DNA from: a virus
Direction: 5' to 3' (one strand)
Length of the DNA stretch: 64,000 nucleotides
Virus record (IMG/VR): IMGVR_UViG_3300045974_000166
Span: 96,001 to 160,000 of that record
Part shown: piece by piece, positions 1-64,000 of the stretch
How positions within the stretch are numbered: position 1 is the stretch's first letter
How the letters are laid out: every line of letters starts with the position of its first letter
Notes under the pieces: model-generated
The model's database searches: none
Seen by the model: the letters and a program-made list of their open reading frames with translations, nothing else
Told to the model about the DNA's origin: nothing
Position numbers and translations under genes: made by a program

Positions 1-647
1 CCAAAAAGAATCCGCTGCATGTTGATGACAAGGTTCGCTTTGCCAAGCATTACTTCCCGGGCACTCATATCGAGGGTGCCTCTAAAGAACATCCTACATT
101 CTTACACCACGCTAAGAAACTATCAGACGAAGGCACAGAACACCTAGTCATGGTAGCTGGTTCTGACCGTGCCAAGGAATACCATGACATCCTGCACAAG
201 TACAATGGCCCTGGTAAGAATCATAACTTCAAGAAGATTACAGTAGTTTCTGCTGGTGAACGTGATCCAGATGCCGAAGGCACCGAAGGTATGTCCGCTT
301 CCAAACTTCGTGCTCATGCCGTTGCCGGCCACTATAAAGAATTCAAATCTGGTCTACCTAAGGGTGATGAAAAGATCCACAAAGAAATGTACCACAAGGT
401 TCGCTCTGGCCTGAAACTAGAATGCTTCATCTATCGTGCTAAAGGCCTAGTTATGGAATATGCTGTATCCAAACATGCATCGGCAGCTGCAGAAGTTGAG
501 CATTTACTTAGTAATGATCCTGGTAACAAAGATCTAATCGACTTAGCTCTCAAACATCATAAGCGTGCCGTTGCTGCTGCCACTTCTGAGACCGAAAAGA
601 AATATCATTCAGACAAAATAGCCAAATTAAATAGACAATGCTCATAA
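1..647 (+). CDS. Cytidylyltransferase-like (HIGH-superfamily) protein of T4-like phages, 5'-truncated by the window
   Basis: Frame is open from base 3 (KKNPL...KVRF...LVMVAGSDR...SAGERDPDAEGTEGMSASKLR), matching the conserved cytidyltransferase-like gene of T4-like phages; carries a His/Lys-rich C-terminal extension. Confidence 0.8.
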   Translation, partial: KKNPLHVDDKVRFAKHYFPGTHIEGASKEHPTFLHHAKKLSDEGTEHLVMVAGSDRAKEYHDILHKYNGPGKNHNFKKITVVSAGERDPDAEGTEGMSASKLRAHAVAGHYKEFKSGLPKGDEKIHKEMYHKVRSGLKLECFIYRAKGLVMEYAVSKHASAAAEVEHLLSNDPGNKDLIDLALKHHKRAVAAATSETEKKYHSDKIAKLNRQCS

Positions 648-657
648 GGATTTCATA

Positions 658-2847
658 ATGCAACTAGAAAAACACATTAACATCACAAAGACTCCAAACG
701 GAGCTATTGTTTCTTTCGGCGGACAGGTTTGTCTCACTATCTCCGAGATGGGAACAGAATTCTTCTGGTCTGCTTCTCCTGTGTTTGCTAAGTTAACTTA
801 TGGTGCATCCACTTTCTCCGATTTGCCAAGATCTTGGACTGGTCATTCTACAATGGCCGAAGCAATTGCAGATGGTCTTAACAAACTAGATGAAATGAAG
901 GCATTCTATGGTATAGTAGATTTGGCCGATGACACGTATGGTGACAAGCTGAACGAATCGGAAGAACTAGACGAAGATACTTATAAAGATAAATCTAATT
1001 CTGCTTGGGAAAAAGTTCATGCAAAATCTAAAGGTCCAGTAGATAGATTTATCACAAGAGTTGCTGCTAGAGTATTAGATAAAACTAAAATTGATAGAAA
1101 AACTGGCAAAGTAGTTCAATCGGAAGAAGTGGTTGAACTAGAATTTGATCAAGCTGCTATCGTTGAAGCACTTGCCTCTATCAAGGAAGATTGCCGTGTC
1201 GAAGCACTGAGAATGTCCGATTCTCTTCTTGAAGCACAACAACTTGCCAATGAACTCTTTGAAGACATCACAGAAGAATATCTGAATGAATTGTCTAAAG
1301 CTACTTTGGGTTCATATGCTAAAAAGGCTGCTACAGATGCAGCATATAAAGAATTGAATGCTGGTCAAATGGGTATTAATAGAGCTGGTGGTTTTGGTTA
1401 TGCGGCTGACAAGAAAGCAAAAAAACGGCTACAAGGTGTCCATACTGCAGTTAATAAACTTACAGAAGTAGAAGAACTTGACGAAGTTTGGGCTGGTCCT
1501 AACCCAGACAAGCAACCAAAATCCTATGTCGCTAAACTGAAGGCTAAGAATACTGGCAAACAAGCTCCAGCTACCGATATTAAGTTCGATGACCATGAAA
1601 AACTTGGTGTGTGGAAGCGTAATGCCGGCCAAGGTGAGATGATTCTTCGTAAACACAAAAAGACAGGTCAGCACGAAATTGTTGCCAACAATGACCAGTT
1701 CTCTCATGTAGCATATCCTGACTCTGAAGCCGCAGGTAAGAAATATCTCAACTTGCTAGGCAAACTTCAAGAAGAAGAACTCGATGAATACTTTGTTCCA
1801 TATCTTTTGAAAGGCAAACAAAAGCCTTATGTGTCTTCTCTCGGCCCTGGCCATTATGAAGTTCTTGGTAATGTCGGTCAGGTAAAGGCGACATTTACCC
1901 GAGCAACACACGGTAAAGATGCTCATGCTATGGCTCAAAAACATCTAAGAGCTAAGTACAACGAATACATGGCCGAAGAAGTAGAAGTACTCGATGAAGC
2001 AAGATTCGGAATGGACGACATTGCCGTTGGTGGCACCGTTATCTATAAGACTCTGAAGGGTGACCACAAGATGTCTAAGGTACGCAACAAGGGTAATGGT
2101 TTTGCTCTGCACCTACAAGACGGTTCGACTATTCAGAATCATGCCGTTAGATCTACCGATGCTTCCGATTGGAAACACTTCGAAAACTTGAAGGAAGAAG
2201 TTCTAGATGAAAAGCTTGACCGCCATGGCGATTTCCACCGGTCTGTTGAAAATGGCATTTTTGCACATTCTAAACATCTCGATACTACTAAGAAATATTT
2301 GCATGACAAAGACACAAGAGGCAGCGACGGTCTCTCTATGCAATTAGCTACATTTGACCACGAAAAACATGCACAAGCAGCTGCTAAGAAACATGGTGGC
2401 AGAGTGGAACGTACTGATTTTGGAACTTATAGAGTTACCGAAGAAGTTCTTGATGAAGCAACTCGCCCACTATCCGGTGATGCATACTGGAAGTCCAAAG
2501 AAGTAGAGTCTAAGGAAGAATATCTTAAGGCTCAACGCAAAGCTCTAGGTCTTCCAGAGCCAGTGAAACGCGGCCGCGGCAAACCAACTAACATCGACCG
2601 TGACCTTCTTAAGACTCGTGCTCACTCCAATGTAGAGGCAGGCAAACGTCCAACAGCTGGTTTCGACCGTAACGAGAAGATCCACTTCGTTCGCCATCTT
2701 AAGGATCATCCAGACTTTGCAGAAAAGCATGTGTCACAAGCAGGCCGACCTGTTGGAACGACTAAGGTTGCCTCTCAACAACAAGCTTTGGTTAAGAAGA
2801 AACAAGACACGGCCTTCTCTATGTGGGCAGGATTGGGTAAGAAATGA
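658..2847 (+). CDS. Large modular putative internal head (poly)protein
   Basis: 729 aa; Lys/His-rich modules separated by acidic EE(V/L)LDE motifs; contains LNELSKATLGSYAKKA; lies in late structural region. Confidence 0.6.
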   Translation: MQLEKHINITKTPNGAIVSFGGQVCLTISEMGTEFFWSASPVFAKLTYGASTFSDLPRSWTGHSTMAEAIADGLNKLDEMKAFYGIVDLADDTYGDKLNESEELDEDTYKDKSNSAWEKVHAKSKGPVDRFITRVAARVLDKTKIDRKTGKVVQSEEVVELEFDQAAIVEALASIKEDCRVEALRMSDSLLEAQQLANELFEDITEEYLNELSKATLGSYAKKAATDAAYKELNAGQMGINRAGGFGYAADKKAKKRLQGVHTAVNKLTEVEELDEVWAGPNPDKQPKSYVAKLKAKNTGKQAPATDIKFDDHEKLGVWKRNAGQGEMILRKHKKTGQHEIVANNDQFSHVAYPDSEAAGKKYLNLLGKLQEEELDEYFVPYLLKGKQKPYVSSLGPGHYEVLGNVGQVKATFTRATHGKDAHAMAQKHLRAKYNEYMAEEVEVLDEARFGMDDIAVGGTVIYKTLKGDHKMSKVRNKGNGFALHLQDGSTIQNHAVRSTDASDWKHFENLKEEVLDEKLDRHGDFHRSVENGIFAHSKHLDTTKKYLHDKDTRGSDGLSMQLATFDHEKHAQAAAKKHGGRVERTDFGTYRVTEEVLDEATRPLSGDAYWKSKEVESKEEYLKAQRKALGLPEPVKRGRGKPTNIDRDLLKTRAHSNVEAGKRPTAGFDRNEKIHFVRHLKDHPDFAEKHVSQAGRPVGTTKVASQQQALVKKKQDTAFSMWAGLGKK

Positions 2848-3284
2848 TTATTGACGAACTTAAAGTAACACTGGCCAACCACATTGAGTCGGCCCTGACC
2901 GTCTGGGGTTATCACTGGAATATCGAAGGAGTTGATTTCAACCAATATCATACATTCTTCTCTGAGATTTATAACGAATACTTTGATCAAGTAGATACGC
3001 TAGCCGAATATGTCCGAATTGTATCAAAAGCCGAGGAATATGTGAATGCTTCGGTTGATGTGGTGAAAGCTAATAAGACCGTGAAGAGTAAAATTGTTGT
3101 AGGTTCTAAACCAAAAGAAATGGTGAAAGAAATCCTTGTACTCAATGATGCTCTTCTAGCAGATATGGCTAATATGTTCAAATTGTCAACCGCAGCGGGT
3201 GAGCAAGGTTTGGCTAACTACTGCGCTGGTCAAATGGATGTATATGAAAAACTTCGTTGGAAACTCCTAACTGTGGCAAAATGA
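2844..3284 (+). CDS. dps: Dps/ferritin-like protein
   Basis: HWNIEGVDFNQYHTFFSEIY...DTLAEYVR matches the Dps ferroxidase signature; 146 aa. Confidence 0.8.
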   Translation: MIIDELKVTLANHIESALTVWGYHWNIEGVDFNQYHTFFSEIYNEYFDQVDTLAEYVRIVSKAEEYVNASVDVVKANKTVKSKIVVGSKPKEMVKEILVLNDALLADMANMFKLSTAAGEQGLANYCAGQMDVYEKLRWKLLTVAK

Positions 3285-3688
3285 AAACATTCAAAGAATA
3301 CCTAACTGAAGCCGAAGAGTTTGACTCTGGGAATATCCACCCCAGAGATCTACCAAAGCATCTTACTCCAGGTGAGATTAAAAGTATTCAGAAGCATCCA
3401 TACTTTAAAGAATATGTAGGCAACTATGTTCCGGGTGGGACGGTTGCTGCTCGTGTAACTAAGGACCGTGCTGGCTTCAAGAAAGTATACATGGGCAACT
3501 CCCAAGTCCTAGATACTACTCATGGTAAGATTCGGCGTATGGTGCAATTCGATATGAAGTACTCTGGTCACTCAGTCGACAATGCTCATTTGCACCACAA
3601 CGTAGATGGCAAGCGCCACACCCATGGCAATAAGAATATCTGGTGGGACCACATTAAATCACATAAGAACTACGAGAACGAAAAATGA
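3281..3688 (+). CDS. Putative internal head protein with capsid-targeting sequence
   Basis: Start re-assigned to ATG 3281 (ATGA overlap with dps); N-terminus MKTFKEYLTE resembles the T4 IP capsid-targeting sequence MKTYQEFIAE. Confidence 0.6.
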   Translation: MKTFKEYLTEAEEFDSGNIHPRDLPKHLTPGEIKSIQKHPYFKEYVGNYVPGGTVAARVTKDRAGFKKVYMGNSQVLDTTHGKIRRMVQFDMKYSGHSVDNAHLHHNVDGKRHTHGNKNIWWDHIKSHKNYENEK

Positions 3689-5934
3689 CAGATCAAATCG
3701 ACGAACTAAGCAACAACACTCTTCAATCTGTGGCAAAGAAACGTGCCGATCAGTCTAAAGAGGCAGGTGGTATTGGTGTGAATAATCCTACTCGTGCCAA
3801 GGCTATGGATCTTCTTCGGAAGTCCGATAATGCTAAGTATCGGCACACAGAACATCCATCTAAGGTAACTCCAAAGACTCCTGCTCCAGCACCTACCGAA
3901 GCCGATAAAGCAGCTCATGCTAAGGCAAACAAAGCCAAGGTAGATTCTCAGAACAACCGCGGCTATGGCGAAGGCCGATACATGGGTGATTCAGTAGAGC
4001 AGACGGAAGTTGAAGATCAGATTGACGAACTCTCAATGGACACAGTGAAGTCATACAAAGATAAGGTTAAAGCAAATCCTGCTCCATCTAAGACTACTCA
4101 CAACATTCTACACAAAGCTATTCGTAGATTTGCCGGTAAAGAACGTGCCGAAGATCGTATTCATTCAGATGAAATGAAGAAGATGCGTGAACGGCTAGGT
4201 CTGAAGAACGAAGAAGTTCTAGACGAAGATATTGGTTCTAGTATCAAGAAGGGTATCAAAAGCGTTAAACGCGGTTTTCAAGGTTGGGCAGATACAAGAA
4301 TGACACCCGGAAGTATTCAGAAAAGAACTAAAGAACTTACGGATGATGAATTGGCCGACCAAAGAGCTCAAAGAGATGAGCCAGGAAATACAGAACCCGG
4401 AAAACACTCACCTGTGGGTTTACAACGGCGACTACATGACAGAGAAAAAAGAAAACGTGATCTAGCTAATGAAGAAGTTATCACCGAAGGTGCTGGCATT
4501 GGTGATCTAGTCAAGTTCCACAAAATTGCCGGTATGAACGGTCATAGATATGCTCAAATATCTGGTTTCATTATGTCTAAGAAAGACGGTAACATTGATC
4601 CTATGACTGGCCGGGTTCATGGTACAGCTACTCACTATGTGGCTAAACTCAAGAAAGACCCACTGAACACAGTAAACTTCACCCCAGATGTTCATATCCC
4701 AGTTGGTGATGTGCATAAGGTAGATCAGTACGCCGAGATTCAGAACCACAAGGCCAAACAGAAGATGCTTGGCAAGATCAAGGGTGAGTCTATAGACGAA
4801 GAAGTTACATTCTCTGGCAAAGGTGCCAATGGTGTGCAATATAAAATCATCAAAACCGGTGATGATCATGCCATCCATGCAAACGGTAAACACATTGACA
4901 CCTACGGTTCTCACCAACGCGCTATGAGTGTTCTCAAGAATGAAGTTCCAGGTTTAAAAGCAGACCTAAAGGAAGAAGTTCTAGACGAAGATGCCGCTCA
5001 GAAGAATATGGGCCATGCAATGGATACTATTGAACCAAGCAAAAGAGATGCTGCTCGGAAACAATACGGAGCTGCCCGGTCTAAGGGTCTAACCCATGCA
5101 TCTTCTATTAGCCTAATGCACCAACGTTTTGGTGGCACAAATGAAGAAGTAGACGAAGCATTTGAAAAGCCAAAAGCCGCAAAGACTAAAGAAATTGAAA
5201 AGTCCGACAATGCTGCTCATGCTCGACTTAATAAGCCAATGCCAATTCAAAAACCAATACGAGTTGAAGAAGTAGAACAAATAGAAGAACTTTCTAATGA
5301 AACTCTTAAAAGTTACGTTAGCAAATCAAACAAGCATCGCACTCAAGCTTCGGTCGAACATCTAGGACAAGGTAAGTGGGATCCTAAGTTTGTTGATAAA
5401 ATGGATCGTAGAGCCGATCATTCCATAAAAGCTTATCATAAAATCAAGAATAAGCATTCAATGACTACCGAAGAAGTTGTAGATGAGGAAGTCAAAACAG
5501 AAAAGCCTAAGCACAAGGTTGGTGATACCGTTTGGGCAACTTCACCTACCAACAAAGCACTTACAATGACTGGCAAAGTTACAAAAATCGGTGTCACGCT
5601 AACTACCGTGAAGCATAAAGATGGTTCAGAAGCTCATTATCCACACAAACTTGTGAATAACGACTACGAAGTTCTACATCCAAATTCAAAGAAATGGCAA
5701 CGTGAACATCTAGAACAGACTGGGGAACTTCTCTCTTTGTCCGAAGTTAAATACATTCTAGAGAATGCAGCAGGAGGCGCTGGTGTCATTGCTCAACATT
5801 CCGGAGTAAATGACAGTGCTCCCCAAGGTACTGGCAGGGTTAAGAAAATGATGGGTAACAAAACTGATGCTGTAGCTATTGCTAAAATCATAGCAAATGG
5901 TGTAGCATCAAAAGAACAGAAAGAAAGTGAATAA
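3685..5934 (+). CDS. Large modular putative internal head (poly)protein
   Basis: 749 aa; repeated QIDELS/EEVLDE/EEVDE delimiters between basic modules. Confidence 0.6.
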   Translation: MTDQIDELSNNTLQSVAKKRADQSKEAGGIGVNNPTRAKAMDLLRKSDNAKYRHTEHPSKVTPKTPAPAPTEADKAAHAKANKAKVDSQNNRGYGEGRYMGDSVEQTEVEDQIDELSMDTVKSYKDKVKANPAPSKTTHNILHKAIRRFAGKERAEDRIHSDEMKKMRERLGLKNEEVLDEDIGSSIKKGIKSVKRGFQGWADTRMTPGSIQKRTKELTDDELADQRAQRDEPGNTEPGKHSPVGLQRRLHDREKRKRDLANEEVITEGAGIGDLVKFHKIAGMNGHRYAQISGFIMSKKDGNIDPMTGRVHGTATHYVAKLKKDPLNTVNFTPDVHIPVGDVHKVDQYAEIQNHKAKQKMLGKIKGESIDEEVTFSGKGANGVQYKIIKTGDDHAIHANGKHIDTYGSHQRAMSVLKNEVPGLKADLKEEVLDEDAAQKNMGHAMDTIEPSKRDAARKQYGAARSKGLTHASSISLMHQRFGGTNEEVDEAFEKPKAAKTKEIEKSDNAAHARLNKPMPIQKPIRVEEVEQIEELSNETLKSYVSKSNKHRTQASVEHLGQGKWDPKFVDKMDRRADHSIKAYHKIKNKHSMTTEEVVDEEVKTEKPKHKVGDTVWATSPTNKALTMTGKVTKIGVTLTTVKHKDGSEAHYPHKLVNNDYEVLHPNSKKWQREHLEQTGELLSLSEVKYILENAAGGAGVIAQHSGVNDSAPQGTGRVKKMMGNKTDAVAIAKIIANGVASKEQKESE

Positions 5935-5936
5935 TT

Positions 5937-6263
5937 ATGTCTTATATGAGAACCAAACCGCGGTGGTGTCCCACGGTTGAAGCAACTGAACAAGGTTGGA
6001 TAAATAGTCTAAATGGAGAGCTTTTAGTTTCTCTTCGCAATTTGAAATCATTATTAGCCTTAGAACAAGCCGCACTAGATGCTGCTGCAGCAACTATCCC
6101 AAAAGAGGTCCCTATGCAAGTAATTAAAGAAGAAGTAGTTCCAGTTGTCGCCGAAGTTCAAGTACCAGTTACTGAAGAAACTATCAAAAAGCCAAAGAAG
6201 AAACAAAAAATTCTTGGTGAAGTAGTTGAATTTCCTGTTGACGCACAAGTTATTGGTGAATAA
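5937..6263 (+). CDS. Hypothetical protein of T4-like phages
   Basis: P.W...A...GW....GELLVS motif; tightly packed in the operon. Confidence 0.6.
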   Translation: MSYMRTKPRWCPTVEATEQGWINSLNGELLVSLRNLKSLLALEQAALDAAAATIPKEVPMQVIKEEVVPVVAEVQVPVTEETIKKPKKKQKILGEVVEFPVDAQVIGE

Positions 6264-6655
6264 TGGCTGATACCAAAATCTCGGCTTTTACACCAGTTGT
6301 AACCCTTGGTCCAACCGATATATTTCCTATTGTACAAGGTGGCGTCAACAAATTTGCTACAATAGGGCAAATATCTAATCTAGCAGTTGCTGGTACCCAA
6401 GTTGTGACGACGTCGGCAGGAATTCCTGTAGCAGTTAGTTCAGATGTTGTGTTAGTTTCTTCGGCAGCCACACTAGGTTCTGGCACTGTTTCTGGAAAGA
6501 AATTAACAATTGTAGCTACTGGCCCCGGATCTATTGCATTTACTGCATCCTCAGTTCCAGTATTATATACTTATGCTGCCGGGTCTACTATGTCTTTAGT
6601 TTGGGCAAATTCTACTTGGAACATTCTGTCTATTTTTAATATGACACGTGTCTAA
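6263..6655 (+). CDS. Putative virion structural protein
   Basis: MADTKIS N-terminus and Thr/Ser/Val-rich beta composition; overlaps neighbouring stop/start codons. Confidence 0.5.
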   Translation: MADTKISAFTPVVTLGPTDIFPIVQGGVNKFATIGQISNLAVAGTQVVTTSAGIPVAVSSDVVLVSSAATLGSGTVSGKKLTIVATGPGSIAFTASSVPVLYTYAAGSTMSLVWANSTWNILSIFNMTRV

Positions 6656-6999
6656 TGATTCAAAACGACCAACATTTTTTGCTTCATGCATTTAAAGCGT
6701 ATGATAATCCTAGGATGATTTCTACTACCGAATTTGATGCAGATCTAAAAAGATTTGGTTACCTGAATACAATGCTTTCAAAGTATTCTAAAGATAAAGA
6801 TGAAGTTAAACTTAGAACATGTGTAAATCATATTGTTATAATTTCAAACTGTTTTTGTGAAGCATCTCTTGAACTCATAAGATATAAGATGCTTGAGGAA
6901 AACAGATCTATTACTGAGTCTATCATGTACTTTCTTAAAATGACGGATGACAAAGATTACGTGGATTTTAGCCTATTAAATACATTAGAACAACTATGA
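6655..6999 (+). CDS. Conserved hypothetical protein of T4-like phages
   Basis: F..A.K.YDNP.....EF..DLKRF.Y......NH.....N.F pattern seen upstream of tail sheath genes in T4-like phages. Confidence 0.65.
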   Translation: MIQNDQHFLLHAFKAYDNPRMISTTEFDADLKRFGYLNTMLSKYSKDKDEVKLRTCVNHIVIISNCFCEASLELIRYKMLEENRSITESIMYFLKMTDDKDYVDFSLLNTLEQL

Positions 7000-7166
7000 A
7001 CAACCAACAAGAATTAAAAGAAGATGGAGCAGTAGTAGCTCCCGGTAACGTTACTGCTGGAGTTGAAGGCCCAAAGCTTCCAATAAAACCAGCAAATGTC
7101 TTTAAGAGAGTTCAACTTCTTAAGAAGAAAAAAGATACGATCGAACCCAAAGTTCCATCTAATTAA
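6996..7166 (+). CDS. Small basic protein (56 aa), not in ORF track
   Basis: ATGA overlap; MNNQQELKEDGAVVAPGNVTAGVEGPKLPIKPANVFKRVQLLKKKK... Confidence 0.55.
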   Translation: MNNQQELKEDGAVVAPGNVTAGVEGPKLPIKPANVFKRVQLLKKKKDTIEPKVPSN

Positions 7167-7169
7167 ATA
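7162..7169 (+). promoter_or_regulatory. T4-type late promoter (ATTAAATA)
   Basis: Variant of TATAAATA about 30 nt upstream of gp18. Confidence 0.55.
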
Positions 7170-7200
7170 ATAAGTATAGAATTAAATCGGAGTATAAAAT

Positions 7201-8883
7201 ATGGCAATTTATCAACAATCCCCAGGTGTACAAGTAGTTGAAAAAGATGCTTCAGCCGTTACGGTTGGGCTATCTACCACTATCGGTGCATATGTAGGAT
7301 CATTCCAGTGGGGTCCTGTGTTGAACCCTATGTTAGTGTCCAATGAAGGTGACTTAGTCAAAATCTTTGGTACTCCAGATACTAATACATATTCACACTT
7401 CTTTTCGGCGGCAAACTTCTTGTCTTATACCAATGCAATGTGGGTAACACGAGTTGTTGGTGCATCGGCATCTAATGCTTCCGTTGCTGGTTCTGCACTG
7501 TTGATTTCTAACTTTGACAACTATCAAGCATCTTTTTCATCGGGTGTTAACACCTACGGTACATTTGCTGCTCGGTATCCTGGTTCTAAAGCAAATGGTC
7601 TGAAGGTTTCTATTGCTGACTCTGCAACATTTGCACAATGGCCTTATGCAAATCTATTCTCTGCAGCACCAGGCACCTCTGACTATGCCCTTTCTAAGGG
7701 TGGTTCAAACGATGAACTCCATGTTATCGTTATCGATGCTCTTGGTAAATTTACAGGTTCTCCTGGTGCAGTCTTGGAAAAATATGACTTCCTTTCTAAG
7801 GCTTCTGATGCCATTTCATACCAAGGAACAAACAACTACTATGTTTCGGTTCTAGCTAATCGTTCTTCATATGTCTATTGGATGTCTCATGACGTCGATG
7901 GTGCAAACTGGGGTGGCATTGCTACCAATACGGCATTTGCAGCATTATCTGGAGTTCCTACTGACTTTGTCTATACTCTTTCCGGTGGCGTAGATAATAA
8001 TGCCGTATCCGACGGCAACCTACAACTTGGTTGGGATCTATTCTTGGATTCTCAAACATATGATGTAAGCCTATTAGTGACTGGTAATGCTTCTGAAGCA
8101 CTTTCTGCCTACGTTGTCAACAACATTGCAGCTGTTCGTAAAGATTGTGTTGCATTTACTTCGATCTGCAAGACTGGTGCTCCAATTCTAGGTACATCTT
8201 CTACTCGCATTGCTGATGCTAAGGCATTTAAAACATTCGATTCTTCATATGCAGTAATCGATTCTGGTTACAAGTACATGTATGATAAGTACAATGACAA
8301 ATACCGTTGGATCGCTCTAAATGCCGATACCGCTGGTCTTTGCGCTAAAGTTGATGCAACAAACGACACATGGTCTTCTCCTGCCGGTATGACCAAGGGT
8401 CAGATCAAGGGTGCCGTGAAGCTTGCTTGGAACCCAACTCAAGCCGAACGTGATCAATTGTATCCAGCAGCTATTAATCCAGTTATCAACCAAGTTGGTA
8501 AGGGTACTATTCTATTTGGTGACAAGACTGCCACTACTAAGCCATCGGCATTTGATCGCATCAATGTACGCCGGTTATTCTTGATTCTTGAAAAATCGAT
8601 TGCCAACTCTGCTAAGTATCAACTGTTCGAACTTAATGATGCAATCACTCGGCTCCAATTTATTGCTTCGGTTGAACCATTCCTGCGCGATGTTAAAGGT
8701 CGACGCGGCGTGCAAGACTACAGAGTTATTTGTGATGAAACCAACAACACCCCACAAGTTGTTGCTACTAACAATTTTGTTGGTACTATCTTGATCAAGC
8801 CTAACTACTCGATCAACTTCATTACTCTGAACTTTACTGCTGTTGGTCCTAATGTTTCATTCGAAATTGCCGCAGGCGTTTAA
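7201..8883 (+). CDS. gp18: Tail sheath protein
   Basis: SPGVQVVEKD...F.WGP N-terminus; W.SPAG..KG, GDKT, FDRINVRRLF, FE.ND motifs. Confidence 0.97.
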   Translation: MAIYQQSPGVQVVEKDASAVTVGLSTTIGAYVGSFQWGPVLNPMLVSNEGDLVKIFGTPDTNTYSHFFSAANFLSYTNAMWVTRVVGASASNASVAGSALLISNFDNYQASFSSGVNTYGTFAARYPGSKANGLKVSIADSATFAQWPYANLFSAAPGTSDYALSKGGSNDELHVIVIDALGKFTGSPGAVLEKYDFLSKASDAISYQGTNNYYVSVLANRSSYVYWMSHDVDGANWGGIATNTAFAALSGVPTDFVYTLSGGVDNNAVSDGNLQLGWDLFLDSQTYDVSLLVTGNASEALSAYVVNNIAAVRKDCVAFTSICKTGAPILGTSSTRIADAKAFKTFDSSYAVIDSGYKYMYDKYNDKYRWIALNADTAGLCAKVDATNDTWSSPAGMTKGQIKGAVKLAWNPTQAERDQLYPAAINPVINQVGKGTILFGDKTATTKPSAFDRINVRRLFLILEKSIANSAKYQLFELNDAITRLQFIASVEPFLRDVKGRRGVQDYRVICDETNNTPQVVATNNFVGTILIKPNYSINFITLNFTAVGPNVSFEIAAGV

Positions 8884-8889
8884 TAAATA
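8882..8889 (+). promoter_or_regulatory. T4-type late promoter (AATAAATA)
   Basis: Directly upstream of gp19. Confidence 0.55.
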
Positions 8890-8910
8890 AGATAACTTAA
8901 GGAAATAAAC

Positions 8911-9456
8911 ATGGCACGTATCGATGATTTCAGAGCATTTTTAACACATGGTGGTGCTCGCCCTACGCAATTCAGAGTAAATCTGGCTTTCCCTCAGGCA
9001 ATTGGTGTACAACAAAATGGTGCCGGTATTTCTGGCGTCTTTATGTGTACGGCCACTTCGTTGCCTGCTTCGACACTCCAATCTATTGATGTACCTTACC
9101 GTGGCCGGACTGTGAAGTTGGCTGGCGAACGTGTATTCCAAAATTGGCAAGTTCGTGTGCTCAATGACTCAAATTTCTTAATCCGTAAAGCTATGGAATC
9201 TTGGTCTTCTAAGATTCTTGGCCACGAAAGCACTAGTGGAGTTGTTGTACCTACTCTATATGCAGTTGATATGGAAGTAGTTCAGCTTGACCGGAATGAT
9301 ATGGAACTTAGAAAATATAGATTCCATAATTGCTTCCCAACTAACATCTCTGAAATTTCTCTTGACTTTGGTCAAATCACTCAGATCGAAGAATTCTCTG
9401 TTGAATTCTCTGTTGATTACTGGACTGTAGATTCTGGCGACGTACAAATCTATTAA
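8911..9456 (+). CDS. gp19: Tail tube protein
   Basis: GGARPTQF.V, F.C.A..LPASTL..I.VPYRGR..K.AG.R.F..W...V.ND; follows gp18. Confidence 0.95.
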   Translation: MARIDDFRAFLTHGGARPTQFRVNLAFPQAIGVQQNGAGISGVFMCTATSLPASTLQSIDVPYRGRTVKLAGERVFQNWQVRVLNDSNFLIRKAMESWSSKILGHESTSGVVVPTLYAVDMEVVQLDRNDMELRKYRFHNCFPTNISEISLDFGQITQIEEFSVEFSVDYWTVDSGDVQIY

Positions 9457-9465
9457 GCTTGACAG

Positions 9466-11058
9466 ATGGCAAATAATAATGAATCGAATGGATTGAGTTT
9501 ATTTGGTTTCAACATCACTAAAAATAAAATCAAAGATGTTGAAACCAAATCTTTTGTTGCTGCAACAGATATAGAAGGTGGCATTGAAGTTGCAACCGGC
9601 TCTGGTGCTGGCTTTAATTCCTATTCAATTGATCTAGATCCTTCTGCAATAAAGAATGAGATTGAGCTAATTGGAAAATACCGTGAAATTTCTCTTGTTG
9701 CAGATATAGATCTTGCTGTATCTGAAATCATTGATGAATTCATGGTCATTGATGAAATCGAAGATCTTGTTACGATCGATTTCCAAGCAGAGTTCGACGA
9801 AAAGTATTCTAAGAAAACCAAAGAGGCAATTTCAGAAGAATTCAAGAATATTCTTGATCTGTTGAAGTTCCAACAAGTTGGTCCAGATATTGCACGGAAT
9901 TGGTACATCGATGGTAGATTAGCATACCACAAAATTGTAGACAAGGAAAAGTCCAAAGAAGGCATTAAAGAACTTCGGCCAATTGACGTTGCAAAACTTA
10001 AGCGTATTATTGAGATCAAAAAAGAAGTTGATCCAAAGTCTGGTATTTCTCTAGTTATAGGTCAGTCAGATTACTATATCTTTTCCGATATCCAGAAGAA
10101 TTCTACTACAGGTCTTCAGGGTGATCAGAAGCAAGGTATCAAGATTGCCCCAGAGTCTATTGCCTATATTACTTCTGGACTCATTGACAGAAATTCAAAT
10201 ATGTCGCTGTCTTATCTCCATAAGGCAATTCGACCACTGAACCAACTTCGTATGATGGAAGACTCAGATGTTATCTATCGTCTGACTCGTGCTCCACAAC
10301 GCCGTATTTTCTACATTGACACCTCTGGTATGGCTCGTACTAAGGCCGAACAGTACATCAAAGATGTCATGGCTCGGTACAAGAATAAGCAAGTGTATGA
10401 CGTCAACACCGGTACAGTTAAAGATGCAAAGAACCACCAGTCTATCTTAGAGGATTTCTTCCTTCCACGTACTACCGGTGGCAAGGGAACTGAAATTACT
10501 ACTTTGGATGGAGCTCCAAGTCTTGGTTCTATTGAGAATACTCAGTACTTCCAACAGAAGCTATATCAATCGTTGAACATTCCAATGACTCGCCTACAAC
10601 AAGGTCAGGGTTCATTCAACATTGGTCGGACGAATGAAATTACTCGCGATGAAATTAAGTTTGCGAAGTTCATTGCTAAACTTCGATTACGGTTTAACAA
10701 TCTATTCTTTGACTTGCTCAAGACCCAACTTCTGCTCAAGGGTATTGCCTCTGCTGAGGACTGGGCTCTTATCAAAGAAAATCTTCGGTTCCGTTATGCC
10801 AAGGATAACTTCTTTGCAGAACTCAAAGAATCTGACATGCTTCGTGAACGTCTACAGAATGTCCAGATTGCCGACATGTACACAGGCAAGTACTACTCTA
10901 AAGAATATGTCATGCGCTCTATGTTGAAGCTGACTGATGAAGAGATTGATGACATGGTAGAACAAATGGGCACAGAGAATGCAGCTGCGGCAAAATTAGC
11001 TGCTTCTCAACCTCAGCCCGATCAAAATGGTGCGGCCGCTGCACCACAGCAACAATAA
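9466..11058 (+). CDS. gp20: Portal vertex protein
   Basis: WYIDGR, SYLHKAI.P.NQLRMMED..VIYR..RAP.RRIFYID, EDFFLPR..GGKGTEITTL.G. Confidence 0.98.
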   Translation: MANNNESNGLSLFGFNITKNKIKDVETKSFVAATDIEGGIEVATGSGAGFNSYSIDLDPSAIKNEIELIGKYREISLVADIDLAVSEIIDEFMVIDEIEDLVTIDFQAEFDEKYSKKTKEAISEEFKNILDLLKFQQVGPDIARNWYIDGRLAYHKIVDKEKSKEGIKELRPIDVAKLKRIIEIKKEVDPKSGISLVIGQSDYYIFSDIQKNSTTGLQGDQKQGIKIAPESIAYITSGLIDRNSNMSLSYLHKAIRPLNQLRMMEDSDVIYRLTRAPQRRIFYIDTSGMARTKAEQYIKDVMARYKNKQVYDVNTGTVKDAKNHQSILEDFFLPRTTGGKGTEITTLDGAPSLGSIENTQYFQQKLYQSLNIPMTRLQQGQGSFNIGRTNEITRDEIKFAKFIAKLRLRFNNLFFDLLKTQLLLKGIASAEDWALIKENLRFRYAKDNFFAELKESDMLRERLQNVQIADMYTGKYYSKEYVMRSMLKLTDEEIDDMVEQMGTENAAAAKLAASQPQPDQNGAAAAPQQQ

Positions 11059-11061
11059 ATA
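11054..11061 (+). promoter_or_regulatory. T4-type late promoter (AATAAATA)
   Basis: At the gp20 stop, upstream of ORF 11098. Confidence 0.5.
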
Positions 11062-11097
11062 GTATAACAAACAACAAGCAACAAGGGTGTAACGAAC

Positions 11098-12987
11098 ATG
11101 AATTTCCTAGACCAAATCTATCAAGACAAAGAAGAAGCTAAAGCCACTCTTACCAACGTGCTAAACCAAAAAGCATTTAGCCTACTAGATACATATGCCG
11201 ACAATTCGGAAGTTGAAGTAGTTACTTTTGAAGATGAAGAAGTTGCCAACGAAGAATTTGAACTTGAAGGTGTCGAACTCACCGAAGAACAACTCAACGA
11301 ATTTGAAGGTCTTAATTACACCATCGGTGGTAAAGTAGATAAAGATCATGTGTACCATGTACACCGTCAATCGAGAACAGCCAATGGCCCAGAATGGGAG
11401 CACCATGAACGCGACGTCTATCATTCGTTAGCCGATGCAAAGAAAGTTGCCGCAAATATGGGTGGTAAGTTTACAAAAACCAAAATCACTCGTCATGCTC
11501 GTACTAAACTGGCTGGTCCAGTTGGTAAACTTCCAGAAGGAGTTGAAGAACTCGACGAAGGTCTAGGTTCTCTTGCTGGTCTTTCCAAGCACCTTATCAA
11601 AACAGTTACTAAAGATCCATACTCTGGTCGTAAAGCAGGTGAACACTCAGATGTGGTGACTCACCCAATTAAGAACAAATCGGCACATCGTGAAGTACTT
11701 AACAAAGCGCTCGATGACGGTCATGTACCAGTTGTGTATGTAAACGGTAAGATTCACTCGGCCGGCCACTCTACTGGTTCTTCATATGGTCGTCCTGAGT
11801 ATCATATCCATGATGCAGACAAGCAAAAAGAACAAAAAGAAACTAAGTATCCAAAGGCCTACAAATCTGGTGGTAAGTATATCTATCCTCCATCACATCA
11901 AATTTCAAACCCTCGGTATAAGAAGGGTGATGCACTTGATCAATTGACTCCGGGTCATGAAGCTTCGTTCTACAAGGAAAACAAGGTCGAAGTTAAAGTT
12001 ATTCATCCAGACAAAGAACGCCTGGCAAAAATGAAGGCTCGTGGTGACAATCGTCCTCCAATGCAAGCCAACACAGTCAAGATGACTCCAGACGAAAAAG
12101 CTAAAAAGGGGTATTCTTACTCTGATTCTAAGACTGTTTCGCATACGCCAGAAGGCAACATGAAGGCAATCAAGGATGCAGCTGCACTTAAACTTGCCAC
12201 ACAGAAACTTGGTACCTCCGGTTCATCTGCCAATAAGAAGGCTATGGAACTTCATGCCGAACTTGGTAAACACCTTGCTGCTGGTAAACACACAGAAGCC
12301 ATCCGTGCTGCCAATGCTCTTTCCGATCATGTCCGTTCACAAGGTCTAGAAACTCATGCCGACAAGATCAAAGACTATGCTAGCACACTGAAAGATCTGA
12401 AGAATAACTGGGGCAACAAAGAATATGCTCACCAGAAACTTGCCAAGATGCGCGGTGAAAAGACCAATGAAGCAGAAGAATTGGTAGATGCTTTGGAAAC
12501 TATGCTTACTGAGATGTTGGACATCAATGAAGCAACTACGGTTGATAATACAGCAACAGCACTCCATACAGTATTGATCAATCAACATGCTAAAACTCCA
12601 GGTCATGGTCTAGATAAATTAGCTAATAGTGTTAGATCTTCTGTTTCTAAAGCTACATCACCTTTGGATCTTCATGCACGCCATGCAGCCGCTGTAAAGA
12701 AAATTGAAGCACATTACACAGAACACAATCTAGGTAAACCTGCTCTTCAAGGTGCAAAGTCTTGGCTTCCAAAAGCTAATGAAGAAGTAGATGAAGATGC
12801 CGAACAGATTGACGAACTCTCTAAAAAGACTCTTAAGTCTTACATCAAAAAAGCTAAGGCAGATTTTAAAGCTAAGACATCATATGACGACCATGACGGT
12901 TATGATTTTGCCCCAGGTGTATCACCTCAGAAAATGATGAAACGTTCAGAAACTATTGATGCTGCTAAAGCACAAGTAAAGAAATAA
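11098..12987 (+). CDS. Prohead core-like protein (gp67/68 position) extended by internal-protein modules
   Basis: Directly after portal; acidic helical N-terminus followed by basic His-rich modules delimited by L.E/ELDE; ends with QIDELSKKTLKSYIKKA module. Confidence 0.55.
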   Translation: MNFLDQIYQDKEEAKATLTNVLNQKAFSLLDTYADNSEVEVVTFEDEEVANEEFELEGVELTEEQLNEFEGLNYTIGGKVDKDHVYHVHRQSRTANGPEWEHHERDVYHSLADAKKVAANMGGKFTKTKITRHARTKLAGPVGKLPEGVEELDEGLGSLAGLSKHLIKTVTKDPYSGRKAGEHSDVVTHPIKNKSAHREVLNKALDDGHVPVVYVNGKIHSAGHSTGSSYGRPEYHIHDADKQKEQKETKYPKAYKSGGKYIYPPSHQISNPRYKKGDALDQLTPGHEASFYKENKVEVKVIHPDKERLAKMKARGDNRPPMQANTVKMTPDEKAKKGYSYSDSKTVSHTPEGNMKAIKDAAALKLATQKLGTSGSSANKKAMELHAELGKHLAAGKHTEAIRAANALSDHVRSQGLETHADKIKDYASTLKDLKNNWGNKEYAHQKLAKMRGEKTNEAEELVDALETMLTEMLDINEATTVDNTATALHTVLINQHAKTPGHGLDKLANSVRSSVSKATSPLDLHARHAAAVKKIEAHYTEHNLGKPALQGAKSWLPKANEEVDEDAEQIDELSKKTLKSYIKKAKADFKAKTSYDDHDGYDFAPGVSPQKMMKRSETIDAAKAQVKK

Positions 12988-12996
12988 GAGAAAAAT

Positions 12997-13539
12997 ATGC
13001 GAGTTACAACTTTACCCCGTGTAATTACTATTTCTAGTGCAACTTCGGATGCCACTACGACTACGATAACTACGACTGCATCTCACCTAATGGTAACGGG
13101 GGATGTAGTATCATTTCCTGGTTCTGTAAGTTTTAGAACAGCTACTGTTACTGGTGCAACAACTTTCACTGTGTTGAACCTTCCGACTACTGTCGGCCAA
13201 TCTTTAATCTATACACCAACGGGTGAAGTTTACATCAATGAACTCCGGACTGCTCTAGATGTATCACGTGCTATGGAAGCACCTTCATCTGCTAACAACT
13301 CATCTACTTTCCAAGTCATTGGCTCAACTACTGCAGCAGCAGGTGCCGTTTCTGTTGACATTGAAGTATCAAACAACAATGTTAACTGGTTGAAATTTTC
13401 GACGATTTCTTTAGTTCTTGCTACAACTGCTGCTACAGATGGAGTTGTATTAGATGCACCGTGGGGCTTTGTCCGCGCTAAAGTTGCATCAATCTCTGGT
13501 ACCGGCGCTAAAGTAACAGTTTTGCTTGGTAAGAATTAA
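12997..13539 (+). CDS. Putative virion structural protein
   Basis: Thr-rich beta protein; DIEVSNN..NW and W.FVRA motifs of small phage decoration-like domains. Confidence 0.5.
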   Translation: MRVTTLPRVITISSATSDATTTTITTTASHLMVTGDVVSFPGSVSFRTATVTGATTFTVLNLPTTVGQSLIYTPTGEVYINELRTALDVSRAMEAPSSANNSSTFQVIGSTTAAAGAVSVDIEVSNNNVNWLKFSTISLVLATTAATDGVVLDAPWGFVRAKVASISGTGAKVTVLLGKN

Positions 13540-15266
13540 TGACTTTAACCGTTTTCAGTAAGTATACCAAGTATGCCTCTAGACAACTTGGTCAAGTACT
13601 GCCGAAGACTTTCCATTTTACTAAAAAGTCAATGATAGACGGAATGAATGCTCTGTCGCTTGATCTTAACTTTTTAAGTGGTATATTGGATCCGCGCATT
13701 ACATTTGCAAGAGCTGATCTAACAAGTTGTGCCACGTATTTTAACTCTGCTGGTCTACTTACGACAGCTGCTGCAAATATTCCTAGATTTGAATATAATC
13801 CGAATGTGCCAGCTGGCACATATACAACTGAATACGTGCCAAATGGTACATTTGCTAATGCTACGGATTGGGCCCTGGGTGCCGGCATTACTATTTCTGG
13901 TGGTACTCTAAATTTTACTGCCGTAGCTTCCGGTACACCGGCATCATCTGCAACTACTGCCGCCGCGGCCGGCATGCAATTGGGTCGGACATATAAATTA
14001 ACAGTTGATGCAACTATTACTTCTGGATCATACCATTTTTGGACTGCTGGTGCTGCGGCCCTAACATACGTAACTACTAATGGTACGATCACCGTATATT
14101 ATTTGTGTAGTAACCTGGCGCAACCAGTCATACAAGTTCAAGCCATGGCAGCAAATAGTACTGCCACTTTTGACAATATTTCTATTAAAGAAGTATATTT
14201 TACTCCACAGGGATTGTTGTTAGAGGAAGGTCGTACTAACTTACTTCTTCAATCTCGTGATTCTACTAATGTAGCATGGACTAAAGTAGATATAGCGGCT
14301 CCGGCACGAAATCAATTAGGTATTGATGGTGTAGCAAATACCGCTATGTATATTGCCGAAGGTGTTGCACTCACCGGAGCTCTAAGACAATCTGCTACTA
14401 TTGTTGCAGCATCTACAGTAACATTTAGCGCAATATTCAAACGTACTGGAGCCCAGGCCTGGTTTCGCATGCGCGTGTGGGATGGAACTACTGTCGGCGC
14501 AGATGCTTGGTTTGATATCCTGAATGGGGTAAAAGGTGCGGCAACTGCCTTGGGTACGGCAACCGTCGTATCAAGTAGAATTACCGCGCTTGGTAACGGA
14601 GCCTATAGATGCAGTGTTACCGCCACATTGACTGGTTCTGCTTTAACTACATGCCAGGTTGAAGTTTCTAGTGCTTTGGCTAATAGTAGTGCAGTTCGCG
14701 TAGCTAGTGCTAATTACTATATGGATTATGCGCAACTAGAGGTAGGTGGTTTTCCTACGGCTCCTATTGCAACTACAACGGCCGCGGTAGGTCGGGTCGA
14801 TGACAGCGCAATAATGTCGGGTGTAAACTTTACAAGTTGGTTTACCGGTGGATCTAACGGTACTATCTTTATGTCTCATACAATTGATCTGGGATTTAAT
14901 GCAAACCGGAACTATGGATGGGCAATTGATGATGGTGGATTAAATCGTCTTGCTTATAGAGCAGCTAATACAAGTGGCGGTATCGGTGTCTGTATTATTG
15001 GAAATGGTGTGTCGGTACCTGTGATAAATACCACGGCACCAACGCTGACGAGTATAAATAATGTAGCACTTACTTATACTTCGACAGATGCATCTGCAGC
15101 CGTAAATGGAGCAATTACTGGTACAATGGCTACAGGTTATGTTCCAATTGCCGAAACTCAGATAACTTTTGGTTCTATTGGTAATAATCTAAATGGTCAT
15201 ATCCGTAGATTTAGTTACTACACCGTTCGACTTACAGATTCTACTATCCAATCGTTAACATTGTAA
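13539..15266 (+). CDS. Head spike/fibre protein with ConA/LamG-like domains
   Basis: ITFARA..ATYFNSAG....AANIPRF, GLLLEEGRTNLLLQS, AQLEVG.FPT.PI.TT.AAV.R..D pattern typical of phage head-fibre proteins. Confidence 0.65.
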   Translation: MTLTVFSKYTKYASRQLGQVLPKTFHFTKKSMIDGMNALSLDLNFLSGILDPRITFARADLTSCATYFNSAGLLTTAAANIPRFEYNPNVPAGTYTTEYVPNGTFANATDWALGAGITISGGTLNFTAVASGTPASSATTAAAAGMQLGRTYKLTVDATITSGSYHFWTAGAAALTYVTTNGTITVYYLCSNLAQPVIQVQAMAANSTATFDNISIKEVYFTPQGLLLEEGRTNLLLQSRDSTNVAWTKVDIAAPARNQLGIDGVANTAMYIAEGVALTGALRQSATIVAASTVTFSAIFKRTGAQAWFRMRVWDGTTVGADAWFDILNGVKGAATALGTATVVSSRITALGNGAYRCSVTATLTGSALTTCQVEVSSALANSSAVRVASANYYMDYAQLEVGGFPTAPIATTTAAVGRVDDSAIMSGVNFTSWFTGGSNGTIFMSHTIDLGFNANRNYGWAIDDGGLNRLAYRAANTSGGIGVCIIGNGVSVPVINTTAPTLTSINNVALTYTSTDASAAVNGAITGTMATGYVPIAETQITFGSIGNNLNGHIRRFSYYTVRLTDSTIQSLTL

Positions 15267-15270
15267 CATC

Positions 15271-15278
15271 ATTAAATA
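15271..15278 (+). promoter_or_regulatory. T4-type late promoter (ATTAAATA)
   Basis: Upstream of 15286 and gp21. Confidence 0.5.
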
Positions 15279-15285
15279 AGATAAA

Positions 15286-15618
15286 ATGAATAAAGAATTA
15301 AAACCAATCCAAGAAGCATATAATCTTATGCTTGAAAGTTCTTTTGCCGCGGCAAACAAAATAGAGCACCCTGTCGAAAAACAGTGGCATCACTCAATTT
15401 TGTCTAAACACGGCTTTGAGCCAGATGAAGATTCAAAAGTAAAAACAGGTTTAGTTCGTTCATATAGTTATACTCATCCAAAAACTGGTGATAAAATTAA
15501 AGTAGCTACCGGTGCAAATGCTGATTATTGGGATGACAAGAAAAACAACAAACATGGCTATTGGCGCGAACTGGAATCGCATGCAAAGTCTCTAGTTGCT
15601 GCACACGAAGGTAAATAA
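15286..15618 (+). CDS. Putative internal head protein
   Basis: N-terminal I.EAY..MLE motif (shared in part with 16267), basic His-rich body. Confidence 0.5.
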   Translation: MNKELKPIQEAYNLMLESSFAAANKIEHPVEKQWHHSILSKHGFEPDEDSKVKTGLVRSYSYTHPKTGDKIKVATGANADYWDDKKNNKHGYWRELESHAKSLVAAHEGK

Positions 15619-15619
15619 G

Positions 15620-16270
15620 ATGAAATTCCTCACAGAAGTATTAAATGATCCATTAAGTCTCTTGATGGAAGCTGGTGCCGATGGCAAAAAGAACTTGTAC
15701 ATTCAAGGTCCATTTGCCGTGGCCGAATCAAAGAATAAAAATGGTCGCATCTATAAGAAGGAAATTCTTGAAGCTGCTATCAACAAGTATGACACAGATT
15801 ATATCAAGAACGCCAAGGCACTAGGTGAGATGAATCACCCACCACGTCTGAATATTGACTACGAACGTGCCACCCACATGATCACAGAGATGAAACAAGA
15901 TGGTAACATCTGGATCGGTAAAGCTAAGGTGTTAAATACACCCATGGGCTCGATCCTGAAGGGTTTGCTTGAGTCTGGTGTGAATGTTGGTGTTTCTACT
16001 CGTGGTGCTGGTTCTATTACCGAAGCCAATGGTATTAAACATGTCGGTTCGGACTTTTTCCTAACTGCTGTTGATGCTGTATCTGATCCTTCCGGTCCAG
16101 GTTGCATAGTAAATGGTATCATGGAAGGCTATGAATATGATCTAGACTCAAAAGGTCAGGCGATCATCGAAGACATTGCAGCACGCGCCAAGAAAGATTA
16201 CGACAAGAAGGTACTTACGGAAGCACGTAAGATTGAGTTATTCAAACAGTTATTGGAAGCTATCAAATGA
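15620..16270 (+). CDS. gp21: Prohead core protease
   Basis: LYIQGPF..AE.KNKNGRIY, ALGEMNHP, GKAKVLNTPMG, GVSTRG.GS, DAV.DPS.P; start re-assigned to ATG 15620. Confidence 0.97.
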   Translation: MKFLTEVLNDPLSLLMEAGADGKKNLYIQGPFAVAESKNKNGRIYKKEILEAAINKYDTDYIKNAKALGEMNHPPRLNIDYERATHMITEMKQDGNIWIGKAKVLNTPMGSILKGLLESGVNVGVSTRGAGSITEANGIKHVGSDFFLTAVDAVSDPSGPGCIVNGIMEGYEYDLDSKGQAIIEDIAARAKKDYDKKVLTEARKIELFKQLLEAIK

Positions 16271-16593
16271 ACCATCCAGAAATTAAATTAATCTCTGAAG
16301 CATATATGTCTATGCTTAGACCAAAATCTTCGGAAGTTTCTTCTCAAATTACTGCTCTTCTTGAATATCATGCAACAGGTACAGTATCTGGGGCAAAATT
16401 TCATGTAAAATATGCAGATTATCCATCTAATGCTGATATTGCTAAACAGAATAAACATTTAAGTAAAGATCAAGTAAACGCAGTCGGTGATCACATTGAA
16501 GCTCACTCAGAGGATGATTTCACTGGGACTAAATCCATACAAAATGGGCATAAAGTTCATGTTACTGCAAACGGTGGTTATCATGATGATTAA
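16267..16593 (+). CDS. Putative internal head protein
   Basis: ISEAYMSM N-terminus, LLE site, His-rich; lies between gp21 and gp22. Confidence 0.5.
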   Translation: MNHPEIKLISEAYMSMLRPKSSEVSSQITALLEYHATGTVSGAKFHVKYADYPSNADIAKQNKHLSKDQVNAVGDHIEAHSEDDFTGTKSIQNGHKVHVTANGGYHDD

Positions 16594-16609
16594 CCATAAG
16601 AAAATCAAT

Positions 16610-16617
16610 CATAAATA
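16610..16617 (+). promoter_or_regulatory. T4-type late promoter (CATAAATA)
   Basis: Upstream of gp22. Confidence 0.5.
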
Positions 16618-16685
16618 GATTGAGTATTAATAACAGATGCACATTTTTGAAAAGATTAAATAAATCATAATTCGGAGAATTAAAC

Positions 16686-17732
16686 ATGACCCTAGAAGAA
16701 CGAATCAAACAAATGCTTGAAGAAAGCACAAAGCAAGTAACTCCTGAAGTTGTTGCCGAAGAAATTGTTGAAGAAACTACTTCGCTTACAGAAGAAGAAC
16801 TTGATGAAATGACTCAAGAAGAATTTGATGCTATTGATGAAGAACAATTGGACGAATTGTCTAAAAAGACTTTGAAGTCTTATATCAAAAAAGCAGATCG
16901 CCAAAACTCTAACATGGATGTTGATGACCAAGCTGGTTTTAACAAATATATGAAGAGAAGCGATAATATTGATAGAGCAGAGGAAAAGCTAAATCCTAAA
17001 CGGAAAACCGAAAGTGCAGAAGTTTCTTCACAAGTAGCCGCCCTTCTTGAAGCTGAAGGTCTCTCAGAAGAATTCAAAATGCAAGCTGTAACGATTTTCG
17101 AAGCAGCTGTAACAGATCGCGTACTTCAGATCCAAGAAGAAATGGAAGCTGAATACAACGAAAAACTCGACGAAGCCAAGGCCGAACTCGAAACAAATAT
17201 TGATGGATTTTTGAATGAAGCTGTCCAGGAATGGGCAGATAATAATGAAGTAGCAATTGAGTCTAACTTCAAGATGCGCCTAGCAGAAAGTTTCATGGAT
17301 GGTCTTCAGTCACTATTGGCTGAACACAATATTGATCTGCCAGATGAATCAGAAGATGCGCTCGAAATTGCATTAGATGAAGTTAATAAACTTGAAGAAC
17401 AAGTCTCGAGTACAGATGAAGTGATTGCTGAATTGCAAGAACAAATCGACACTCTAAAGGCTGAAAAGATTCTTGAGTCATTCAAAGAAAAGATGACTGG
17501 CACAGAATTTGATCGCTTCGTTCAATTGACGGAGTCTGTTAAGTTTAAAGACGAAACTCAATATGCTAAACAACTCAGCATTGTGCTAGAGAATTTTGGT
17601 AAGATTGCCGCAAAGAAGGTAGAACAAACAGAACAGATCGTTGAAGAAGTTGCAGCACCAGTTGCTCAACCAATCGTCACCGAATCATTCTCTTCAGTTA
17701 ACCGCTACGCACAATATCTTGCCAAGAAGTAA
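16686..17732 (+). CDS. gp22: Prohead core scaffold protein
   Basis: LSEEFK.QA.TIFEAAV, acidic coiled coil, AESF..GL..L..EHNI, C-terminal V.RYA.YL; lies between gp21 and gp23. Confidence 0.92.
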   Translation: MTLEERIKQMLEESTKQVTPEVVAEEIVEETTSLTEEELDEMTQEEFDAIDEEQLDELSKKTLKSYIKKADRQNSNMDVDDQAGFNKYMKRSDNIDRAEEKLNPKRKTESAEVSSQVAALLEAEGLSEEFKMQAVTIFEAAVTDRVLQIQEEMEAEYNEKLDEAKAELETNIDGFLNEAVQEWADNNEVAIESNFKMRLAESFMDGLQSLLAEHNIDLPDESEDALEIALDEVNKLEEQVSSTDEVIAELQEQIDTLKAEKILESFKEKMTGTEFDRFVQLTESVKFKDETQYAKQLSIVLENFGKIAAKKVEQTEQIVEEVAAPVAQPIVTESFSSVNRYAQYLAKK

Positions 17733-17772
17733 GTATTGAAACAATAAAAATCCATAACTAAAAGGAAAAATC

Positions 17773-19116
17773 ATGGCAGTTCAAACCGTAGAACAATTAA
17801 TGGAAAAATGGGCACCAGTGCTCGACGCTGAAGGCGTAACTCCAATCACTAACATGCACAAACGTCAAACGACAGCTGTGCTCTTGGAAAATACCGAACA
17901 AGATATTATCCAAACTCGTCAACTCTTGTCTGAAGCAGCTCCAGGTTCACAAACCCAAGGCTACCCAACAGACGGTACCGGTCTTTCTAAGTTCGACCCA
18001 GTGTTGATCTCCATGGTTCGCCGTGCAGCTCCACAAATGTTGGCTTATGACATCTGCGGCGTTCAGCCACTACGTCAGCCTACAGGTTTGATCTTTGCAT
18101 TGCGTAGCCGCTACGGTGCACAATCAGGTGCTGAAGCTCAGTTCCTTGAAGCTAACGCAGCATTCTCTGGTGCTGCTGGTACTTCTCCTGGTACTTCTAC
18201 TGGTGCTGGCCAAGCTTTGTACACTAGCGATCCAACCAACGACTTCGTATTCTCTGACCAAGATCCAACTGCTACTACCTCGACAGCAATTGTTGCTCCA
18301 GGTCAAGGCCTAACGACTCAGGTCGGCGAAACTTTGGGTTCGACAGGTCCAGCATTTGCTGAAATGTCTTTCACCATTGAACAAATGTCTGTTACTGCTA
18401 AGACTCGCGCATTGAAGGCTGGTTACTCAGTTGAATTTGCTCAAGACGTTAAGAACCTACACGGTCTTGATGCTGATGCAGAATTGAGCAACATTCTTTC
18501 AACCGAAATCTTGTCTGAAGTGAATCGTGAAGTTCTTCGCACTATCTATCTTAGCGCTAAGGTTGGTGCCCAAGGAACTACTGTTGCTGGTATCTTCAAC
18601 TTGACCGCTGACTCTGATGGCCGTTGGTTGGCAGAACGTCATAAAGGTCTGTTGTTCCAAATCGAACGTGAAGCTAATGCTATCGCTCAAGAAACTCGTC
18701 GCGGTAAAGGTAACATCTTGGTTTGCTCCAGCGATGTGGCTTCTGCCCTTTCTATGGGTGGTATGTTGGATTATGCTCCAGCCTTGGCAAATGACATCAA
18801 CGTTGACGACACAGGCGCTACATTCGCTGGTGTTTTGAACAAACGTATGCGCGTCTACATTGACCCATATGCTGGTGTTGCCGGTACGAACTCTCAGTTC
18901 TTCATGGTTGGTTACAAGGGTGCTTCCGCTTGGGACGCTGGCCAGTTCTACTGCCCATATATTCCATTGCAAATCGTTCGCACTACTGACCCAGCTACAA
19001 TGAGCCCAGTGCTTGCTTACAGATTGCGTTACGGCATGGCTCGTAACCCATTCTTCAACACTGCTGGTCGTACAAATGCGTACTACCGTATTGCTGCTGT
19101 TCGTAACATCATCTAA
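17773..19116 (+). CDS. gp23: Major capsid protein
   Basis: KW.PVL, LLEN, FDPVLISMVRRA.P...AYDI.GVQP...PTGLIFALR, AK.RALKA.YS.E.AQD.K..HGLDA..EL.NIL..EI. Confidence 0.99.
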   Translation: MAVQTVEQLMEKWAPVLDAEGVTPITNMHKRQTTAVLLENTEQDIIQTRQLLSEAAPGSQTQGYPTDGTGLSKFDPVLISMVRRAAPQMLAYDICGVQPLRQPTGLIFALRSRYGAQSGAEAQFLEANAAFSGAAGTSPGTSTGAGQALYTSDPTNDFVFSDQDPTATTSTAIVAPGQGLTTQVGETLGSTGPAFAEMSFTIEQMSVTAKTRALKAGYSVEFAQDVKNLHGLDADAELSNILSTEILSEVNREVLRTIYLSAKVGAQGTTVAGIFNLTADSDGRWLAERHKGLLFQIEREANAIAQETRRGKGNILVCSSDVASALSMGGMLDYAPALANDINVDDTGATFAGVLNKRMRVYIDPYAGVAGTNSQFFMVGYKGASAWDAGQFYCPYIPLQIVRTTDPATMSPVLAYRLRYGMARNPFFNTAGRTNAYYRIAAVRNII

Positions 19117-19134
19117 TCTTAGAATTGGAAATGC

Positions 19135-19160
19135 AAAAGGGACCTTCGGGTCCCTTTTTT
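19135..19160 (+). terminator. Rho-independent terminator after gp23
   Basis: AAAAGGGACC-TTCG-GGTCCCTTTTTT with cUUCGg loop. Confidence 0.9.
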
Positions 19161-19162
19161 AT

Positions 19163-19190
19163 TTTACAAGTCATTCTAATGTGATACAAT
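19163..19190 (+). promoter_or_regulatory. Sigma70-type promoter upstream of rpoZ
   Basis: TTTACA-16nt-TACAAT with TG extension. Confidence 0.5.
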
Positions 19191-19218
19191 TAAATATGTT
19201 ACTATTAAAGGATTAAAG

Positions 19219-19422
19219 ATGCAAGCTAAAAAACTCTCACGGCATGACCAAGTAAACATTGATAAAATTCGTGATGCAGGAAATATCTATCAGACTATTA
19301 TCATAGCTTCTGCCAGAGCTTATGAACTTCGTAAGGGTGCTCCATCAAAAGTTGTAGACCATGAAGATCCTTTCAATTCTGGTGTTATGACTGCTCTCCT
19401 AGAAATCCAAGAAGGATTGTAA
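19219..19422 (+). CDS. rpoZ: RNA polymerase omega subunit homologue
   Basis: GNIYQTIIIASARAYELRKG...TALLEIQEGL aligns with omega consensus GNRFDLVLVAARRARQ...IALREIEEGL; 67 aa. Confidence 0.8.
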   Translation: MQAKKLSRHDQVNIDKIRDAGNIYQTIIIASARAYELRKGAPSKVVDHEDPFNSGVMTALLEIQEGL

Positions 19423-19425
19423 AAT

Positions 19426-19896
19426 ATGGATTACAATACTCTAAAGCAGAATTCGTTCCAGTTCTCAATTGAAAGAATTCCAGAAACGATGTTCAAGGTA
19501 ACTTCAGTTAACCTGCCTAATGTTTCTGTACCTGCTCCAATGGCTTCATCGGCCGCATCGAACCAATGGTTTCCAGGTTCTACGTCAGAATTTGCACAAT
19601 TAGATCTCACATTCATCGTTGATGAAAATCTAAAGAATTACGAAGAACTTTTCCGTTGGATTACACAGCAACGCTTTGCGATTGGTGATGACTATATTTC
19701 TAAAAATGTGAATGAAGAAAAATTAGTATCCGATGGTACTTTACTGACGCTCACTAATGCTTCGAATCCTAACCGTGTAATCAAATTCTACGATATGTTT
19801 CCTACTAATGTCTCGGCACTGAACTTTAATACTCATTCTTCGGACATCGTAGAATGTACGGTTACTTTTTATCTTTCTCGGTTCGTTTTCGCATAA
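19426..19896 (+). CDS. gp3: Tail tube terminator / tail completion protein
   Basis: N.L..N.F.F.I.R.P...F....VNLP.VS, F..L..TFIVDENL.NY.E...WI, F.D.FP...S.L.F. Confidence 0.85.
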   Translation: MDYNTLKQNSFQFSIERIPETMFKVTSVNLPNVSVPAPMASSAASNQWFPGSTSEFAQLDLTFIVDENLKNYEELFRWITQQRFAIGDDYISKNVNEEKLVSDGTLLTLTNASNPNRVIKFYDMFPTNVSALNFNTHSSDIVECTVTFYLSRFVFA

Positions 19897-19990
19897 AACC
19901 GATTTTGACCCTTATAAGTTATTGATCTATAAAGGTATTTTCGGTCGTTTTCCGAGAATCTCGAGTTTCCGATGGTCTATACAGCAAAAT

Positions 19991-20018
19991 TTTACTTTCT
20001 TCTGTATCCATTTATAAT
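19991..20018 (+). promoter_or_regulatory. Sigma70-type promoter upstream of uvsY
   Basis: TTTACT-16nt-TATAAT. Confidence 0.5.
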
Positions 20019-20036
20019 GAAATTTTGAACTAAAAT

Positions 20037-20477
20037 ATGCTAACAAATGAAGAATTAATGGCCCAATGGGCATTAGATTGTAAAATAGACCAGTCGCGAC
20101 TCTCAGAGAGAATGTCTTCTCACCCCATTCTGCACTCGAAATATCTTACATTTCTCCAAACGTACAAAATCAAACTCCGGACACTTTCTCTTAAGTACCA
20201 GAAACGTCGGCAGCTCATGACAAAATACTACAATGGTGAGATGACCGAAGATGAACTGATGGGTAATTACTTGAAGCAATGGCTTTACAAGAAACCTCTG
20301 CGGTCTGAAATGGAAAGCCTTCTTGATGCCGATGAATCTTTACAGCTGATCAAAGAACAAATTCTTTATATAGAAACTATGATTCAGGCATGTGAAAGCA
20401 TTCTCAAGGATGTAGGCAATCAATACTACTTGTTTAAATCAATAGTCGACCAAAACAAATTTTTATCAGGAGTTTAA
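20037..20477 (+). CDS. uvsY: Recombination mediator UvsY
   Basis: W..DC.ID.......S..P.LHSKYL, K.YY.G, LDADE..; synteny with uvsW. Confidence 0.88.
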   Translation: MLTNEELMAQWALDCKIDQSRLSERMSSHPILHSKYLTFLQTYKIKLRTLSLKYQKRRQLMTKYYNGEMTEDELMGNYLKQWLYKKPLRSEMESLLDADESLQLIKEQILYIETMIQACESILKDVGNQYYLFKSIVDQNKFLSGV

Positions 20478-20478
20478 T

Positions 20479-20745
20479 ATGAATGCAGGTGCAATTGCTA
20501 TAGCTACGGAACTAATGATCCGCTCGGACAAGAAGATGGTAGAAAAGATCTTCGATTGGATTGAGATGAATGTAAACGGTCAGCATATGTATGTGGATCA
20601 CAAGGCCGATTGTACTTATATCATTGGTGAATCTGATCTATTTGACACCCCAGTTCTGCTCAATGACTATCCGGTGTACAATTTGATCTATGAAAAACGT
20701 AAAGGCTTTATGCTGTACAAAACTGTGTCAACTGTTAAGTTATGA
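20479..20745 (+). CDS. Hypothetical protein
   Basis: Packed ORF between uvsY and uvsW. Confidence 0.6.
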   Translation: MNAGAIAIATELMIRSDKKMVEKIFDWIEMNVNGQHMYVDHKADCTYIIGESDLFDTPVLLNDYPVYNLIYEKRKGFMLYKTVSTVKL

Positions 20746-22226
20746 CCGACATCGTTGTCACTAAACTCAACGAGTCTTTTGTCAGAGTAAAGTCCGATCC
20801 CGACATAGCACGAGAAATCTCAGACGTCTACACATTTGAAATTCCTGGTGCCAAGTTTACACCATTGTATAAGATGGGAAGGTGGGATGGAAAAATCCGC
20901 ATCTTCAATATTGGAGCCAGAACTCTACCATACGGTCTGGCTAATGAGCTCAAAAAGTTTGCCGAAGAAAGAAACTACTCATTCGAGCTTGACATTCCAG
21001 ACATGACCGATGCAGGTCTAACATACAAAGATGTAGCAGATTTTGCATCCACTCTGGGTATTGACAAAAGAATTCCACCTATTGAGATCCGTGACTACCA
21101 GATCAATGGTGCTTTCCAAGCACTAAAGAACAAACGTGCAATTCTCCATGCTGCCACTGGAGCCGGTAAATCTCTAGTTCTGTTTATCATCTGCCGTTAC
21201 ATCGTAGAAGAACTACAGATGCGAGTGCTTATTGTTGTACCGACAATCTCACTTACATCTCAAATGAAGTCTGACTTTGCCGATTATGCATCTGGCACAG
21301 ATTGGTCAGCCGATGTTAATGTTCATTGTATCTCAGCAGGAGCCGATAAGAACGTTAAGAAACCTATCACAGTCTCTACATTCCAATCTATTTACAAGAT
21401 GGATTCAGATTGGTTAAACCAGTACGGTTGCATCATTGGAGACGAAGGGCACAAAATTGTAGCCAAGACGATCACAGGTATATATGAACGCGCCACAGAA
21501 GTGCAGTACAAACTTGCCTGTACAGGTACTCTGCATGACATGAAGTGCAACATTTTGGTAATGAAAGGCATCACGGGAGATGTCCATGAAATTGCTACGA
21601 CTTCAACTCTGATTGAGAACAAACAGCTTGTACCGTTGACTATCAAGGCGATTATTCTCAACCACCCAGATCATGTCGCTAAGGCATTTAAGAAGGCAGA
21701 ATATGATGACGAAATTAGGTACATAGTTTCTCTGTCAAAGCGAAATGAATTTGTCGCTAAACTTGCCTCCCAGTGCAAAGGAACGACTCTGGTGCTTTTT
21801 AGGTTCGTAGATCTACAAGGCACTGCTCTATATAGTTTAGTCTGTGACAAGGCACCAACTCGAAATGTTCACTATATCGATGGCACAGTCACGGGTAAGG
21901 ACCGAGAACTCATTCGGAAAGATGCCAATACAGGTGATGACATTATTGTTGCGAGCTATGCAGTTTTTTCTACCGGAGTTAATCTCCCAGCTATCGAGAA
22001 CATCATCTTTGCCCACCCTGCAAAATCTGCCATTACCATCATCCAGTCAATCGGCCGCGGCCTGAGACTCAAAGAAGGTAAAGATAAATGTACTTTATAC
22101 GATATTTCAGATAATATGACATACGGTAAAAAGCCAAATATTTCTTATAGGCATCTAGGTGACCGATTAGGAACTTACACTAAGAATGGCTTCACCTATT
22201 CTATGGTAAATGTAAACTTTAAATGA
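20742..22226 (+). CDS. uvsW: DNA/RNA helicase UvsW
   Basis: WDGKIRIF, RDYQ, ATGAGKS Walker A, DEGH, STGVN, QSIGRGLR. Confidence 0.96.
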   Translation: MTDIVVTKLNESFVRVKSDPDIAREISDVYTFEIPGAKFTPLYKMGRWDGKIRIFNIGARTLPYGLANELKKFAEERNYSFELDIPDMTDAGLTYKDVADFASTLGIDKRIPPIEIRDYQINGAFQALKNKRAILHAATGAGKSLVLFIICRYIVEELQMRVLIVVPTISLTSQMKSDFADYASGTDWSADVNVHCISAGADKNVKKPITVSTFQSIYKMDSDWLNQYGCIIGDEGHKIVAKTITGIYERATEVQYKLACTGTLHDMKCNILVMKGITGDVHEIATTSTLIENKQLVPLTIKAIILNHPDHVAKAFKKAEYDDEIRYIVSLSKRNEFVAKLASQCKGTTLVLFRFVDLQGTALYSLVCDKAPTRNVHYIDGTVTGKDRELIRKDANTGDDIIVASYAVFSTGVNLPAIENIIFAHPAKSAITIIQSIGRGLRLKEGKDKCTLYDISDNMTYGKKPNISYRHLGDRLGTYTKNGFTYSMVNVNFK

Positions 22227-22240
22227 AAGGTGAACTTTAA

Positions 22241-22639
22241 ATGTCTAAAATTGCTAAAATTGAACATCCTTGTTTTGCTGTAAAATTATCCTCGGGAGAA
22301 ACTTTACTTACTGGCTCCTCTTATGTGGCAGAAGGGATGATGTTTTTTCTATACCCACTAAAGATAAATTTTACTCCTGTCCTTTTTGATGATAAAATTG
22401 TAACACAATACATTCCAACGCTGTACCAACCTTTTGGAGACAATAAATATATCCCCATCATTGCAGAACATGTTATTTCTATCCTAAAGGCTTCTGAAGC
22501 CGATACAAGATTTTACAACAATTCTCTTCATGGACTTATAATTGAAGAAACTAGAAGGTTGTTGGCTTTTGATTCTATAATGAATAGAGTCGATTATGAA
22601 GACAAATTAATTATGGCCCCACCAAATGCAATTCAATGA
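22241..22639 (+). CDS. Hypothetical protein (possible Sm-like fold)
   Basis: VKLSSGETL...P... pattern common downstream of uvsW in T4-like phages. Confidence 0.55.
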   Translation: MSKIAKIEHPCFAVKLSSGETLLTGSSYVAEGMMFFLYPLKINFTPVLFDDKIVTQYIPTLYQPFGDNKYIPIIAEHVISILKASEADTRFYNNSLHGLIIEETRRLLAFDSIMNRVDYEDKLIMAPPNAIQ

Positions 22640-23657
22640 TGACTATTTTCTTCAAGTTTCATATGCTAAAATTTTAGGATCTAGGTTAGAAAGATTCCGG
22701 GTTAAAAAAGAATCTCCATTTTTGGCTGCGGCCAGATGTCCAGTCTGTGGTGATTCTGCTAAGGTAAAAACAAAGACACGATTTCAACTCTATGAGAAAA
22801 ATCATTCAATAAACTGTCTTTGCTTTAATTGTGGTCTTTCGACTACTCTAACTAGTTTCTTAAAGACTCACTATAAGCAGTTGTTTGATGAATTCATATT
22901 TGAGAAATTTAGACATAATGCACCAGCTGCAAAAAAAGAATTCGTACCGGAAATAGTAAAATATGAACAGTGTGACGAACCAGATGAATTGAAGTTGCAA
23001 TTGGTCTCTGACTTACCAGATGATCATTTTGCAAAGCAATACATAAAAGAGAGAAAACTTCCCGCTTACCCTTTTTATTATACGGACAAATTCTATGAAT
23101 ACTCTTCCCAGTTTAATGACACCTTCGAATCAAACACAAGAGACGAAGCCCGCATCATCATTCCCTTCTTCGACAGAAAAGGCAAGATCTTTGCGTACCA
23201 GGGAAGAGACCTTTCAGACCACTCAAACCAAAAATACATCACAGTCAAAATTAATGAAAAGACGCCTCTGTTATTTGGTTTCGAGCGACTTGACTTAAAT
23301 AAACCTATGACCTTGTTAGAAGGTCCTTTAGATTCTCTATTCATAGAAAATGCCATGGCATCTGTGAATGCATCTCTTGCGACTACTGCTAACTGGTTTT
23401 TAAAAGGAACTAAGATCAACAGTGATTTACTCACTGTTGTACTAGATAATGAACCGAGAAATAGAGCGGTAGTGAAGGAATATGAAAAAGCTATTGAGTC
23501 AGGATTAAAGATAGTAATCTGGCCAAAAGTCGTTGAACAATACAAAGACATAAACAACATGATTATCCATGGAATAGACCCAGTAACTCTGATCAAGAGT
23601 AATACATATAAGGGTTTAATGGCAAACTTAAAACTAAATGAATGGAAAAAGGTATAA
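22626..23657 (+). CDS. gp61: DNA primase
   Basis: RCPVCGDS...C.NCG zinc finger; IIPF......AYQGR, KYIT, EGPLDSLF, DNEPRN, KDIN. Confidence 0.96.
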   Translation: MQFNDDYFLQVSYAKILGSRLERFRVKKESPFLAAARCPVCGDSAKVKTKTRFQLYEKNHSINCLCFNCGLSTTLTSFLKTHYKQLFDEFIFEKFRHNAPAAKKEFVPEIVKYEQCDEPDELKLQLVSDLPDDHFAKQYIKERKLPAYPFYYTDKFYEYSSQFNDTFESNTRDEARIIIPFFDRKGKIFAYQGRDLSDHSNQKYITVKINEKTPLLFGFERLDLNKPMTLLEGPLDSLFIENAMASVNASLATTANWFLKGTKINSDLLTVVLDNEPRNRAVVKEYEKAIESGLKIVIWPKVVEQYKDINNMIIHGIDPVTLIKSNTYKGLMANLKLNEWKKV

Positions 23658-23662
23658 ACACA

Positions 23663-25888
23663 ATGACACAAGAACGAGAATATTCAGGTAACCTAATGCT
23701 GGCGGAATCAAAATTTTATATGGGTTACTCTAGATGGGATGAAGCTAAGGGTGGGTATGAAACATGGGAGGAATCGGTAGCTCGTGTAATGAATATGCAT
23801 CGGAATAAGTACGCTAATATCATGTCTCCGGAATTGGATGAAGCATTGAAATTTGCCCAAGCCGCATACACCGAGAAACTTGTACTTGGTGCTCAACGTG
23901 CTCTACAGTTCGGTGGTGAACAGATCTTCAAACATGAATCTCGTATGTACAACTGTTCGGTCTCCTATGCCGACAGGCCAGCATTCTTTAATGAATGTAT
24001 GTATCTTATGCTTTCTGGTTGTGGTGTTGGTTTCTCAGTTGGTAAGAAACGTATCGCCAAACTTCCAAACATTGCTCGGCGTTCTCAAAAGAAGGTTAAA
24101 CTCTATCAGATTCCAGATTCTATTGAGGGTTGGTCAGAAGCATTTGGTGTTCTGTTAAGTTCATATTTCACAGAGGGTGCAACTCACCCAGAGTACCGCG
24201 GTTGCCAAGTTCACTTTGACTTTACTAAAATTCGCCCAGAAGGTGCTAAAATCTCTGGTGGTTTTAAGGCACCAGGTCCAGACGGTCTCCGTGCTGCTCT
24301 GATCAAATGTGAAGATGTTCTTGAAAATCTTCTAATTGAGAAACCTGTATCTAGACTAAATACTATTTCGGCATATGACTTTGTGATGCACATGTCTGAT
24401 GCCGTTCTTTCTGGTGGTGTTCGGCGCTCGGCAACTATTTGTGTATTTGATAAAGATGATCAGGCTATGTTGAATGCCAAAACTGGTGATTGGTTTGTTT
24501 CTAATCCTCAGCGCGGTCGTTCGAATAACTCTGCTCTCATTATCCGTGATGATCTTGAACGTGACGAATGGGCTCTAATTATGAAGTCCGTTAAAGAATT
24601 TGGTGAGCCAGGATTCATCTTTGCCGACTCAGATGACTTCATGTTCAATCCATGTGTTGAGATTGGTATGTTACCACAGACCGAAGATGGTCGCTCTGGT
24701 TTCCAATTCTGTAACCTCACAGAGATCAATGGTCGTAAGTGTGTAGACAAAGAAACTTTCCTACGTGCTTGCCGTGCATCCGCAATTCTTGGTACTGTCC
24801 AAGCGGGGTATACAAACTTCAAATACGTCTCGAAAGAAACAAAAGAGATTACAGACCGTGAAGCTCTCATTGGTTGTTCTATTACCGGTTGGATGAACAA
24901 TCCAGACATTCTGTTCGACAAAGACAACATGATTGAAGGTGCTAGATTAGTACTGGAAGTCAATGCTCAAATTGCCGACCTTATTGGTATCAACCATGCA
25001 GCTCGCGGTACTTGTGTGAAACCATCTGGCAATGCATCGACACTTCTTACTTCTGCATCAGGTATTCATGGAGAACATGCCGAGCAATTATTCCGTCATG
25101 TACAAATGAATGTGAATGACGAAGTTGCCAAGCATATTATGGACATCAATCCAAAAATGGTAGAGAAATCTGTGTGGTCATCCAACGGTACCGATATTGT
25201 GGTGGCATTCCCAATTGTTACCAAACCGGGTTCTAAGTACAAGTCCGAATTGCTCGGTGTAAAACAACTTGAGTATGTAAAACTTGCTCAACAGTACTGG
25301 GTCGAATACGGCACCAATGTAGAACTCTGTGCTCATCCAAAACTACGCCACAATGTTTCCAACACTATTACCGTAGACAACTGGGATGAAGTTGAGCAAT
25401 ATCTGTTTGACAACCGTGAGTTCTTTGCTGGTGTTTCTCTTATGGCAGGTTCTGGTGATAAGGCCTATGCTCAGGCTCCATTCACTGAGGTACTTACTTT
25501 TGAAAAGATTGTGAAAATTCATGGTGAAGGTTCCTTGTTTGCATCAGGTCTGATCGTTGAAGCACTCCGTGCCTACAATGAGAATCTTTGGTTGGCCTGT
25601 GACACAATGCAGGGTAAGGGTCTCAAACTCTCGGCTGAATCTGAAGATCTGCTTAAACGTGATTGGATTCGTAGAGCAACTAAATTTGCTTCTAATTATT
25701 TCAATGATGATCTCGACCGTATGATCGCTTGTCTTAAGGATTGTTACAATCTGCACAAGTGGAGTAACATCGTTAGGTCTATGTACTACATAGACTTCTC
25801 AAAAGAACTTCAGGCTCAGCAGTACGTAAGTGTAGATTCTTTGGCTGGTGCAGCTTGTTCTGGAGGAACATGTGAATTAGTTTGGTGA
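23663..25888 (+). CDS. nrdJ: Class II (adenosylcobalamin-dependent) ribonucleotide reductase
   Basis: YNC, GCGVGFS, GGVRRSA, NPCVEI, FCNLTEIN, TCVKPSGNAS; no beta subunit gene adjacent; likely start ATG 23663 (track start 23642). Confidence 0.85.
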   Translation: MTQEREYSGNLMLAESKFYMGYSRWDEAKGGYETWEESVARVMNMHRNKYANIMSPELDEALKFAQAAYTEKLVLGAQRALQFGGEQIFKHESRMYNCSVSYADRPAFFNECMYLMLSGCGVGFSVGKKRIAKLPNIARRSQKKVKLYQIPDSIEGWSEAFGVLLSSYFTEGATHPEYRGCQVHFDFTKIRPEGAKISGGFKAPGPDGLRAALIKCEDVLENLLIEKPVSRLNTISAYDFVMHMSDAVLSGGVRRSATICVFDKDDQAMLNAKTGDWFVSNPQRGRSNNSALIIRDDLERDEWALIMKSVKEFGEPGFIFADSDDFMFNPCVEIGMLPQTEDGRSGFQFCNLTEINGRKCVDKETFLRACRASAILGTVQAGYTNFKYVSKETKEITDREALIGCSITGWMNNPDILFDKDNMIEGARLVLEVNAQIADLIGINHAARGTCVKPSGNASTLLTSASGIHGEHAEQLFRHVQMNVNDEVAKHIMDINPKMVEKSVWSSNGTDIVVAFPIVTKPGSKYKSELLGVKQLEYVKLAQQYWVEYGTNVELCAHPKLRHNVSNTITVDNWDEVEQYLFDNREFFAGVSLMAGSGDKAYAQAPFTEVLTFEKIVKIHGEGSLFASGLIVEALRAYNENLWLACDTMQGKGLKLSAESEDLLKRDWIRRATKFASNYFNDDLDRMIACLKDCYNLHKWSNIVRSMYYIDFSKELQAQQYVSVDSLAGAACSGGTCELVW

Positions 25889-25892
25889 TTGC

Positions 25893-25900
25893 ATTAAATA
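25893..25900 (+). promoter_or_regulatory. T4-type late promoter (ATTAAATA) followed by hairpin 25901-25925
   Basis: ATTAAATA then TCTACCAGA-gtaactt-TCTGGTAGA. Confidence 0.45.
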
Positions 25901-25927
25901 TCTACCAGAGTAACTTTCTGGTAGATT

Positions 25928-26383
25928 ATGACTTGGATTTATGAAAACGAGCCGGTGACTGAGGTAGACCCAAAGTACATCGGCTTTATATATAGAATTA
26001 CGAATTTGATAGATGGCCGCATGTACATAGGTAAGAAAAAATCTACGTTCAAAAAGACATCTATCAAAACTGTAAAATTGAAGAATGGCGAAAAGAGAAA
26101 GAAAAAAATTCGATCTTTAGTTCCATCTGACTGGGATACCTATTATGGATCTTCGGAAGAATTAAAGAAAGATGTAGAAACTCTTGGTAAAGAAAATTTC
26201 AAACGAGAAATTACCAGGTGGTGTCGTACACTAACAGAGCTGACATATTTCGAAGCCCGAGAGCAGTTTGTTAGTGATTGTCTTTTATATCCAGATAAAT
26301 TCTATAATGCTTGGATTTCATGCAGAACTCGCAGAGATCATTTACTAAAATACGCACAAAATGAAAGTTGTATTAAAATCTAA
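25928..26383 (+). CDS. GIY-YIG family endonuclease-like protein
   Basis: GFIYRITNLIDGRMYIGKK...W..YYGSS..L..D....G...F.REI. Confidence 0.85.
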   Translation: MTWIYENEPVTEVDPKYIGFIYRITNLIDGRMYIGKKKSTFKKTSIKTVKLKNGEKRKKKIRSLVPSDWDTYYGSSEELKKDVETLGKENFKREITRWCRTLTELTYFEAREQFVSDCLLYPDKFYNAWISCRTRRDHLLKYAQNESCIKI

Positions 26384-26564
26384 AGAAGTAGTTGATGAAC
26401 TACCTTTTTATATTATTAAGAAGGTAATCTACATCTATGATACAGAACATTGCTTTATACTGCTTAGCAATCTGGCTCATACATTCATTGACGAATATGA
26501 AATTTCTTTCATTATAGATTCGCAAGGTATTGTGAATCCAAAGTCGATCAAAATAGTAAACTAA
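26361..26564 (+). CDS. Hypothetical protein
   Basis: Packed ORF. Confidence 0.45.
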   Translation: MKVVLKSKEVVDELPFYIIKKVIYIYDTEHCFILLSNLAHTFIDEYEISFIIDSQGIVNPKSIKIVN

Positions 26565-26567
26565 CGC

Positions 26568-27221
26568 GTGAGGTCGTTCCTCACACAAACTAAGATGAAA
26601 CCTAACAAACTGCCTCCAAAGGCATCACAGAAGCCTTTTGCTTCTATTCTCAAAAGTAAAGCCTTTGATATTTTTAAGTATTCTACTTATGTTGTACTTG
26701 CATTAGCAATTTTGAGTGGAATGATATATCTTGATGTGCCTAAACAACCTGTGGTCGTGCAAAAATCTACTCAAGAAACTGAGATATTTCTTTTGAGCAA
26801 AACTGCCTCTATCATTGCCCGCGATGGCGCTATTCCTTTAGAATTGGCCAAGAAATATGCACTATGGATTTATGAGGCTGCAGCCAAGTACTCTCTTGAT
26901 CCTGTACTACTACTTTCTGTGATGTACACTGAGTCTGGTTTTAACTATAAAGCAGTTTCTGCCTCTGGTCCCATTGGACTATTCCAAATTGCAGCATCAC
27001 AGCATAAAGACAAAACCACTTATGTAGCTCTATTTGATCCACATAACAATATTATGGTTGGTGCACAGATCATCAGAGAATATGCAGATCGATCTAAAAA
27101 TATGGTAGAAACTTTGCTACGTTATAGCGGCACATTGGGTGAACCACCAGACTATGCTAATAAGGTCCTAAATACCAAAAAGCGGTACGACAATGAAATT
27201 ATGAAAGCGATGGCACTATGA
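26568..27221 (+). CDS. Membrane-anchored lytic transglycosylase (SLT domain)
   Basis: N-terminal TM (YVVLALAILSGMIYL); LLLSVMYTESGFN..AVS..G.IGLFQI, NI..GAQI..EY, L.RY.G. Confidence 0.85.
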   Translation: MRSFLTQTKMKPNKLPPKASQKPFASILKSKAFDIFKYSTYVVLALAILSGMIYLDVPKQPVVVQKSTQETEIFLLSKTASIIARDGAIPLELAKKYALWIYEAAAKYSLDPVLLLSVMYTESGFNYKAVSASGPIGLFQIAASQHKDKTTYVALFDPHNNIMVGAQIIREYADRSKNMVETLLRYSGTLGEPPDYANKVLNTKKRYDNEIMKAMAL

Positions 27222-27403
27222 ATTACACTCTAGAGGTAAAAGAAGCAGAAAACGGAGAACTGTATATTGAGTTTCCGTCTGAGATGATGGAAGCGCTTGG
27301 CTGGGCAGCAGGTGACACTTTGAATTTTGCCGTACAAGATGATGGTTCTATAATCATTAAAAATTGTACATGCAATTTTCTGCGTGATATAATTAAATCT
27401 TAG
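27218..27403 (+). CDS. AbrB/MazE-like DNA-binding domain protein
   Basis: GELYIEFP.EMMEALGW..GDTL.F....DG.III. Confidence 0.7.
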   Translation: MNYTLEVKEAENGELYIEFPSEMMEALGWAAGDTLNFAVQDDGSIIIKNCTCNFLRDIIKS

Positions 27404-27437
27404 ATGAAAACAGTTATTGAAATTTAAATCTTCAACC

Positions 27438-27445
27438 ATTAAATA
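27438..27445 (+). promoter_or_regulatory. T4-type late promoter upstream of the radical SAM gene
   Basis: ATTAAATA, same variant as in front of gp18 and ORF 15286. Confidence 0.5.
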
Positions 27446-27465
27446 GATAAAAGAAAGTTACCAGC

Positions 27466-28527
27466 ATGATAGAAATCCCAAACGGTTTTAGTAGAGAACA
27501 AATTGCCGCGGCCATATCACCTCGGCATCTTCATTTAACACTATTGCCAACGGAGAAATGTAATTTTCGTTGTACATATTGTTATGAAACGTTCGAAAAT
27601 GGCCGGATGAGTGAAGACGTCGTACAAGGTGTAAAATCTTTAATTGAACATCGAGCTAAGGACGGCCTTGATCTATTATCAATATCGTGGTTCGGTGGGG
27701 AACCACTTTTAGCACCAACTGTTGTTTTAGATATTATTACACGCGTCAGAGAACTCAAGGAAAAATATAACTTTGCAGTCAAGGGTGGCTTTACCACAAA
27801 TGGTTACTTACTTACTAAACAACTAGCAACCGAGTTAATTCGACTAGATCAATGGTTTTTTCAAATATCACTTGATGGTTGGGAAACCACACATGATCAA
27901 ACTAGAGTATTGGTTAATGGTAACGGCACATTTGATACCATTTTTAAGAATTTAGTTGCAATGAAGGACATTAAACAAGATTTTAATGTGCAATTACGTC
28001 TTCATCAAACTACTCAAAATGAAGAATCTATGGAGAAGTTAGGGCGAGAATTATATAAAGTTTTTAATGGAGATGATAGATTTACGTATGATATTCAGGA
28101 CGTTCGTGACTTGGGCGGGGACAAAGGAAAGAATATTGAAAAGTTACCAAAAAATTATTTTGAAATTAGAAGAGATAAATTGATTGCCATACTTTTCCCA
28201 GAGAATTTAAGAAATTCTGTAGACAAACACCACGAAGAAATAAAGGGAAATCCAGTATCATATATTTGTTATGCATCAAAACCGAATCATTTTTTGATTA
28301 GGTCAACGGGAAGAATTGGTAAATGTACTGTTGCATTAGAGGATGAACGGAATGATATAGGCGAACTTCATATAGATGGATCAATGACATTCGATAACGA
28401 TTTGCTAATGCAATGGTCGAAGGGCTTTAATACATTTGATCAAAAGAATCTTGCGTGTCCAGCCTGGAAGGTTGAGATGCCAAAAACGAGCAAACGCATT
28501 ATTCCAATTGGCGTAGCTACAACCTAG
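27466..28527 (+). CDS. Radical SAM peptide maturase with a Twitch/SPASM-like C-terminal domain
   Basis: CNFRCTYC (CX3CX2C), WFGGEPLL, TTNGYLL, QISLDG; C-terminal CYASKPN...GRIGKC...ACP cysteines. Confidence 0.9.
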   Translation: MIEIPNGFSREQIAAAISPRHLHLTLLPTEKCNFRCTYCYETFENGRMSEDVVQGVKSLIEHRAKDGLDLLSISWFGGEPLLAPTVVLDIITRVRELKEKYNFAVKGGFTTNGYLLTKQLATELIRLDQWFFQISLDGWETTHDQTRVLVNGNGTFDTIFKNLVAMKDIKQDFNVQLRLHQTTQNEESMEKLGRELYKVFNGDDRFTYDIQDVRDLGGDKGKNIEKLPKNYFEIRRDKLIAILFPENLRNSVDKHHEEIKGNPVSYICYASKPNHFLIRSTGRIGKCTVALEDERNDIGELHIDGSMTFDNDLLMQWSKGFNTFDQKNLACPAWKVEMPKTSKRIIPIGVATT

Positions 28528-28566
28528 GTTGTAATAATTTAAATTGGCTTTTAAAGGAAAATAGAA

Positions 28567-28785
28567 ATGAAATTCTCAGTAAATAAATTCGGTAAAACTA
28601 TGTTGAATGACGAAATGCTTTCGTCGATTGAAGCTAATGTGTCATTGGCCACGGCCGGTGGCCAGACTACCACCAATTCTAAGAATTGCAGTAGTTCAAC
28701 AAATGAAGTGTGTAGAAACACCGGTGATTGTACTAACGCCAATAATACACTTGTTTGTACTGGCACCAAAGTACTCCCTCAGTAA
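28567..28785 (+). CDS. RiPP precursor peptide (GG leader plus Asn/Cys-rich core)
   Basis: 72 aa, strong RBS (AAGGAA); leader ends ...L.DEML...ATAGG; core QTTTNSKNCSSSTNEVCRNTGDCTNANNTLVCTGTKVLPQ. Confidence 0.8.
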   Translation: MKFSVNKFGKTMLNDEMLSSIEANVSLATAGGQTTTNSKNCSSSTNEVCRNTGDCTNANNTLVCTGTKVLPQ

Positions 28786-28816
28786 GTAGTAATTATTTAA
28801 AATAGTCTAGTTTAGA

Positions 28817-28844
28817 TTTTAGGGGAAACTAGTTTCCCCTAAAA
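28817..28844. terminator. Perfect 28-bp palindrome between precursor and transporter genes
   Basis: TTTTAGGGGAAACT-AGTTTCCCCTAAAA. Confidence 0.7.
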
Positions 28845-28852
28845 AGTATATT

Positions 28853-30976
28853 TTGAAATATAATTATGAGAACTTAATGTCTTTATCATTTGTCTTTGAT
28901 CATAAAAATAAATGGCCCAGTGTAAAAAGGCCATTCGTCCCATTACAAACAAATCAGGCAGAGTGTGGTGTAGTTGCCGCAACAGCACTTGCTTGGATGT
29001 ACGGTGTACGTGTTAGTTACTCTGCTCTTTTAAATGTTGCCGGTGGAGCAACTCGGGGTCTTACATTAAGTCAAGTAAGAAGTTTACTTCGTCGAACTGG
29101 ATTTCAATGTGAAGTATATACAAGTGATCCAGAAACAATAGCAAATCAGTCGGGTTGCTCAATAGTACTCAAAAAGACAGGACATTTTTTGACTTTGGGC
29201 CCGCTTACCAGATGGGGTACACGAGAAGTTTTTGACCCAGCATTCGGCTGGTCTAAAATTGGTGTGAAAGATCTTGCAGAAGCCATTGAACCATATTCAA
29301 TAGAAATACTGCCAATACAGTCGGGATGTAAACTTCCGTTGCACCCAAAATTCCCATGGAAGGAATTTTTGAAAGAAGTAATTAGTCAGCGAATGTTGAT
29401 TAAGACATTGCCGATTTTATTTGTTGCTCAATTAGTTGCCGTATTATTTCCTTTGCTATCTGCAAAGGCATTTGATTCTCAGTTCAATGCACCAACGCCT
29501 GGCCTACAATTAGCAGTATATATTGCTCTGGTAAGTGGCCTTGTTGGTACCGGAATTTCTTTAGTTGGTGGTTGGTTTAAATCTCAACTTAAAGCAGATT
29601 TGGTGGGTAGGTCAATCAATGACGCCGTCAAAAAAGTTTTTAATATAAAGTTATCATTTCTGAGAAATAAATCAACAAATTCGCTAATTGGACTAGTCAA
29701 TTCTGTGGAGACAATAACACAAGAGATTCTGAACATTGTATCCGACTCTGCGGTAACTCTTATATTAGCTTTAGCGGCCTTTGTGATGCTTATGAAGGCT
29801 TCACCGATAATAGGTTTAATGTCATTTGGTTTAATTTGCTTAAGATGGTTAATAGATGTTTCAACCTATAAACAAATGGAACGGCTGGGAGAAAAGCATT
29901 TTAAGAACAGTGTCAGAAGTAAGCTTATGGTTTCTGATATGCTCCGTGCTATTATCCCAATGAGAATTGGTGGTACACAGATGCAAGCAGCACAACTTAT
30001 AAATGTACAAACCAACCATCTGGTAGAATCAGAGTATGAACTCGACAAATACAAACAGAATATTAATTCCATAATAAGTGTTTTCACAGTCATTGATAGG
30101 TTGGTATTAATGTTGGTAGGTGCCGAACTTGTCCGTCAAAATCTCATAACGCTTGGAACACTAATTTCGTTGTCAATTTATCGTGAAATGGTAAATTCCG
30201 GGGTTGGAGCAATTTCCTCTCTCTATAGTTCGACACATATAGCAGCTGCATATTCTCTTTCTCTGGCTGATGTGTATAAAGAACAAGAGAACACAATAAT
30301 TATTCATAGATTACCCGAAGATGGAAGTCTTAAGATTGATAACATTGATCTTTCATATTCTGAGTTGTCTGAACCTGTTCTCGTTGGTTTATCTTTGGAT
30401 ATTAAAAGCGGAGAAAATGTAGTTATAACGGGCCCTAGTGGTGCCGGGAAATCAACACTTTTAAAAGCAATTGCTGGACAACTCATACCAACATGTGGCA
30501 CAATCAAATTTGGTGGTATTGAATCATCAGAAGACACAATACATTGCATTACGAAATATATTGGATTCGTAATGCAAGATGATAAATTGATCCCAGCCAC
30601 AGTTGGTGAAAATATTAGACTATATAGAAAAGTTGATGACTCTGATCTAATTACTGCAGCTAAAGCAGCTGAACTCCACGATTTTATAATGTCCCTTCCG
30701 ATGCGATATGAAACCCCGATTTCCGAAGATGAATCTTCGTTTTCTGGTGGTCAAAGACAGCGTATTCTGCTAGCAAGAGCTTTATATGGAAGTCCTCTTG
30801 CCTTGATTTTAGATGAAGCAACAAGCTTTTTAGATACTGAAACTGCACAAGCCGTCTCAAAAAATCTAAAATCTATGGGAATAACCCGCATACATTTTGC
30901 CCACAGAATGGAATCGATTGAAGCAGCTGACCGTGTTATTGACATTAGGACATGCTCGATGCCCACTCTTTATTAA
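28853..30976 (+). CDS. Peptidase-containing ABC transporter (C39 peptidase + TMD + NBD)
   Basis: QTNQAECG catalytic Cys, TGHF His, TM helices, GPSGAGKST, FSGGQRQR, ILDEATS, FAHR; alternative start ATG 28877. Confidence 0.95.
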   Translation: MKYNYENLMSLSFVFDHKNKWPSVKRPFVPLQTNQAECGVVAATALAWMYGVRVSYSALLNVAGGATRGLTLSQVRSLLRRTGFQCEVYTSDPETIANQSGCSIVLKKTGHFLTLGPLTRWGTREVFDPAFGWSKIGVKDLAEAIEPYSIEILPIQSGCKLPLHPKFPWKEFLKEVISQRMLIKTLPILFVAQLVAVLFPLLSAKAFDSQFNAPTPGLQLAVYIALVSGLVGTGISLVGGWFKSQLKADLVGRSINDAVKKVFNIKLSFLRNKSTNSLIGLVNSVETITQEILNIVSDSAVTLILALAAFVMLMKASPIIGLMSFGLICLRWLIDVSTYKQMERLGEKHFKNSVRSKLMVSDMLRAIIPMRIGGTQMQAAQLINVQTNHLVESEYELDKYKQNINSIISVFTVIDRLVLMLVGAELVRQNLITLGTLISLSIYREMVNSGVGAISSLYSSTHIAAAYSLSLADVYKEQENTIIIHRLPEDGSLKIDNIDLSYSELSEPVLVGLSLDIKSGENVVITGPSGAGKSTLLKAIAGQLIPTCGTIKFGGIESSEDTIHCITKYIGFVMQDDKLIPATVGENIRLYRKVDDSDLITAAKAAELHDFIMSLPMRYETPISEDESSFSGGQRQRILLARALYGSPLALILDEATSFLDTETAQAVSKNLKSMGITRIHFAHRMESIEAADRVIDIRTCSMPTLY

Positions 30977-30977
30977 A

Positions 30978-31006
30978 TTTACACATATTGTTTGATGTGA
31001 TATAAT
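30978..31006 (+). promoter_or_regulatory. Phage early promoter
   Basis: aaTTTACAcata...17nt...TATAAT. Confidence 0.8.
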
Positions 31007-31011
31007 GAACT

Positions 31012-33204
31012 ATGTTCCAGAATACTAAATGTAATATGTTTAAAAAGACTTTGGTCAGTTTATCAAGTATTTTTTTCTTAAACAGCTTTTCACATGCACA
31101 GACAGATACGAACCAGCCCAAATCATTGGTGCTGCAACAATCTTCAGTGCCAAGCGACTGGGTTCACTCCTCAGAACTAGTGCCGTTGAATGCACTTCAC
31201 TCGGATCTCAAATATGAAATTGCTTCCGCGGCTTCATCAACAATTGTTCCAAGTAAGTACATAACCCGAGTCTCAACATTTCATGATCGCAATGCTTTGT
31301 ATGTTGAAATCAACGCGATAGACCCAACCCCAGATAAGATCATTGCTGCTAACGGAGTTCATGACACCGTAACAGTGGGTGATAAGGTTCAGTTATTTGT
31401 AGACCCATTGGGTACTGGTCGTAGGGCATATGTCTTTACTGTATCTGCCTCTGGTTCAACCGGTGATCAGATCATTAGTTCTGTTGGGGAAGCTTCCCCA
31501 AATTGGAATGGTCAATGGGAATCTAGTACAAAACGTACTAGTACCGGATATACGGTAAGGTATCGCATACCATTTCAAACAATAGAAGTTCAAGAAAACT
31601 CAAAAGACATAGCAATAAATGTTAATCGTTCCATAGGATATGGCCAGCGTGAAGTATTAAGTTGGGCTCCAGTTGACGTCCATCTTTCATGTGAGGTGTG
31701 TCAGTTTGAACATTTTAAACTTGATGATTTACAAGCACAAGAATCACAATTGCTATTGTCACCATATATTGTATCACGATATATTCAACAAACTGGTAAA
31801 AGTACTACTAAAGAAACTTACACAGGTTTAGATATGCAATGGTCAAAAAATGGGAACAAAATCATTGGAACAATTCGACCAGACTATTTGCAACTAGATT
31901 TTGATTCATTTCAAATTACAACCAATAGAAGATATGCAATTAATCTCACGGAAAATAGACCATTTTTCACACAAGACAGAGGCCCTTTTAACACAGAGAT
32001 GAGTTTAATTTATACCCGAGCAATTACTGATTTAGATTGGGGCGTTCAATATGTCGGCCGACAAGCTGATCAGACTTTTGGAGTCATAGTTGCCAAAGAC
32101 CGCTATACAAATATTGTTCGGCCGGAGATACTTGGGTCAAGTCTATCTTCACAAGAAAGTGGATCCACCAATGCTATCGTAAGTTATGGACTTCAACTGA
32201 ACGACAAACTAAGACTTGGGACATTGGCAACAGTGCGTTTTGGTGATAATTATCAAAACACTATGATATCTGGTTCACTCGGTTGGAGTCCTTCGGCCGA
32301 AAATTCATTCACAGTTGTAACAGCTTATTCGCAGACCCGCGATCCAATACAGGCAACTGTTCCTAATGGTAGCGCATTTTATTTGAATCATACTTATTCT
32401 GATAAGACTCTTTTTTCACAGTCTAGCATTACATACGTCGCCGAAAATTTCAGAGCTGACATGGGATATATGAATTTGGCTGGGGGAACCAGATTTTCAA
32501 ATTACGAAAGTTTGAACTTCGACCAGTCAGAAAATGACTTTATTACATCATATGGTGGTTATGTCACTTTTGATACGACTATAGATGCAGACAATAATCT
32601 AGTGAGTTATGACCAGACTTTGTCTGCATCTATAACTATGAAATCCCAGTATATATTTTCTATCAGTAAGCAAAAGAACATGTATATATTCGACACAAAG
32701 CGATTTTTGTCCGACCAAACAACTATCAATTTTGATGCAACACCATTTAACTGCTTCACTATTATGTCATCTTTCGGCCGTGGCACAACAACCGATTTCA
32801 ATGTTCTAGAACAGCGTCCACTTAGTAGTATGATGTTTACAACGGTGTGGCAAATTACATCACAGTGGAAAACTTCTACATCTATTATAAATGAAAAAGA
32901 CGCCGATTCAAACGATCTTGGATATAAAGCTAGGGTTGTCAATGTCAAACTGTCATATTCTCCCTCAAAATTCCACACTCTGAAATTACAATTGGCGCAG
33001 TCTAGTACTTTACAGAAAGATCTATTTGATGGGATTCTGTATGAACAACATTCAGTAAGTCAAAAAGAACAAATTGTTTACACATGGAATCCGCAAATAG
33101 GCACAACTTTAGTGCTTGGTTGGCAAGGTAATAGAACCAAGACTGATGGTAAGATTTCGACTCAAACAACTGCAGTCTTTGGTAAGTTTGTAAAAGTATT
33201 TTAA
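31012..33204 (+). CDS. Outer-membrane protein: signal peptide + CBM9/DOMON-like domain + beta-barrel (DUF5916-like)
   Basis: MFKKTLVSL...SHA signal peptide; D.V..F.DP.GTGRRAY.F, W.G.W.S...R...GY.V...IPF, E.RPFF; alternating beta strands; terminal Phe. Confidence 0.75.
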   Translation: MFQNTKCNMFKKTLVSLSSIFFLNSFSHAQTDTNQPKSLVLQQSSVPSDWVHSSELVPLNALHSDLKYEIASAASSTIVPSKYITRVSTFHDRNALYVEINAIDPTPDKIIAANGVHDTVTVGDKVQLFVDPLGTGRRAYVFTVSASGSTGDQIISSVGEASPNWNGQWESSTKRTSTGYTVRYRIPFQTIEVQENSKDIAINVNRSIGYGQREVLSWAPVDVHLSCEVCQFEHFKLDDLQAQESQLLLSPYIVSRYIQQTGKSTTKETYTGLDMQWSKNGNKIIGTIRPDYLQLDFDSFQITTNRRYAINLTENRPFFTQDRGPFNTEMSLIYTRAITDLDWGVQYVGRQADQTFGVIVAKDRYTNIVRPEILGSSLSSQESGSTNAIVSYGLQLNDKLRLGTLATVRFGDNYQNTMISGSLGWSPSAENSFTVVTAYSQTRDPIQATVPNGSAFYLNHTYSDKTLFSQSSITYVAENFRADMGYMNLAGGTRFSNYESLNFDQSENDFITSYGGYVTFDTTIDADNNLVSYDQTLSASITMKSQYIFSISKQKNMYIFDTKRFLSDQTTINFDATPFNCFTIMSSFGRGTTTDFNVLEQRPLSSMMFTTVWQITSQWKTSTSIINEKDADSNDLGYKARVVNVKLSYSPSKFHTLKLQLAQSSTLQKDLFDGILYEQHSVSQKEQIVYTWNPQIGTTLVLGWQGNRTKTDGKISTQTTAVFGKFVKVF

Positions 33205-33233
33205 TTTACACATAATACTCGGTGGTTTATAAT
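33205..33233 (+). promoter_or_regulatory. Phage early promoter
   Basis: TTTACA-cataatactcggtggtt-TATAAT. Confidence 0.85.
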
Positions 33234-33262
33234 GAAACATCTTCTGAAACAAAGGAATAGAA

Positions 33263-33454
33263 ATGATCACTGTAGGAAAAATGGAGGACGGAAAGATTGT
33301 TCAAATCGTACGCACTGCCACCACAGTAGAATTTTCAAAGGTTCCTGGGTGGATCTGTATCTGTATTGACTTTGAAAAGCCGATTCGGAAGCAAGAACAA
33401 GTTAAGTGGATCCCAGGCGACACAAAGTTTACTTGGGTTCATGAATTCTCTTAG
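33263..33454 (+). CDS. Hypothetical protein
   Basis: RBS AAGGAA; follows early promoter. Confidence 0.65.
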   Translation: MITVGKMEDGKIVQIVRTATTVEFSKVPGWICICIDFEKPIRKQEQVKWIPGDTKFTWVHEFS

Positions 33455-33462
33455 GAAACATT

Positions 33463-33753
33463 ATGGGTAAGAAAACATTCTCTGTCGAAAAAATGCGTCT
33501 TGACATTAACTCTAGTCTCAAGAATTCAACCTCTGACTATTGTTCGAAAGATGTTCGTCAAGGTCTCTGCAATGCTCTAGAGTATGTGCTTCATACTTCT
33601 GGAAACTACCACGGCTTTAAGTACCTTTGGCAAGATGCTGTGCCGCAGGGCGAATTACCGGGTATCGTTGTGCATGGGCTAATTGAAACCACGCCACAAG
33701 AAGTTCGCTTTGCCAAAGGTACTGTGGATGAAACCCGCCGGGAATACTTTTGA
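33463..33753 (+). CDS. Hypothetical protein
   Basis: RBS AGGA; packed ORF. Confidence 0.65.
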   Translation: MGKKTFSVEKMRLDINSSLKNSTSDYCSKDVRQGLCNALEYVLHTSGNYHGFKYLWQDAVPQGELPGIVVHGLIETTPQEVRFAKGTVDETRREYF

Positions 33754-33900
33754 AACCCAATAAAAAGATTCGGAAGTCAATTGCCGACTGGCAAAGTTCT
33801 CAAAAGCAAGTAGAACTTTGCCCGGCATGTTCTGGCTCGGGTTATTATGATGTGCAGGGAAGTCCAAAATGTGGATCCTGCTCTGGAACAGGAATTAAAA

Positions 33901-34140
33901 ATGAACCTAGTCGAACAAATCGTTGAACTTGCCAAAGAGATTGAGGCAGAAGACCCGATTGATTTTGGAATGCTTAATGTGTCTGAAGACGTCGCGTATT
34001 CCATAATGGCCTCGGGCGTACTCGATTCGTATCTGATGAATGATCCCGAGGATCGCGATCTGATTCTTATGGCTACTGTTACTAAACTAATAGTAGAAAA
34101 TTTTGTACTTAACTTAGAAAAGGCTAAAAGAAATGAGTAA
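33901..34140 (+). CDS. Hypothetical protein
   Basis: MNLVEQIVELAKEIE..DPIDFGML; RBS AGGA; track start 33847. Confidence 0.6.
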   Translation: MNLVEQIVELAKEIEAEDPIDFGMLNVSEDVAYSIMASGVLDSYLMNDPEDRDLILMATVTKLIVENFVLNLEKAKRNE

Positions 34141-34405
34141 ATTAGTAATGGTAGAATGTGTTTCTATGTTCCGAATTCGGTATGTCGTTGAGGTACCCGA
34201 TGACCACCCTGAGTATGCGCTTGATTCTGTCACGTGTCAAGAAGTTGAAGAATTTGATCAAGAACATCTCGGAGAAACTATTGTCTCACACCGCGTTGTT
34301 ACGGAACAAGAAGTGCTCGATCAATTTGAAAGCGGCAATCTTGCTTACTGCGCAGGTTGGACAAAAGAACAAAAACTCGCGAACGTCTTTAAGGTAGAAG
34401 TATGA
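34133..34405 (+). CDS. Hypothetical protein
   Basis: LVMVECVS.FR.RYVVEVP...A.D.V....EF.QEHLGE.IVS.R, a common phage pattern. Confidence 0.65.
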   Translation: MSKLVMVECVSMFRIRYVVEVPDDHPEYALDSVTCQEVEEFDQEHLGETIVSHRVVTEQEVLDQFESGNLAYCAGWTKEQKLANVFKVEV

Positions 34406-34532
34406 ACGACTATATCACCGACACAATCGTTCGCGAAACTAGGTCTACTGTTTATAATGCAGGTCTTGTGGCCGATCAAATGGAACGGGTAGCATATCAA
34501 TTCGATACATTCGTTGAACTTTACAGACTTTT

Positions 34533-35039
34533 TTGGCAACTCCCACCTTCAAAATGAGCATTTATACTATGAAATTTCTTCGGCCAACTTGCTATATGCT
34601 GATTGGTGTTCCTGCATCTGGGAAAACTACTTGGACTATCAAGAACCATCCGTCTATCGGATATGCTTCGACCGACAAGTATATTGACCGGTTTGCAGCT
34701 GAACGTGGTGTGTCTTACGATGATGCATTCGACACCAGCATCAAAGAAGCAACTTCGCTGATGATTGAAGAAGTTGGGACTTATGTCGTCGAAGAAAAGG
34801 ATTTTGTTTGGGATCAGACAAATCTGTCCAAGAAATCTCGAGCAAAGAAATTGAAATTTCTCAGTGACTACAATGTCGTTGCTGTTGTTTTTGAAACACC
34901 CGAAAAGAGTGTCTTGAAAGAACGTCTTGACCGCCGTCCTGGAAAAACTATTCCACACTCAGTGCTGAAATCAATGCTGGAAAGTTTCGAACTTCCTACC
35001 ATTGACGAAGGTTTCTCTAAAATTGTTATCGCCGAATAA
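34533..35039 (+). CDS. Polynucleotide kinase-like P-loop protein (AAA_33)
   Basis: MLIGVPASGKTTW, STD.YI, VWDQTN.S..SR; true start probably 34554 or 34569. Confidence 0.8.
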   Translation: MATPTFKMSIYTMKFLRPTCYMLIGVPASGKTTWTIKNHPSIGYASTDKYIDRFAAERGVSYDDAFDTSIKEATSLMIEEVGTYVVEEKDFVWDQTNLSKKSRAKKLKFLSDYNVVAVVFETPEKSVLKERLDRRPGKTIPHSVLKSMLESFELPTIDEGFSKIVIAE

Positions 35040-35040
35040 A

Positions 35041-35598
35041 ATGATCTATTTCACTTCAGATCTTCACATTTACCACAGACGGATCCAAGAGTTCTGCCCA
35101 ACTACTCGGTCGGGTAAAGATTGGGAAGAAATGTCCGAGATTCTCTTGAGTAATTTAGAGCGAACTCTGAAGCCCGGTGATGTGCTGTACAACTTAGGTG
35201 ACGTAGCATTTCAGGGTGTTGATTTCTGCCATAAAGCACTGAGTCGTATTGCTGCGACTGGTGTCGAACACCATTTGATTTTGGGTAATCACGATCACCA
35301 CATGCGGAAGAACCAGCATCTCCGCGATCAATGTGCTTCGGTATCTCACATGAAGACTTTTGTGATTGAAAAGCAAATGGTTGTGCTATGTCACTTCCCA
35401 TTGGCACATTGGGAATCTGAAGAAACTAGTTTCCACCTTCACGGACACTGCCATGGGTCGTACCAAACGGACGGTAACATTCTCGATGTTGGAATCGACA
35501 ACCGAGCAGAAGCTGATATGATGCCATGGACTTGGGACGAAGTCAAGCAGTACATGAAGACTGTGAAGCCTAAGGTCGGTCATCACGGAGCCTCGTAA
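35041..35598 (+). CDS. Calcineurin-like metallophosphoesterase
   Basis: YFTSDLH..H, LYNLGDV, LILGNHD, LCHFP, HLHGH.HG, DVGID; start ATG 35041. Confidence 0.88.
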   Translation: MIYFTSDLHIYHRRIQEFCPTTRSGKDWEEMSEILLSNLERTLKPGDVLYNLGDVAFQGVDFCHKALSRIAATGVEHHLILGNHDHHMRKNQHLRDQCASVSHMKTFVIEKQMVVLCHFPLAHWESEETSFHLHGHCHGSYQTDGNILDVGIDNRAEADMMPWTWDEVKQYMKTVKPKVGHHGAS

Positions 35599-35627
35599 TT
35601 TACACATAATACTCGTTGTAGTATAAT
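35599..35627 (+). promoter_or_regulatory. Phage early promoter
   Basis: TTTACA-17nt-TATAAT. Confidence 0.85.
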
Positions 35628-35648
35628 AATTGAAATTGAAGGATCAAA

Positions 35649-35996
35649 ATGATTGATGCAAAAACGGCCCGGACTCTTGTTGAAGAGAGCGATACTTTGA
35701 TGGTAAAATACCTCGAAGATCTGGGGAATCTTATTGAACGCGAAGCTAAACTTGGTAAACGCCATGTTTTTCCAGCAAATTCCGGCCTTCAATTCAGATC
35801 AATTTATGATGTCGCCCATGAAGATTGCCGGGCATCAGAAATGAATGGTTTACAGAAGTTGATTAAAGCTAGACTCAAATTGCTTGGGTTTGATATGTGT
35901 CTAGAAAAGCAAAAAGTCCAGATTGGTGGCGGCTTGGGATGGATGGATGACGAAGTTCGGCATGAGTTTCATGCCTCCATCAAGATTTCTTGGTAA
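35649..35996 (+). CDS. Hypothetical protein
   Basis: RBS AAGGA; follows promoter; ends in ISW as does ORF 50546 (ITWGKK). Confidence 0.65.
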   Translation: MIDAKTARTLVEESDTLMVKYLEDLGNLIEREAKLGKRHVFPANSGLQFRSIYDVAHEDCRASEMNGLQKLIKARLKLLGFDMCLEKQKVQIGGGLGWMDDEVRHEFHASIKISW

Positions 35997-36025
35997 TTTA
36001 CACATAATGCTCGTTGTAGTATAAT
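35997..36025 (+). promoter_or_regulatory. Phage early promoter
   Basis: TTTACA-17nt-TATAAT, nearly identical to 35599. Confidence 0.85.
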
Positions 36026-36063
36026 TGATCCATACCGAATCACTGCGGAGAATTGAAGTGTTT

Positions 36064-36225
36064 ATGTTTAAACGTGTGTGGGGTGACCGAAAAGTCGTAG
36101 AAATTCAAGAATTGGAAATCGAAATTTCTAAACTTGAAATTGAACAGGGTGGAAAGTACGGCCACTTATCTCCAAAGATTTCAAAACTGCTTCATAAAGT
36201 GCAAAAACTTCGTAATTCTCTTTAA
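36064..36225 (+). CDS. Hypothetical protein
   Basis: Small ORF after promoter. Confidence 0.5.
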   Translation: MFKRVWGDRKVVEIQELEIEISKLEIEQGGKYGHLSPKISKLLHKVQKLRNSL

Positions 36226-36232
36226 GAAATAA

Positions 36233-36406
36233 ATGAAAAAAGTTGTCTACAAAGGTCTCACCCTTGCCAAAGGCTCCAAAGCACTTGAGCTCTGGGAAGA
36301 TTGGCAGCGTGACACCAAAGATCGCAATGCTGCACAAAAGAAATTGGACCAGCATATGAAAGATGTCGAAACCCGTTATCGTGAATTGCTGGAGAAAGCA
36401 AAATGA
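36233..36406 (+). CDS. Hypothetical protein (57 aa, not in ORF track)
   Basis: MKKVVYKGLTLAKGSKALELWE...; ATGA overlap with next gene. Confidence 0.6.
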   Translation: MKKVVYKGLTLAKGSKALELWEDWQRDTKDRNAAQKKLDQHMKDVETRYRELLEKAK

Positions 36407-36615
36407 ACAAGCGCACTATGGAACTTTGGAAGCAGGCAACCGAGCATGCTTTTTCTGTGACTACATTGAATGAGACTCCCAAGGAATTTGAAGAACTGAA
36501 GTTGGCCAAGTTTGCTGAGTTGATTGTGGGGGAATGTGTAGATATTGCATGGCCGAATATCAACGGATTCGTTATTGCAAAGAAGATTAAAGAACATTTC
36601 GGAGTTAAGAGTTAA
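36403..36615 (+). CDS. MN.RI.EL..QA / FAELIV.EC paralog family protein
   Basis: KFAELIVGEC...IKEHFGV. Confidence 0.7.
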   Translation: MNKRTMELWKQATEHAFSVTTLNETPKEFEELKLAKFAELIVGECVDIAWPNINGFVIAKKIKEHFGVKS

Positions 36616-36617
36616 AG

Positions 36618-36830
36618 ATGAAACCGACCCTTCTTAACTTTTCACTGCTCTCAGGGGCGGCCAAGTACAAGTCTTATCTTGATCCAGTGCCGTGTATAGT
36701 TCTTGCTAATGGAGAAGAACTTGAAAAATTTGCAGCAATGGTAGTCAAACATTCCGTTAACTATCTTAAAGATAATAATGCAGATTTTGAAGCTGAACAA
36801 CTGGAAGATTTTTGGAGAGAACATCTATGA
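36618..36830 (+). CDS. Hypothetical protein (distant member of the FAELIV family)
   Basis: LEKFAAMVVKHSV. Confidence 0.55.
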   Translation: MKPTLLNFSLLSGAAKYKSYLDPVPCIVLANGEELEKFAAMVVKHSVNYLKDNNADFEAEQLEDFWREHL

Positions 36831-37039
36831 CACGCGAAGCAGGCAAAGGTGATAAACTGCGCAAAGGTGCAGACCTAGAAAAATATGCCGACGGATGGGA
36901 TCGTATCTTCGGTAAGAAGGAAAAATTAGTGCGTATCAAAAAGCATACTTGTCCGTACAAAGAAGATCTTTTTGGTGATTATAGAACTCTGTGTGACTGC
37001 GACCATGAAGCTACTCGGCAGTGTGCGCACGACATTTAA
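36827..37039 (+). CDS. Hypothetical protein with Cys-rich C-terminus
   Basis: GKG.K.R.G....KY.DGWDRIFGKK plus CPY.....C.CD.....C..DI. Confidence 0.6.
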   Translation: MTREAGKGDKLRKGADLEKYADGWDRIFGKKEKLVRIKKHTCPYKEDLFGDYRTLCDCDHEATRQCAHDI

Positions 37040-37068
37040 TTTACACATAAAGACTTTTGGTTTATAAT
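37040..37068 (+). promoter_or_regulatory. Phage early promoter
   Basis: TTTACA-17nt-TATAAT. Confidence 0.85.
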
Positions 37069-37095
37069 GAACCATCTTAAACAAAAGGACAAATC

Positions 37096-37236
37096 GTGTC
37101 TGCAATGTCTACTCTGCATTTCGATGTCGTAGAACTCTACTACGAAGGTATGAATTCTCGGCAAATTGCCAATGAACTCGATGTGCCACATTATGTTGTG
37201 ATGGGTATTTTGGAATCATTGAATCAAGATTTTTGA
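37096..37236 (+). CDS. Small HTH-like protein (not in ORF track)
   Basis: RBS AAGGA, GTG start; ELYYEGMNSRQIANELDVP. Confidence 0.5.
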   Translation: MSAMSTLHFDVVELYYEGMNSRQIANELDVPHYVVMGILESLNQDF

Positions 37237-37260
37237 AGGGTATTACTATGAAAAAAGTGC

Positions 37261-37569
37261 TTGGGACTATGCCAAATGTTTAACTCTCGGTACGAAGAAT
37301 TAGTCTATCTTGCTGGTCAAGCACCAGCTGAACCACAGCCGTGGTTTAAGCCGAGTATGCGGCAACGCCCAAACTCAGATGTTTATGTATCTTATGATGG
37401 TAAGAGGAAATACACTTCGGCTTATATGGCCGAGCAGCAAGAAGGTGATGATTTTCTATTGGTCAACGAAAAAGAAATTGCCGCATGGGAAGAAGAATAT
37501 AAAAAAGAGAGATACATTCAATGGCCTTTAGCATGGGCCAGAGTGATTCGTGCAACGATAGTAGAATAA
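37261..37569 (+). CDS. Hypothetical protein
   Basis: Packed ORF. Confidence 0.55.
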   Translation: MGLCQMFNSRYEELVYLAGQAPAEPQPWFKPSMRQRPNSDVYVSYDGKRKYTSAYMAEQQEGDDFLLVNEKEIAAWEEEYKKERYIQWPLAWARVIRATIVE

Positions 37570-37570
37570 C

Positions 37571-38380
37571 ATGAAAATACAAATAGTCTCAGACTTACAC
37601 TTAGAATTTGGCACCACAGAAATCAAAAATGCCGGTGCCGATGTTTTGGTGCTGGCCGGAGACATTGTAGTTGCAGATGATATCTCAGAGACCACAGATC
37701 CAGATAGCCATAGATATCTAACTACTCTACGTTACCGACTGTTTTTTGAACAAGTAGCATCAGAGTTTAAGCATATAATCTATGTTGCAGGAAATCATGA
37801 ATTCTACAACGGCAAATGGGAAAAATCTTTAGAAATTCTTCGACACTTTTTGCAGAACTTTCCAAATGTACATTTCCTCGAACGTGAGCATATTGTCCTA
37901 GATGAAGTAGTTTTCATGGGTGGTACTCTCTGGACCGACATGAATAAAGGTGACCCACTGACCCTACATGCTACTCAAGACATGATGCACGATTTCACAT
38001 TGATTCGTAACGATGCTCTGGGATACCGGAAGCTCCGTGCATATGATACCGTACTTCGACATAGAGAAACTTTGGGGTACTTTAAAGTACTGGCCGACAT
38101 ATATCGAGATCAGAAGATTGTGATGGTAGAACATCACGCGCCTCACCAGAAATCTATTCATGAGAGATATGTGAACAATTATCTCATGAATGGCGCCTAT
38201 GCTTCGGATCTATCTGAATTCATCCTAGATCGGCCGCAGATTAAACTTGTGACTCACGGTCACATGCACAACAATTCTAATTACATGATCGGTGATACTC
38301 GAGTTGTATGTAATCCTAGAGGTTATGCACCCAATGATCTAAATGATCAATTTAACCCAAATTTTATAGTGGAGATTTAA
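37571..38380 (+). CDS. Calcineurin-like metallophosphoesterase
   Basis: SDLHLEF, VLVLAGDI, YVAGNHEFY, G.TLWTD, HHAP, W/THGH.H...Y.IG.TRVVCNPRGY. Confidence 0.92.
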   Translation: MKIQIVSDLHLEFGTTEIKNAGADVLVLAGDIVVADDISETTDPDSHRYLTTLRYRLFFEQVASEFKHIIYVAGNHEFYNGKWEKSLEILRHFLQNFPNVHFLEREHIVLDEVVFMGGTLWTDMNKGDPLTLHATQDMMHDFTLIRNDALGYRKLRAYDTVLRHRETLGYFKVLADIYRDQKIVMVEHHAPHQKSIHERYVNNYLMNGAYASDLSEFILDRPQIKLVTHGHMHNNSNYMIGDTRVVCNPRGYAPNDLNDQFNPNFIVEI

Positions 38381-38596
38381 ATGCTTGAATGCAAAGAATG
38401 TAAATTTTGTGATACTCAGTACGCAACTAAAGGTTACGGTTACTGTAACATCAAACTACCTGCTTGGATGGTCACCAACAGCAATTCGGCTTTTGGATCA
38501 GACAAATTGGTTTCGGTCAAAGAATCCGATGGTTGTGATCTAGCTCAACCATGCGATGAAGATGATTTTCAACCAACACAATCGAGTTTTCTATGA
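38381..38596 (+). CDS. Small Cys-rich hypothetical protein
   Basis: C..C.FC.....G.G.C. Confidence 0.55.
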   Translation: MLECKECKFCDTQYATKGYGYCNIKLPAWMVTNSNSAFGSDKLVSVKESDGCDLAQPCDEDDFQPTQSSFL

Positions 38597-38787
38597 GAGA
38601 ATTTATCCGATACACAACCGAAGAAGCAATCCGTAAAGCTTTTGTAGAAGATTCGTGGGCAGTTCGAAATGTGCTAAAAGCAGCAGATGGTGATGAACTA
38701 ACTTTCAACATTACTTATACTTTTGACAAAGTTCCGGCAAAGTATGCCAAGGAAATTCTCAAGGACTACCTGGCCGAGAAACTTTAA
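38593..38787 (+). CDS. Hypothetical protein
   Basis: Packed ORF. Confidence 0.55.
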   Translation: MREFIRYTTEEAIRKAFVEDSWAVRNVLKAADGDELTFNITYTFDKVPAKYAKEILKDYLAEKL

Positions 38788-38816
38788 TTTACACATAATC
38801 CACATTATAGTATAAT
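38788..38816 (+). promoter_or_regulatory. Phage early promoter
   Basis: TTTACA-17nt-TATAAT. Confidence 0.85.
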
Positions 38817-38848
38817 AAACCATCTAATCCGAAACTCAAAGGAACATC

Positions 38849-39103
38849 ATGAGATATCAATCGATTTCAAACATTCTTGAAGAACTGTATGAACGCCGGG
38901 TTGAACTTGCTGCTTCAAAATTTTCGGGTGTACACCGTGATGGGATCTTCTATCGTGTACACAAAGCAAACATCGTCCCGGCAATCTTTTATGACGATGA
39001 GAAAATTTCGAAGGATATTGCTTCTACCGTAGATATCGTCTACCATCAAGAGATGAAATTCAATACGGAAACTTCTTGGCTTACAATGTGGGATAGAAAA
39101 TGA
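38849..39103 (+). CDS. Hypothetical protein
   Basis: RBS AAGGAA after promoter. Confidence 0.6.
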   Translation: MRYQSISNILEELYERRVELAASKFSGVHRDGIFYRVHKANIVPAIFYDDEKISKDIASTVDIVYHQEMKFNTETSWLTMWDRK

Positions 39104-39354
39104 ACAGCACTCGAATTGCAGAACTTGCCAATCTGGCATCTGAATTGACAGACAAAATCACAAATGCCTGCGCCGATGAAACTGGCGCCTGGGTGCATAC
39201 CTGGAATGACATCTACGACCAAGAGTTTGCTAAGTTGATTATCCGCGAATGTCTTGGCCGTATTCAATTGCAATCTGTCCACGATGAAGTAACTGAATCC
39301 TGGGTGTATTCGAACCTTACGGATGACATCAAAGAAATATTTGGAGTTGAATAA
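39100..39354 (+). CDS. MN.RI.EL / FAELIV.EC paralog family protein
   Basis: RIAELA...EFAKLIIREC...IKEIFGVE. Confidence 0.7.
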   Translation: MNSTRIAELANLASELTDKITNACADETGAWVHTWNDIYDQEFAKLIIRECLGRIQLQSVHDEVTESWVYSNLTDDIKEIFGVE

Positions 39355-39569
39355 TGAAAATGCAGCTGACTGTTAGAACTTTCACGGGTGGTGTAAGTAT
39401 TGTTGCTCAATCCGATTGGGCAGAATGTACTCAGACTGAGTTTGATGACCTAGCTGAGTTTTCTGCAACGATGGCCAAACAAGGTCATTATATGACTGTT
39501 GCCAATACAATCATCCCGGGTGAGTTTCTTCGGAACCACTGTGTGATTGACGTCAGATCGGAAGACTGA
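39354..39569 (+). CDS. Hypothetical protein
   Basis: Overlapping stop/start. Confidence 0.55.
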   Translation: MKMQLTVRTFTGGVSIVAQSDWAECTQTEFDDLAEFSATMAKQGHYMTVANTIIPGEFLRNHCVIDVRSED

Positions 39570-39570
39570 A

Positions 39571-39792
39571 ATGAACGCGAACGCAGTTGACTATTACCTG
39601 ATCATCACTTACCCGCATTCGCGGAAACAGCATCTTATGACTGGTCCAGACCAAGCAATTGCTGCCACAGAAGAAAACAAGAACGTTCTTCTTGACATGG
39701 GTCAACGGTTGCTCAATGAAAACGTGATTGCGAGTTACCAACTGTTGAAAGTGGTTGCTGATGAAGTGAACAACATTTGGGAGAAATTGTAA
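39571..39792 (+). CDS. Hypothetical protein
   Basis: Packed ORF; track start 39547. Confidence 0.55.
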   Translation: MNANAVDYYLIITYPHSRKQHLMTGPDQAIAATEENKNVLLDMGQRLLNENVIASYQLLKVVADEVNNIWEKL

Positions 39793-39995
39793 TGTTTAAA
39801 ATGCTCGTTATTTATCCATCTGGTGATACAGATGATGTACTAACTGATTCTGTACCGCGTAGAGGTGACACATTTAGTATTGAAGGAAAAGGTTCACCTT
39901 TTCGGGTAGCATCTGTGACTTACCGAGCTGTTTCGGTATCCGCGCCGGCAACACATAAAGTAGCATTTGCGGCTATACAGTTGGAATTTGAATAA
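39792..39995 (+). CDS. Hypothetical protein
   Basis: VPR.GD motif; track start 39777. Confidence 0.55.
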   Translation: MFKMLVIYPSGDTDDVLTDSVPRRGDTFSIEGKGSPFRVASVTYRAVSVSAPATHKVAFAAIQLEFE

Positions 39996-39998
39996 AAT

Positions 39999-40026
39999 TT
40001 TACACAAAATCTTTTTGTGATATAAT
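39999..40026 (+). promoter_or_regulatory. Phage early promoter
   Basis: TTTACA-16nt-TATAAT with TG extension. Confidence 0.7.
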
Positions 40027-40058
40027 GAAATTATCTATAACAATCTAGGAGTTAGATT

Positions 40059-40637
40059 ATGAACTGGTTTACTTGGACGCCGCTCGAACTTTGGGCAAAT
40101 ATTTTCACAATTGCTTGTATCGTACTTGCAGGTCGCAACAGTATCCACACCTGGTGGACGGGGCTGGTTGGATGCGTATTATTCGGCATCATGTTCTATA
40201 ACGTACAACTATATGCTGATGCGACACTTCAGATATTCTTCTTTGCCACCGGGATTTACGGTTGGATGATGTGGAAAACTAAGGGCACCTCGGAAACAAA
40301 AGAACTAGAAATAAACAAAGCAGATAGAGTCTGGTTCATCATGGCGGTTATATCTGCACAGGTGGTTGCTTTGACATACGGATGGATACTACACTCGTTC
40401 ACTAATGCTTATGCGCCTTGGATAGACTCAACTGTACTTGCATTCTCGGTGGTTGCCCAGATTCTGCTAATGTCCCGTTCAATTGAGACCTGGAAAGTAT
40501 GGCTGATTGTGAACACACTGTCAGTCCCACTGTTCTGGAGTCGTGAACTGTACTTGACATCTGTGCTATATGGATTCTTCTGGGTCAATGCGCTGGTATC
40601 ATACTTCAACTGGAAGAAATTGATGGAGAAACAATAA
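40059..40637 (+). CDS. pnuC: Nicotinamide riboside transporter PnuC
   Basis: Multi-TM; R.SI.TW..GLV, LYAD..LQ.FF...GIYGW..W, P..DS......SVVAQ.L, E.W..W...N. Confidence 0.92.
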   Translation: MNWFTWTPLELWANIFTIACIVLAGRNSIHTWWTGLVGCVLFGIMFYNVQLYADATLQIFFFATGIYGWMMWKTKGTSETKELEINKADRVWFIMAVISAQVVALTYGWILHSFTNAYAPWIDSTVLAFSVVAQILLMSRSIETWKVWLIVNTLSVPLFWSRELYLTSVLYGFFWVNALVSYFNWKKLMEKQ

Positions 40638-40873
40638 TGTGGTTCAATAAAACAACTACACCGGCGCCAGCGCCTGGTTCAAGAGGTCCTATTCCAAGTT
40701 TACGACCAATGGCACCCCCACGACAACCTGGAATTTATGAAGTACTAGCAGATATGAAAGATGCTGCAAAGGTACTTCAAGTCGAACTGAATACAAAAAG
40801 ACAGTGTGAGGATAAAATCAAACTTGCAGAATTTCTTCTTGGTTTGGCAAAAGAAAAATTGGAGAAACTATAA
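40637..40873 (+). CDS. Hypothetical protein
   Basis: Packed ORF. Confidence 0.5.
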   Translation: MWFNKTTTPAPAPGSRGPIPSLRPMAPPRQPGIYEVLADMKDAAKVLQVELNTKRQCEDKIKLAEFLLGLAKEKLEKL

Positions 40874-41070
40874 TGCTTAAAAATCGCGTAGAACTAATCG
40901 AAAATGATATTCGTAAACTTACTACTAAATGCGGCAAATCATATTTGGAAGCATTTAGATCTGGGGTGCCAGATGTTGGGTCTGAATATTTTACAGATTT
41001 AGAACTCATTGTTAGTCTGAAGGCACAACTCGAGATTATTAAAGATTTGATTAACAAAGGACACGAATGA
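40873..41070 (+). CDS. Hypothetical protein
   Basis: Packed ORF. Confidence 0.5.
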   Translation: MLKNRVELIENDIRKLTTKCGKSYLEAFRSGVPDVGSEYFTDLELIVSLKAQLEIIKDLINKGHE

Positions 41071-41236
41071 GAAATTTCTTTTTTGGCAAACAGCATTCAA
41101 TGCTTGATATTGTACTTATATCTACTACATTTTATCAATGTGGCGCAGGCTCCATCACAGCGTGGCAGACACTAGGAATAGTAGTTCTTGGTTCGATAAT
41201 TTTGTCTTTTGTCGATACAATTTACTTTGGAATAAA

Positions 41237-41593
41237 ATGAACAAAGCAACTAAACTCGCGGAAAAATGGGTTAATGCAGTTAATAAGGCAGATGATGCCC
41301 GAGATGACTTTGAATGTTATCTTATTCCAATTATCAAGGCGCTGCACCCGAAAAGAAATGTTTACTCATTTGTGAGAGTATATGAAACCGCCACCGATAT
41401 GTACGTCGAAACTCATGACGATCGAGATTATGACAATTGGAACCATTTTACTATTCCGCTGGCCGTTTTAAATGCAAAAGATCCACTCAAAGAAGCACAA
41501 GGCCGAGCAGTTGCCGCACAAGAAGCAACTGATGCTTGCCGACAAGCTCAAATTAAAGCAGAAATTGCACGACTACAGGAGTTGGTGAAATGA
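41237..41593 (+). CDS. Hypothetical protein
   Basis: Start re-assigned to ATG 41237. Confidence 0.55.
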   Translation: MNKATKLAEKWVNAVNKADDARDDFECYLIPIIKALHPKRNVYSFVRVYETATDMYVETHDDRDYDNWNHFTIPLAVLNAKDPLKEAQGRAVAAQEATDACRQAQIKAEIARLQELVK

Positions 41594-41747
41594 GAACAAG
41601 TAGCATTGCGGGATATTTTGGATCTTATCGTGCTGCATACGAGGCAGTGGGTAAGAGATTCAAAATTAGTGGAAAGTATTCAATACAGCAAGTATGCTCG
41701 GATTACAGGATGCATCCTTGGGTGTTGATTTATTATGGGAATTTTGT

Positions 41748-41969
41748 ATGAACAAACGAATTAAAAAACTTGTCAAACAAGCAACACGACCTCGTGGTCC
41801 AAATAAGCCAGCAGAACTTGACACAGATTATTTGGCCGAACTGATTGTGCAGGAATGTGCGGCAATTGCCAAAGACTGCTATATTTACCACGAACCACTT
41901 TCAAAAGTGCCAGCACACATTATGAAATTTGAACGACTGAACGATGATAACATGGGACACAAACTATGA
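41748..41969 (+). CDS. MN.RI.EL / FAELIV.EC paralog family protein
   Basis: MNKRIKKLVKQA...LAELIVQECAAIA. Confidence 0.7.
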   Translation: MNKRIKKLVKQATRPRGPNKPAELDTDYLAELIVQECAAIAKDCYIYHEPLSKVPAHIMKFERLNDDNMGHKL

Positions 41970-42163
41970 ACCGAGATATAGTAAAAGGAATGTATATTGC
42001 CTCAGAAGGCATTTGCAGCAACATGGGAAGATCCGAAGCATGGTTATGGGAAGAAACTTTTGCTTCTTTGTTTGTTAAAGAATGTATGGCAGTTGCGGAC
42101 AAGGCAGTTAAGAACGGACTTGTCCCAAGTGAAGAAATAGCAAAACATTTTGGAGTTGAATAA
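41966..42163 (+). CDS. FAELIV.EC paralog family protein
   Basis: FASLFVKECMAVA...IAKHFGVE. Confidence 0.7.
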   Translation: MNRDIVKGMYIASEGICSNMGRSEAWLWEETFASLFVKECMAVADKAVKNGLVPSEEIAKHFGVE

Positions 42164-42420
42164 TGAATGAAGTAGCTTGGTTAATAGAATGCAACTTGCC
42201 TGGTGTGGGCAGGGCTGAGTGGTTTACTGCTGGGCCAATTAGGTCTGGTAAAGTAGAGTTTAGCCCTGGTGCAGATAAAGCAGTACGGTTTAGCCGAAGA
42301 ACAGATGCTCAAGTAGTGTTAGACTGGTTGGCCGTAAATGAACAACTATTAATTTCACACTGTAACTATTTCGAAGTATATTCGGTAACCGAACACATGT
42401 GGATATGTGGGATAGAATAA
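42163..42420 (+). CDS. Hypothetical protein
   Basis: AWLIE...A.RFSR..DA...VTEH.W, a common phage pattern. Confidence 0.6.
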   Translation: MNEVAWLIECNLPGVGRAEWFTAGPIRSGKVEFSPGADKAVRFSRRTDAQVVLDWLAVNEQLLISHCNYFEVYSVTEHMWICGIE

Positions 42421-42430
42421 GGATTTAATA

Positions 42431-42610
42431 ATGAAAATCGATTATCAAATAGCCGCCGAGTTAAATCAAGAACAGATTTTCGCAATTATGCGAGAGTCGA
42501 TTGAAAAGAAAACAGGTAAGCAATTAGCAAATATTTACTGGAATGAATCTGATGCTGGTGTTTCTTGTAAATTGATATTCCGAGATGAACCTGCGGAGTT
42601 AAAAGAATGA
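42431..42610 (+). CDS. Hypothetical protein (not in ORF track)
   Basis: RBS AAGGA; ATGA overlap with next gene. Confidence 0.5.
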   Translation: MKIDYQIAAELNQEQIFAIMRESIEKKTGKQLANIYWNESDAGVSCKLIFRDEPAELKE

Positions 42611-42906
42611 AAACCGAGAATTTTAAATGTGTTCAAGAAGCAAAAGTAATTGTGAAAAAGCAAATGGAGTTTTACAATAGCATGATGGCAGAGAAAAACA
42701 CCATGAAATCCCACAGAACTAAAGAAGAATGCTTTGAAGAATTTATGCGGAATACTTCCTCACGTAGCATTACTCCAGCAGAAGCATTTTACGCAGGCTG
42801 GTACAACTGTGCCACCGAGATCAATAATGGATACGATTCAGATGATCTTCAGGAACAACTTGAGACTGGTGATTTCTTGCTTCGTGAAAACACCGAGGAT
42901 GATTAA
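42607..42906 (+). CDS. Hypothetical protein
   Basis: Packed ORF. Confidence 0.55.
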   Translation: MKTENFKCVQEAKVIVKKQMEFYNSMMAEKNTMKSHRTKEECFEEFMRNTSSRSITPAEAFYAGWYNCATEINNGYDSDDLQEQLETGDFLLRENTEDD

Positions 42907-43056
42907 ATGAGAATTCACCATTACTATACTCAAGAAGAATGTCATCGAGCATTGTACCTACAAAGCGGTATGCAAGTTTGGAAAGTATGGGTCAAAGGTA
43001 ACTTACCAAACATGAATACTAATCAAGTAGCAAAACCAGTCGATAAGCAAAAATAG

Positions 43057-43085
43057 TTTACATGTAATCTACATTGTGTTAAAAT
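43057..43085 (+). promoter_or_regulatory. Early promoter variant
   Basis: TTTACA-17nt-TAAAAT. Confidence 0.65.
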
Positions 43086-43104
43086 GAATCTTTAAGGAAA
43101 TTTT

Positions 43105-43317
43105 ATGGACAACAAACTTAGTTATGTATTGGGAGCAGCAGTTCTATTCTTTTTCGTTTTCCTGATAGGCAGCATGGTCATTTCAGGTATAAAGCGTGAT
43201 GAAGCAATTGCTACACTAGCAGCAAAGGGAGTAAATCCTATTTTGGCTCGGTGTTCTCTTGACAATCAATACACCAAAGATAATTCAACCCTATGCGCCG
43301 AAGCACTTAAGAAATGA
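43105..43317 (+). CDS. Small membrane protein
   Basis: N-terminal TM helix; RBS AAGGA. Confidence 0.65.
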   Translation: MDNKLSYVLGAAVLFFFVFLIGSMVISGIKRDEAIATLAAKGVNPILARCSLDNQYTKDNSTLCAEALKK

Positions 43318-43655
43318 GCAATTATTACCCCGACAAATGGGTCTTGGTAGAATTTGATTCTGCCAAACATGGTAAGATTACTAAGGTGCTAGCATCTTGG
43401 TACGGTGGATACTTAAATGGAGATTCTTGGAAGTTATCTTCTGGTGTTAACAAGATCACTGATACCTCAGAAGGATATGAGTTCTTAAATGATTCTGGGT
43501 CAACATATTTCTGTCACAAAGATGCTTATGGTATGTCTGGATATACAAGTTCTGTATATTCTAACTTTGTCGAACAAATCAAAGAAGCAAATGACGGATC
43601 AACTATCCGAATTTTGGACGAAGACAAAGTTGAGGAAGCGGTGCTGATTGTATGA
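43314..43655 (+). CDS. Conserved phage hypothetical protein
   Basis: Y.PD.WV.V........KVLA.W.GGYL.GDSWKLSSG.......F...SGS.Y.C.K..YG. Confidence 0.7.
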   Translation: MSNYYPDKWVLVEFDSAKHGKITKVLASWYGGYLNGDSWKLSSGVNKITDTSEGYEFLNDSGSTYFCHKDAYGMSGYTSSVYSNFVEQIKEANDGSTIRILDEDKVEEAVLIV

Positions 43656-43827
43656 CTGAAGAAGATTATGATGTCGTTGTTGATGTCCTTCAAAAGCATT
43701 ACGATAAATTGCTCAAGATGACGCAGCAAAACATGAATGCTGACATGGACAATATCATGGATCAAATCCGACTTGAGCAATGTGCCCAACTTGGTAAGGC
43801 AATTATAATGTGGAAAACAAGGAGTAA

Positions 43828-44016
43828 ATGATGTTAAAAGTACAAAGCGCAAATTCTCGCGAACAATTAGATCGTATGATCTCGAAGTCAATGAGCGAGA
43901 AAAACTGGGCAGTCATGGAAGAAAATGCTGCATCGGTAAAATTCCCGTCAAAGTTTGTGGTGCTGTATGATCAGCAACTTCACCTTGCGACAATTGAACA
44001 TTTGGAATTTGCATGA
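43828..44016 (+). CDS. Hypothetical protein
   Basis: Packed ORF. Confidence 0.5.
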   Translation: MMLKVQSANSREQLDRMISKSMSEKNWAVMEENAASVKFPSKFVVLYDQQLHLATIEHLEFA

Positions 44017-44228
44017 ACGATCCAATCCGCGAAGCATTTGAGAGAATCACTGCACCAAATTTCCGAGATGTTGATGGTAAGTTCTCTTGTCAAAGAAACT
44101 CGCATGGTGAATATGTAAACCCAGGATTAGAAGATCACTGGCAGACATTCCAAGAAGGGTGGGAAGCGGCAATTGATTCTGCTATTCTAGTTTTGAATGC
44201 TCTCGATAAGGTGAATGGTAATGGATGA
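44013..44228 (+). CDS. Hypothetical protein
   Basis: REAFE...RN..GEY.......W..FQ.GW.AA. Confidence 0.6.
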   Translation: MNDPIREAFERITAPNFRDVDGKFSCQRNSHGEYVNPGLEDHWQTFQEGWEAAIDSAILVLNALDKVNGNG

Positions 44229-44415
44229 ACAAGATTTAGTTTACCGACTACGTAAACGAGCAGAGATTCGACGCCAGATTCCATCACGGAAGTCTGTGCA
44301 AGAAGGTGCGGCGGATCGCATTGCTGATCTACTTGATGAAGCGGCAAACGAAATTACTTCTCTTCGAGATGAGATTCAAGGAATGTGGGAACATGAAGCA
44401 GGAGCATCATTATGA
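44221..44415 (+). CDS. Hypothetical protein
   Basis: LVYRLRKRAEIRRQI..RKSVQEG..DRIADLL.EAA.EI. Confidence 0.65.
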   Translation: MDEQDLVYRLRKRAEIRRQIPSRKSVQEGAADRIADLLDEAANEITSLRDEIQGMWEHEAGASL

Positions 44416-44663
44416 TTGAAAAATACAAAACTCTATCGTGTATTGCAGCAGACGTCTGTGTAGAACAATGCATCGGCCAAGATGAAAACATTCCATGGAT
44501 TTGGGAAGAAAAATATGCCGCTCTTGTTGTAGAAGCATGTATCGAAGAGGGCCGGAGAGCTGGTGGTCATGTGTGGCAAGAGTTAGTCACAACAGGTGAC
44601 ATCGAACATCGGATGCGCCGTGCCCTTGGTCTAGTTGGACCAAAAACATTAAGAAATCTATGA
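44412..44663 (+). CDS. FAELIV.EC family-related protein
   Basis: EKYAALVVEACI. Confidence 0.55.
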   Translation: MIEKYKTLSCIAADVCVEQCIGQDENIPWIWEEKYAALVVEACIEEGRRAGGHVWQELVTTGDIEHRMRRALGLVGPKTLRNL

Positions 44664-45076
44664 AAATCGGAGTCACAGGCACCCGCAAAGCTCCTACTCA
44701 GGAGCAGTTAGATGCTGTACGAAAATTTTTAAATGCTGCACAGACTTATTGTAGAGAAAATGACGATTTCCTAGAACTGCATCACGGTGACTGTGTTGGC
44801 GCTGATGCAGCAGTAGCAGCAATCGCAAAAGAATTTGGAATCAAAACAGTAAGTCATCCACCTTCTAAAAGTGATCTTAGAGCATTCTTTGAATCAGATG
44901 AAACTAGATATCCAACGTCGTATTTTGCACGGAATAGAAACGTCGTAGATGGCACGGACTTTCTTTTGGTAGTACCATATCAAACTACACCTCAAACGTC
45001 TGGTGGCACTTGGTATACGCACGACTACGCGCTTAAGCAGGGCAAAGCAGTAAAGGTGATTTATCCAAATGTTTAA
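44660..45076 (+). CDS. SLOG/DprA-like nucleotide-binding protein
   Basis: KIGVTGTR, ELHHGDCVGAD, RNRNVVD..D.L, SGGTWYT..YA. Confidence 0.75.
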   Translation: MKIGVTGTRKAPTQEQLDAVRKFLNAAQTYCRENDDFLELHHGDCVGADAAVAAIAKEFGIKTVSHPPSKSDLRAFFESDETRYPTSYFARNRNVVDGTDFLLVVPYQTTPQTSGGTWYTHDYALKQGKAVKVIYPNV

Positions 45077-45899
45077 ATTAAAAGAATTTAGCAAAACCAA
45101 AGAATGGGGTCTTGCTCTGTCACTTAAGACTGCATATGAATTTTACAAAGACGAACCAAATGTTCTTCACGTAGCATTATTTGGTTATTCATTCTGGTTC
45201 GAAGTACCACAGATTCTGAAACCAAAGTCTGTCTGGGTAGATACTTCAAGATATGAATGGGCCAAGGGTAATCCTAAAGCAGGATATACTAATCATATTT
45301 GCCGTGAGTATGGATTTTCTATATATGAAGATCATTTGCACATTAGATATGGAATTCAGCCAGGTTCTTGGTCGAGAAATGATCCTGAAAATTCCGACCA
45401 TTCTAAATGCTTCGAAATCCCATGGAAAGCTCGGCGACGGATGCACATCGATTACTTGAATCCAGATGAAACTTTATTCAAGAGATATTTTGACAAAAAG
45501 AATGGCGGCATTAACTTTGATGCCCTAGAAGAAATTAGAAATGCAGTACCAAAGTTAGTGATCAAGTTCAACGACTTTGACGGAGAAGAAATCACTGCTA
45601 CTTGCCACATCGAAGAATCAATGTATCGTCACGGCACATCTTGGATGAAATGGCTTGGATACATTAGAAAACCAGTATACTATAAACACGTTGACTTCTC
45701 TTTTGATAAAGAAGTGGGTCGGCAAAAAGGTGACTGGAAAGGCGGCACAACGGCACATTCGGCTGTCGTCGAAGAAGGTGATACTCTGTTTGAAGCATTT
45801 GTCAGATATGGAACATCTCTCGAACGCTGCAAAGGGTACGGCCAGGTTAACCGTGAATTTAGTAATATGAGGATAGTAAATGATCAAGCAATATCGTAA
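45069..45899 (+). CDS. Hypothetical protein
   Basis: 276 aa; F.F..EVG..KG.WKGGT motif. Confidence 0.65.
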   Translation: MFKLKEFSKTKEWGLALSLKTAYEFYKDEPNVLHVALFGYSFWFEVPQILKPKSVWVDTSRYEWAKGNPKAGYTNHICREYGFSIYEDHLHIRYGIQPGSWSRNDPENSDHSKCFEIPWKARRRMHIDYLNPDETLFKRYFDKKNGGINFDALEEIRNAVPKLVIKFNDFDGEEITATCHIEESMYRHGTSWMKWLGYIRKPVYYKHVDFSFDKEVGRQKGDWKGGTTAHSAVVEEGDTLFEAFVRYGTSLERCKGYGQVNREFSNMRIVNDQAIS

Positions 45900-46170
45900 G
45901 AAACCAGTAGTAATTGAAGCAGTTCAGTTCGTCTATTCTAAAGAAGGAATTGAAGAACTGAAGGCATTCTGCGGTCCATATCTGCTGAAGACAAACAAGA
46001 ATCGACACATTGGTGCCATCGGCGAAGCTCACATCGGCACTTTGGAAGATGGGAATGTTCTTCAAGTAGACCACATCGCCGATGAAGGTGACTACATTAT
46101 CAAAGGTGTTGCTGGCGAATTTTACCCATGTAAACCCAGCATCTTCCATTCTACATACGAGGCTGTATGA
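45880..46170 (+). CDS. Conserved phage protein (RKKPV.IEAVQF / GDYII.GV.GEFYPCKP.IF family)
   Basis: Characteristic N- and C-terminal motifs. Confidence 0.8.
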   Translation: MIKQYRKKPVVIEAVQFVYSKEGIEELKAFCGPYLLKTNKNRHIGAIGEAHIGTLEDGNVLQVDHIADEGDYIIKGVAGEFYPCKPSIFHSTYEAV

Positions 46171-46364
46171 CTAAAGTAGAAAAGCTCGAAAATAAAATTT
46201 TTAAACTGTATTCACAGATCGATGAAATCCAAAGGGCATGTCCGCATACTAATGCAAGCAAAGAGGGATTTTCTGACACAGGTAACTGGTGCAAAGCCGA
46301 TGATTGTTACTGGTGGGAATTCAGATGTCCAGACTGTGGAAAGATATGGACGGAGGATCAATAA
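46167..46364 (+). CDS. Small zinc-ribbon protein
   Basis: C.H...W...CPDCGK.W. Confidence 0.6.
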   Translation: MTKVEKLENKIFKLYSQIDEIQRACPHTNASKEGFSDTGNWCKADDCYWWEFRCPDCGKIWTEDQ

Positions 46365-46645
46365 TGGCTAACGGATATGCAGACATTACTGATGTAGCAA
46401 TTAAGTACGATGGTGTGATCTGGTCTCTACCGCGGCCAAATCGGCATCATCACGTGATTCGTCTTATTGCTTCTAAGAACGGAGTAGGCATCAAAGGGTC
46501 AGATGTTCAAGGTTTCCTAGATGAAAACGGTGAGTTTCTGAACCGCCAAGGTGCCTTCATTCGCGCACAAAGAACTGGGCAAATCATACGCCCAGCAGAA
46601 GGCGGTTATCAAGGTGGGAATTTATTCTCGGAAGATCTCTGGTAA
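46364..46645 (+). CDS. Conserved phage hypothetical protein
   Basis: AI...G.IWSLP.P.RHHHV...QGFL...G.FL.R..A...L.SEDLW. Confidence 0.7.
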   Translation: MANGYADITDVAIKYDGVIWSLPRPNRHHHVIRLIASKNGVGIKGSDVQGFLDENGEFLNRQGAFIRAQRTGQIIRPAEGGYQGGNLFSEDLW

Positions 46646-46674
46646 TTTACACATAAACTTTTTGATGTTATAAT
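46646..46674 (+). promoter_or_regulatory. Phage early promoter
   Basis: TTTACA-17nt-TATAAT. Confidence 0.85.
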
Positions 46675-46680
46675 GAACCT

Positions 46681-46929
46681 ATGAAATTTTGTATAGACTG
46701 TAAATACCACAGATATGGTGACGATTACCCATCAGAATGTCACCATCCGATGTCTAACTATAAGACAAATCTAGTATCTGGATATGAGTATTTCCGTGAT
46801 TGTACTTATATGAGAGTTGATTTTGCCACTGCAACCGGAATATCTATGCAGGCTGCTGTATGTGGTCCAGATGCAAAATTATTTGAACAAAAGAAACCTT
46901 GGTGGAAATTATGGCTAAGAAATTCGTAA
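46681..46929 (+). CDS. Cys-rich hypothetical protein
   Basis: KFC.DCK...C.HP...LV.G....C...R...CG..AK.FE. Confidence 0.65.
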   Translation: MKFCIDCKYHRYGDDYPSECHHPMSNYKTNLVSGYEYFRDCTYMRVDFATATGISMQAAVCGPDAKLFEQKKPWWKLWLRNS

Positions 46930-47939
46930 CCGGTTTGGTTGTCGGCAAGTTCTGCCCACTTCACGATGGGCACGTCAAAGTCATTGATACTGCCGCTGAG
47001 CAATGTGAGAATCTAATCATACTATCTTACACCTCGGGTAATTTCCCAGGCTGTGAAGCAGAGAAGCGGCAAGAGTGGTTAGAAATGGCCACAAAATTTT
47101 GGGACAGAACCAATATTACAATTGATGTCCTAGACACAAAATCCATTGTCATGGGCCTTGTGGATGACTCTTCGGAGTTTGCACATAGACAATTTTGTGC
47201 CGAACATTTGCTTGAAACTTTAGAAACTACCGTAGATGCCGTCTTTACATCCGAAGATTATGGACAGGGATTTGCCGATCATCTAGCACTTTACTTTACG
47301 TCGAAATTTTTGAATCCAGTTCATGTCGAACATGTGATGGTAGACAAAGATCGCCTTGAACATCCAATTTCTGGCACACAACTCCGGGAATCAACTAAGA
47401 ATATGGAACTATATACACCGTGGTATGTTCGAAAAGATTTTGTTCGTAAGGTATTATTCCTTGGTGCCGAATCAACTGGCAAAACTACTTTAGTACGTGC
47501 GCTTGGGGATGAACAACATACTGCTCTAGAATATGGCCGATTGCTGTACGATGCTCGGAATGGTAAACTTCGGTATGAAGACATGACTCTAATTGGTGCT
47601 CGGCAACTTCAAGTGGAAGATTTAAAGGCTGGCGGCATTAAAATGGATGAATTCATATACTGTGACACATCACCATTGACCACACTGTTTTACACCGAGC
47701 AGTGGTTTGGTCGAGTTCCACAAAAACTTTACGATATGGCAGCAAATTTGGATTCTTACTACAAGATCTTCCTGTGTGCGCCAGACTTTCCGATGGTGCA
47801 GGATGGCACCCGGCAGGATGAAAAGTTCCGGAACAAAGGGCATGCGTTCTATCTCAAAGAACTCGAAGGCAAGAAATATACTCTGCTCACAGGAAGTCTT
47901 GAAGAACGAATTGCTAAAGTGAAACAGGAATTACTATGA
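46911..47939 (+). CDS. nadR: NadR-like bifunctional NMN adenylyltransferase / ribosylnicotinamide kinase
   Basis: GKFCPLHDGH (HIGH-like), ISGT..R, FLGAESTGKTTL Walker A, EYGR, DT..LTT, QDGTR. Confidence 0.9.
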   Translation: MAKKFVTGLVVGKFCPLHDGHVKVIDTAAEQCENLIILSYTSGNFPGCEAEKRQEWLEMATKFWDRTNITIDVLDTKSIVMGLVDDSSEFAHRQFCAEHLLETLETTVDAVFTSEDYGQGFADHLALYFTSKFLNPVHVEHVMVDKDRLEHPISGTQLRESTKNMELYTPWYVRKDFVRKVLFLGAESTGKTTLVRALGDEQHTALEYGRLLYDARNGKLRYEDMTLIGARQLQVEDLKAGGIKMDEFIYCDTSPLTTLFYTEQWFGRVPQKLYDMAANLDSYYKIFLCAPDFPMVQDGTRQDEKFRNKGHAFYLKELEGKKYTLLTGSLEERIAKVKQELL

Positions 47940-48271
47940 GTGATTACATGGAATTTAGAGGTAAGTGTAAAGAACTATCCGAAGCTGCATGTTTAGATGA
48001 TCCAACACTTAAATTAGTTCGAGGTCATTACTATTGTCCAATTTGGAATTCAGAAGAACAACATTGGTGGACAGTGAAAGAAGATGGGACGATTTATGAT
48101 CCATCTAAAGCTCAATTTCCATCTAAGGGACTTGGTACGTACACAGAATTTTCTGGTATGGTTGAATGTTCTGAATGCGGAAAAGAAATGAAAGAAGAAG
48201 ATGCAAGTTTCGATAGTAACTATGCATTTTGTTCTTATAAATGTCATGGTAGATTTGTAGGAGTATTTTAA
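47936..48271 (+). CDS. Hypothetical protein with C-terminal zinc finger
   Basis: GHY.CP.W...HWW...DP.K.QFP; C..CG...FCS..C. Confidence 0.65.
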   Translation: MSDYMEFRGKCKELSEAACLDDPTLKLVRGHYYCPIWNSEEQHWWTVKEDGTIYDPSKAQFPSKGLGTYTEFSGMVECSECGKEMKEEDASFDSNYAFCSYKCHGRFVGVF

Positions 48272-48537
48272 TGAAACCGGTTTACACATTAGAAAATTGG
48301 GCAATAATATATGCCGTGGATAGTCCATATACGGCGCCCGAGGCTGCAGTGCCTTGTTTAGTGGGGGATAGAAATGGACTTTACGTAAAGACATCTAGAC
48401 TTCTTGGCAAATCTGGGAACTATGTGGTAACACAGAATTCTCTGTACAAGCTAGGGGAACCAGATCCAGAGTACGAAGCAGCTTATCCCGGTGCTCGTGG
48501 CCGAATGTTTACATCGTTGCAGAATGTAGAAGTATGA
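48271..48537 (+). CDS. Hypothetical protein
   Basis: LENW...PY.APE...L.G......KTS...V.T.NS.Y.LG.PDP.Y. Confidence 0.65.
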   Translation: MKPVYTLENWAIIYAVDSPYTAPEAAVPCLVGDRNGLYVKTSRLLGKSGNYVVTQNSLYKLGEPDPEYEAAYPGARGRMFTSLQNVEV

Positions 48538-48540
48538 GAC

Positions 48541-48744
48541 ATGATCAAAATCAATAATAATCTGTATGTAGCCGAAGATCAGATTTCAGAAGTCGCTTTA
48601 GATTACTATGGTGAACATGTCAAAGTGACTATGAAATCGGGTGAGATACACACCAAATCTAACGTTTATGGAGTTTCTGTCTACAAACAGTTGGATGACT
48701 TAGTCAAAGAAATTAATTTACACATAATGCGCGATGTAGTATAA
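48541..48744 (+). CDS. Hypothetical protein
   Basis: Packed ORF. Confidence 0.55.
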   Translation: MIKINNNLYVAEDQISEVALDYYGEHVKVTMKSGEIHTKSNVYGVSVYKQLDDLVKEINLHIMRDVV

Positions 48745-48745
48745 T
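48717..48745 (+). promoter_or_regulatory. Phage early promoter
   Basis: TTTACA-17nt-TATAAT. Confidence 0.85.
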
Positions 48746-48775
48746 AAACCAACTTCTGAAACTCAAAGGAAAATC

Positions 48776-49126
48776 ATGTCTACATTCGATGAACTCTCGG
48801 TATCTGATCTGCACAAAGATGCGTTCGGTTGCCGTCCTTCTCAGTCTTGGTGGTATGGTTGGACCCATGCTACGGATGCCCAAAAGCAATTCCAATGGGA
48901 TTCTTTGGTGGAAGCCATGGTGCGCTCGGAAGACTACCGCAAAGAGCAAGAAGTGCGAGACATCGCTAAGTTCGAAGCTTCGGTTGCAGTTACCATTGAA
49001 GCTGGTGCAGCTGATCGTGCTACCGCCCTTCGGTGGCTCTTTGAAGCTGCTGATTGTTTTGGTGACTGGGAACATTTTGAATGGCAGAATGGTCTGCCGT
49101 TTCGGTATTTGACAAAGGAAATGTAA
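48776..49126 (+). CDS. Conserved T4-like hypothetical protein
   Basis: SDLHKDAFG.RP......W......W..L...; GA.DRATALRWL. Confidence 0.75.
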   Translation: MSTFDELSVSDLHKDAFGCRPSQSWWYGWTHATDAQKQFQWDSLVEAMVRSEDYRKEQEVRDIAKFEASVAVTIEAGAADRATALRWLFEAADCFGDWEHFEWQNGLPFRYLTKEM

Positions 49127-49338
49127 TGTCTAGAGTAACTATGTCCGCGGCGTTCATTGTAAGCAACCCAGATGGTTGGCTGTATTCTGTTCGGGCGGAC
49201 GACGACAATTCCGAGTGCATTCGCATAGAACAAATCGATGACGGCAGTGGCACTCCGACTGGTCATCTTGTCTTCACAAAAGAGGAAGCAATGTTTATTG
49301 CTACCGCACTACAACGACTTGCTATTAACAAGGACTAA
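49126..49338 (+). CDS. Hypothetical protein
   Basis: Start re-assigned to ATG 49126. Confidence 0.55.
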   Translation: MSRVTMSAAFIVSNPDGWLYSVRADDDNSECIRIEQIDDGSGTPTGHLVFTKEEAMFIATALQRLAINKD

Positions 49339-49339
49339 A

Positions 49340-49804
49340 ATGACCGATTACTTTGAATTAGAAGAAGGCATCCAGAATTGCTGGAATGTCACCACAGACA
49401 TCAAGGATATGTGTGAAGCCGGAGCTCCAGTGGAAGACATCAAAGCTCTGGCAACCGTGTATGCCTATCGCTTCGAAAAGCTCTGGAATACTTACGAGAG
49501 CATGATCCGGGAAAAACAATTTGTGAGTACTGAGGTTCCAACGGCCGAACAATTCTCAGATTTGCCGCCAAGCGGGGTTGACATGAGCGAGGCGGCAACT
49601 ACATCTGGCAACGGAATCTTTGGAGTCAATCTTGTGGATTCGGATAATCAGAATGTACGACTCTCGTACGGTATCTATGACACAGATGAAGGTCCCCAGC
49701 GGATCCTCGGTATTGGCCGCGGCACCGAAACTTTATCATCATCGATCAATGATCTTGATGTGTACATCAACGCACTTACTATCTTGAAGGCTTGTGTAAA
49801 ATGA
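49340..49804 (+). CDS. Hypothetical protein
   Basis: F.LE..I..CW.VT.DI...Y..RFEKLW..YE; start re-assigned to 49340. Confidence 0.6.
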   Translation: MTDYFELEEGIQNCWNVTTDIKDMCEAGAPVEDIKALATVYAYRFEKLWNTYESMIREKQFVSTEVPTAEQFSDLPPSGVDMSEAATTSGNGIFGVNLVDSDNQNVRLSYGIYDTDEGPQRILGIGRGTETLSSSINDLDVYINALTILKACVK

Positions 49805-50025
49805 ACTACCCCCGCGTGTATGGATTCACAGATCGTCAACTGAAACATGCCGACGTTCTTTGGGCGCTTCAGTCTACCGAGGATGTTGAGTACTACCTTA
49901 GTGGTTTGACTGGAGCCGATTTCACAGATGCTCAGGTTGCTCTCATGATGATTGCCGCCGAGATTTACGATGAAGTCACAGAGTTTGACTTTGATCTGAC
50001 TCAAGTTCTCGAGAATCTGAAATAA
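49801..50025 (+). CDS. Hypothetical protein
   Basis: Q...AD.LW......V..Y; ATGA overlap. Confidence 0.6.
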   Translation: MNYPRVYGFTDRQLKHADVLWALQSTEDVEYYLSGLTGADFTDAQVALMMIAAEIYDEVTEFDFDLTQVLENLK

Positions 50026-50054
50026 TTTACACATATTGACTGTTGGGTTATAAT
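50026..50054 (+). promoter_or_regulatory. Phage early promoter
   Basis: TTTACA-17nt-TATAAT. Confidence 0.85.
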
Positions 50055-50060
50055 TAACCC

Positions 50061-50264
50061 ATGTCTAAAATCACTCTTAAAACAGTCAATAAAGCCCTGA
50101 AGGAAGAGGGAATTCCCCTCGAACTTCAACGTGGTTCTGGTTACTTTTACTTCACCGGCTATGTGTTGGATCTCCGTGATTCAACCTCGGTGATGGTAAA
50201 CTCACTGAACCAATTGACTCTCGGCGAGTGGATTGAAGAAGCTCAATCGTTGATCAAGGAATAA
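50061..50264 (+). CDS. Hypothetical protein
   Basis: TLK.VNKA......EL..G.GYFYF...SV.V..LN.LTL..W. Confidence 0.65.
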   Translation: MSKITLKTVNKALKEEGIPLELQRGSGYFYFTGYVLDLRDSTSVMVNSLNQLTLGEWIEEAQSLIKE

Positions 50265-50266
50265 TC

Positions 50267-50545
50267 ATGCGTGGAAAATACAGCCCAACCGTTACTGCCG
50301 CTTACATGGCTGACCAGGAATGGTGGCACAAATACAGCCGTGAAGCCGAAGAATTCACTCAGTACGACCCAGAAGGTTTCGATTCTTACGGCTACGATGT
50401 GAACGACGTTGACCGTGCCGGCAACTGGGAATGTGTTTACTACGAGAACAATGCGCCAGAGTTTGTTGATGCCGACTACAACTGGAAGTACGAAGCGGCT
50501 CTGGATGAATGGACATTTGACGGTATGAAACCGGTAAGGAAATGA
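50267..50545 (+). CDS. Hypothetical protein
   Basis: RGKYSPTV...YD.EGFDSYGY...D.DRAG. Confidence 0.65.
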   Translation: MRGKYSPTVTAAYMADQEWWHKYSREAEEFTQYDPEGFDSYGYDVNDVDRAGNWECVYYENNAPEFVDADYNWKYEAALDEWTFDGMKPVRK

Positions 50546-50797
50546 ATGAATGCAGCAGAAGCACTTGACTTGGCAACAGCGGCTAGGTCGCTTGACGGTG
50601 AGTACAAACGCGAAGAAACCAACGAGGTTTTGAAAACAATCAAAGCTAATGCTAAAGTTGGCAATCTAGGTTGTATCATTTATGATCTCATTGATCCGAT
50701 AGTAGTGAATCGTCTGAGAATACTTGGGTATGCAGTCAGAGAGTCTGAGGACCAACGTGACGGCTACATGGCAGAAATTACTTGGGGTAAAAAATGA
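50546..50797 (+). CDS. Hypothetical protein
   Basis: I...A..G.......L..LGY.V.......I.W. Confidence 0.6.
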   Translation: MNAAEALDLATAARSLDGEYKREETNEVLKTIKANAKVGNLGCIIYDLIDPIVVNRLRILGYAVRESEDQRDGYMAEITWGKK

Positions 50798-50887
50798 GAC
50801 CAGCACATCTTTACATCACCGCATCAATCGTGATGTTCGCTCTCGGACATTGGATTGCCGGATCAATTTTGTTGTTTTTGTTTTTGA

Positions 50888-51130
50888 TTGCATGATATGA
50901 GGTACGATGAGTTTAGAATGGCTCACTATGCCACATATCAACCACAACTTCGTGGTCCAGGATTTGAAGATGAAAGCATCACCGATTGGAAAAACCGTTG
51001 GGTTACTCGTATGTCTTCTCTGCAAATCCGTACGTGCATGGTTCATGAATTTGGGCACTACAATAGTGAGTGGAAAGATGTTGCCGAGGTAGTTATTCCG
51101 GCGTCCGAATGGTATAAGGAAACAAAATGA
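50888..51130 (+). CDS. Hypothetical protein
   Basis: LQ.R........SEW.DV..V; ATGA overlap with the ligase. Confidence 0.55.
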   Translation: MHDMRYDEFRMAHYATYQPQLRGPGFEDESITDWKNRWVTRMSSLQIRTCMVHEFGHYNSEWKDVAEVVIPASEWYKETK

Positions 51131-52185
51131 CAGAAGTTTATGTTCGTAAAATGGCATCTATTCAAAAGATTGCCGAAGTAAAGGCTATCCCTGACGCAGA
51201 CAAGATCTGTGCTTACAGGGTGAATGGCTGGTGGATTGTTGACCAAGTCGGCAAGTATGTCGTGGGTGATCTTGTTGTGTACGCAGAACCAGATTCTTTC
51301 ATTCCGAGCACACTTGCACCTTTCTTGACGAAGCCAGGACATTTCCCCAAGACGTATCTTGGTGTCGAAGGTGAAAAACTTCGCACGATCCGTCTGCGCA
51401 AGCAATTGTCACAAGGGCTGTTGCTGCCATTTACTCCAGAAATTGCAATCAAGGGGTTGGGCGCTGGGCCTGGGGCAAAATTTTCGGATTATGAAGGTGC
51501 TGATGTTTCTGAATTTCTCGGCATTGTAAAGTGGGAAGCACCACCTGAGTTTACTTCTGCTGATGCTCGTGGATCATTCCCATCGTTCATCATCAAGACT
51601 GACCAAGAACGTGTGCAAAACTGCTTCCGTGATATGGAAGAACATTTTGAACACCAAACATGGGAAGTCACAGAGAAGTGCGAAGGCTCTTCAATGACCG
51701 TGTACCAACGTCAAGGTGATTTTGGTGTTTGCTCACGCAACTTGGATTTGAAAGAATCTGAGGACAACACATTCTGGAAGATGGCTATTGAGCTTGGTCT
51801 GAAGGAAAAGTTGATCGAAGGTGGGTTGAATATTGCTATTCAAGGTGAACTTTGTGGTCCTGGAATTCAGGGTAACATTTACAACTTGACCAAGCACATG
51901 TTCTTCGTGTTTGATATTTTTGACATTGACAAGTTTGAATACTTTAACCCGCACGAACGTAGGTTCCATACAGCACTGCTTGGGTTGACTGATGTGCCTG
52001 TGCTTGAACGTGAAGCAAATCTGGTTGGGCATACATGTGAATCACTGCTATCAAAGGCCGATGGCCAGTCTGTACTTGGGTTGATTGGATGCCTGCGTGA
52101 AGGTGAAGTTTACAAGTTGAATTCGAATCGGCGTATTTCATTCAAAGCAGTGTCAAATAAATATCTTGAAAAGGTTAAGGATTAA
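51127..52185 (+). CDS. RNA ligase (DRB0094 family)
   Basis: RKMASIQ.I..V..I..AD.I....V.GW, E.DSF.P, .R.R.Q.SQGL, FP.FI.KTDQER.QN, TEK.EGSSMT, QGE..GPGIQGN, EG.V, SFKA.SN.YL. Confidence 0.92.
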   Translation: MTEVYVRKMASIQKIAEVKAIPDADKICAYRVNGWWIVDQVGKYVVGDLVVYAEPDSFIPSTLAPFLTKPGHFPKTYLGVEGEKLRTIRLRKQLSQGLLLPFTPEIAIKGLGAGPGAKFSDYEGADVSEFLGIVKWEAPPEFTSADARGSFPSFIIKTDQERVQNCFRDMEEHFEHQTWEVTEKCEGSSMTVYQRQGDFGVCSRNLDLKESEDNTFWKMAIELGLKEKLIEGGLNIAIQGELCGPGIQGNIYNLTKHMFFVFDIFDIDKFEYFNPHERRFHTALLGLTDVPVLEREANLVGHTCESLLSKADGQSVLGLIGCLREGEVYKLNSNRRISFKAVSNKYLEKVKD

Positions 52186-52292
52186 TATGAAAGCAAAAAT
52201 TGTCGAGGCAGGTCTATATACGGCCATGACTATTGTGGTTTTGATTACTATCTACTTGTTTGCAATGCTACGATAAATATTAAATTTTAGTA

Positions 52293-52667
52293 ATGACTAT
52301 GAAAATAGGTTTAAGACTTGGATATTGTCTCCGCGATATAGTTAAAGGCACTGTAAAAACTTCAAGCATTTTTGTACTTATTGTAAATTCCAAATTTAAC
52401 CCAAATAATGATGATCATTGGGATGCAATTTGGGAATATTACATGGATAACAAAATCTGGGATACCGGCCATAGCGAAGATGTATATAAATTTGCACTGA
52501 GAAGATTGTACAAGGCTGGCAAAATACATCAACCAAGAATTTACGGTGGTCGAGTACATAAATTTACTGAATCATGGGTCGAAATGATCCCAGCATTAAT
52601 TAAAATGGCACCACAACAAGTTACCAGTTTTCCCGAACTGAGTACAATACCGGATATACTATTATGA
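52293..52667 (+). CDS. Hypothetical protein
   Basis: KIGL.L..C.RDIV.G.V....I...L...GK.HQPR. Confidence 0.65.
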   Translation: MTMKIGLRLGYCLRDIVKGTVKTSSIFVLIVNSKFNPNNDDHWDAIWEYYMDNKIWDTGHSEDVYKFALRRLYKAGKIHQPRIYGGRVHKFTESWVEMIPALIKMAPQQVTSFPELSTIPDILL

Positions 52668-53446
52668 GAATTTCTTATTGGTCGAATTCAAAGTTTGCCG
52701 CAAAGCTCCGAGAAGTCTTCGGACTTCCTAAGCAACCGACTTCTGCAACATGGGAAGAATGGAAGGAAATAGAAGCCGAAGAAAAGAAAGCATCTCGACT
52801 TGGTATTGCTATTATACACGGTTTTGATAAAATCCAGGGGGCAATCTATGCTGTTCCGGATGCACTTCACTCTGTAGCTTATTTTGCTGGTAATATTAAG
52901 AATCAGTCGAATGTTCTTCGTACTCGTACTAAATTTGGATCTTGGGCTGATTTGTCTAATAGAATTCCAGACGGCTTGATGTTTGCCGTAGTCGACTACT
53001 TTGAAAAAGAATGCTTTTGGATGAACTGTGCCTTTACTTCTAAAGAAGAAATGCATACACTCGAACCAGAAGTTCAAAAATACATACAACAATCTTACAT
53101 CCACCGAAAATTGTTTGGTGTCAAAGTTTCGGATGAAGTAAGAGCAAAGCATGCTCGAGAATGGATTGATTTCCAGATTAAAGAAGGTAACCCAGAATCA
53201 GCGTCTGGTTACGAAGCACTTTGGGCAGCTTACAAATTCGCCAAGGGTCGGTACCTTACATATGACGCTTGGGAAGAATCTGGCTATAATGCTAGAATGG
53301 ATGAAATTCATCGAGGCATTGGTAATGTGTCCGAAGAGCAAACTGCTCTATTTAGAAAAATTACCGAACTCGAAGAAGCATTTGAGAAGGAAGTAGAAAT
53401 TCATTGTACTTCTATTGTGAAATATCGTCAATTTATGTGGACTTAA
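52664..53446 (+). CDS. Hypothetical protein
   Basis: YWS.SKFA..LR; 260 aa. Confidence 0.65.
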   Translation: MRISYWSNSKFAAKLREVFGLPKQPTSATWEEWKEIEAEEKKASRLGIAIIHGFDKIQGAIYAVPDALHSVAYFAGNIKNQSNVLRTRTKFGSWADLSNRIPDGLMFAVVDYFEKECFWMNCAFTSKEEMHTLEPEVQKYIQQSYIHRKLFGVKVSDEVRAKHAREWIDFQIKEGNPESASGYEALWAAYKFAKGRYLTYDAWEESGYNARMDEIHRGIGNVSEEQTALFRKITELEEAFEKEVEIHCTSIVKYRQFMWT

Positions 53447-53447
53447 T

Positions 53448-53705
53448 ATGACAAACAATTTATATGATGGTTTAGAACTCAAAGAAATCAAACCGCTTGA
53501 GTATCAGTGGCCCAAAGATGGAGTTACAGATGGAGTTACTTATACTATTGCTAAAGAACTAGAACCGATCGGTTATTGGGTCTTGGGCTCTGGTGGATAT
53601 TCTACTATAAATTTTGCTATGTACGTTAAACCAACTGCGGATCAGATTTACAACACAGAGATGCTGCTTGGTTGGAAATGGAAAGATGCAATTAAGTACA
53701 AATAA
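53448..53705 (+). CDS. Hypothetical protein
   Basis: P...G.WVLG..G...F....KP........MLLGW.W. Confidence 0.6.
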   Translation: MTNNLYDGLELKEIKPLEYQWPKDGVTDGVTYTIAKELEPIGYWVLGSGGYSTINFAMYVKPTADQIYNTEMLLGWKWKDAIKYK

Positions 53706-53715
53706 GAATGTCCGA

Positions 53716-53931
53716 ATGATTGCGGTAGAGTCAAATCTTATCGTAGAAGAATACAATGGGTTTGATCGCGCAGAACTTACTCAAGCTGAGATTGAGTTTG
53801 CCAAGGGCATCATTGCGCAGTGCATCTTTATTGTACAGTGTGGTGTCGTTCGGAATGGACATGATACTCCAGAGTACAAACGATCGGTGAGACACATCAC
53901 GGATCTGGAATATTTCAAGGACAACGTATGA
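53716..53931 (+). CDS. FAELIV.EC family-related protein
   Basis: EFAKGIIAQCI...I..LEYF. Confidence 0.5.
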   Translation: MIAVESNLIVEEYNGFDRAELTQAEIEFAKGIIAQCIFIVQCGVVRNGHDTPEYKRSVRHITDLEYFKDNV

Positions 53932-54149
53932 GTTGCAATCTTGTTCATGGTTTGGTAGATGACAAAAGATGTTGTTGCAATTGCAAATATCATCATGTAG
54001 ACTACCATCACTGCTGTACCACAGGTAAGAAAGCAGATGGTGCTTGTGTCTGTTCTAACCAACGGGGTTGGATCTGCTCGGGCACAGGTAGAATGCATTC
54101 TGGATGGACAGAACACGGACTCTGTGAAGAACACGATTACTCAATATGA
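53928..54149 (+). CDS. Cys-rich hypothetical protein
   Basis: CCCNC..H...HC...C.C....GW.C...HG.CE. Confidence 0.65.
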   Translation: MSCNLVHGLVDDKRCCCNCKYHHVDYHHCCTTGKKADGACVCSNQRGWICSGTGRMHSGWTEHGLCEEHDYSI

Positions 54150-54334
54150 TGTACCGAGAATATTTCCTGGCATTTCTGGATTCAAATCCAAGGAAAAATG
54201 AAATGTGGCAAGCACCACAACTAGATTGGTCTACGTGGCTTGGAAGTCCGATGTGGTATGATGGTGGATTCTATGTGAACCGAACACTGGAAGAACGAAA
54301 TGAACATGACAGAAGAACTCAAAGGAGAAGTTAG
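54146..54334 (+). CDS. Hypothetical protein
   Basis: Packed ORF. Confidence 0.4.
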   Translation: MMYREYFLAFLDSNPRKNEMWQAPQLDWSTWLGSPMWYDGGFYVNRTLEERNEHDRRTQRRS

Positions 54335-54335
54335 T

Positions 54336-54476
54336 ATGATTGCAACAGCAGTAACAATTGGTTTGGTAATGGTAGGATGGATGGCAATTTGGGCATTCGT
54401 TCACGGCGCTTCAGATGGATGCGGTGGGAACTGCAACCAAGGTCAAGATAAGTGTGATTGCAAAAAGTTTGAATAA
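54336..54476 (+). CDS. Small membrane protein with Cys-rich tail (not in ORF track)
   Basis: MIATAVTIGLVMVGWMAIWAFVHGA...CGGNCNQG...CDC; RBS AAGGAG. Confidence 0.55.
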   Translation: MIATAVTIGLVMVGWMAIWAFVHGASDGCGGNCNQGQDKCDCKKFE

Positions 54477-54511
54477 ATTTTCGTTTTTCTGAGAAAAAGT
54501 TGGCTAACCAC

Positions 54512-54519
54512 CATAAATA
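54512..54519 (+). promoter_or_regulatory. T4-type late promoter (CATAAATA)
   Basis: 5 nt upstream of a leaderless 35-codon ORF. Confidence 0.45.
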
Positions 54520-54524
54520 AGTAC

Positions 54525-54632
54525 ATGAAACAAAACCTCTTATCCTTGTCGATGCATCTCTCAAACGCTGTCTATAATAGCGGTTGCGCCATTGCACGCG
54601 GACAATTCACACCAGAATGGGATCAAACATAG
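54525..54632 (+). CDS. Putative leader peptide (35 aa)
   Basis: MKQNLLSLSMHLSNAVYNSGCAIARGQFTPEWDQT, followed by a terminator. Confidence 0.35.
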   Translation: MKQNLLSLSMHLSNAVYNSGCAIARGQFTPEWDQT

Positions 54633-54659
54633 AGGGACTTTGAAATTCTACGGAACACC

Positions 54660-54686
54660 AAAGGCCCTTGTAAGAAGGGCCTTTTT
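54660..54686 (+). terminator. Rho-independent terminator
   Basis: AAAGGCCCTT-gtaag-AAGGGCCTTTTT. Confidence 0.85.
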
Positions 54687-54703
54687 GATTGGTTCTAAAA
54701 TAA

Positions 54704-54732
54704 TTTACACATATTCCGGGATGGTTTATAAT
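54704..54732 (+). promoter_or_regulatory. Early promoter of RNA island, copy 1
   Basis: TTTACA-17nt-TATAAT. Confidence 0.85.
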
Positions 54733-54741
54733 CATTCCATA

Positions 54742-54781
54742 CCAACAAATCATCGTGTTTGTTGGATTGGTTCTTTAAAAA
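54742..54781 (+). promoter_or_regulatory. boxB-like hairpin + boxA antitermination leader, copy 1
   Basis: CCAACAAA-tCATCGtg-TTTGTTGG then GTTCTTTAAAAA (boxA consensus GYTCTTTAANA). Confidence 0.7.
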
Positions 54782-54784
54782 GTT

Positions 54785-54973
54785 GTTGTTAGGTTCTGAC
54801 TCACTCTAAGGTGAGTATGGTAGCCCTGGGTATTAAGTCCCAATGGGTGAGGTGAAACCAATTAGTTGTTCGGACGTCACGCAAGTGAAGGGTAGCTCAA
54901 AAAGAGCAAGGTAAAGAACCGCAGTATCCGCAAGGACTGTAATTGGCGTAATGTAAGAAATTTCCCTAACAAC
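54785..54973 (+). ncRNA. Candidate structured ncRNA (about 190 nt)
   Basis: Closing stem GTTGTTAGG/CCTAACAAC; internal GNRA-capped hairpins (GTGA, GCAA twice). Confidence 0.5.
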
Positions 54974-54991
54974 TTCTGACTAAAGAAATAA

Positions 54992-55020
54992 TTTACACAT
55001 AATGCAAATTGTGGTATAAT
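54992..55020 (+). promoter_or_regulatory. Early promoter of RNA island, copy 2
   Basis: TTTACA-17nt-TATAAT. Confidence 0.85.
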
Positions 55021-55028
55021 TAATCTTT

Positions 55029-55068
55029 CAAACAGATCATCGAATTTGTTTGTTTAGTTCCTTAACAA
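55029..55068 (+). promoter_or_regulatory. boxB-like hairpin + boxA leader, copy 2
   Basis: CAAACAGAT-CATCGa-ATTTGTTTG then GTTCCTTAACAA. Confidence 0.65.
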
Positions 55069-55637
55069 TATAGTAGACAAGATTCCTTGCATTGACGACA
55101 TAAAAAGTGTGTCCTCGATCGTGAGATTACAGGTGCTAACAGATAGGGTAAAACGTATCCAAGGCAAGTGTGAGGAGTCATTTTGAAGTATCGTAGGTGA
55201 TCCAAACTGCTCCACGAGGTTTGTGGTAGGTGATCTGGACGGTATTTCAAAATGACATTTTGAAGTATTTTAGTTTGAACGTACTCCTGGATCTTAATTG
55301 AAAAAGGCACGCCAGTATTCCTAAAGTATTTCAAAATGATTATCCCAAGACAATAGCGCAACGATAAGATCCGTGCAGACACAATTCTACAATAGCAGCA
55401 CGATATTGGGATGTCATTTTAAAACATACTTAGATGCTAGTTCGATTCTAGGCCTGGGTAAGAGTAGCATAATTTGGCAATGCGAACGTATGTTTTAAAA
55501 TGATTGTCTGATTGTGCATTAGTAGTTTAAGCAGAGGAAGACGTCATTTTGAAGTATTTTGTGTAATTCCCGTCTCAACGGTATGCCGTCCCAACAGCTA
55601 ACCGCGTAGGTAACAAAGTATTTCAAAATGATTTTAT

Positions 55638-55731
55638 GGGCTAACACCGGTAGGATCCGGCCAGTGGTCGTCAATGACTCAGTATGGAATGAAAGCTTTG
55701 AAGTAGGTTCGAGTCCTACCTTGGTCCACCA
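55638..55731 (+). ncRNA. tRNA-like RNA with aberrant D/anticodon region
   Basis: 7-bp acceptor GGGCTAA/TTGGTCC, canonical T arm GTAGG-TTCGAGT-CCTAC, 3' ACCA. Confidence 0.5.
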
Positions 55732-56055
55732 ATTTTATTCCTCGGACTGGAAATACAGTGATGAATCCGTAAGCCGCTCGATAGCCCAAGGGTCACTGTA
55801 TAGTTGTGTTTGGAGTTAATATTACCAAGCACAGTGAAGTTAGATTCTTCATAGGGGAGCCAAATCACGCTTAGAGGTTGGGTGAAACCTCCGAGTACTT
55901 AAATGTACAATCCGCAGTACAGTGAGAAGCCCTGCGTTTATTTTAAAGCACATTGCCTGTGCGGACACAATGAGAAACATAGGTTCAAAGTGTGCTTTAA
56001 AATGGAATTAGCAAGAGTAATTAACTTGCTCCATTATCGGGAGTCATGACCCGAT

Positions 56056-56150
56056 GAACTCGTAGTGATGGAATTGGTAGACATAGGGCCCTTTCCGGGT
56101 CCTGCCGTAAAAAGCGTACAGGTTCGAGTCCTGTCTACAATGAGTTCGCA
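56056..56150 (+). ncRNA. tRNA-like RNA: Leu/Ser-type body, TTC anticodon, bulged 10-bp acceptor, no CCA
   Basis: D arm ATGGAATTGGTAGACAT, long variable arm, T arm ACAGG-TTCGAGT-CCTGT. Confidence 0.5.
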
Positions 56151-56539
56151 TTTTAAAGTATTCTGCAACGGCCGATTGTGGTCAAATAGACGAAGAGCGT
56201 ATAAGGTTGGTACCAACCTAAATCCCAGTAGGTTTATGAAGTAGAATGCTTTAAAATGATTTCAATCCACAATCCTCGCTCATCTGGGGATTACAATATG
56301 GGAATTAACCCTAAATGCGATGAGGCATTGACATCCTGTAAGGGTGTATAGCTTGAATTAACAGGGTGGATCGAAATGATTTTATAGTTGAAGGCATTGC
56401 ACTATCTGAGAAACACATCAGTAGGGTTGCTCCTACACCGGTGTGAAAAGTCGGAATTCGTTCTTCGCAGAGTTCAATAACCGTATTGGGACGAAGGTAA
56501 AGTGTTTTGAACAGTGCCTTCAACTATAAATAGAAATAT

Positions 56540-56615
56540 GGGCTGGTAGTGATACTGGGGTACACGAGGCACTTGCAATGCTTAGATTGGAGTTCGATCC
56601 TCCACCGGTCCACCA
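56540..56615 (+). tRNA. tRNA-Ala(TGC)
   Basis: Cloverleaf, G3:U70, CCA. Confidence 0.9.
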
Positions 56616-56622
56616 AAAATTT

Positions 56623-56694
56623 GCGGGTTGTTTGTGGAATACGTTTAGCCTTCCAAGCTGAAAGATGCAGGTTCGAACCCTGTAGCCCGCTCCA
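56623..56694 (+). tRNA. tRNA-Gly(TCC)
   Basis: Acceptor GCGGGTT, loop CTTCCAA, T arm, TCCA end; weak D arm. Confidence 0.8.
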
Positions 56695-56703
56695 CTTTAA
56701 TGA

Positions 56704-56780
56704 GTCCCAGTAGCCGAATAGGTATAGGCAGCTGTCTTAAAAGCAGTAATCTGTGGGTTCGAGTCCCACTTGGGACACCA
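56704..56780 (+). tRNA. tRNA-Leu(TAA), short variable loop
   Basis: Loop CTTAAAA, T arm, ACCA. Confidence 0.8.
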
Positions 56781-56787
56781 AGAATAA

Positions 56788-56863
56788 GCCAATGTGGGAC
56801 AGGGGTTGTCCAGCTGATTGTCTATCAGCCTTTATGACGGTTCGAGTCCGTTCGTTGGCGCCA
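56788..56863 (+). tRNA. tRNA-Asp(GTC)
   Basis: GCTGA-TTGTCTA-TCAGC, G73, CCA. Confidence 0.8.
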
Positions 56864-56868
56864 AGTTA

Positions 56869-56927
56869 AGGATCAGTTCAGCAAAAACTAAAAACTTTGA
56901 ATCATTCTCAAACTAAAAGTTGATCCT
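56869..56927 (+). ncRNA. Y-RNA-like element, copy 1 (short)
   Basis: AGGATCA/TGATCCT stem, GTTCAGCAA motif, A-rich interior. Confidence 0.5.
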
Positions 56928-56932
56928 GTTAA

Positions 56933-56961
56933 TTTACACATATTGATGAATGTTTTATAAT
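56933..56961 (+). promoter_or_regulatory. Phage early promoter
   Basis: TTTACA-17nt-TATAAT. Confidence 0.85.
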
Positions 56962-56986
56962 AACACATCAAATACGGAATTGCAAA

Positions 56987-57151
56987 ATGATTAAAGTTAA
57001 CATGAAACAAATGAAAAATTGGAAGGTTACTTCTGATAACGTTAAATTCTATGACTCAATCATGAAAACAAAAGGTTCTGTAGTTACTTTAGACAAAAGA
57101 CCTTATGTTGAATTACTTTGTGAGTTCAACATAATGTTTACGGCAAAATAA
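56987..57151 (+). CDS. Hypothetical protein (54 aa, not in ORF track)
   Basis: Follows promoter; MIKVNMKQMKNWKVTSDNVKFYDS... Confidence 0.5.
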   Translation: MIKVNMKQMKNWKVTSDNVKFYDSIMKTKGSVVTLDKRPYVELLCEFNIMFTAK

Positions 57152-57228
57152 TTTACACATAATATGGAATGATTTTAAATCATTCCATCCAATCAAACAT
57201 CGCTTTGATTGACTAGGTTCATTAAAAA
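57152..57228 (+). promoter_or_regulatory. Early promoter + boxB-like hairpin + boxA leader, copy 3
   Basis: TTTACA-17nt-TTAAAT; CAATCAAA-CATCGc-TTTGATTG; GTTCATTAAAAA. Confidence 0.65.
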
Positions 57229-57271
57229 GTTATTGAAGGATTTTCTGTGTTGACACTTAGTTGGCACAGAG

Positions 57272-57360
57272 ATCATTCCGAAGCATAAAGCAACCGTGGC
57301 AGAGATCGTCACAACTAACCATGGAATAGATGTGTTGCTCCATGTATGCTTCGGAATGAT
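57272..57360 (+). ncRNA. Stem-enclosed RNA cassette (same family as the 55177-56530 array)
   Basis: ATCATTCCGAAGCATA / TATGCTTCGGAATGAT perfect 16 bp. Confidence 0.55.
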
Positions 57361-57367
57361 GAATATT

Positions 57368-57453
57368 GGAGTAGACGCCTGAGTGGAAGGGCTCCCGGCT
57401 GTAACCCGGAGGACAGTAATGCTGTGTAGGTTCGAACCCTACCTGCTCCACCA
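57368..57453 (+). tRNA. tRNA-Tyr(GTA)
   Basis: Loop CTGTAAC, long variable arm, ACCA. Confidence 0.9.
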
Positions 57454-57460
57454 ATTTTAT

Positions 57461-57539
57461 TGACCATAAGCCGACAAGGTGTTAGGCGCTTGACTGTTAA
57501 TCAAGAATGAGGTAGGTTCGATTCCTACATGGTCAGCCA
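57461..57539 (+). tRNA. tRNA-Asn(GTT)
   Basis: CTTGA-CTGTTAA-TCAAG, GCCA. Confidence 0.92.
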
Positions 57540-57545
57540 AGTTAT

Positions 57546-57803
57546 TTCGTTGTAGTATAGAGGAAGGTAGAGTAGTATTGAGTATGTGAGATAAGGCATC
57601 TAGTAGTGCAAAGTAGATAACAATCGCGTAGGCTTAAAAAAACCAAACACTGTGAGCCGGGGAAGTGCCGGACAGGTTGAAATGCATGAAGAGTGAGATA
57701 AGGCGCAGAGGGGATATGAGGGTAACTTTGGGAAATACACGGGCCACCCAGCATACGCGATTTTGGGCCCTAGTCGCAGGTTCGAGCCCTGCCAATGAAG
57801 CCA
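57546..57803 (+). ncRNA. 258-nt tRNA-framed RNA with a giant D-loop insertion
   Basis: Acceptor TTCGTTG/CAATGAA-G-CCA, D stem GTAT...ATAC, stem GGGCC/GGCCC with 20-nt loop, canonical T arm. Confidence 0.6.
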
Positions 57804-57806
57804 AGT

Positions 57807-57959
57807 TTTGAAGTGTAGATGTTGAGAACACAGGAACTCGAAAGCCCTGTAAGCAGATTTAGCGATCTATGTACCAACTATTACTACGTATCTCTAACCC
57901 ACCGCGGCTAGTATTCATGGGTAAAATGGTTCCGAATGAGGGAGACGGAACACTTCAAA
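57807..57959 (+). ncRNA. Stem-enclosed RNA cassette
   Basis: TTTGAAGTG / CACTTCAAA closing stem. Confidence 0.4.
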
Positions 57960-57968
57960 TTCATTTTT

Positions 57969-58023
57969 AGGTTCCGTTCAGCAAATTCAAAAATTTCACT
58001 TTTAATGAAAAAATAAGGAACCT
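57969..58023 (+). ncRNA. Y-RNA-like element, copy 2 (short)
   Basis: AGGTTCC/GGAACCT stem, GTTCAGCAA motif. Confidence 0.5.
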
Positions 58024-58031
58024 GTTATTTT

Positions 58032-58107
58032 AGCCTTGTATTCAATCGTAGTTGAAACCTCTCTCATAAAGAGGATATAGGCGGTTAGACTCCGTCCTAG
58101 GCCACCA
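58032..58107 (+). tRNA. tRNA-Met/Ile2(CAT), degenerate
   Basis: CCTCT-CTCATAA-AGAGG; T loop TTAGACT; acceptor mismatches. Confidence 0.6.
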
Positions 58108-58109
58108 AA

Positions 58110-58475
58110 TACTAAGTTGTTTGCTAGTAGTAGAGTAGATGGAAACCGAGCCGGAAAGATGTTCCGGTCTTCACAGAAATGTGACAAACGATAAGCAAAG
58201 TCGGTCCAGTAGGGAGTCGAAAGCAAACAATGGCGGAAAGACCTGCCGAGGACAGAAGTTAAGATCATACACAGACGGCCCACATGGTACCGACTGGCAA
58301 TTCGATCCTAACGCCGTGTATTCCTTCCCAAATTGAATCAAGTGGAAAGCAAGAGCCACAAAGTAAATGTTAGATGATCATGGCTGCTCGGTCATCTTTG
58401 CTGTGATACACGGCGTCAGTTGTCCGCAAGGGTAGCAATTGAGAAACAACGGGGTAAGAATCCCAACTAAGAGTA
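58110..58475 (+). ncRNA. Candidate large structured ncRNA (about 365 nt)
   Basis: Terminal pairing TACT..AGTTG / CAACT..AGTA; long-range ACGCCGTGTAT / ATACACGGCGT; many GNRA loops. Confidence 0.55.
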
Positions 58476-58489
58476 TGCCTCCAATTTTC

Positions 58490-58564
58490 ACCGCGTTCGA
58501 CTTCTGGTGAGGTCAACAGCCTTTCAAGCTGTGTAGACGGGCTCGAAACCCGTACGCGGTACCA
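58490..58564 (+). tRNA. tRNA-Glu(TTC)
   Basis: ACAGC-CTTTCAA-GCTGT, ACCA. Confidence 0.85.
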
Positions 58565-58625
58565 ACATTTGAAGACGCCAAGGTTACCTGCACCATAACG
58601 GCAAGCAGGACTTCAAATTCAATTC

Positions 58626-58699
58626 GCCTATGTAGCTCAATGGTAGAGCAATCGACTGATAATCGATCGACGAAGGTCCGATTCCTTACGTAGGCACCA
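58626..58699 (+). tRNA. tRNA-Ile(GAT)
   Basis: ATCGA-CTGATAA-TCGAT, ACCA. Confidence 0.9.
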
Positions 58700-58704
58700 A
58701 ATAT

Positions 58705-58782
58705 GAGGCGTGAGCTAGTGTGGTCATTCAGCGACGGTCTGAAAAGCCGTAGAACAAGGTCCGATTCCTTGACGCCCCACCA
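58705..58782 (+). tRNA. tRNA-Phe(GAA)
   Basis: ACGGT-CTGAAAA-GCCGT, ACCA. Confidence 0.85.
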
Positions 58783-58789
58783 AAGTTAT

Positions 58790-58882
58790 GGAGATGTGGT
58801 CGAGTCTGGTTTATGGCAACGGTCTTGAAAACCGTCGGGGACTAACCCTCCCCCGTGAGTTCGAATCTCACCGTCTCCGCCA
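58790..58882 (+). tRNA. tRNA-Ser(TGA)
   Basis: Loop CTTGAAA, long variable arm, GCCA. Confidence 0.93.
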
Positions 58883-58890
58883 AAATTTAT

Positions 58891-58964
58891 GCACTTAGAG
58901 CCGGTTGGATAGGCAGCGGATTGCAAACCCGTGTAACTCAGTTCGATTCTGAGTAGGTGTTCCA
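58891..58964 (+). tRNA. tRNA-Cys(GCA)
   Basis: Loop TTGCAAA, U73, CCA. Confidence 0.85.
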
Positions 58965-58970
58965 GTATTT

Positions 58971-59044
58971 CTCGGTATAGTTTAATAGTAGAATTTATGC
59001 TTTGGGAGCATGGGATGGGGGTGCGATTCCTCCTACCGAGACCA
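58971..59044 (+). tRNA. tRNA-Pro(TGG)
   Basis: C1:G72, loop TTTGGGA, ACCA. Confidence 0.85.
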
Positions 59045-59050
59045 ATTTAA

Positions 59051-59127
59051 CAGTATGTGGTGACAAGTGGACGTCGACTAGTTTTGGAAACTAGAATATA
59101 TCGGTTCGAGGCCGATCATACTGACCA
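59051..59127 (+). tRNA. tRNA-Pro(TGG), second divergent copy
   Basis: CTAGT-TTTGGAA-ACTAG, C1:G72, ACCA. Confidence 0.75.
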
Positions 59128-59229
59128 TTTTAAGTAAGACATTCGGGTTGACCACAAGGCCACGTGCCAAGGTAAGGTGTCTGAAGTATAAGCAACAGGT
59201 TTGGTCATGCTTATGCACGAAAAAGTTTT

Positions 59230-59305
59230 GAGTAGTTACAGCAATTAATAAAATCTGGCTGAGGGTTTCGATTTCCCTCTTTAATCAAAAAGTAGATCAC
59301 TACTC
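59230..59305 (+). ncRNA. Y-RNA-like element, copy 3 (with T-arm-like hairpin)
   Basis: GAGTAGT/ACTACTC stem, TTACAGCAA motif, GAGGG-tTTCGATTt-CCCTC. Confidence 0.5.
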
Positions 59306-59316
59306 AGTTATATTAC

Positions 59317-59391
59317 CTGCCATTCGTATAGTGAATAATACAACTTTCTTCTAAAGAGTGAACGGGAGTTTGATTCTCTCATGGCGGACCA
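59317..59391 (+). tRNA. tRNA-Arg(TCT)
   Basis: Acceptor CTGCCAT/ATGGCGG, loop CTTCTAA, ACCA. Confidence 0.75.
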
Positions 59392-59415
59392 AAGATCATT
59401 AAGAATAAAAATAAC

Positions 59416-59423
59416 TATAAATA
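59416..59423 (+). promoter_or_regulatory. T4 late promoter (TATAAATA) inside the tRNA array
   Basis: Exact T4 late consensus 8 nt before tRNA-Gly(GCC). Confidence 0.6.
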
Positions 59424-59431
59424 GTAAGTAT

Positions 59432-59505
59432 GTGGGGTTAGTTAAATGGTAGAACCAAACGTTGCCAACGTTTAGACACGGGTCCGATTCCCGTACCTCA
59501 CACCA
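59432..59505 (+). tRNA. tRNA-Gly(GCC)
   Basis: AAACG-TTGCCAA-CGTTT, ACCA. Confidence 0.88.
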
Positions 59506-59510
59506 AATTT

Positions 59511-59585
59511 GCTCTCAAAGCATAGACAGCGATGCAGGGGTCTTGTAAGCCTCAGAGTAGGGCGCAAGTCCTTATGGGAGCACCA
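59511..59585 (+). tRNA. tRNA-Thr(TGT)
   Basis: Loop CTTGTAA, acceptor GCTCTCA/TGGGAGC, ACCA. Confidence 0.8.
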
Positions 59586-59590
59586 AATTA

Positions 59591-59664
59591 CGCAGGTAGT
59601 GTAGCCAACAATCCTCTCTCATAAGGACGGATCATCGGAGGTGCGAATCCTTCACCTGCACCCA
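59591..59664 (+). tRNA. tRNA-Met-like (CAT), degenerate, C1:A72 mismatch
   Basis: Loop CTCATAA, T arm GGAGG-TGCGAAT-CCTTC; weak anticodon stem. Confidence 0.45.
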
Positions 59665-59689
59665 TTTAATCATAGAAAGGCATCATATC

Positions 59690-60253
59690 ATGAATAGGTA
59701 TCCATTAGTGCTAACACTAGATTCTGCAGGTATTCCGCAGAGATGGTCTACCTGGGAAGAAGGTGTCGTGGCAAAATACAAAGGCGTTATCGCTTGGTCA
59801 CTTGGTGAAGAAACCATCTACCGGGGCGGTAACTCAAGACTTACTGGCGAACAATCAACCGTAGCAGTTCCATCTATTATTGCTATTCGATCTATGGGTC
59901 GTACAAAGAACCGAGCAGTGCCACTTACAAACAAGAATTTGTTTGGGCGTGACCGGAACATTTGTTGTTACTGTGGTACTCATGTGAAAGATCATGACGC
60001 TACACGTGACCATATTGTTCCGTATGCTAAGAAAGGTACGAACGTTTGGATGAATGTTGTTACTGCATGTAAGCCTTGCAATAACTATAAGGATGACAAA
60101 ACTGTAGAACAAGCTGGGCTAGAGATGCTATATGCACCTTATGTCCCAGATCGTGCAGAAGCTTTGATTCTTGCCAACCGTAACATTTTGGCAGATCAAA
60201 TGGAATTCTTATTGGCACATTTGCCTAAGCATTCTCGGGCACGACCACATTAG
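59690..60253 (+). CDS. HNH endonuclease
   Basis: LFGRDRNICCYCG, TRDHIVP..K.G...WMNVVTACK.CN..K. Confidence 0.92.
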   Translation: MNRYPLVLTLDSAGIPQRWSTWEEGVVAKYKGVIAWSLGEETIYRGGNSRLTGEQSTVAVPSIIAIRSMGRTKNRAVPLTNKNLFGRDRNICCYCGTHVKDHDATRDHIVPYAKKGTNVWMNVVTACKPCNNYKDDKTVEQAGLEMLYAPYVPDRAEALILANRNILADQMEFLLAHLPKHSRARPH

Positions 60254-60342
60254 GGGTGTGGGCAGGATGGTAATGCAGCGGTTTGCTAAACCGTAGAGTC
60301 CCTCAAAAGGCTCACAGGGTCCGATTCCCTGACACTCCGCCA
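60253..60342 (+). tRNA. tRNA-Ser(GCT)
   Basis: GCGGT-TTGCTAA-ACCGT, long variable arm, GCCA. Confidence 0.9.
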
Positions 60343-60347
60343 ATTTT

Positions 60348-60459
60348 AGGATCAGTTCAGCATTTAATATACCAAGCAGCTTGTTGTGAGTTCGATTCTC
60401 ACCTTCCGAGTAATCGGTTGTAGTTCAACGGTAGAACAGCCGCCAATTAAAGTGATCCT
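60348..60459 (+). ncRNA. YrlA-like Y RNA with circularly permuted tRNA module (copy 4)
   Basis: AGGATCA/TGATCCT stem + GTTCAGCA; T arm 60386-60402, closed acceptor 60403-60420 with GTAA loop, TA + D arm 60423-60437. Confidence 0.7.
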
Positions 60460-60470
60460 GCTAAATATAC

Positions 60471-60546
60471 TGGGGGTTTGTCATTTGGTAATGACACTGC
60501 GCTTTGACCGCAGGAAAGTCGGGTCCGATTCCCACACCCTCTGCCA
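60471..60546 (+). tRNA. tRNA-Gln(TTG)
   Basis: CTGCG-CTTTGAC-CGCAG, GCCA. Confidence 0.8.
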
Positions 60547-60581
60547 ACATTATTGATTTTTAACTAGATGGAGTACTCCAA

Positions 60582-60734
60582 ATGAAAGATAGAAGTGTGA
60601 AACATAAAGAAGCCCTGAGCCGTAACACGGAATGGGCAAAACTTTCCCCTACTGAGCAATTAGCTCAACTGGATAAGTTGGGTTTGGTAGCAACCAAACA
60701 GCGAAAGAAAATTGCTGCTAAAATGGCAGCTTGA
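60582..60734 (+). CDS. Small basic protein (50 aa, not in ORF track)
   Basis: RBS GGAG; W..LSP.EQLA.LD.....A.KQR.K. Confidence 0.6.
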   Translation: MKDRSVKHKEALSRNTEWAKLSPTEQLAQLDKLGLVATKQRKKIAAKMAA

Positions 60735-60741
60735 GATATAC

Positions 60742-60815
60742 AGGTGGTTGGTGTAATGGCAACATTGCGGTCTCCAAAATCGTCGATCGGGGTTCGAGTC
60801 CCTGGCTGCCTGCCA
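60742..60815 (+). tRNA. tRNA-Trp(CCA)
   Basis: Loop CTCCAAA, G73, CCA. Confidence 0.88.
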
Positions 60816-60828
60816 AGACAATTTAGGT

Positions 60829-60902
60829 GTGGCCTTATCATAAAAGTAATGACCTAGGCTGTGAACTTAGTTAAGAGGGAGCATTACCCTCAGGTCACCC
60901 CT
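60829..60902 (+). tRNA. tRNA-His(GTG), degenerate
   Basis: Acceptor GTGGCCT/AGGTCAC, C73, loop CTGTGAA; T loop AGCATTA; ends CCT and -1 base is T. Confidence 0.55.
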
Positions 60903-60913
60903 AAATTGTTTTT

Positions 60914-60990
60914 GCGGATGTGGCGAAATTGGTAAACGCAGCGGTCTTAGAAGCCGTAGGCTGTGGGTTCGAGTCCCACCATCCGCACCA
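60914..60990 (+). tRNA. tRNA-Leu(TAG), short variable loop
   Basis: Leu-type D arm, loop CTTAGAA, ACCA. Confidence 0.88.
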
Positions 60991-61067
60991 AAATTTACGG
61001 GGAGCAACTAATCATTGCCGCTATATGTCCATACCCCGTGGGTATAGTGTTTCCCTGTAAAACTTAC

Positions 61068-61142
61068 ATCTCTGTAGTACAACGGAAAGTATCTAAGTTT
61101 GCGAAACTTAAGACGGTGGTTCGACTCCACCCAGAGGTACCA
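61068..61142 (+). tRNA. tRNA-Arg(GCG)
   Basis: TAAGT-TTGCGAA-ACTTA, T arm, ACCA. Confidence 0.82.
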
Positions 61143-61158
61143 TCATTAAAGGAAAATC

Positions 61159-61347
61159 ATGAAAAAACTTATCGCTCTCATTACATTGGCTTTTGCCTCT
61201 ACCGCTTTTGCTGCTGCTTCGGCACCTCGCGTACATGTACAACTCAAGGTTGCTCAGCCACCAGTCCAAGCAGCTGTTAATGAAACAAAACTAAAGCAGC
61301 GTGCTGCTAAGTTGGCCAAGGCCAAGGCTAAAGCCGCTTCTAAGTAA
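61159..61347 (+). CDS. Small exported protein with signal peptide
   Basis: MKKLIALITLAFASTAFA; RBS AAGGAA; Ala/Lys-rich tail. Confidence 0.75.
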   Translation: MKKLIALITLAFASTAFAAASAPRVHVQLKVAQPPVQAAVNETKLKQRAAKLAKAKAKAASK

Positions 61348-61418
61348 GAAGTACTCCGACACAGATACTGTATCTCGTCTGTGTTGGGGAGGGTGGAATA
61401 CAGCCACCCGAGAGATAC

Positions 61419-61495
61419 GTCCATGTAGCCGAATTGGTATAGGCACCTGTTTCAAAAGCAGTCATCTGTGGGTTCGAGTCCCACCTTGGACACCA
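61419..61495 (+). tRNA. tRNA-Leu(CAA), short variable loop
   Basis: Loop TTCAAAA; near-paralog of tRNA-Leu(TAA) at 56704. Confidence 0.8.
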
Positions 61496-61505
61496 ACCAA
61501 ATTAT

Positions 61506-61580
61506 GCGCGGGTAGCTCAGAGGAAGAGCAACTCTTTTACACGGAGAAGGTCGAGATTTCAAAATTCTCCCTGCGCACCA
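61506..61580 (+). tRNA. tRNA-Val(TAC)
   Basis: Loop TTTACAC, ACCA. Confidence 0.85.
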
Positions 61581-61588
61581 AAACATTA

Positions 61589-61663
61589 GGGTCGTTAGTA
61601 CAACGAATAGTATCATTGTCTTCGAAACAATAGATAAAGGTTTGACTCCTTTACGACCCCCCA
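61589..61663 (+). tRNA. tRNA-Arg(TCG)
   Basis: ATTGT-CTTCGAA-ACAAT; acceptor GGGTCGT/ACGACCC. Confidence 0.8.
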
Positions 61664-61668
61664 ACATC

Positions 61669-61743
61669 GCCCAGTTATTTCAGTGGTAGTAATAAATCTT
61701 TGGTAAGGATTAGACGGGGGTTCGATTCCCCCACAGGGCACCA
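61669..61743 (+). tRNA. tRNA-Thr(GGT)
   Basis: AATCT-TTGGTAA-GGATT, ACCA. Confidence 0.8.
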
Positions 61744-61749
61744 AATAAA

Positions 61750-61834
61750 GCGAATGTGGCGTAACTGGTAGCCGCGCTAGTCTAAGAAGCTAGTGGAGAA
61801 ATCCGTGTCGGTTCGAGTCCGACCATTCGCACCA
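61750..61834 (+). tRNA. tRNA-Leu(AAG)
   Basis: CTAGT-CTAAGAA-GCTAG, long variable arm, ACCA. Confidence 0.88.
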
Positions 61835-61840
61835 TATTAA

Positions 61841-61869
61841 TGTACACATACTTCTGAGTATAGTATAAT
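61841..61869 (+). promoter_or_regulatory. Early promoter variant
   Basis: TGTACAcata-17nt-TATAAT. Confidence 0.7.
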
Positions 61870-61895
61870 GAACTATCTAAATTCAAAAGATTGTC

Positions 61896-62255
61896 ATGCT
61901 TTTAACATCTCTTATTGTCAGTGTTCACCTTTTAAGTCTTCACGATGCGCCTGGATTTCAGGCCGTTACTCCCGGACTTAGTATTCGTGAACCCGAAACT
62001 GGTTTGACTGTTGGGATACTCAAAAATTCCGAAGGCGGAGATTCAGTATTCGCCGGCAAACTTATGGAACACAAAAACTATGGACTATTCATTGGTGCAA
62101 TCACAGGATACAAATCTGCATCTGTGCTCCCAATGGTTGTCCCTAGTTACAAAATTAACCTAGCCAATGATGTTAATCTGCGGTTTAGTTATTTGGCCAA
62201 GGTTAACTCCAATGGCGCAAATGCAATTCACTTTTCAATTGAAAAGAAATTTTAA
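61896..62255 (+). CDS. Small outer-membrane beta-barrel-like protein
   Basis: H..S.H...PGL, G..KNS...S.F.G, G.F.GA.TGY, P.V.PSY, terminal Phe. Confidence 0.55.
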   Translation: MLLTSLIVSVHLLSLHDAPGFQAVTPGLSIREPETGLTVGILKNSEGGDSVFAGKLMEHKNYGLFIGAITGYKSASVLPMVVPSYKINLANDVNLRFSYLAKVNSNGANAIHFSIEKKF

Positions 62256-62353
62256 TCAAGGAAAATCAAAATGAAAACTAGTAAACGCTAGTGTCATTAC
62301 TCAACCCCGTGTAGGTTCTGTGATGGCACGTAAAAGAAATTTTATACACATCA

Positions 62354-62428
62354 CCACCCTAAACTTTGATAGTGAAGTCCGGCCTCTTAAGCCGAGAGAA
62401 CTCAGTGCAATTCTGAGAGAGTGGACCA
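62354..62428 (+). tRNA. tRNA-Lys(CTT)
   Basis: Loop CTCTTAA, ACCA; T loop TGCAATT. Confidence 0.75.
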
Positions 62429-62433
62429 TACAC

Positions 62434-62507
62434 GGGGTTGAAACTTTAAAGTGAAGTACCGGTCTTTTAAACCGGCTAATTCGGAGCGTTACCGAACTAC
62501 CCTACCA
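62434..62507 (+). tRNA. tRNA-Lys(TTT)
   Basis: CCGGT-CTTTTAA-ACCGG, ACCA; T loop AGCGTTA. Confidence 0.72.
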
Positions 62508-62605
62508 TATCTAAATACACTATCGTTTGATCAACGACGCTTGGAGCTACCGGAACAGCATGCACCGGGTGAGGTTCGATTCCTCTAGTGTATTTAGATA
62601 TGGTA
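62503..62605 (+). ncRNA. Cassette enclosed by a perfect 20-bp stem overlapping both flanking tRNAs
   Basis: TACCATATCTAAATACACTA / TAGTGTATTTAGATATGGTA; interior ends in GAGG-TTCGATT-CCTC. Confidence 0.55.
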
Positions 62606-62676
62606 CAGTAGCATTAAGATAATGCAACATCTTCATACGGTGTCCTAAGTGGGTTTGATTCCCACCCGTACCACCA
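62602..62676 (+). tRNA. tRNA-Met/Ile2(CAT)
   Basis: ACATC-TTCATAC-GGTGT, ACCA. Confidence 0.75.
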
Positions 62677-62707
62677 AATTTGTCTACTATATTGTCACCG
62701 TTAAGCC

Positions 62708-62739
62708 AAAAGCCAAGATGTTAATTCGTCTTGGCTTTT
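62708..62739. terminator. Terminator-like hairpin closing the tRNA array
   Basis: AAAAGCCAAGA...TCTTGGCTTTT. Confidence 0.7.
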
Positions 62740-62828
62740 AAAGTATCTGAAATATGTATTTCAATCTATATCAGAGGTAATATAGTGTACTATGTACGGC
62801 ACCAGACCAAAAAAATCGACCGTTTTCT

Positions 62829-62836
62829 TATAAATA
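62829..62836 (+). promoter_or_regulatory. T4 late promoter (TATAAATA)
   Basis: Exact consensus upstream of ORF 62937. Confidence 0.65.
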
Positions 62837-62936
62837 CACAACAATGGGCTCACAAGGAACATTGTTCCTCCCATGTGGTTGTGAATACTTTACAACCATT
62901 GAATGGGCAGGATATTAATTCTAAAGGAGAATTAAA

Positions 62937-63629
62937 ATGGCAGATATCGTAACAGGTTCAGTAACTGGACAATTGGACGTAACATCATTAATCGAAGGTC
63001 ACTCAGACATTCGTCGTGAATCAGCACACCAAAGTGCTGACATTCGTAGAGAAAATGCTAAGGAAGCATCGGACGTTATTGATCAAATCAAGACTTCGGC
63101 ATGGGCAAATTCTGACCGTACAGGTACAGAAGCTGACCGCGTTGTTGCTCAAGAAACAGCATACTTCATTGCTGGTCAATCTCAAAACTTCTCTAATGCA
63201 ACCGCACTAGCAGCTCTAAAAGCTGGCACTGACATGCAGTTTGCAAACACTCTTGCAGCTATCAATTCATCTGCTCAGCAAGGTCAAGCAGCAACTGCTC
63301 TTGAAGGTGCTAAAAACGCTGCAGCAACAGCCCTAGGTCAAGCAAACATTACTAATGCAATTGCTACCGATGGTAATGCTACTCGCTCTTTGATCAATTC
63401 ATTGAAGATGGACGAATTGAATCGTGTTCTTGCAGAACGTCAAGCTGAAATTATTGAATATCGCGGTGACTCTCGTCACTACAGAGATGGTGTAAGCAAC
63501 TTGCAATCAGCAGCATTGTCAAATCAAATCAATGCTCTACATAGCCAATTCCAAGCCGCTACTCAAAAGACTGTGAACTTTGGAACAATGGGTGCAAATA
63601 CAAACACATCCTCAAACAATGTAGCATAA
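62937..63629 (+). CDS. Ala/Asn/Gln-rich coiled-coil hypothetical protein
   Basis: Strong RBS AAGGAG; monocistronic between late promoter and terminator. Confidence 0.75.
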   Translation: MADIVTGSVTGQLDVTSLIEGHSDIRRESAHQSADIRRENAKEASDVIDQIKTSAWANSDRTGTEADRVVAQETAYFIAGQSQNFSNATALAALKAGTDMQFANTLAAINSSAQQGQAATALEGAKNAAATALGQANITNAIATDGNATRSLINSLKMDELNRVLAERQAEIIEYRGDSRHYRDGVSNLQSAALSNQINALHSQFQAATQKTVNFGTMGANTNTSSNNVA

Positions 63630-63651
63630 AGCTATCTTATTATGATTTATA

Positions 63652-63682
63652 GGGTGGGAGAGAAATCTCCCACCTTTTTTTT
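63652..63682 (+). terminator. Rho-independent terminator
   Basis: GGTGGGAGA-GAAA-TCTCCCACC-TTTTTTTT. Confidence 0.9.
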
Positions 63683-63743
63683 GGTATAAACTATGATAAT
63701 ATTGTCATTAAATACTTGTTCTATGGCCAACATAACTAATATC

Positions 63744-64000
63744 ATGAAACCAACTATTCTATTCATTCTCAAACGTCGCGAAGATTACGACCAAGAGAAA
63801 CATTCACCACAGGGTTTGAGCACTGGCTTGTACAATTCTGCTTCATTCATGAGAGATATGCTACTTGCTGTCGGTGTAGATGCACGACTAGAAGTTGCAA
63901 TTGATAACAACTGTATTGATCGCCTAGTAACAAAGCATAAACCAACTCATGTGATTATAGAGGCTCTTTGGGTAGTACCTAGTAAATTTACAATTTTATC
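63744..64000 (+). CDS. Hypothetical protein, 3'-truncated (possibly glycosyltransferase-like)
   Basis: ILFILKRR....STGLYNSASF..DML...V.IDNNCIDR.V....PTHVIIEALWVVP.KF; open to window end. Confidence 0.6.
   Translation, partial: MKPTILFILKRREDYDQEKHSPQGLSTGLYNSASFMRDMLLAVGVDARLEVAIDNNCIDRLVTKHKPTHVIIEALWVVPSKFTIL

What the first reader, a model, noticed from the sequence alone, without database searches (positions are those of the whole stretch)
55177..56530. Array of unrelated small RNA cassettes, each clamped by a related long inverted repeat
At least eight back-to-back units have 10-19 bp closing stems, most with related arms (CATTTT(G/A)AAGTAT...ATACTT-like complement) enclosing roughly 40-110 nt of unrelated, internally structured sequence. 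Further members lie at 57272-57360, 57807-57959, 58568-58617 and 62503-62605. Wobble-preserving substitutions indicate selection on RNA pairing rather than DNA palindromes. No credible ORFs span the array, which sits downstream of a boxA leader. Inference: a polycistronic sRNA factory in which RNase III-like cleavage of the clamp releases a library of small RNAs (decoys for host defences or toxins, anti-CRISPR-like RNAs, or regulators). I know no named feature type for it.
Basis: partly seen in the sequence, partly recalled or inferred. Interest (0 to 1): 0.8.

Follow-up and report, generated by a model that had tools for sequence, protein, structure and literature searches.

The report
Phage small RNAs sharing one handle
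A T4-like phage carries a row of small structured RNA genes closed by the same 16-17 base-pair helix. In related phages that helix is a single-copy element right behind the gene of a Ro60-shaped RNA-binding protein, with dozens of different inserts, so it is probably an undescribed handle-plus-cargo RNA family.

Summary
Window 55177-56530 is one ORF-free + strand transcription unit: promoter 54992-55020, hairpin plus boxA-like leader, the array, then five tRNAs. It holds nine clamped units with fold z-scores of -3 to -6.5. Six share one "B handle", a 16-17 bp helix CAUUUURAARYAUAYU / ARURURYUUYAAAAUG.

The handle is an RNA-level structure. On the strand set independently by genes and tRNAs I counted 65 G.U against 2 A.C, with compensatory changes. 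It is absent from Rfam and from 596 Gb of cellular genomes.

In 43 of 52 other viral contigs with the handle, it lies 23-41 nt after the stop codon of a DUF2828+vWA protein. Complete genomes of that clade hold one copy. I show that this protein folds like Ro60. There the handle is bare or carries one of about 40 unrelated structured inserts. In this lineage it moved into the tRNA operon and multiplied.

Best reading: modular Y-RNA-like small RNAs, with a common handle and variable cargo. Binding to the Ro60-like protein and release by RNase III are inferred, not shown.

The scan had already found a different "A handle" beside DUF2828 on other DNA. The B handle is distinct from it.

The parts
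54992..55020 (+). sigma-70-type promoter TTTACA-17 nt-TATAAT of the transcription unit that holds the array
   Evidence: 11 of 12 matches, TG extension. The same promoter recurs at 54704 and 56933.
55029..55069 (+). leader: hairpin CAAACA...UGUUUG followed by the boxA-like AGUUCCUUAACAAU
   Evidence: Read. Compared from memory with E. coli rrn boxA UGCUCUUUAACAA. The leader is 93% conserved in L049 and 81% in L038.
55177..55257 (+). unit 1: B handle (18 bp) plus a 44-nt cargo with a conserved GGUGAUC scaffold and a variable tip
   Evidence: z -6.5. The ortholog in L018:9628-9711 has identical flanks and a replaced centre.
55256..55339 (+). unit 2: B handle (18 bp) plus a 47-nt cargo, abutting unit 1 with no spacer
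   Evidence: z -3.8. Orthologs in L018 and L049 have a conserved scaffold and an unalignable centre.
55341..55413 (+). unit 3: an 8-bp clamp AUCCCAAG/UAUUGGGAU, not the B handle
   Evidence: z -3.0. Conserved together with unit 2 in L018.
55413..55504 (+). unit 4: B handle (17 bp) carrying a YrlA-type permuted tRNA module (T arm, short stem, D arm)
   Evidence: RF02553, 28.7 bits, below the gathering score of 69; z -4.5. The cargo is nearly identical in L034 while the inner handle changed with compensation.
55543..55632 (+). unit 5: B handle (20 bp) plus a 50-nt cargo of three small hairpins
   Evidence: z -5.3
55638..55735 (+). tRNA-like RNA with a T arm and a CCA end; ARAGORN does not call it a tRNA
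   Evidence: tRNA-Sec model, 19.4 bits, weak. The T arm matches phage tRNAs.
55937..56006 (+). unit 9: B handle variant UAUUUUAAAGCAC (18 bp) plus a 34-nt cargo
   Evidence: z -5.3
56149..56258 (+). unit 11: B handle (18 bp) plus a 74-nt cargo, directly after an 84-nt tRNA-like gene (56059-56142)
   Evidence: z -5.6
56260..56378 (+). unit 12: multi-hairpin RNA closed by a short interrupted stem, not the B handle
   Evidence: z -3.5
56381..56530 (+). unit 13: a 19-bp clamp UUAUAGUUGAAGGCAUUG, not the B handle, around a 112-nt cargo
   Evidence: z -5.3. 85% conserved in L018:10370-10527.
56540..56863 (+). four tRNA genes called by ARAGORN (Ala, Gly, Leu, Asp) that end the same transcription unit, followed by an A-handle RNA at 56872-56930
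   Evidence: The A-handle motif GGAUCAGUUCAGCAA...GAUCCUGUUA was read.
57272..57360 (+). outlying B-handle variant CAUUCCGAAGCAUA (16 bp), behind the third boxA leader and 8 nt before tRNA-Tyr
   Evidence: z -5.8. L038:15939-16025 has CAUUCUAAAGCAUA with both changes compensated.
58566..58619 (+). short B-like hairpin AUUUGAAG/CUUCAAAU between tRNA-Glu and tRNA-Ile
   Evidence: z -2.45; weak

Best explanation
The array is a co-transcribed set of small stable RNAs built on a plug-in design.

Six to seven units are closed by one conserved helix of fixed length, 16-17 bp. I call it the B handle: 5'-CAUUUURAARYAUAYU paired with ARURURYUUYAAAAUG-3'. Each unit carries a different structured insert (cargo) at the tip of that helix.

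In most phages that have it, the handle is a single-copy element placed 23-41 nt behind the stop codon of a Ro60-shaped protein (DUF2828 + vWA) and just in front of a tRNA. There it is either a bare hairpin or loaded with one of about 40 unrelated cargos. In this phage lineage the handle has left that slot and multiplied at the head of a tRNA operon.

I infer that the handle is the common module recognised by one factor, and that the Ro60-like protein is the best candidate. That would make these RNAs work like Y RNAs, where a terminal stem holds the protein and the variable body mimics or recruits something else. One cargo here is a YrlA-type tRNA mimic.

Release from the polycistron would need a double-strand-specific cut in or at the foot of the handles, because units 1 and 2 abut without a spacer. 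It would also need RNase P at the downstream tRNAs.

Shown: the anatomy, strand-specific RNA pairing, conservation, linkage to the gene, the Ro60 fold of the protein and cargo turnover. Inferred: binding, processing and what the cargos do.
For: Anatomy and significance.

RNA-level, strand-specific helix:
- 65 G.U against 2 A.C on the strand fixed independently by the DUF2828 gene or the tRNAs.
- Compensatory changes occur even in the core. Position 7 varies among G-C, A-U, C-G and U-A, and position 6 between U-A and A-U.
- Pairing is at least 94% through position 16 and collapses after position 17.

One cargo family with its handle: 99% of cells paired, 7 pairs with double changes, 0 of 500 shuffles as good, slid controls at most 1.

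Linkage to the gene:
- 24 of 29 loaded-pattern hits and 19 of 23 empty-pattern hits lie 23-41 nt after a DUF2828 ortholog on the same strand.
- In a sample drawn by the protein alone, 40 of 49 loci have the handle there, 27 loaded and 13 bare.
- Five near-complete genomes of that clade hold exactly one copy, the one behind the gene.
- The same loaded pattern gave 13 hits in 596 Gb of cellular genomes. None extended beyond the imposed stem by more than 1 bp, and none lay beside DUF2828; one locus holds a tRNA about 1.8 kb away.

The protein: Pfam DUF2828 + DUF7788/vWA. An AF2 model gave 13 top PDB matches that are all full-length Ro60/TROVE, E 9e-8 to 7e-4.

Cargo: 57 distinct units fall into 44 interior clusters. 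The cargo differs between loci with the same GC hairpin and the same downstream tRNA. Unit order and content differ between close relatives.

Unit 4 and the A-handle RNA at 60348-60462 both carry a YrlA-like module. The B handle therefore sits where the Ro60-binding stem sits in YrlA.
Against: - No binding, expression or processing data exist.
- The handle lacks the GNCGAAN0-1G / bulged-helix motif that Ro60 contacts in known Y RNAs (PMC4201824).
- Pfam TROVE does not match the protein. The model is of middling confidence (pLDDT 68, TM about 0.47).
- A different RNA, the A handle (helix + GUUCAGCAA), is the general neighbour of DUF2828. It is upstream in 62 of 80 loci, none of which has a B handle within 3 kb. 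B is therefore clade-specific and need not bind the same protein.
- In the clade with the B handle the gene is embedded in a tRNA array, so adjacency could partly reflect that context.
- In this phage the array lies about 10 kb from the DUF2828 gene, which ends in a plain terminator.
- Bare handles suggest that the helix alone could be a cis-acting 3' element of the mRNA.
Confidence: 0.5

Rival explanations
1. The handles are mainly RNase III (or other dsRNA nuclease) processing sites, as in rRNA operons and T7 early RNA. Host RNase III cuts each 16-20 bp helix and releases a library of small RNAs, or simply separates and stabilises the flanking RNAs. No dedicated binding protein is involved. 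This can coexist with the best explanation.
For: - The helices are perfect, A/U-rich and 16-20 bp long, with a fixed length.
- Units 1 and 2 abut with no single-stranded spacer, so only a cut within dsRNA could separate them.
- An rrn-like boxA leader lies upstream.
- Bare handles sit between an mRNA and a tRNA, where a processing or stabilising hairpin would be useful.
- A B-like clamp lies next to the two-piece tmRNA, whose precursor must be cut.
Against: - A generic processing signal should recur between many RNA genes. Complete genomes of the related clade instead have one copy, always behind DUF2828.
- RNase III has little sequence specificity (my knowledge), which does not explain a nearly invariant 9-bp core across about 40 cargo types.
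- The phage encodes no RNase III.
Confidence: 0.3
2. The handle is a cis-acting RNA element of the flanking genes, such as a 3' stabiliser or autoregulatory site of the DUF2828 mRNA, or a 5' protective element of tRNA precursors. The cargos are passengers that inserted into its loop and have no function of their own.
For: - Bare hairpins exist at the same slot.
- The 5' arm CAUUUU directly follows a GC hairpin, so it doubles as a terminator-like U tract.
- Handles always lie just 5' of tRNA or tmRNA genes.
Against: - Cargos are under selection. One cargo family has covarying hairpins and conserved loops. The unit 4 cargo is nearly invariant between distant contigs while its handle drifts.
- In this phage the handles act away from the DUF2828 mRNA, in six or more tandem copies.
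Confidence: 0.12
3. This is a DNA-level repeat: a MITE-, REP- or attC-like mobile palindrome, or a CRISPR-like mini-array. The palindromic junctions would be the repeats and the interiors would be spacers or passenger DNA.
For: - The arms are shared while the interiors are unrelated.
- Units are reshuffled between relatives.
- Junctions of neighbouring units form 28-nt palindromes.
Against: - Strand asymmetry of 65 G.U to 2 A.C always falls on the transcribed strand.
- There is one copy per genome at one slot in most phages.
- Interior length ranges from 2 to more than 110 nt, with covarying helices.
- Interior flanks are conserved between phages.
- Nothing comparable exists in cellular genomes.
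- I did not search for cas genes or transposases.
Confidence: 0.04

Closest known systems
Y RNAs with Ro60 (animal Y RNAs; bacterial Yrn1/Yrn2, YrlA/YrlB, Rfam RF02553; phage phiLo Yrl1/Yrl2 with phiRo60; PMC4201824, PMC12135203)
   Same: - Small RNAs of 60-130 nt closed by a long stem formed by their two ends, with a variable body.
- Several kinds per genome.
- Genes next to that of a Ro60-shaped HEAT-ring + vWA protein.
- Co-transcription with tRNAs (Yrn2 with tRNA-Asp).
- One member (55413-55504) has the YrlA order of T and D arms.
   Different: - The handle is a perfect A/U-rich helix without the GNCGAA / GGUCCGA bulged motif.
- The protein is DUF2828, not a Pfam TROVE member.
- The RNA scores only 28.7 bits against a gathering score of 69 on the YrlA model.
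- Bare handles and about 40 unrelated cargos are not known for Y RNAs.
- In this phage the array is about 10 kb from the protein gene.
A-handle RNAs beside DUF2828 (6-7 bp helix + (G)U(U/A)CAGCAA; noted repeatedly by this scan on other DNA and likened there to Dictyostelium Class I RNA, RF01414)
   Same: - The same handle-plus-swappable-cargo design.
- The same protein gene as neighbour.
- Present in the same operons and tRNA arrays (window 56872-56930, 57967-58024, 60348-60462).
- A YrlA-like cargo occurs on both handles.
   Different: - The handle differs in sequence and shape: a short helix plus a single-stranded motif, against a 16-17 bp perfect helix.
- A lies upstream of the gene in nearly all DUF2828 clades. 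B lies downstream and in one clade only.
RNase III processing stems of rRNA operons and phage T7 early RNA (from my knowledge)
   Same: - Long-range 5'/3' helices that bracket a structured RNA within a polycistron.
- They lie behind a boxA antitermination leader.
   Different: - Those stems are not conserved in sequence between cargos.
- They are not linked to one protein gene.
- No cleavage is shown here.
Phage T4 stable RNAs C and D (species 1 and 2) in the tRNA cluster
   Same: Non-tRNA stable RNAs of unknown function, co-transcribed with phage tRNAs in a T4-type genome.
   Different: No B-like closing helix. rnaC is a tRNA-framed RNA with a T arm, and rnaD folds no better than shuffles.

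Membership tests
Y RNA / YrlA (Ro60 partner RNAs) | RNA of 80-130 nt with a long stem formed by its 5' and 3' ends and a large internal loop or body | tested here: met
   Loaded units are 63-128 nt with a 16-17 bp terminal helix.
Y RNA / YrlA (Ro60 partner RNAs) | gene lies next to the Ro60 ortholog (within 4 kb in Chen et al. 2014) | tested here: inconclusive
   Met for the family elsewhere: 43 of 52 contigs have it within 41 nt of the stop codon of the Ro60-like gene. Not met for this array, which lies about 10 kb from the gene.
Y RNA / YrlA (Ro60 partner RNAs) | Ro60-binding motif GNCGAAN0-1G (GGUCCGA in animals) in the 5' strand of a bulged helix | tested here: not met
   The handle consensus CAUUUURAARYAUAYU is fully paired, with no CGAA. 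The motif is as given in PMC4201824.
Y RNA / YrlA (Ro60 partner RNAs) | partner protein is a Ro60 (TROVE HEAT ring + vWA) | tested here: inconclusive
   No Pfam TROVE match and no sequence match to PDB Ro60. However, the fold search puts 13 Ro60 chains on top over the full length (model pLDDT 68).
Y RNA / YrlA (Ro60 partner RNAs) | YrlA covariance model (RF02553) at the gathering score | tested here: not met
   The best B unit scores 28.7 bits against 69. The other units have no hit.
Y RNA / YrlA (Ro60 partner RNAs) | physical binding to the protein | not testable with these tools
   No RNA-protein predictor and no RNA data were available.
DUF2828-associated A-handle RNAs | 6-7 bp terminal helix followed by (G)U(U/A)CAGCAA, with ...CCUGUUA at the 3' end | tested here: not met
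   B units lack the motif. A units are separate elements in the same region.
RNase III processing site | about two turns of uninterrupted dsRNA, cut by RNase III | tested here: inconclusive
   The helix length of 16-20 bp is compatible. Cleavage was not testable. The phage has no RNase III gene.
CRISPR array | identical direct repeats separated by unstructured spacers of uniform length | tested here: not met
   Interiors are 2-112 nt and structured, with flanks conserved between phages. I did not search for cas genes.
Decayed tRNA genes | interiors recognisable as tRNA or tRNA remnants | tested here: not met
   Only unit 4 has T- and D-arm-like parts, and the clamp at 62497-62611 holds a T arm. 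The other interiors have no tRNA or Rfam match.

The most novel reading that the evidence does not exclude
The B handle marks a second, undescribed class of RNA partners of phage Ro60-like proteins. It would be a natural plug-in scaffold on which phages exchange RNA cargos (tRNA mimics, decoys or aptamers for host factors) as cassettes. This phage has expanded it into a multi-cargo library expressed with its tRNAs.
Probability: 0.3. Interest if true: 0.85.

Novelty: new variant of a known kind. Interest (0 to 1): 0.7.

Why it matters
Ro60/Y-RNA particles are known from animals, some bacteria and a few phages, but what the variable part of a Y RNA does is still largely open.

Here a conserved helix of fixed length carries about 40 unrelated structured inserts at one genomic slot, plus bare forms and an amplified array. 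That is a natural experiment in modular RNA design: the same handle with interchangeable bodies and fast turnover between close relatives.

If the handle binds the Ro60-like protein, each cargo is a candidate adaptor or decoy whose target can be fished out directly. The family is absent from Rfam and from the papers I could search, and it is confined to an uncultured clade of T4-like phages.

Tried and rejected
- Rfam at gathering and at E-value thresholds gave only tRNAs and weak YrlA hits.
- blastn of the array against GenBank phages matched only tRNA-like pieces.
- Pfam searches of the genome found no TROVE, RtcB or RNase III.
- A profile of the DUF2828 protein against PDB sequences found nothing. 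Only the fold search found Ro60.
- T4 rnaC and rnaD have no similar clamp.
- The pattern scan of cellular genomes returned only chance-like hits.
- Literature searches for DUF2828, for phage Y RNAs and for non-tRNA RNAs in tRNA arrays found no description of this handle. One review could not be read.
- I looked for a shared motif among cargos (CGAA, GGUCC, T loops) and found nothing consistent.
- I considered comparing gene content of genomes with and without the handle to find another partner protein. I dropped it because the two sets are different phage lineages.
- Chance palindromes, MITE/attC-like DNA elements and a CRISPR-like array were considered and rejected, as set out under the rival explanations.

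Full report
**Setting.** The window is bases 96001-160000 of a 192,097-bp viral record rated complete. It is an uncultured T4-type phage. Portal, sheath and major head proteins are recognisable, and the head protein is at most 61% identical to any GenBank phage. Window 54.7-62.7 kb is a + strand island of RNA genes with 24-28 tRNAs. It is driven by repeated TTTACA-17-TATAAT promoters. Each promoter is followed by a hairpin and a boxA-like GUUC(U/C)UUAA(A/C)AA.

**The observation.** Between the promoter at 54992-55020 and the tRNAs at 56540-56863 there is no + strand ORF and no convincing terminator. The stretch folds into nine units whose two ends pair. The stems are 17-20 bp in seven units, and z-scores run from -3.0 to -6.5. 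Eight stems of at least 13 contiguous pairs occur, against 0.43 expected from shuffles.

Six units (55177, 55256, 55413, 55543, 55937, 56149) share the arms CAUUUURAA.../...UUYAAAAUG. I call this the B handle. A seventh copy lies at 57272-57360. Units at 55341, 56260 and 56381 have other clamps. The interiors do not resemble each other.

**RNA or DNA?** I fixed the sense strand of every locus from the DUF2828 gene or the tRNAs, not from the repeat itself. On that strand, 38 distinct units have 65 G.U and 2 A.C oppositions in the stem. Over 57 distinct units:
- positions 1-16 are paired in at least 94%, and pairing collapses after position 17;
- positions 7, 10, 11, 13 and 15 switch between different Watson-Crick pairs;
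- rare variants of the core are compensated: CAUUUUCAA/UUGAAAAUG, CAUUUAGAA/UUCUAAAUG and CAUUCCGAA/UUCGGAAUG against CAUUCUAAA/UUUAGAAUG.

The core sequence was part of my search pattern, so its invariance is partly ascertainment. The fixed length and the pairing beyond position 13 are not.

**Distribution.** A pattern for loaded handles hit 29 IMG/VR contigs, and one for bare handles hit 23. In 24 and 19 of these, respectively, the handle starts 23-41 nt after the stop codon of an ortholog of one protein, on the same strand. It is preceded by a small GC hairpin and followed within about 20 nt by a tRNA.

Sampling by the protein instead of the RNA gave the handle in that slot in 40 of 49 loci, 27 loaded and 13 bare. 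Five near-complete genomes of this clade contain exactly one handle, the one in that slot.

The same loaded pattern in 596 Gb of bacterial and archaeal genomes gave 13 hits. None had more than 1 bp of stem beyond the imposed 13 bases, and none lay beside the protein; one locus holds a tRNA about 1.8 kb from the hit. The family is therefore real, viral and tied to one gene.

**The protein.** In this genome it is a 472-aa ORF about 7 kb beyond the window's end (L037:1459-2877). It matches Pfam DUF2828 plus DUF7788/vWA. Pfam TROVE does not match, and a sequence profile finds no solved relative. An AlphaFold2 model (pLDDT 68) has Ro60/TROVE chains as its 13 best PDB matches over the full length. 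These include the Thermus phage phiLo Ro60, Deinococcus Rsr and Xenopus Ro60, with E from 9e-8 to 7e-4 and TM about 0.47. The next matches cover only the vWA domain. I take it as a Ro60-shaped protein.

**Two RNA families around that gene.** Upstream of the gene lie one to three RNAs of another kind: a 6-7 bp helix, then GUUCAGCAA, ending in ...CCUGUUA. I call this the A handle. It is present here, in the loci above and in 62 of the 80 closest DUF2828 loci. None of those 80 has a B handle within 3 kb. A is therefore the general neighbour and B is specific to one clade. Other clades carry other RNAs in the downstream slot.

The scan has reported the A handle with DUF2828 on other DNA. B is distinct from it. 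In the window, A-type RNAs lie at 56872-56930, 57967-58024 and 60348-60462. The last scores 31.3 bits on the YrlA model. Unit 4 of the array (B handle) scores 28.7 bits with the same T-arm then D-arm order. The same kind of cargo thus sits on both handles, in the place where YrlA has its Ro60-binding stem.

**Cargo.** The 57 distinct B units fall into 44 interior clusters, five of them bare. Loci that share the GC hairpin and the downstream tRNA nevertheless carry different cargos.

Cargos are not junk:
- The GAAGUUGGUUC family (7 sequences) is a three-way junction with 99% pairing and 7 doubly changed pairs. None of 500 shuffles matched it, and slid controls gave at most 1.
- The unit 4 cargo is almost invariant between this phage and L034, while the inner handle changed with compensation.
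- Units 1 and 2 keep their scaffold but have an unalignable centre in the nearest relatives.

Between relatives whose RNA ligase is 82-86% identical, units are reordered, lost or replaced. No cargo reaches an Rfam gathering score.

**Interpretation.** The common denominator is the helix itself. I think it is a handle read by one factor, and that the cargos are the variable working parts. The Ro60-like protein is the best candidate reader for three reasons:
- single-copy linkage to its gene;
- the Y-RNA-like architecture;
- the shared YrlA-type cargo.

This is inference. The handle lacks the GNCGAA motif of known Y RNAs. The A handle may be the true partner. In the clade with the B handle the gene sits inside a tRNA array, which weakens the argument from adjacency.

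Units 1 and 2 abut without a spacer, so they can be separated only by a cut in double-stranded RNA. The phage has no RNase III of its own. A purely generic processing role fits poorly with one copy per genome in the related clade. DNA-level explanations fit poorly with the strand asymmetry.

**Limits.**
- No transcript data could be obtained.
- The host is unknown.
- Many contigs are fragments, and several are near-duplicates, so counts of loci overstate independent lineages. The roughly 40 cargo types are the better measure.
- My fold of 57808-57957 trimmed two pairs of its stem.

Noticed in passing
window 54795-54960: A structured non-coding stretch of about 170 nt lies between two copies of the promoter + hairpin + boxA leader and is bracketed by a 28-nt imperfect inverted repeat. 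It is 81-90% conserved in L038 and L049. It has no Rfam match.
   Followed up: partly
window 56872-56930, 57967-58024, 60348-60462; L037:895-1440: A-handle RNAs (6-7 bp helix + GUUCAGCAA ... CCUGUUA). There are three in the tRNA island, one of them YrlA-like at 31.3 bits, and three directly in front of the DUF2828 gene.
   Followed up: partly
window 57546-57803 and 58105-58490: A 258-nt RNA has a tRNA acceptor stem (UUCGUUG/CAAUGAA), a T arm and a large insertion. A further non-coding stretch of about 375 nt is conserved in L038 (16030-17225). Neither matches Rfam.
   Followed up: no
G000 23506-23611 and 23335-23442 (- strand; L229): A B-like clamp UUAUAGCUACAUUUUGAG...CUCAAAAUGUAGCUAUAA around 70 nt lies just 5' of what reads as a two-piece (permuted) tmRNA. 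The tmRNA's roughly 100-nt intervening segment is closed by AAAAGUACUC/GAGUACUUUU. ARAGORN did not call the tmRNA.
   Followed up: partly
window 59690-60253; L038:14790-15430: Homing-endonuclease-type ORFs sit inside the tRNA arrays: an HNH here (Pfam) and an ORF in the relative L038 that looks like a GIY-YIG by eye.
   Followed up: no
L063, L090, L118 and others (first 100 nt after the DUF2828 stop codon): Other DUF2828 clades carry other conserved RNAs in the slot where the B handle sits. One example is ...CAGCGUCCGCGGUACACGAAA.GCGGGAUGGGCUGUGUAUCCGGGG in 13 of 80 loci, with a CGAA as in Y RNAs.
   Followed up: no
window 51127-52185: An RNA ligase (Pfam RNA_ligase + PHA02142 OB domain) lies 3 kb upstream of the array. 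It keeps this position in the relatives L038, L039 and L049.
   Followed up: partly
window 62497-62611, 60812-60915, 60995-61066: Spacers between tRNA genes are filled end to end by clamped structured RNAs with other arm sequences (z -6.3, -4.2, -2.6). The first holds a T arm just before its 3' arm, as does L038:13647-13753.
   Followed up: partly
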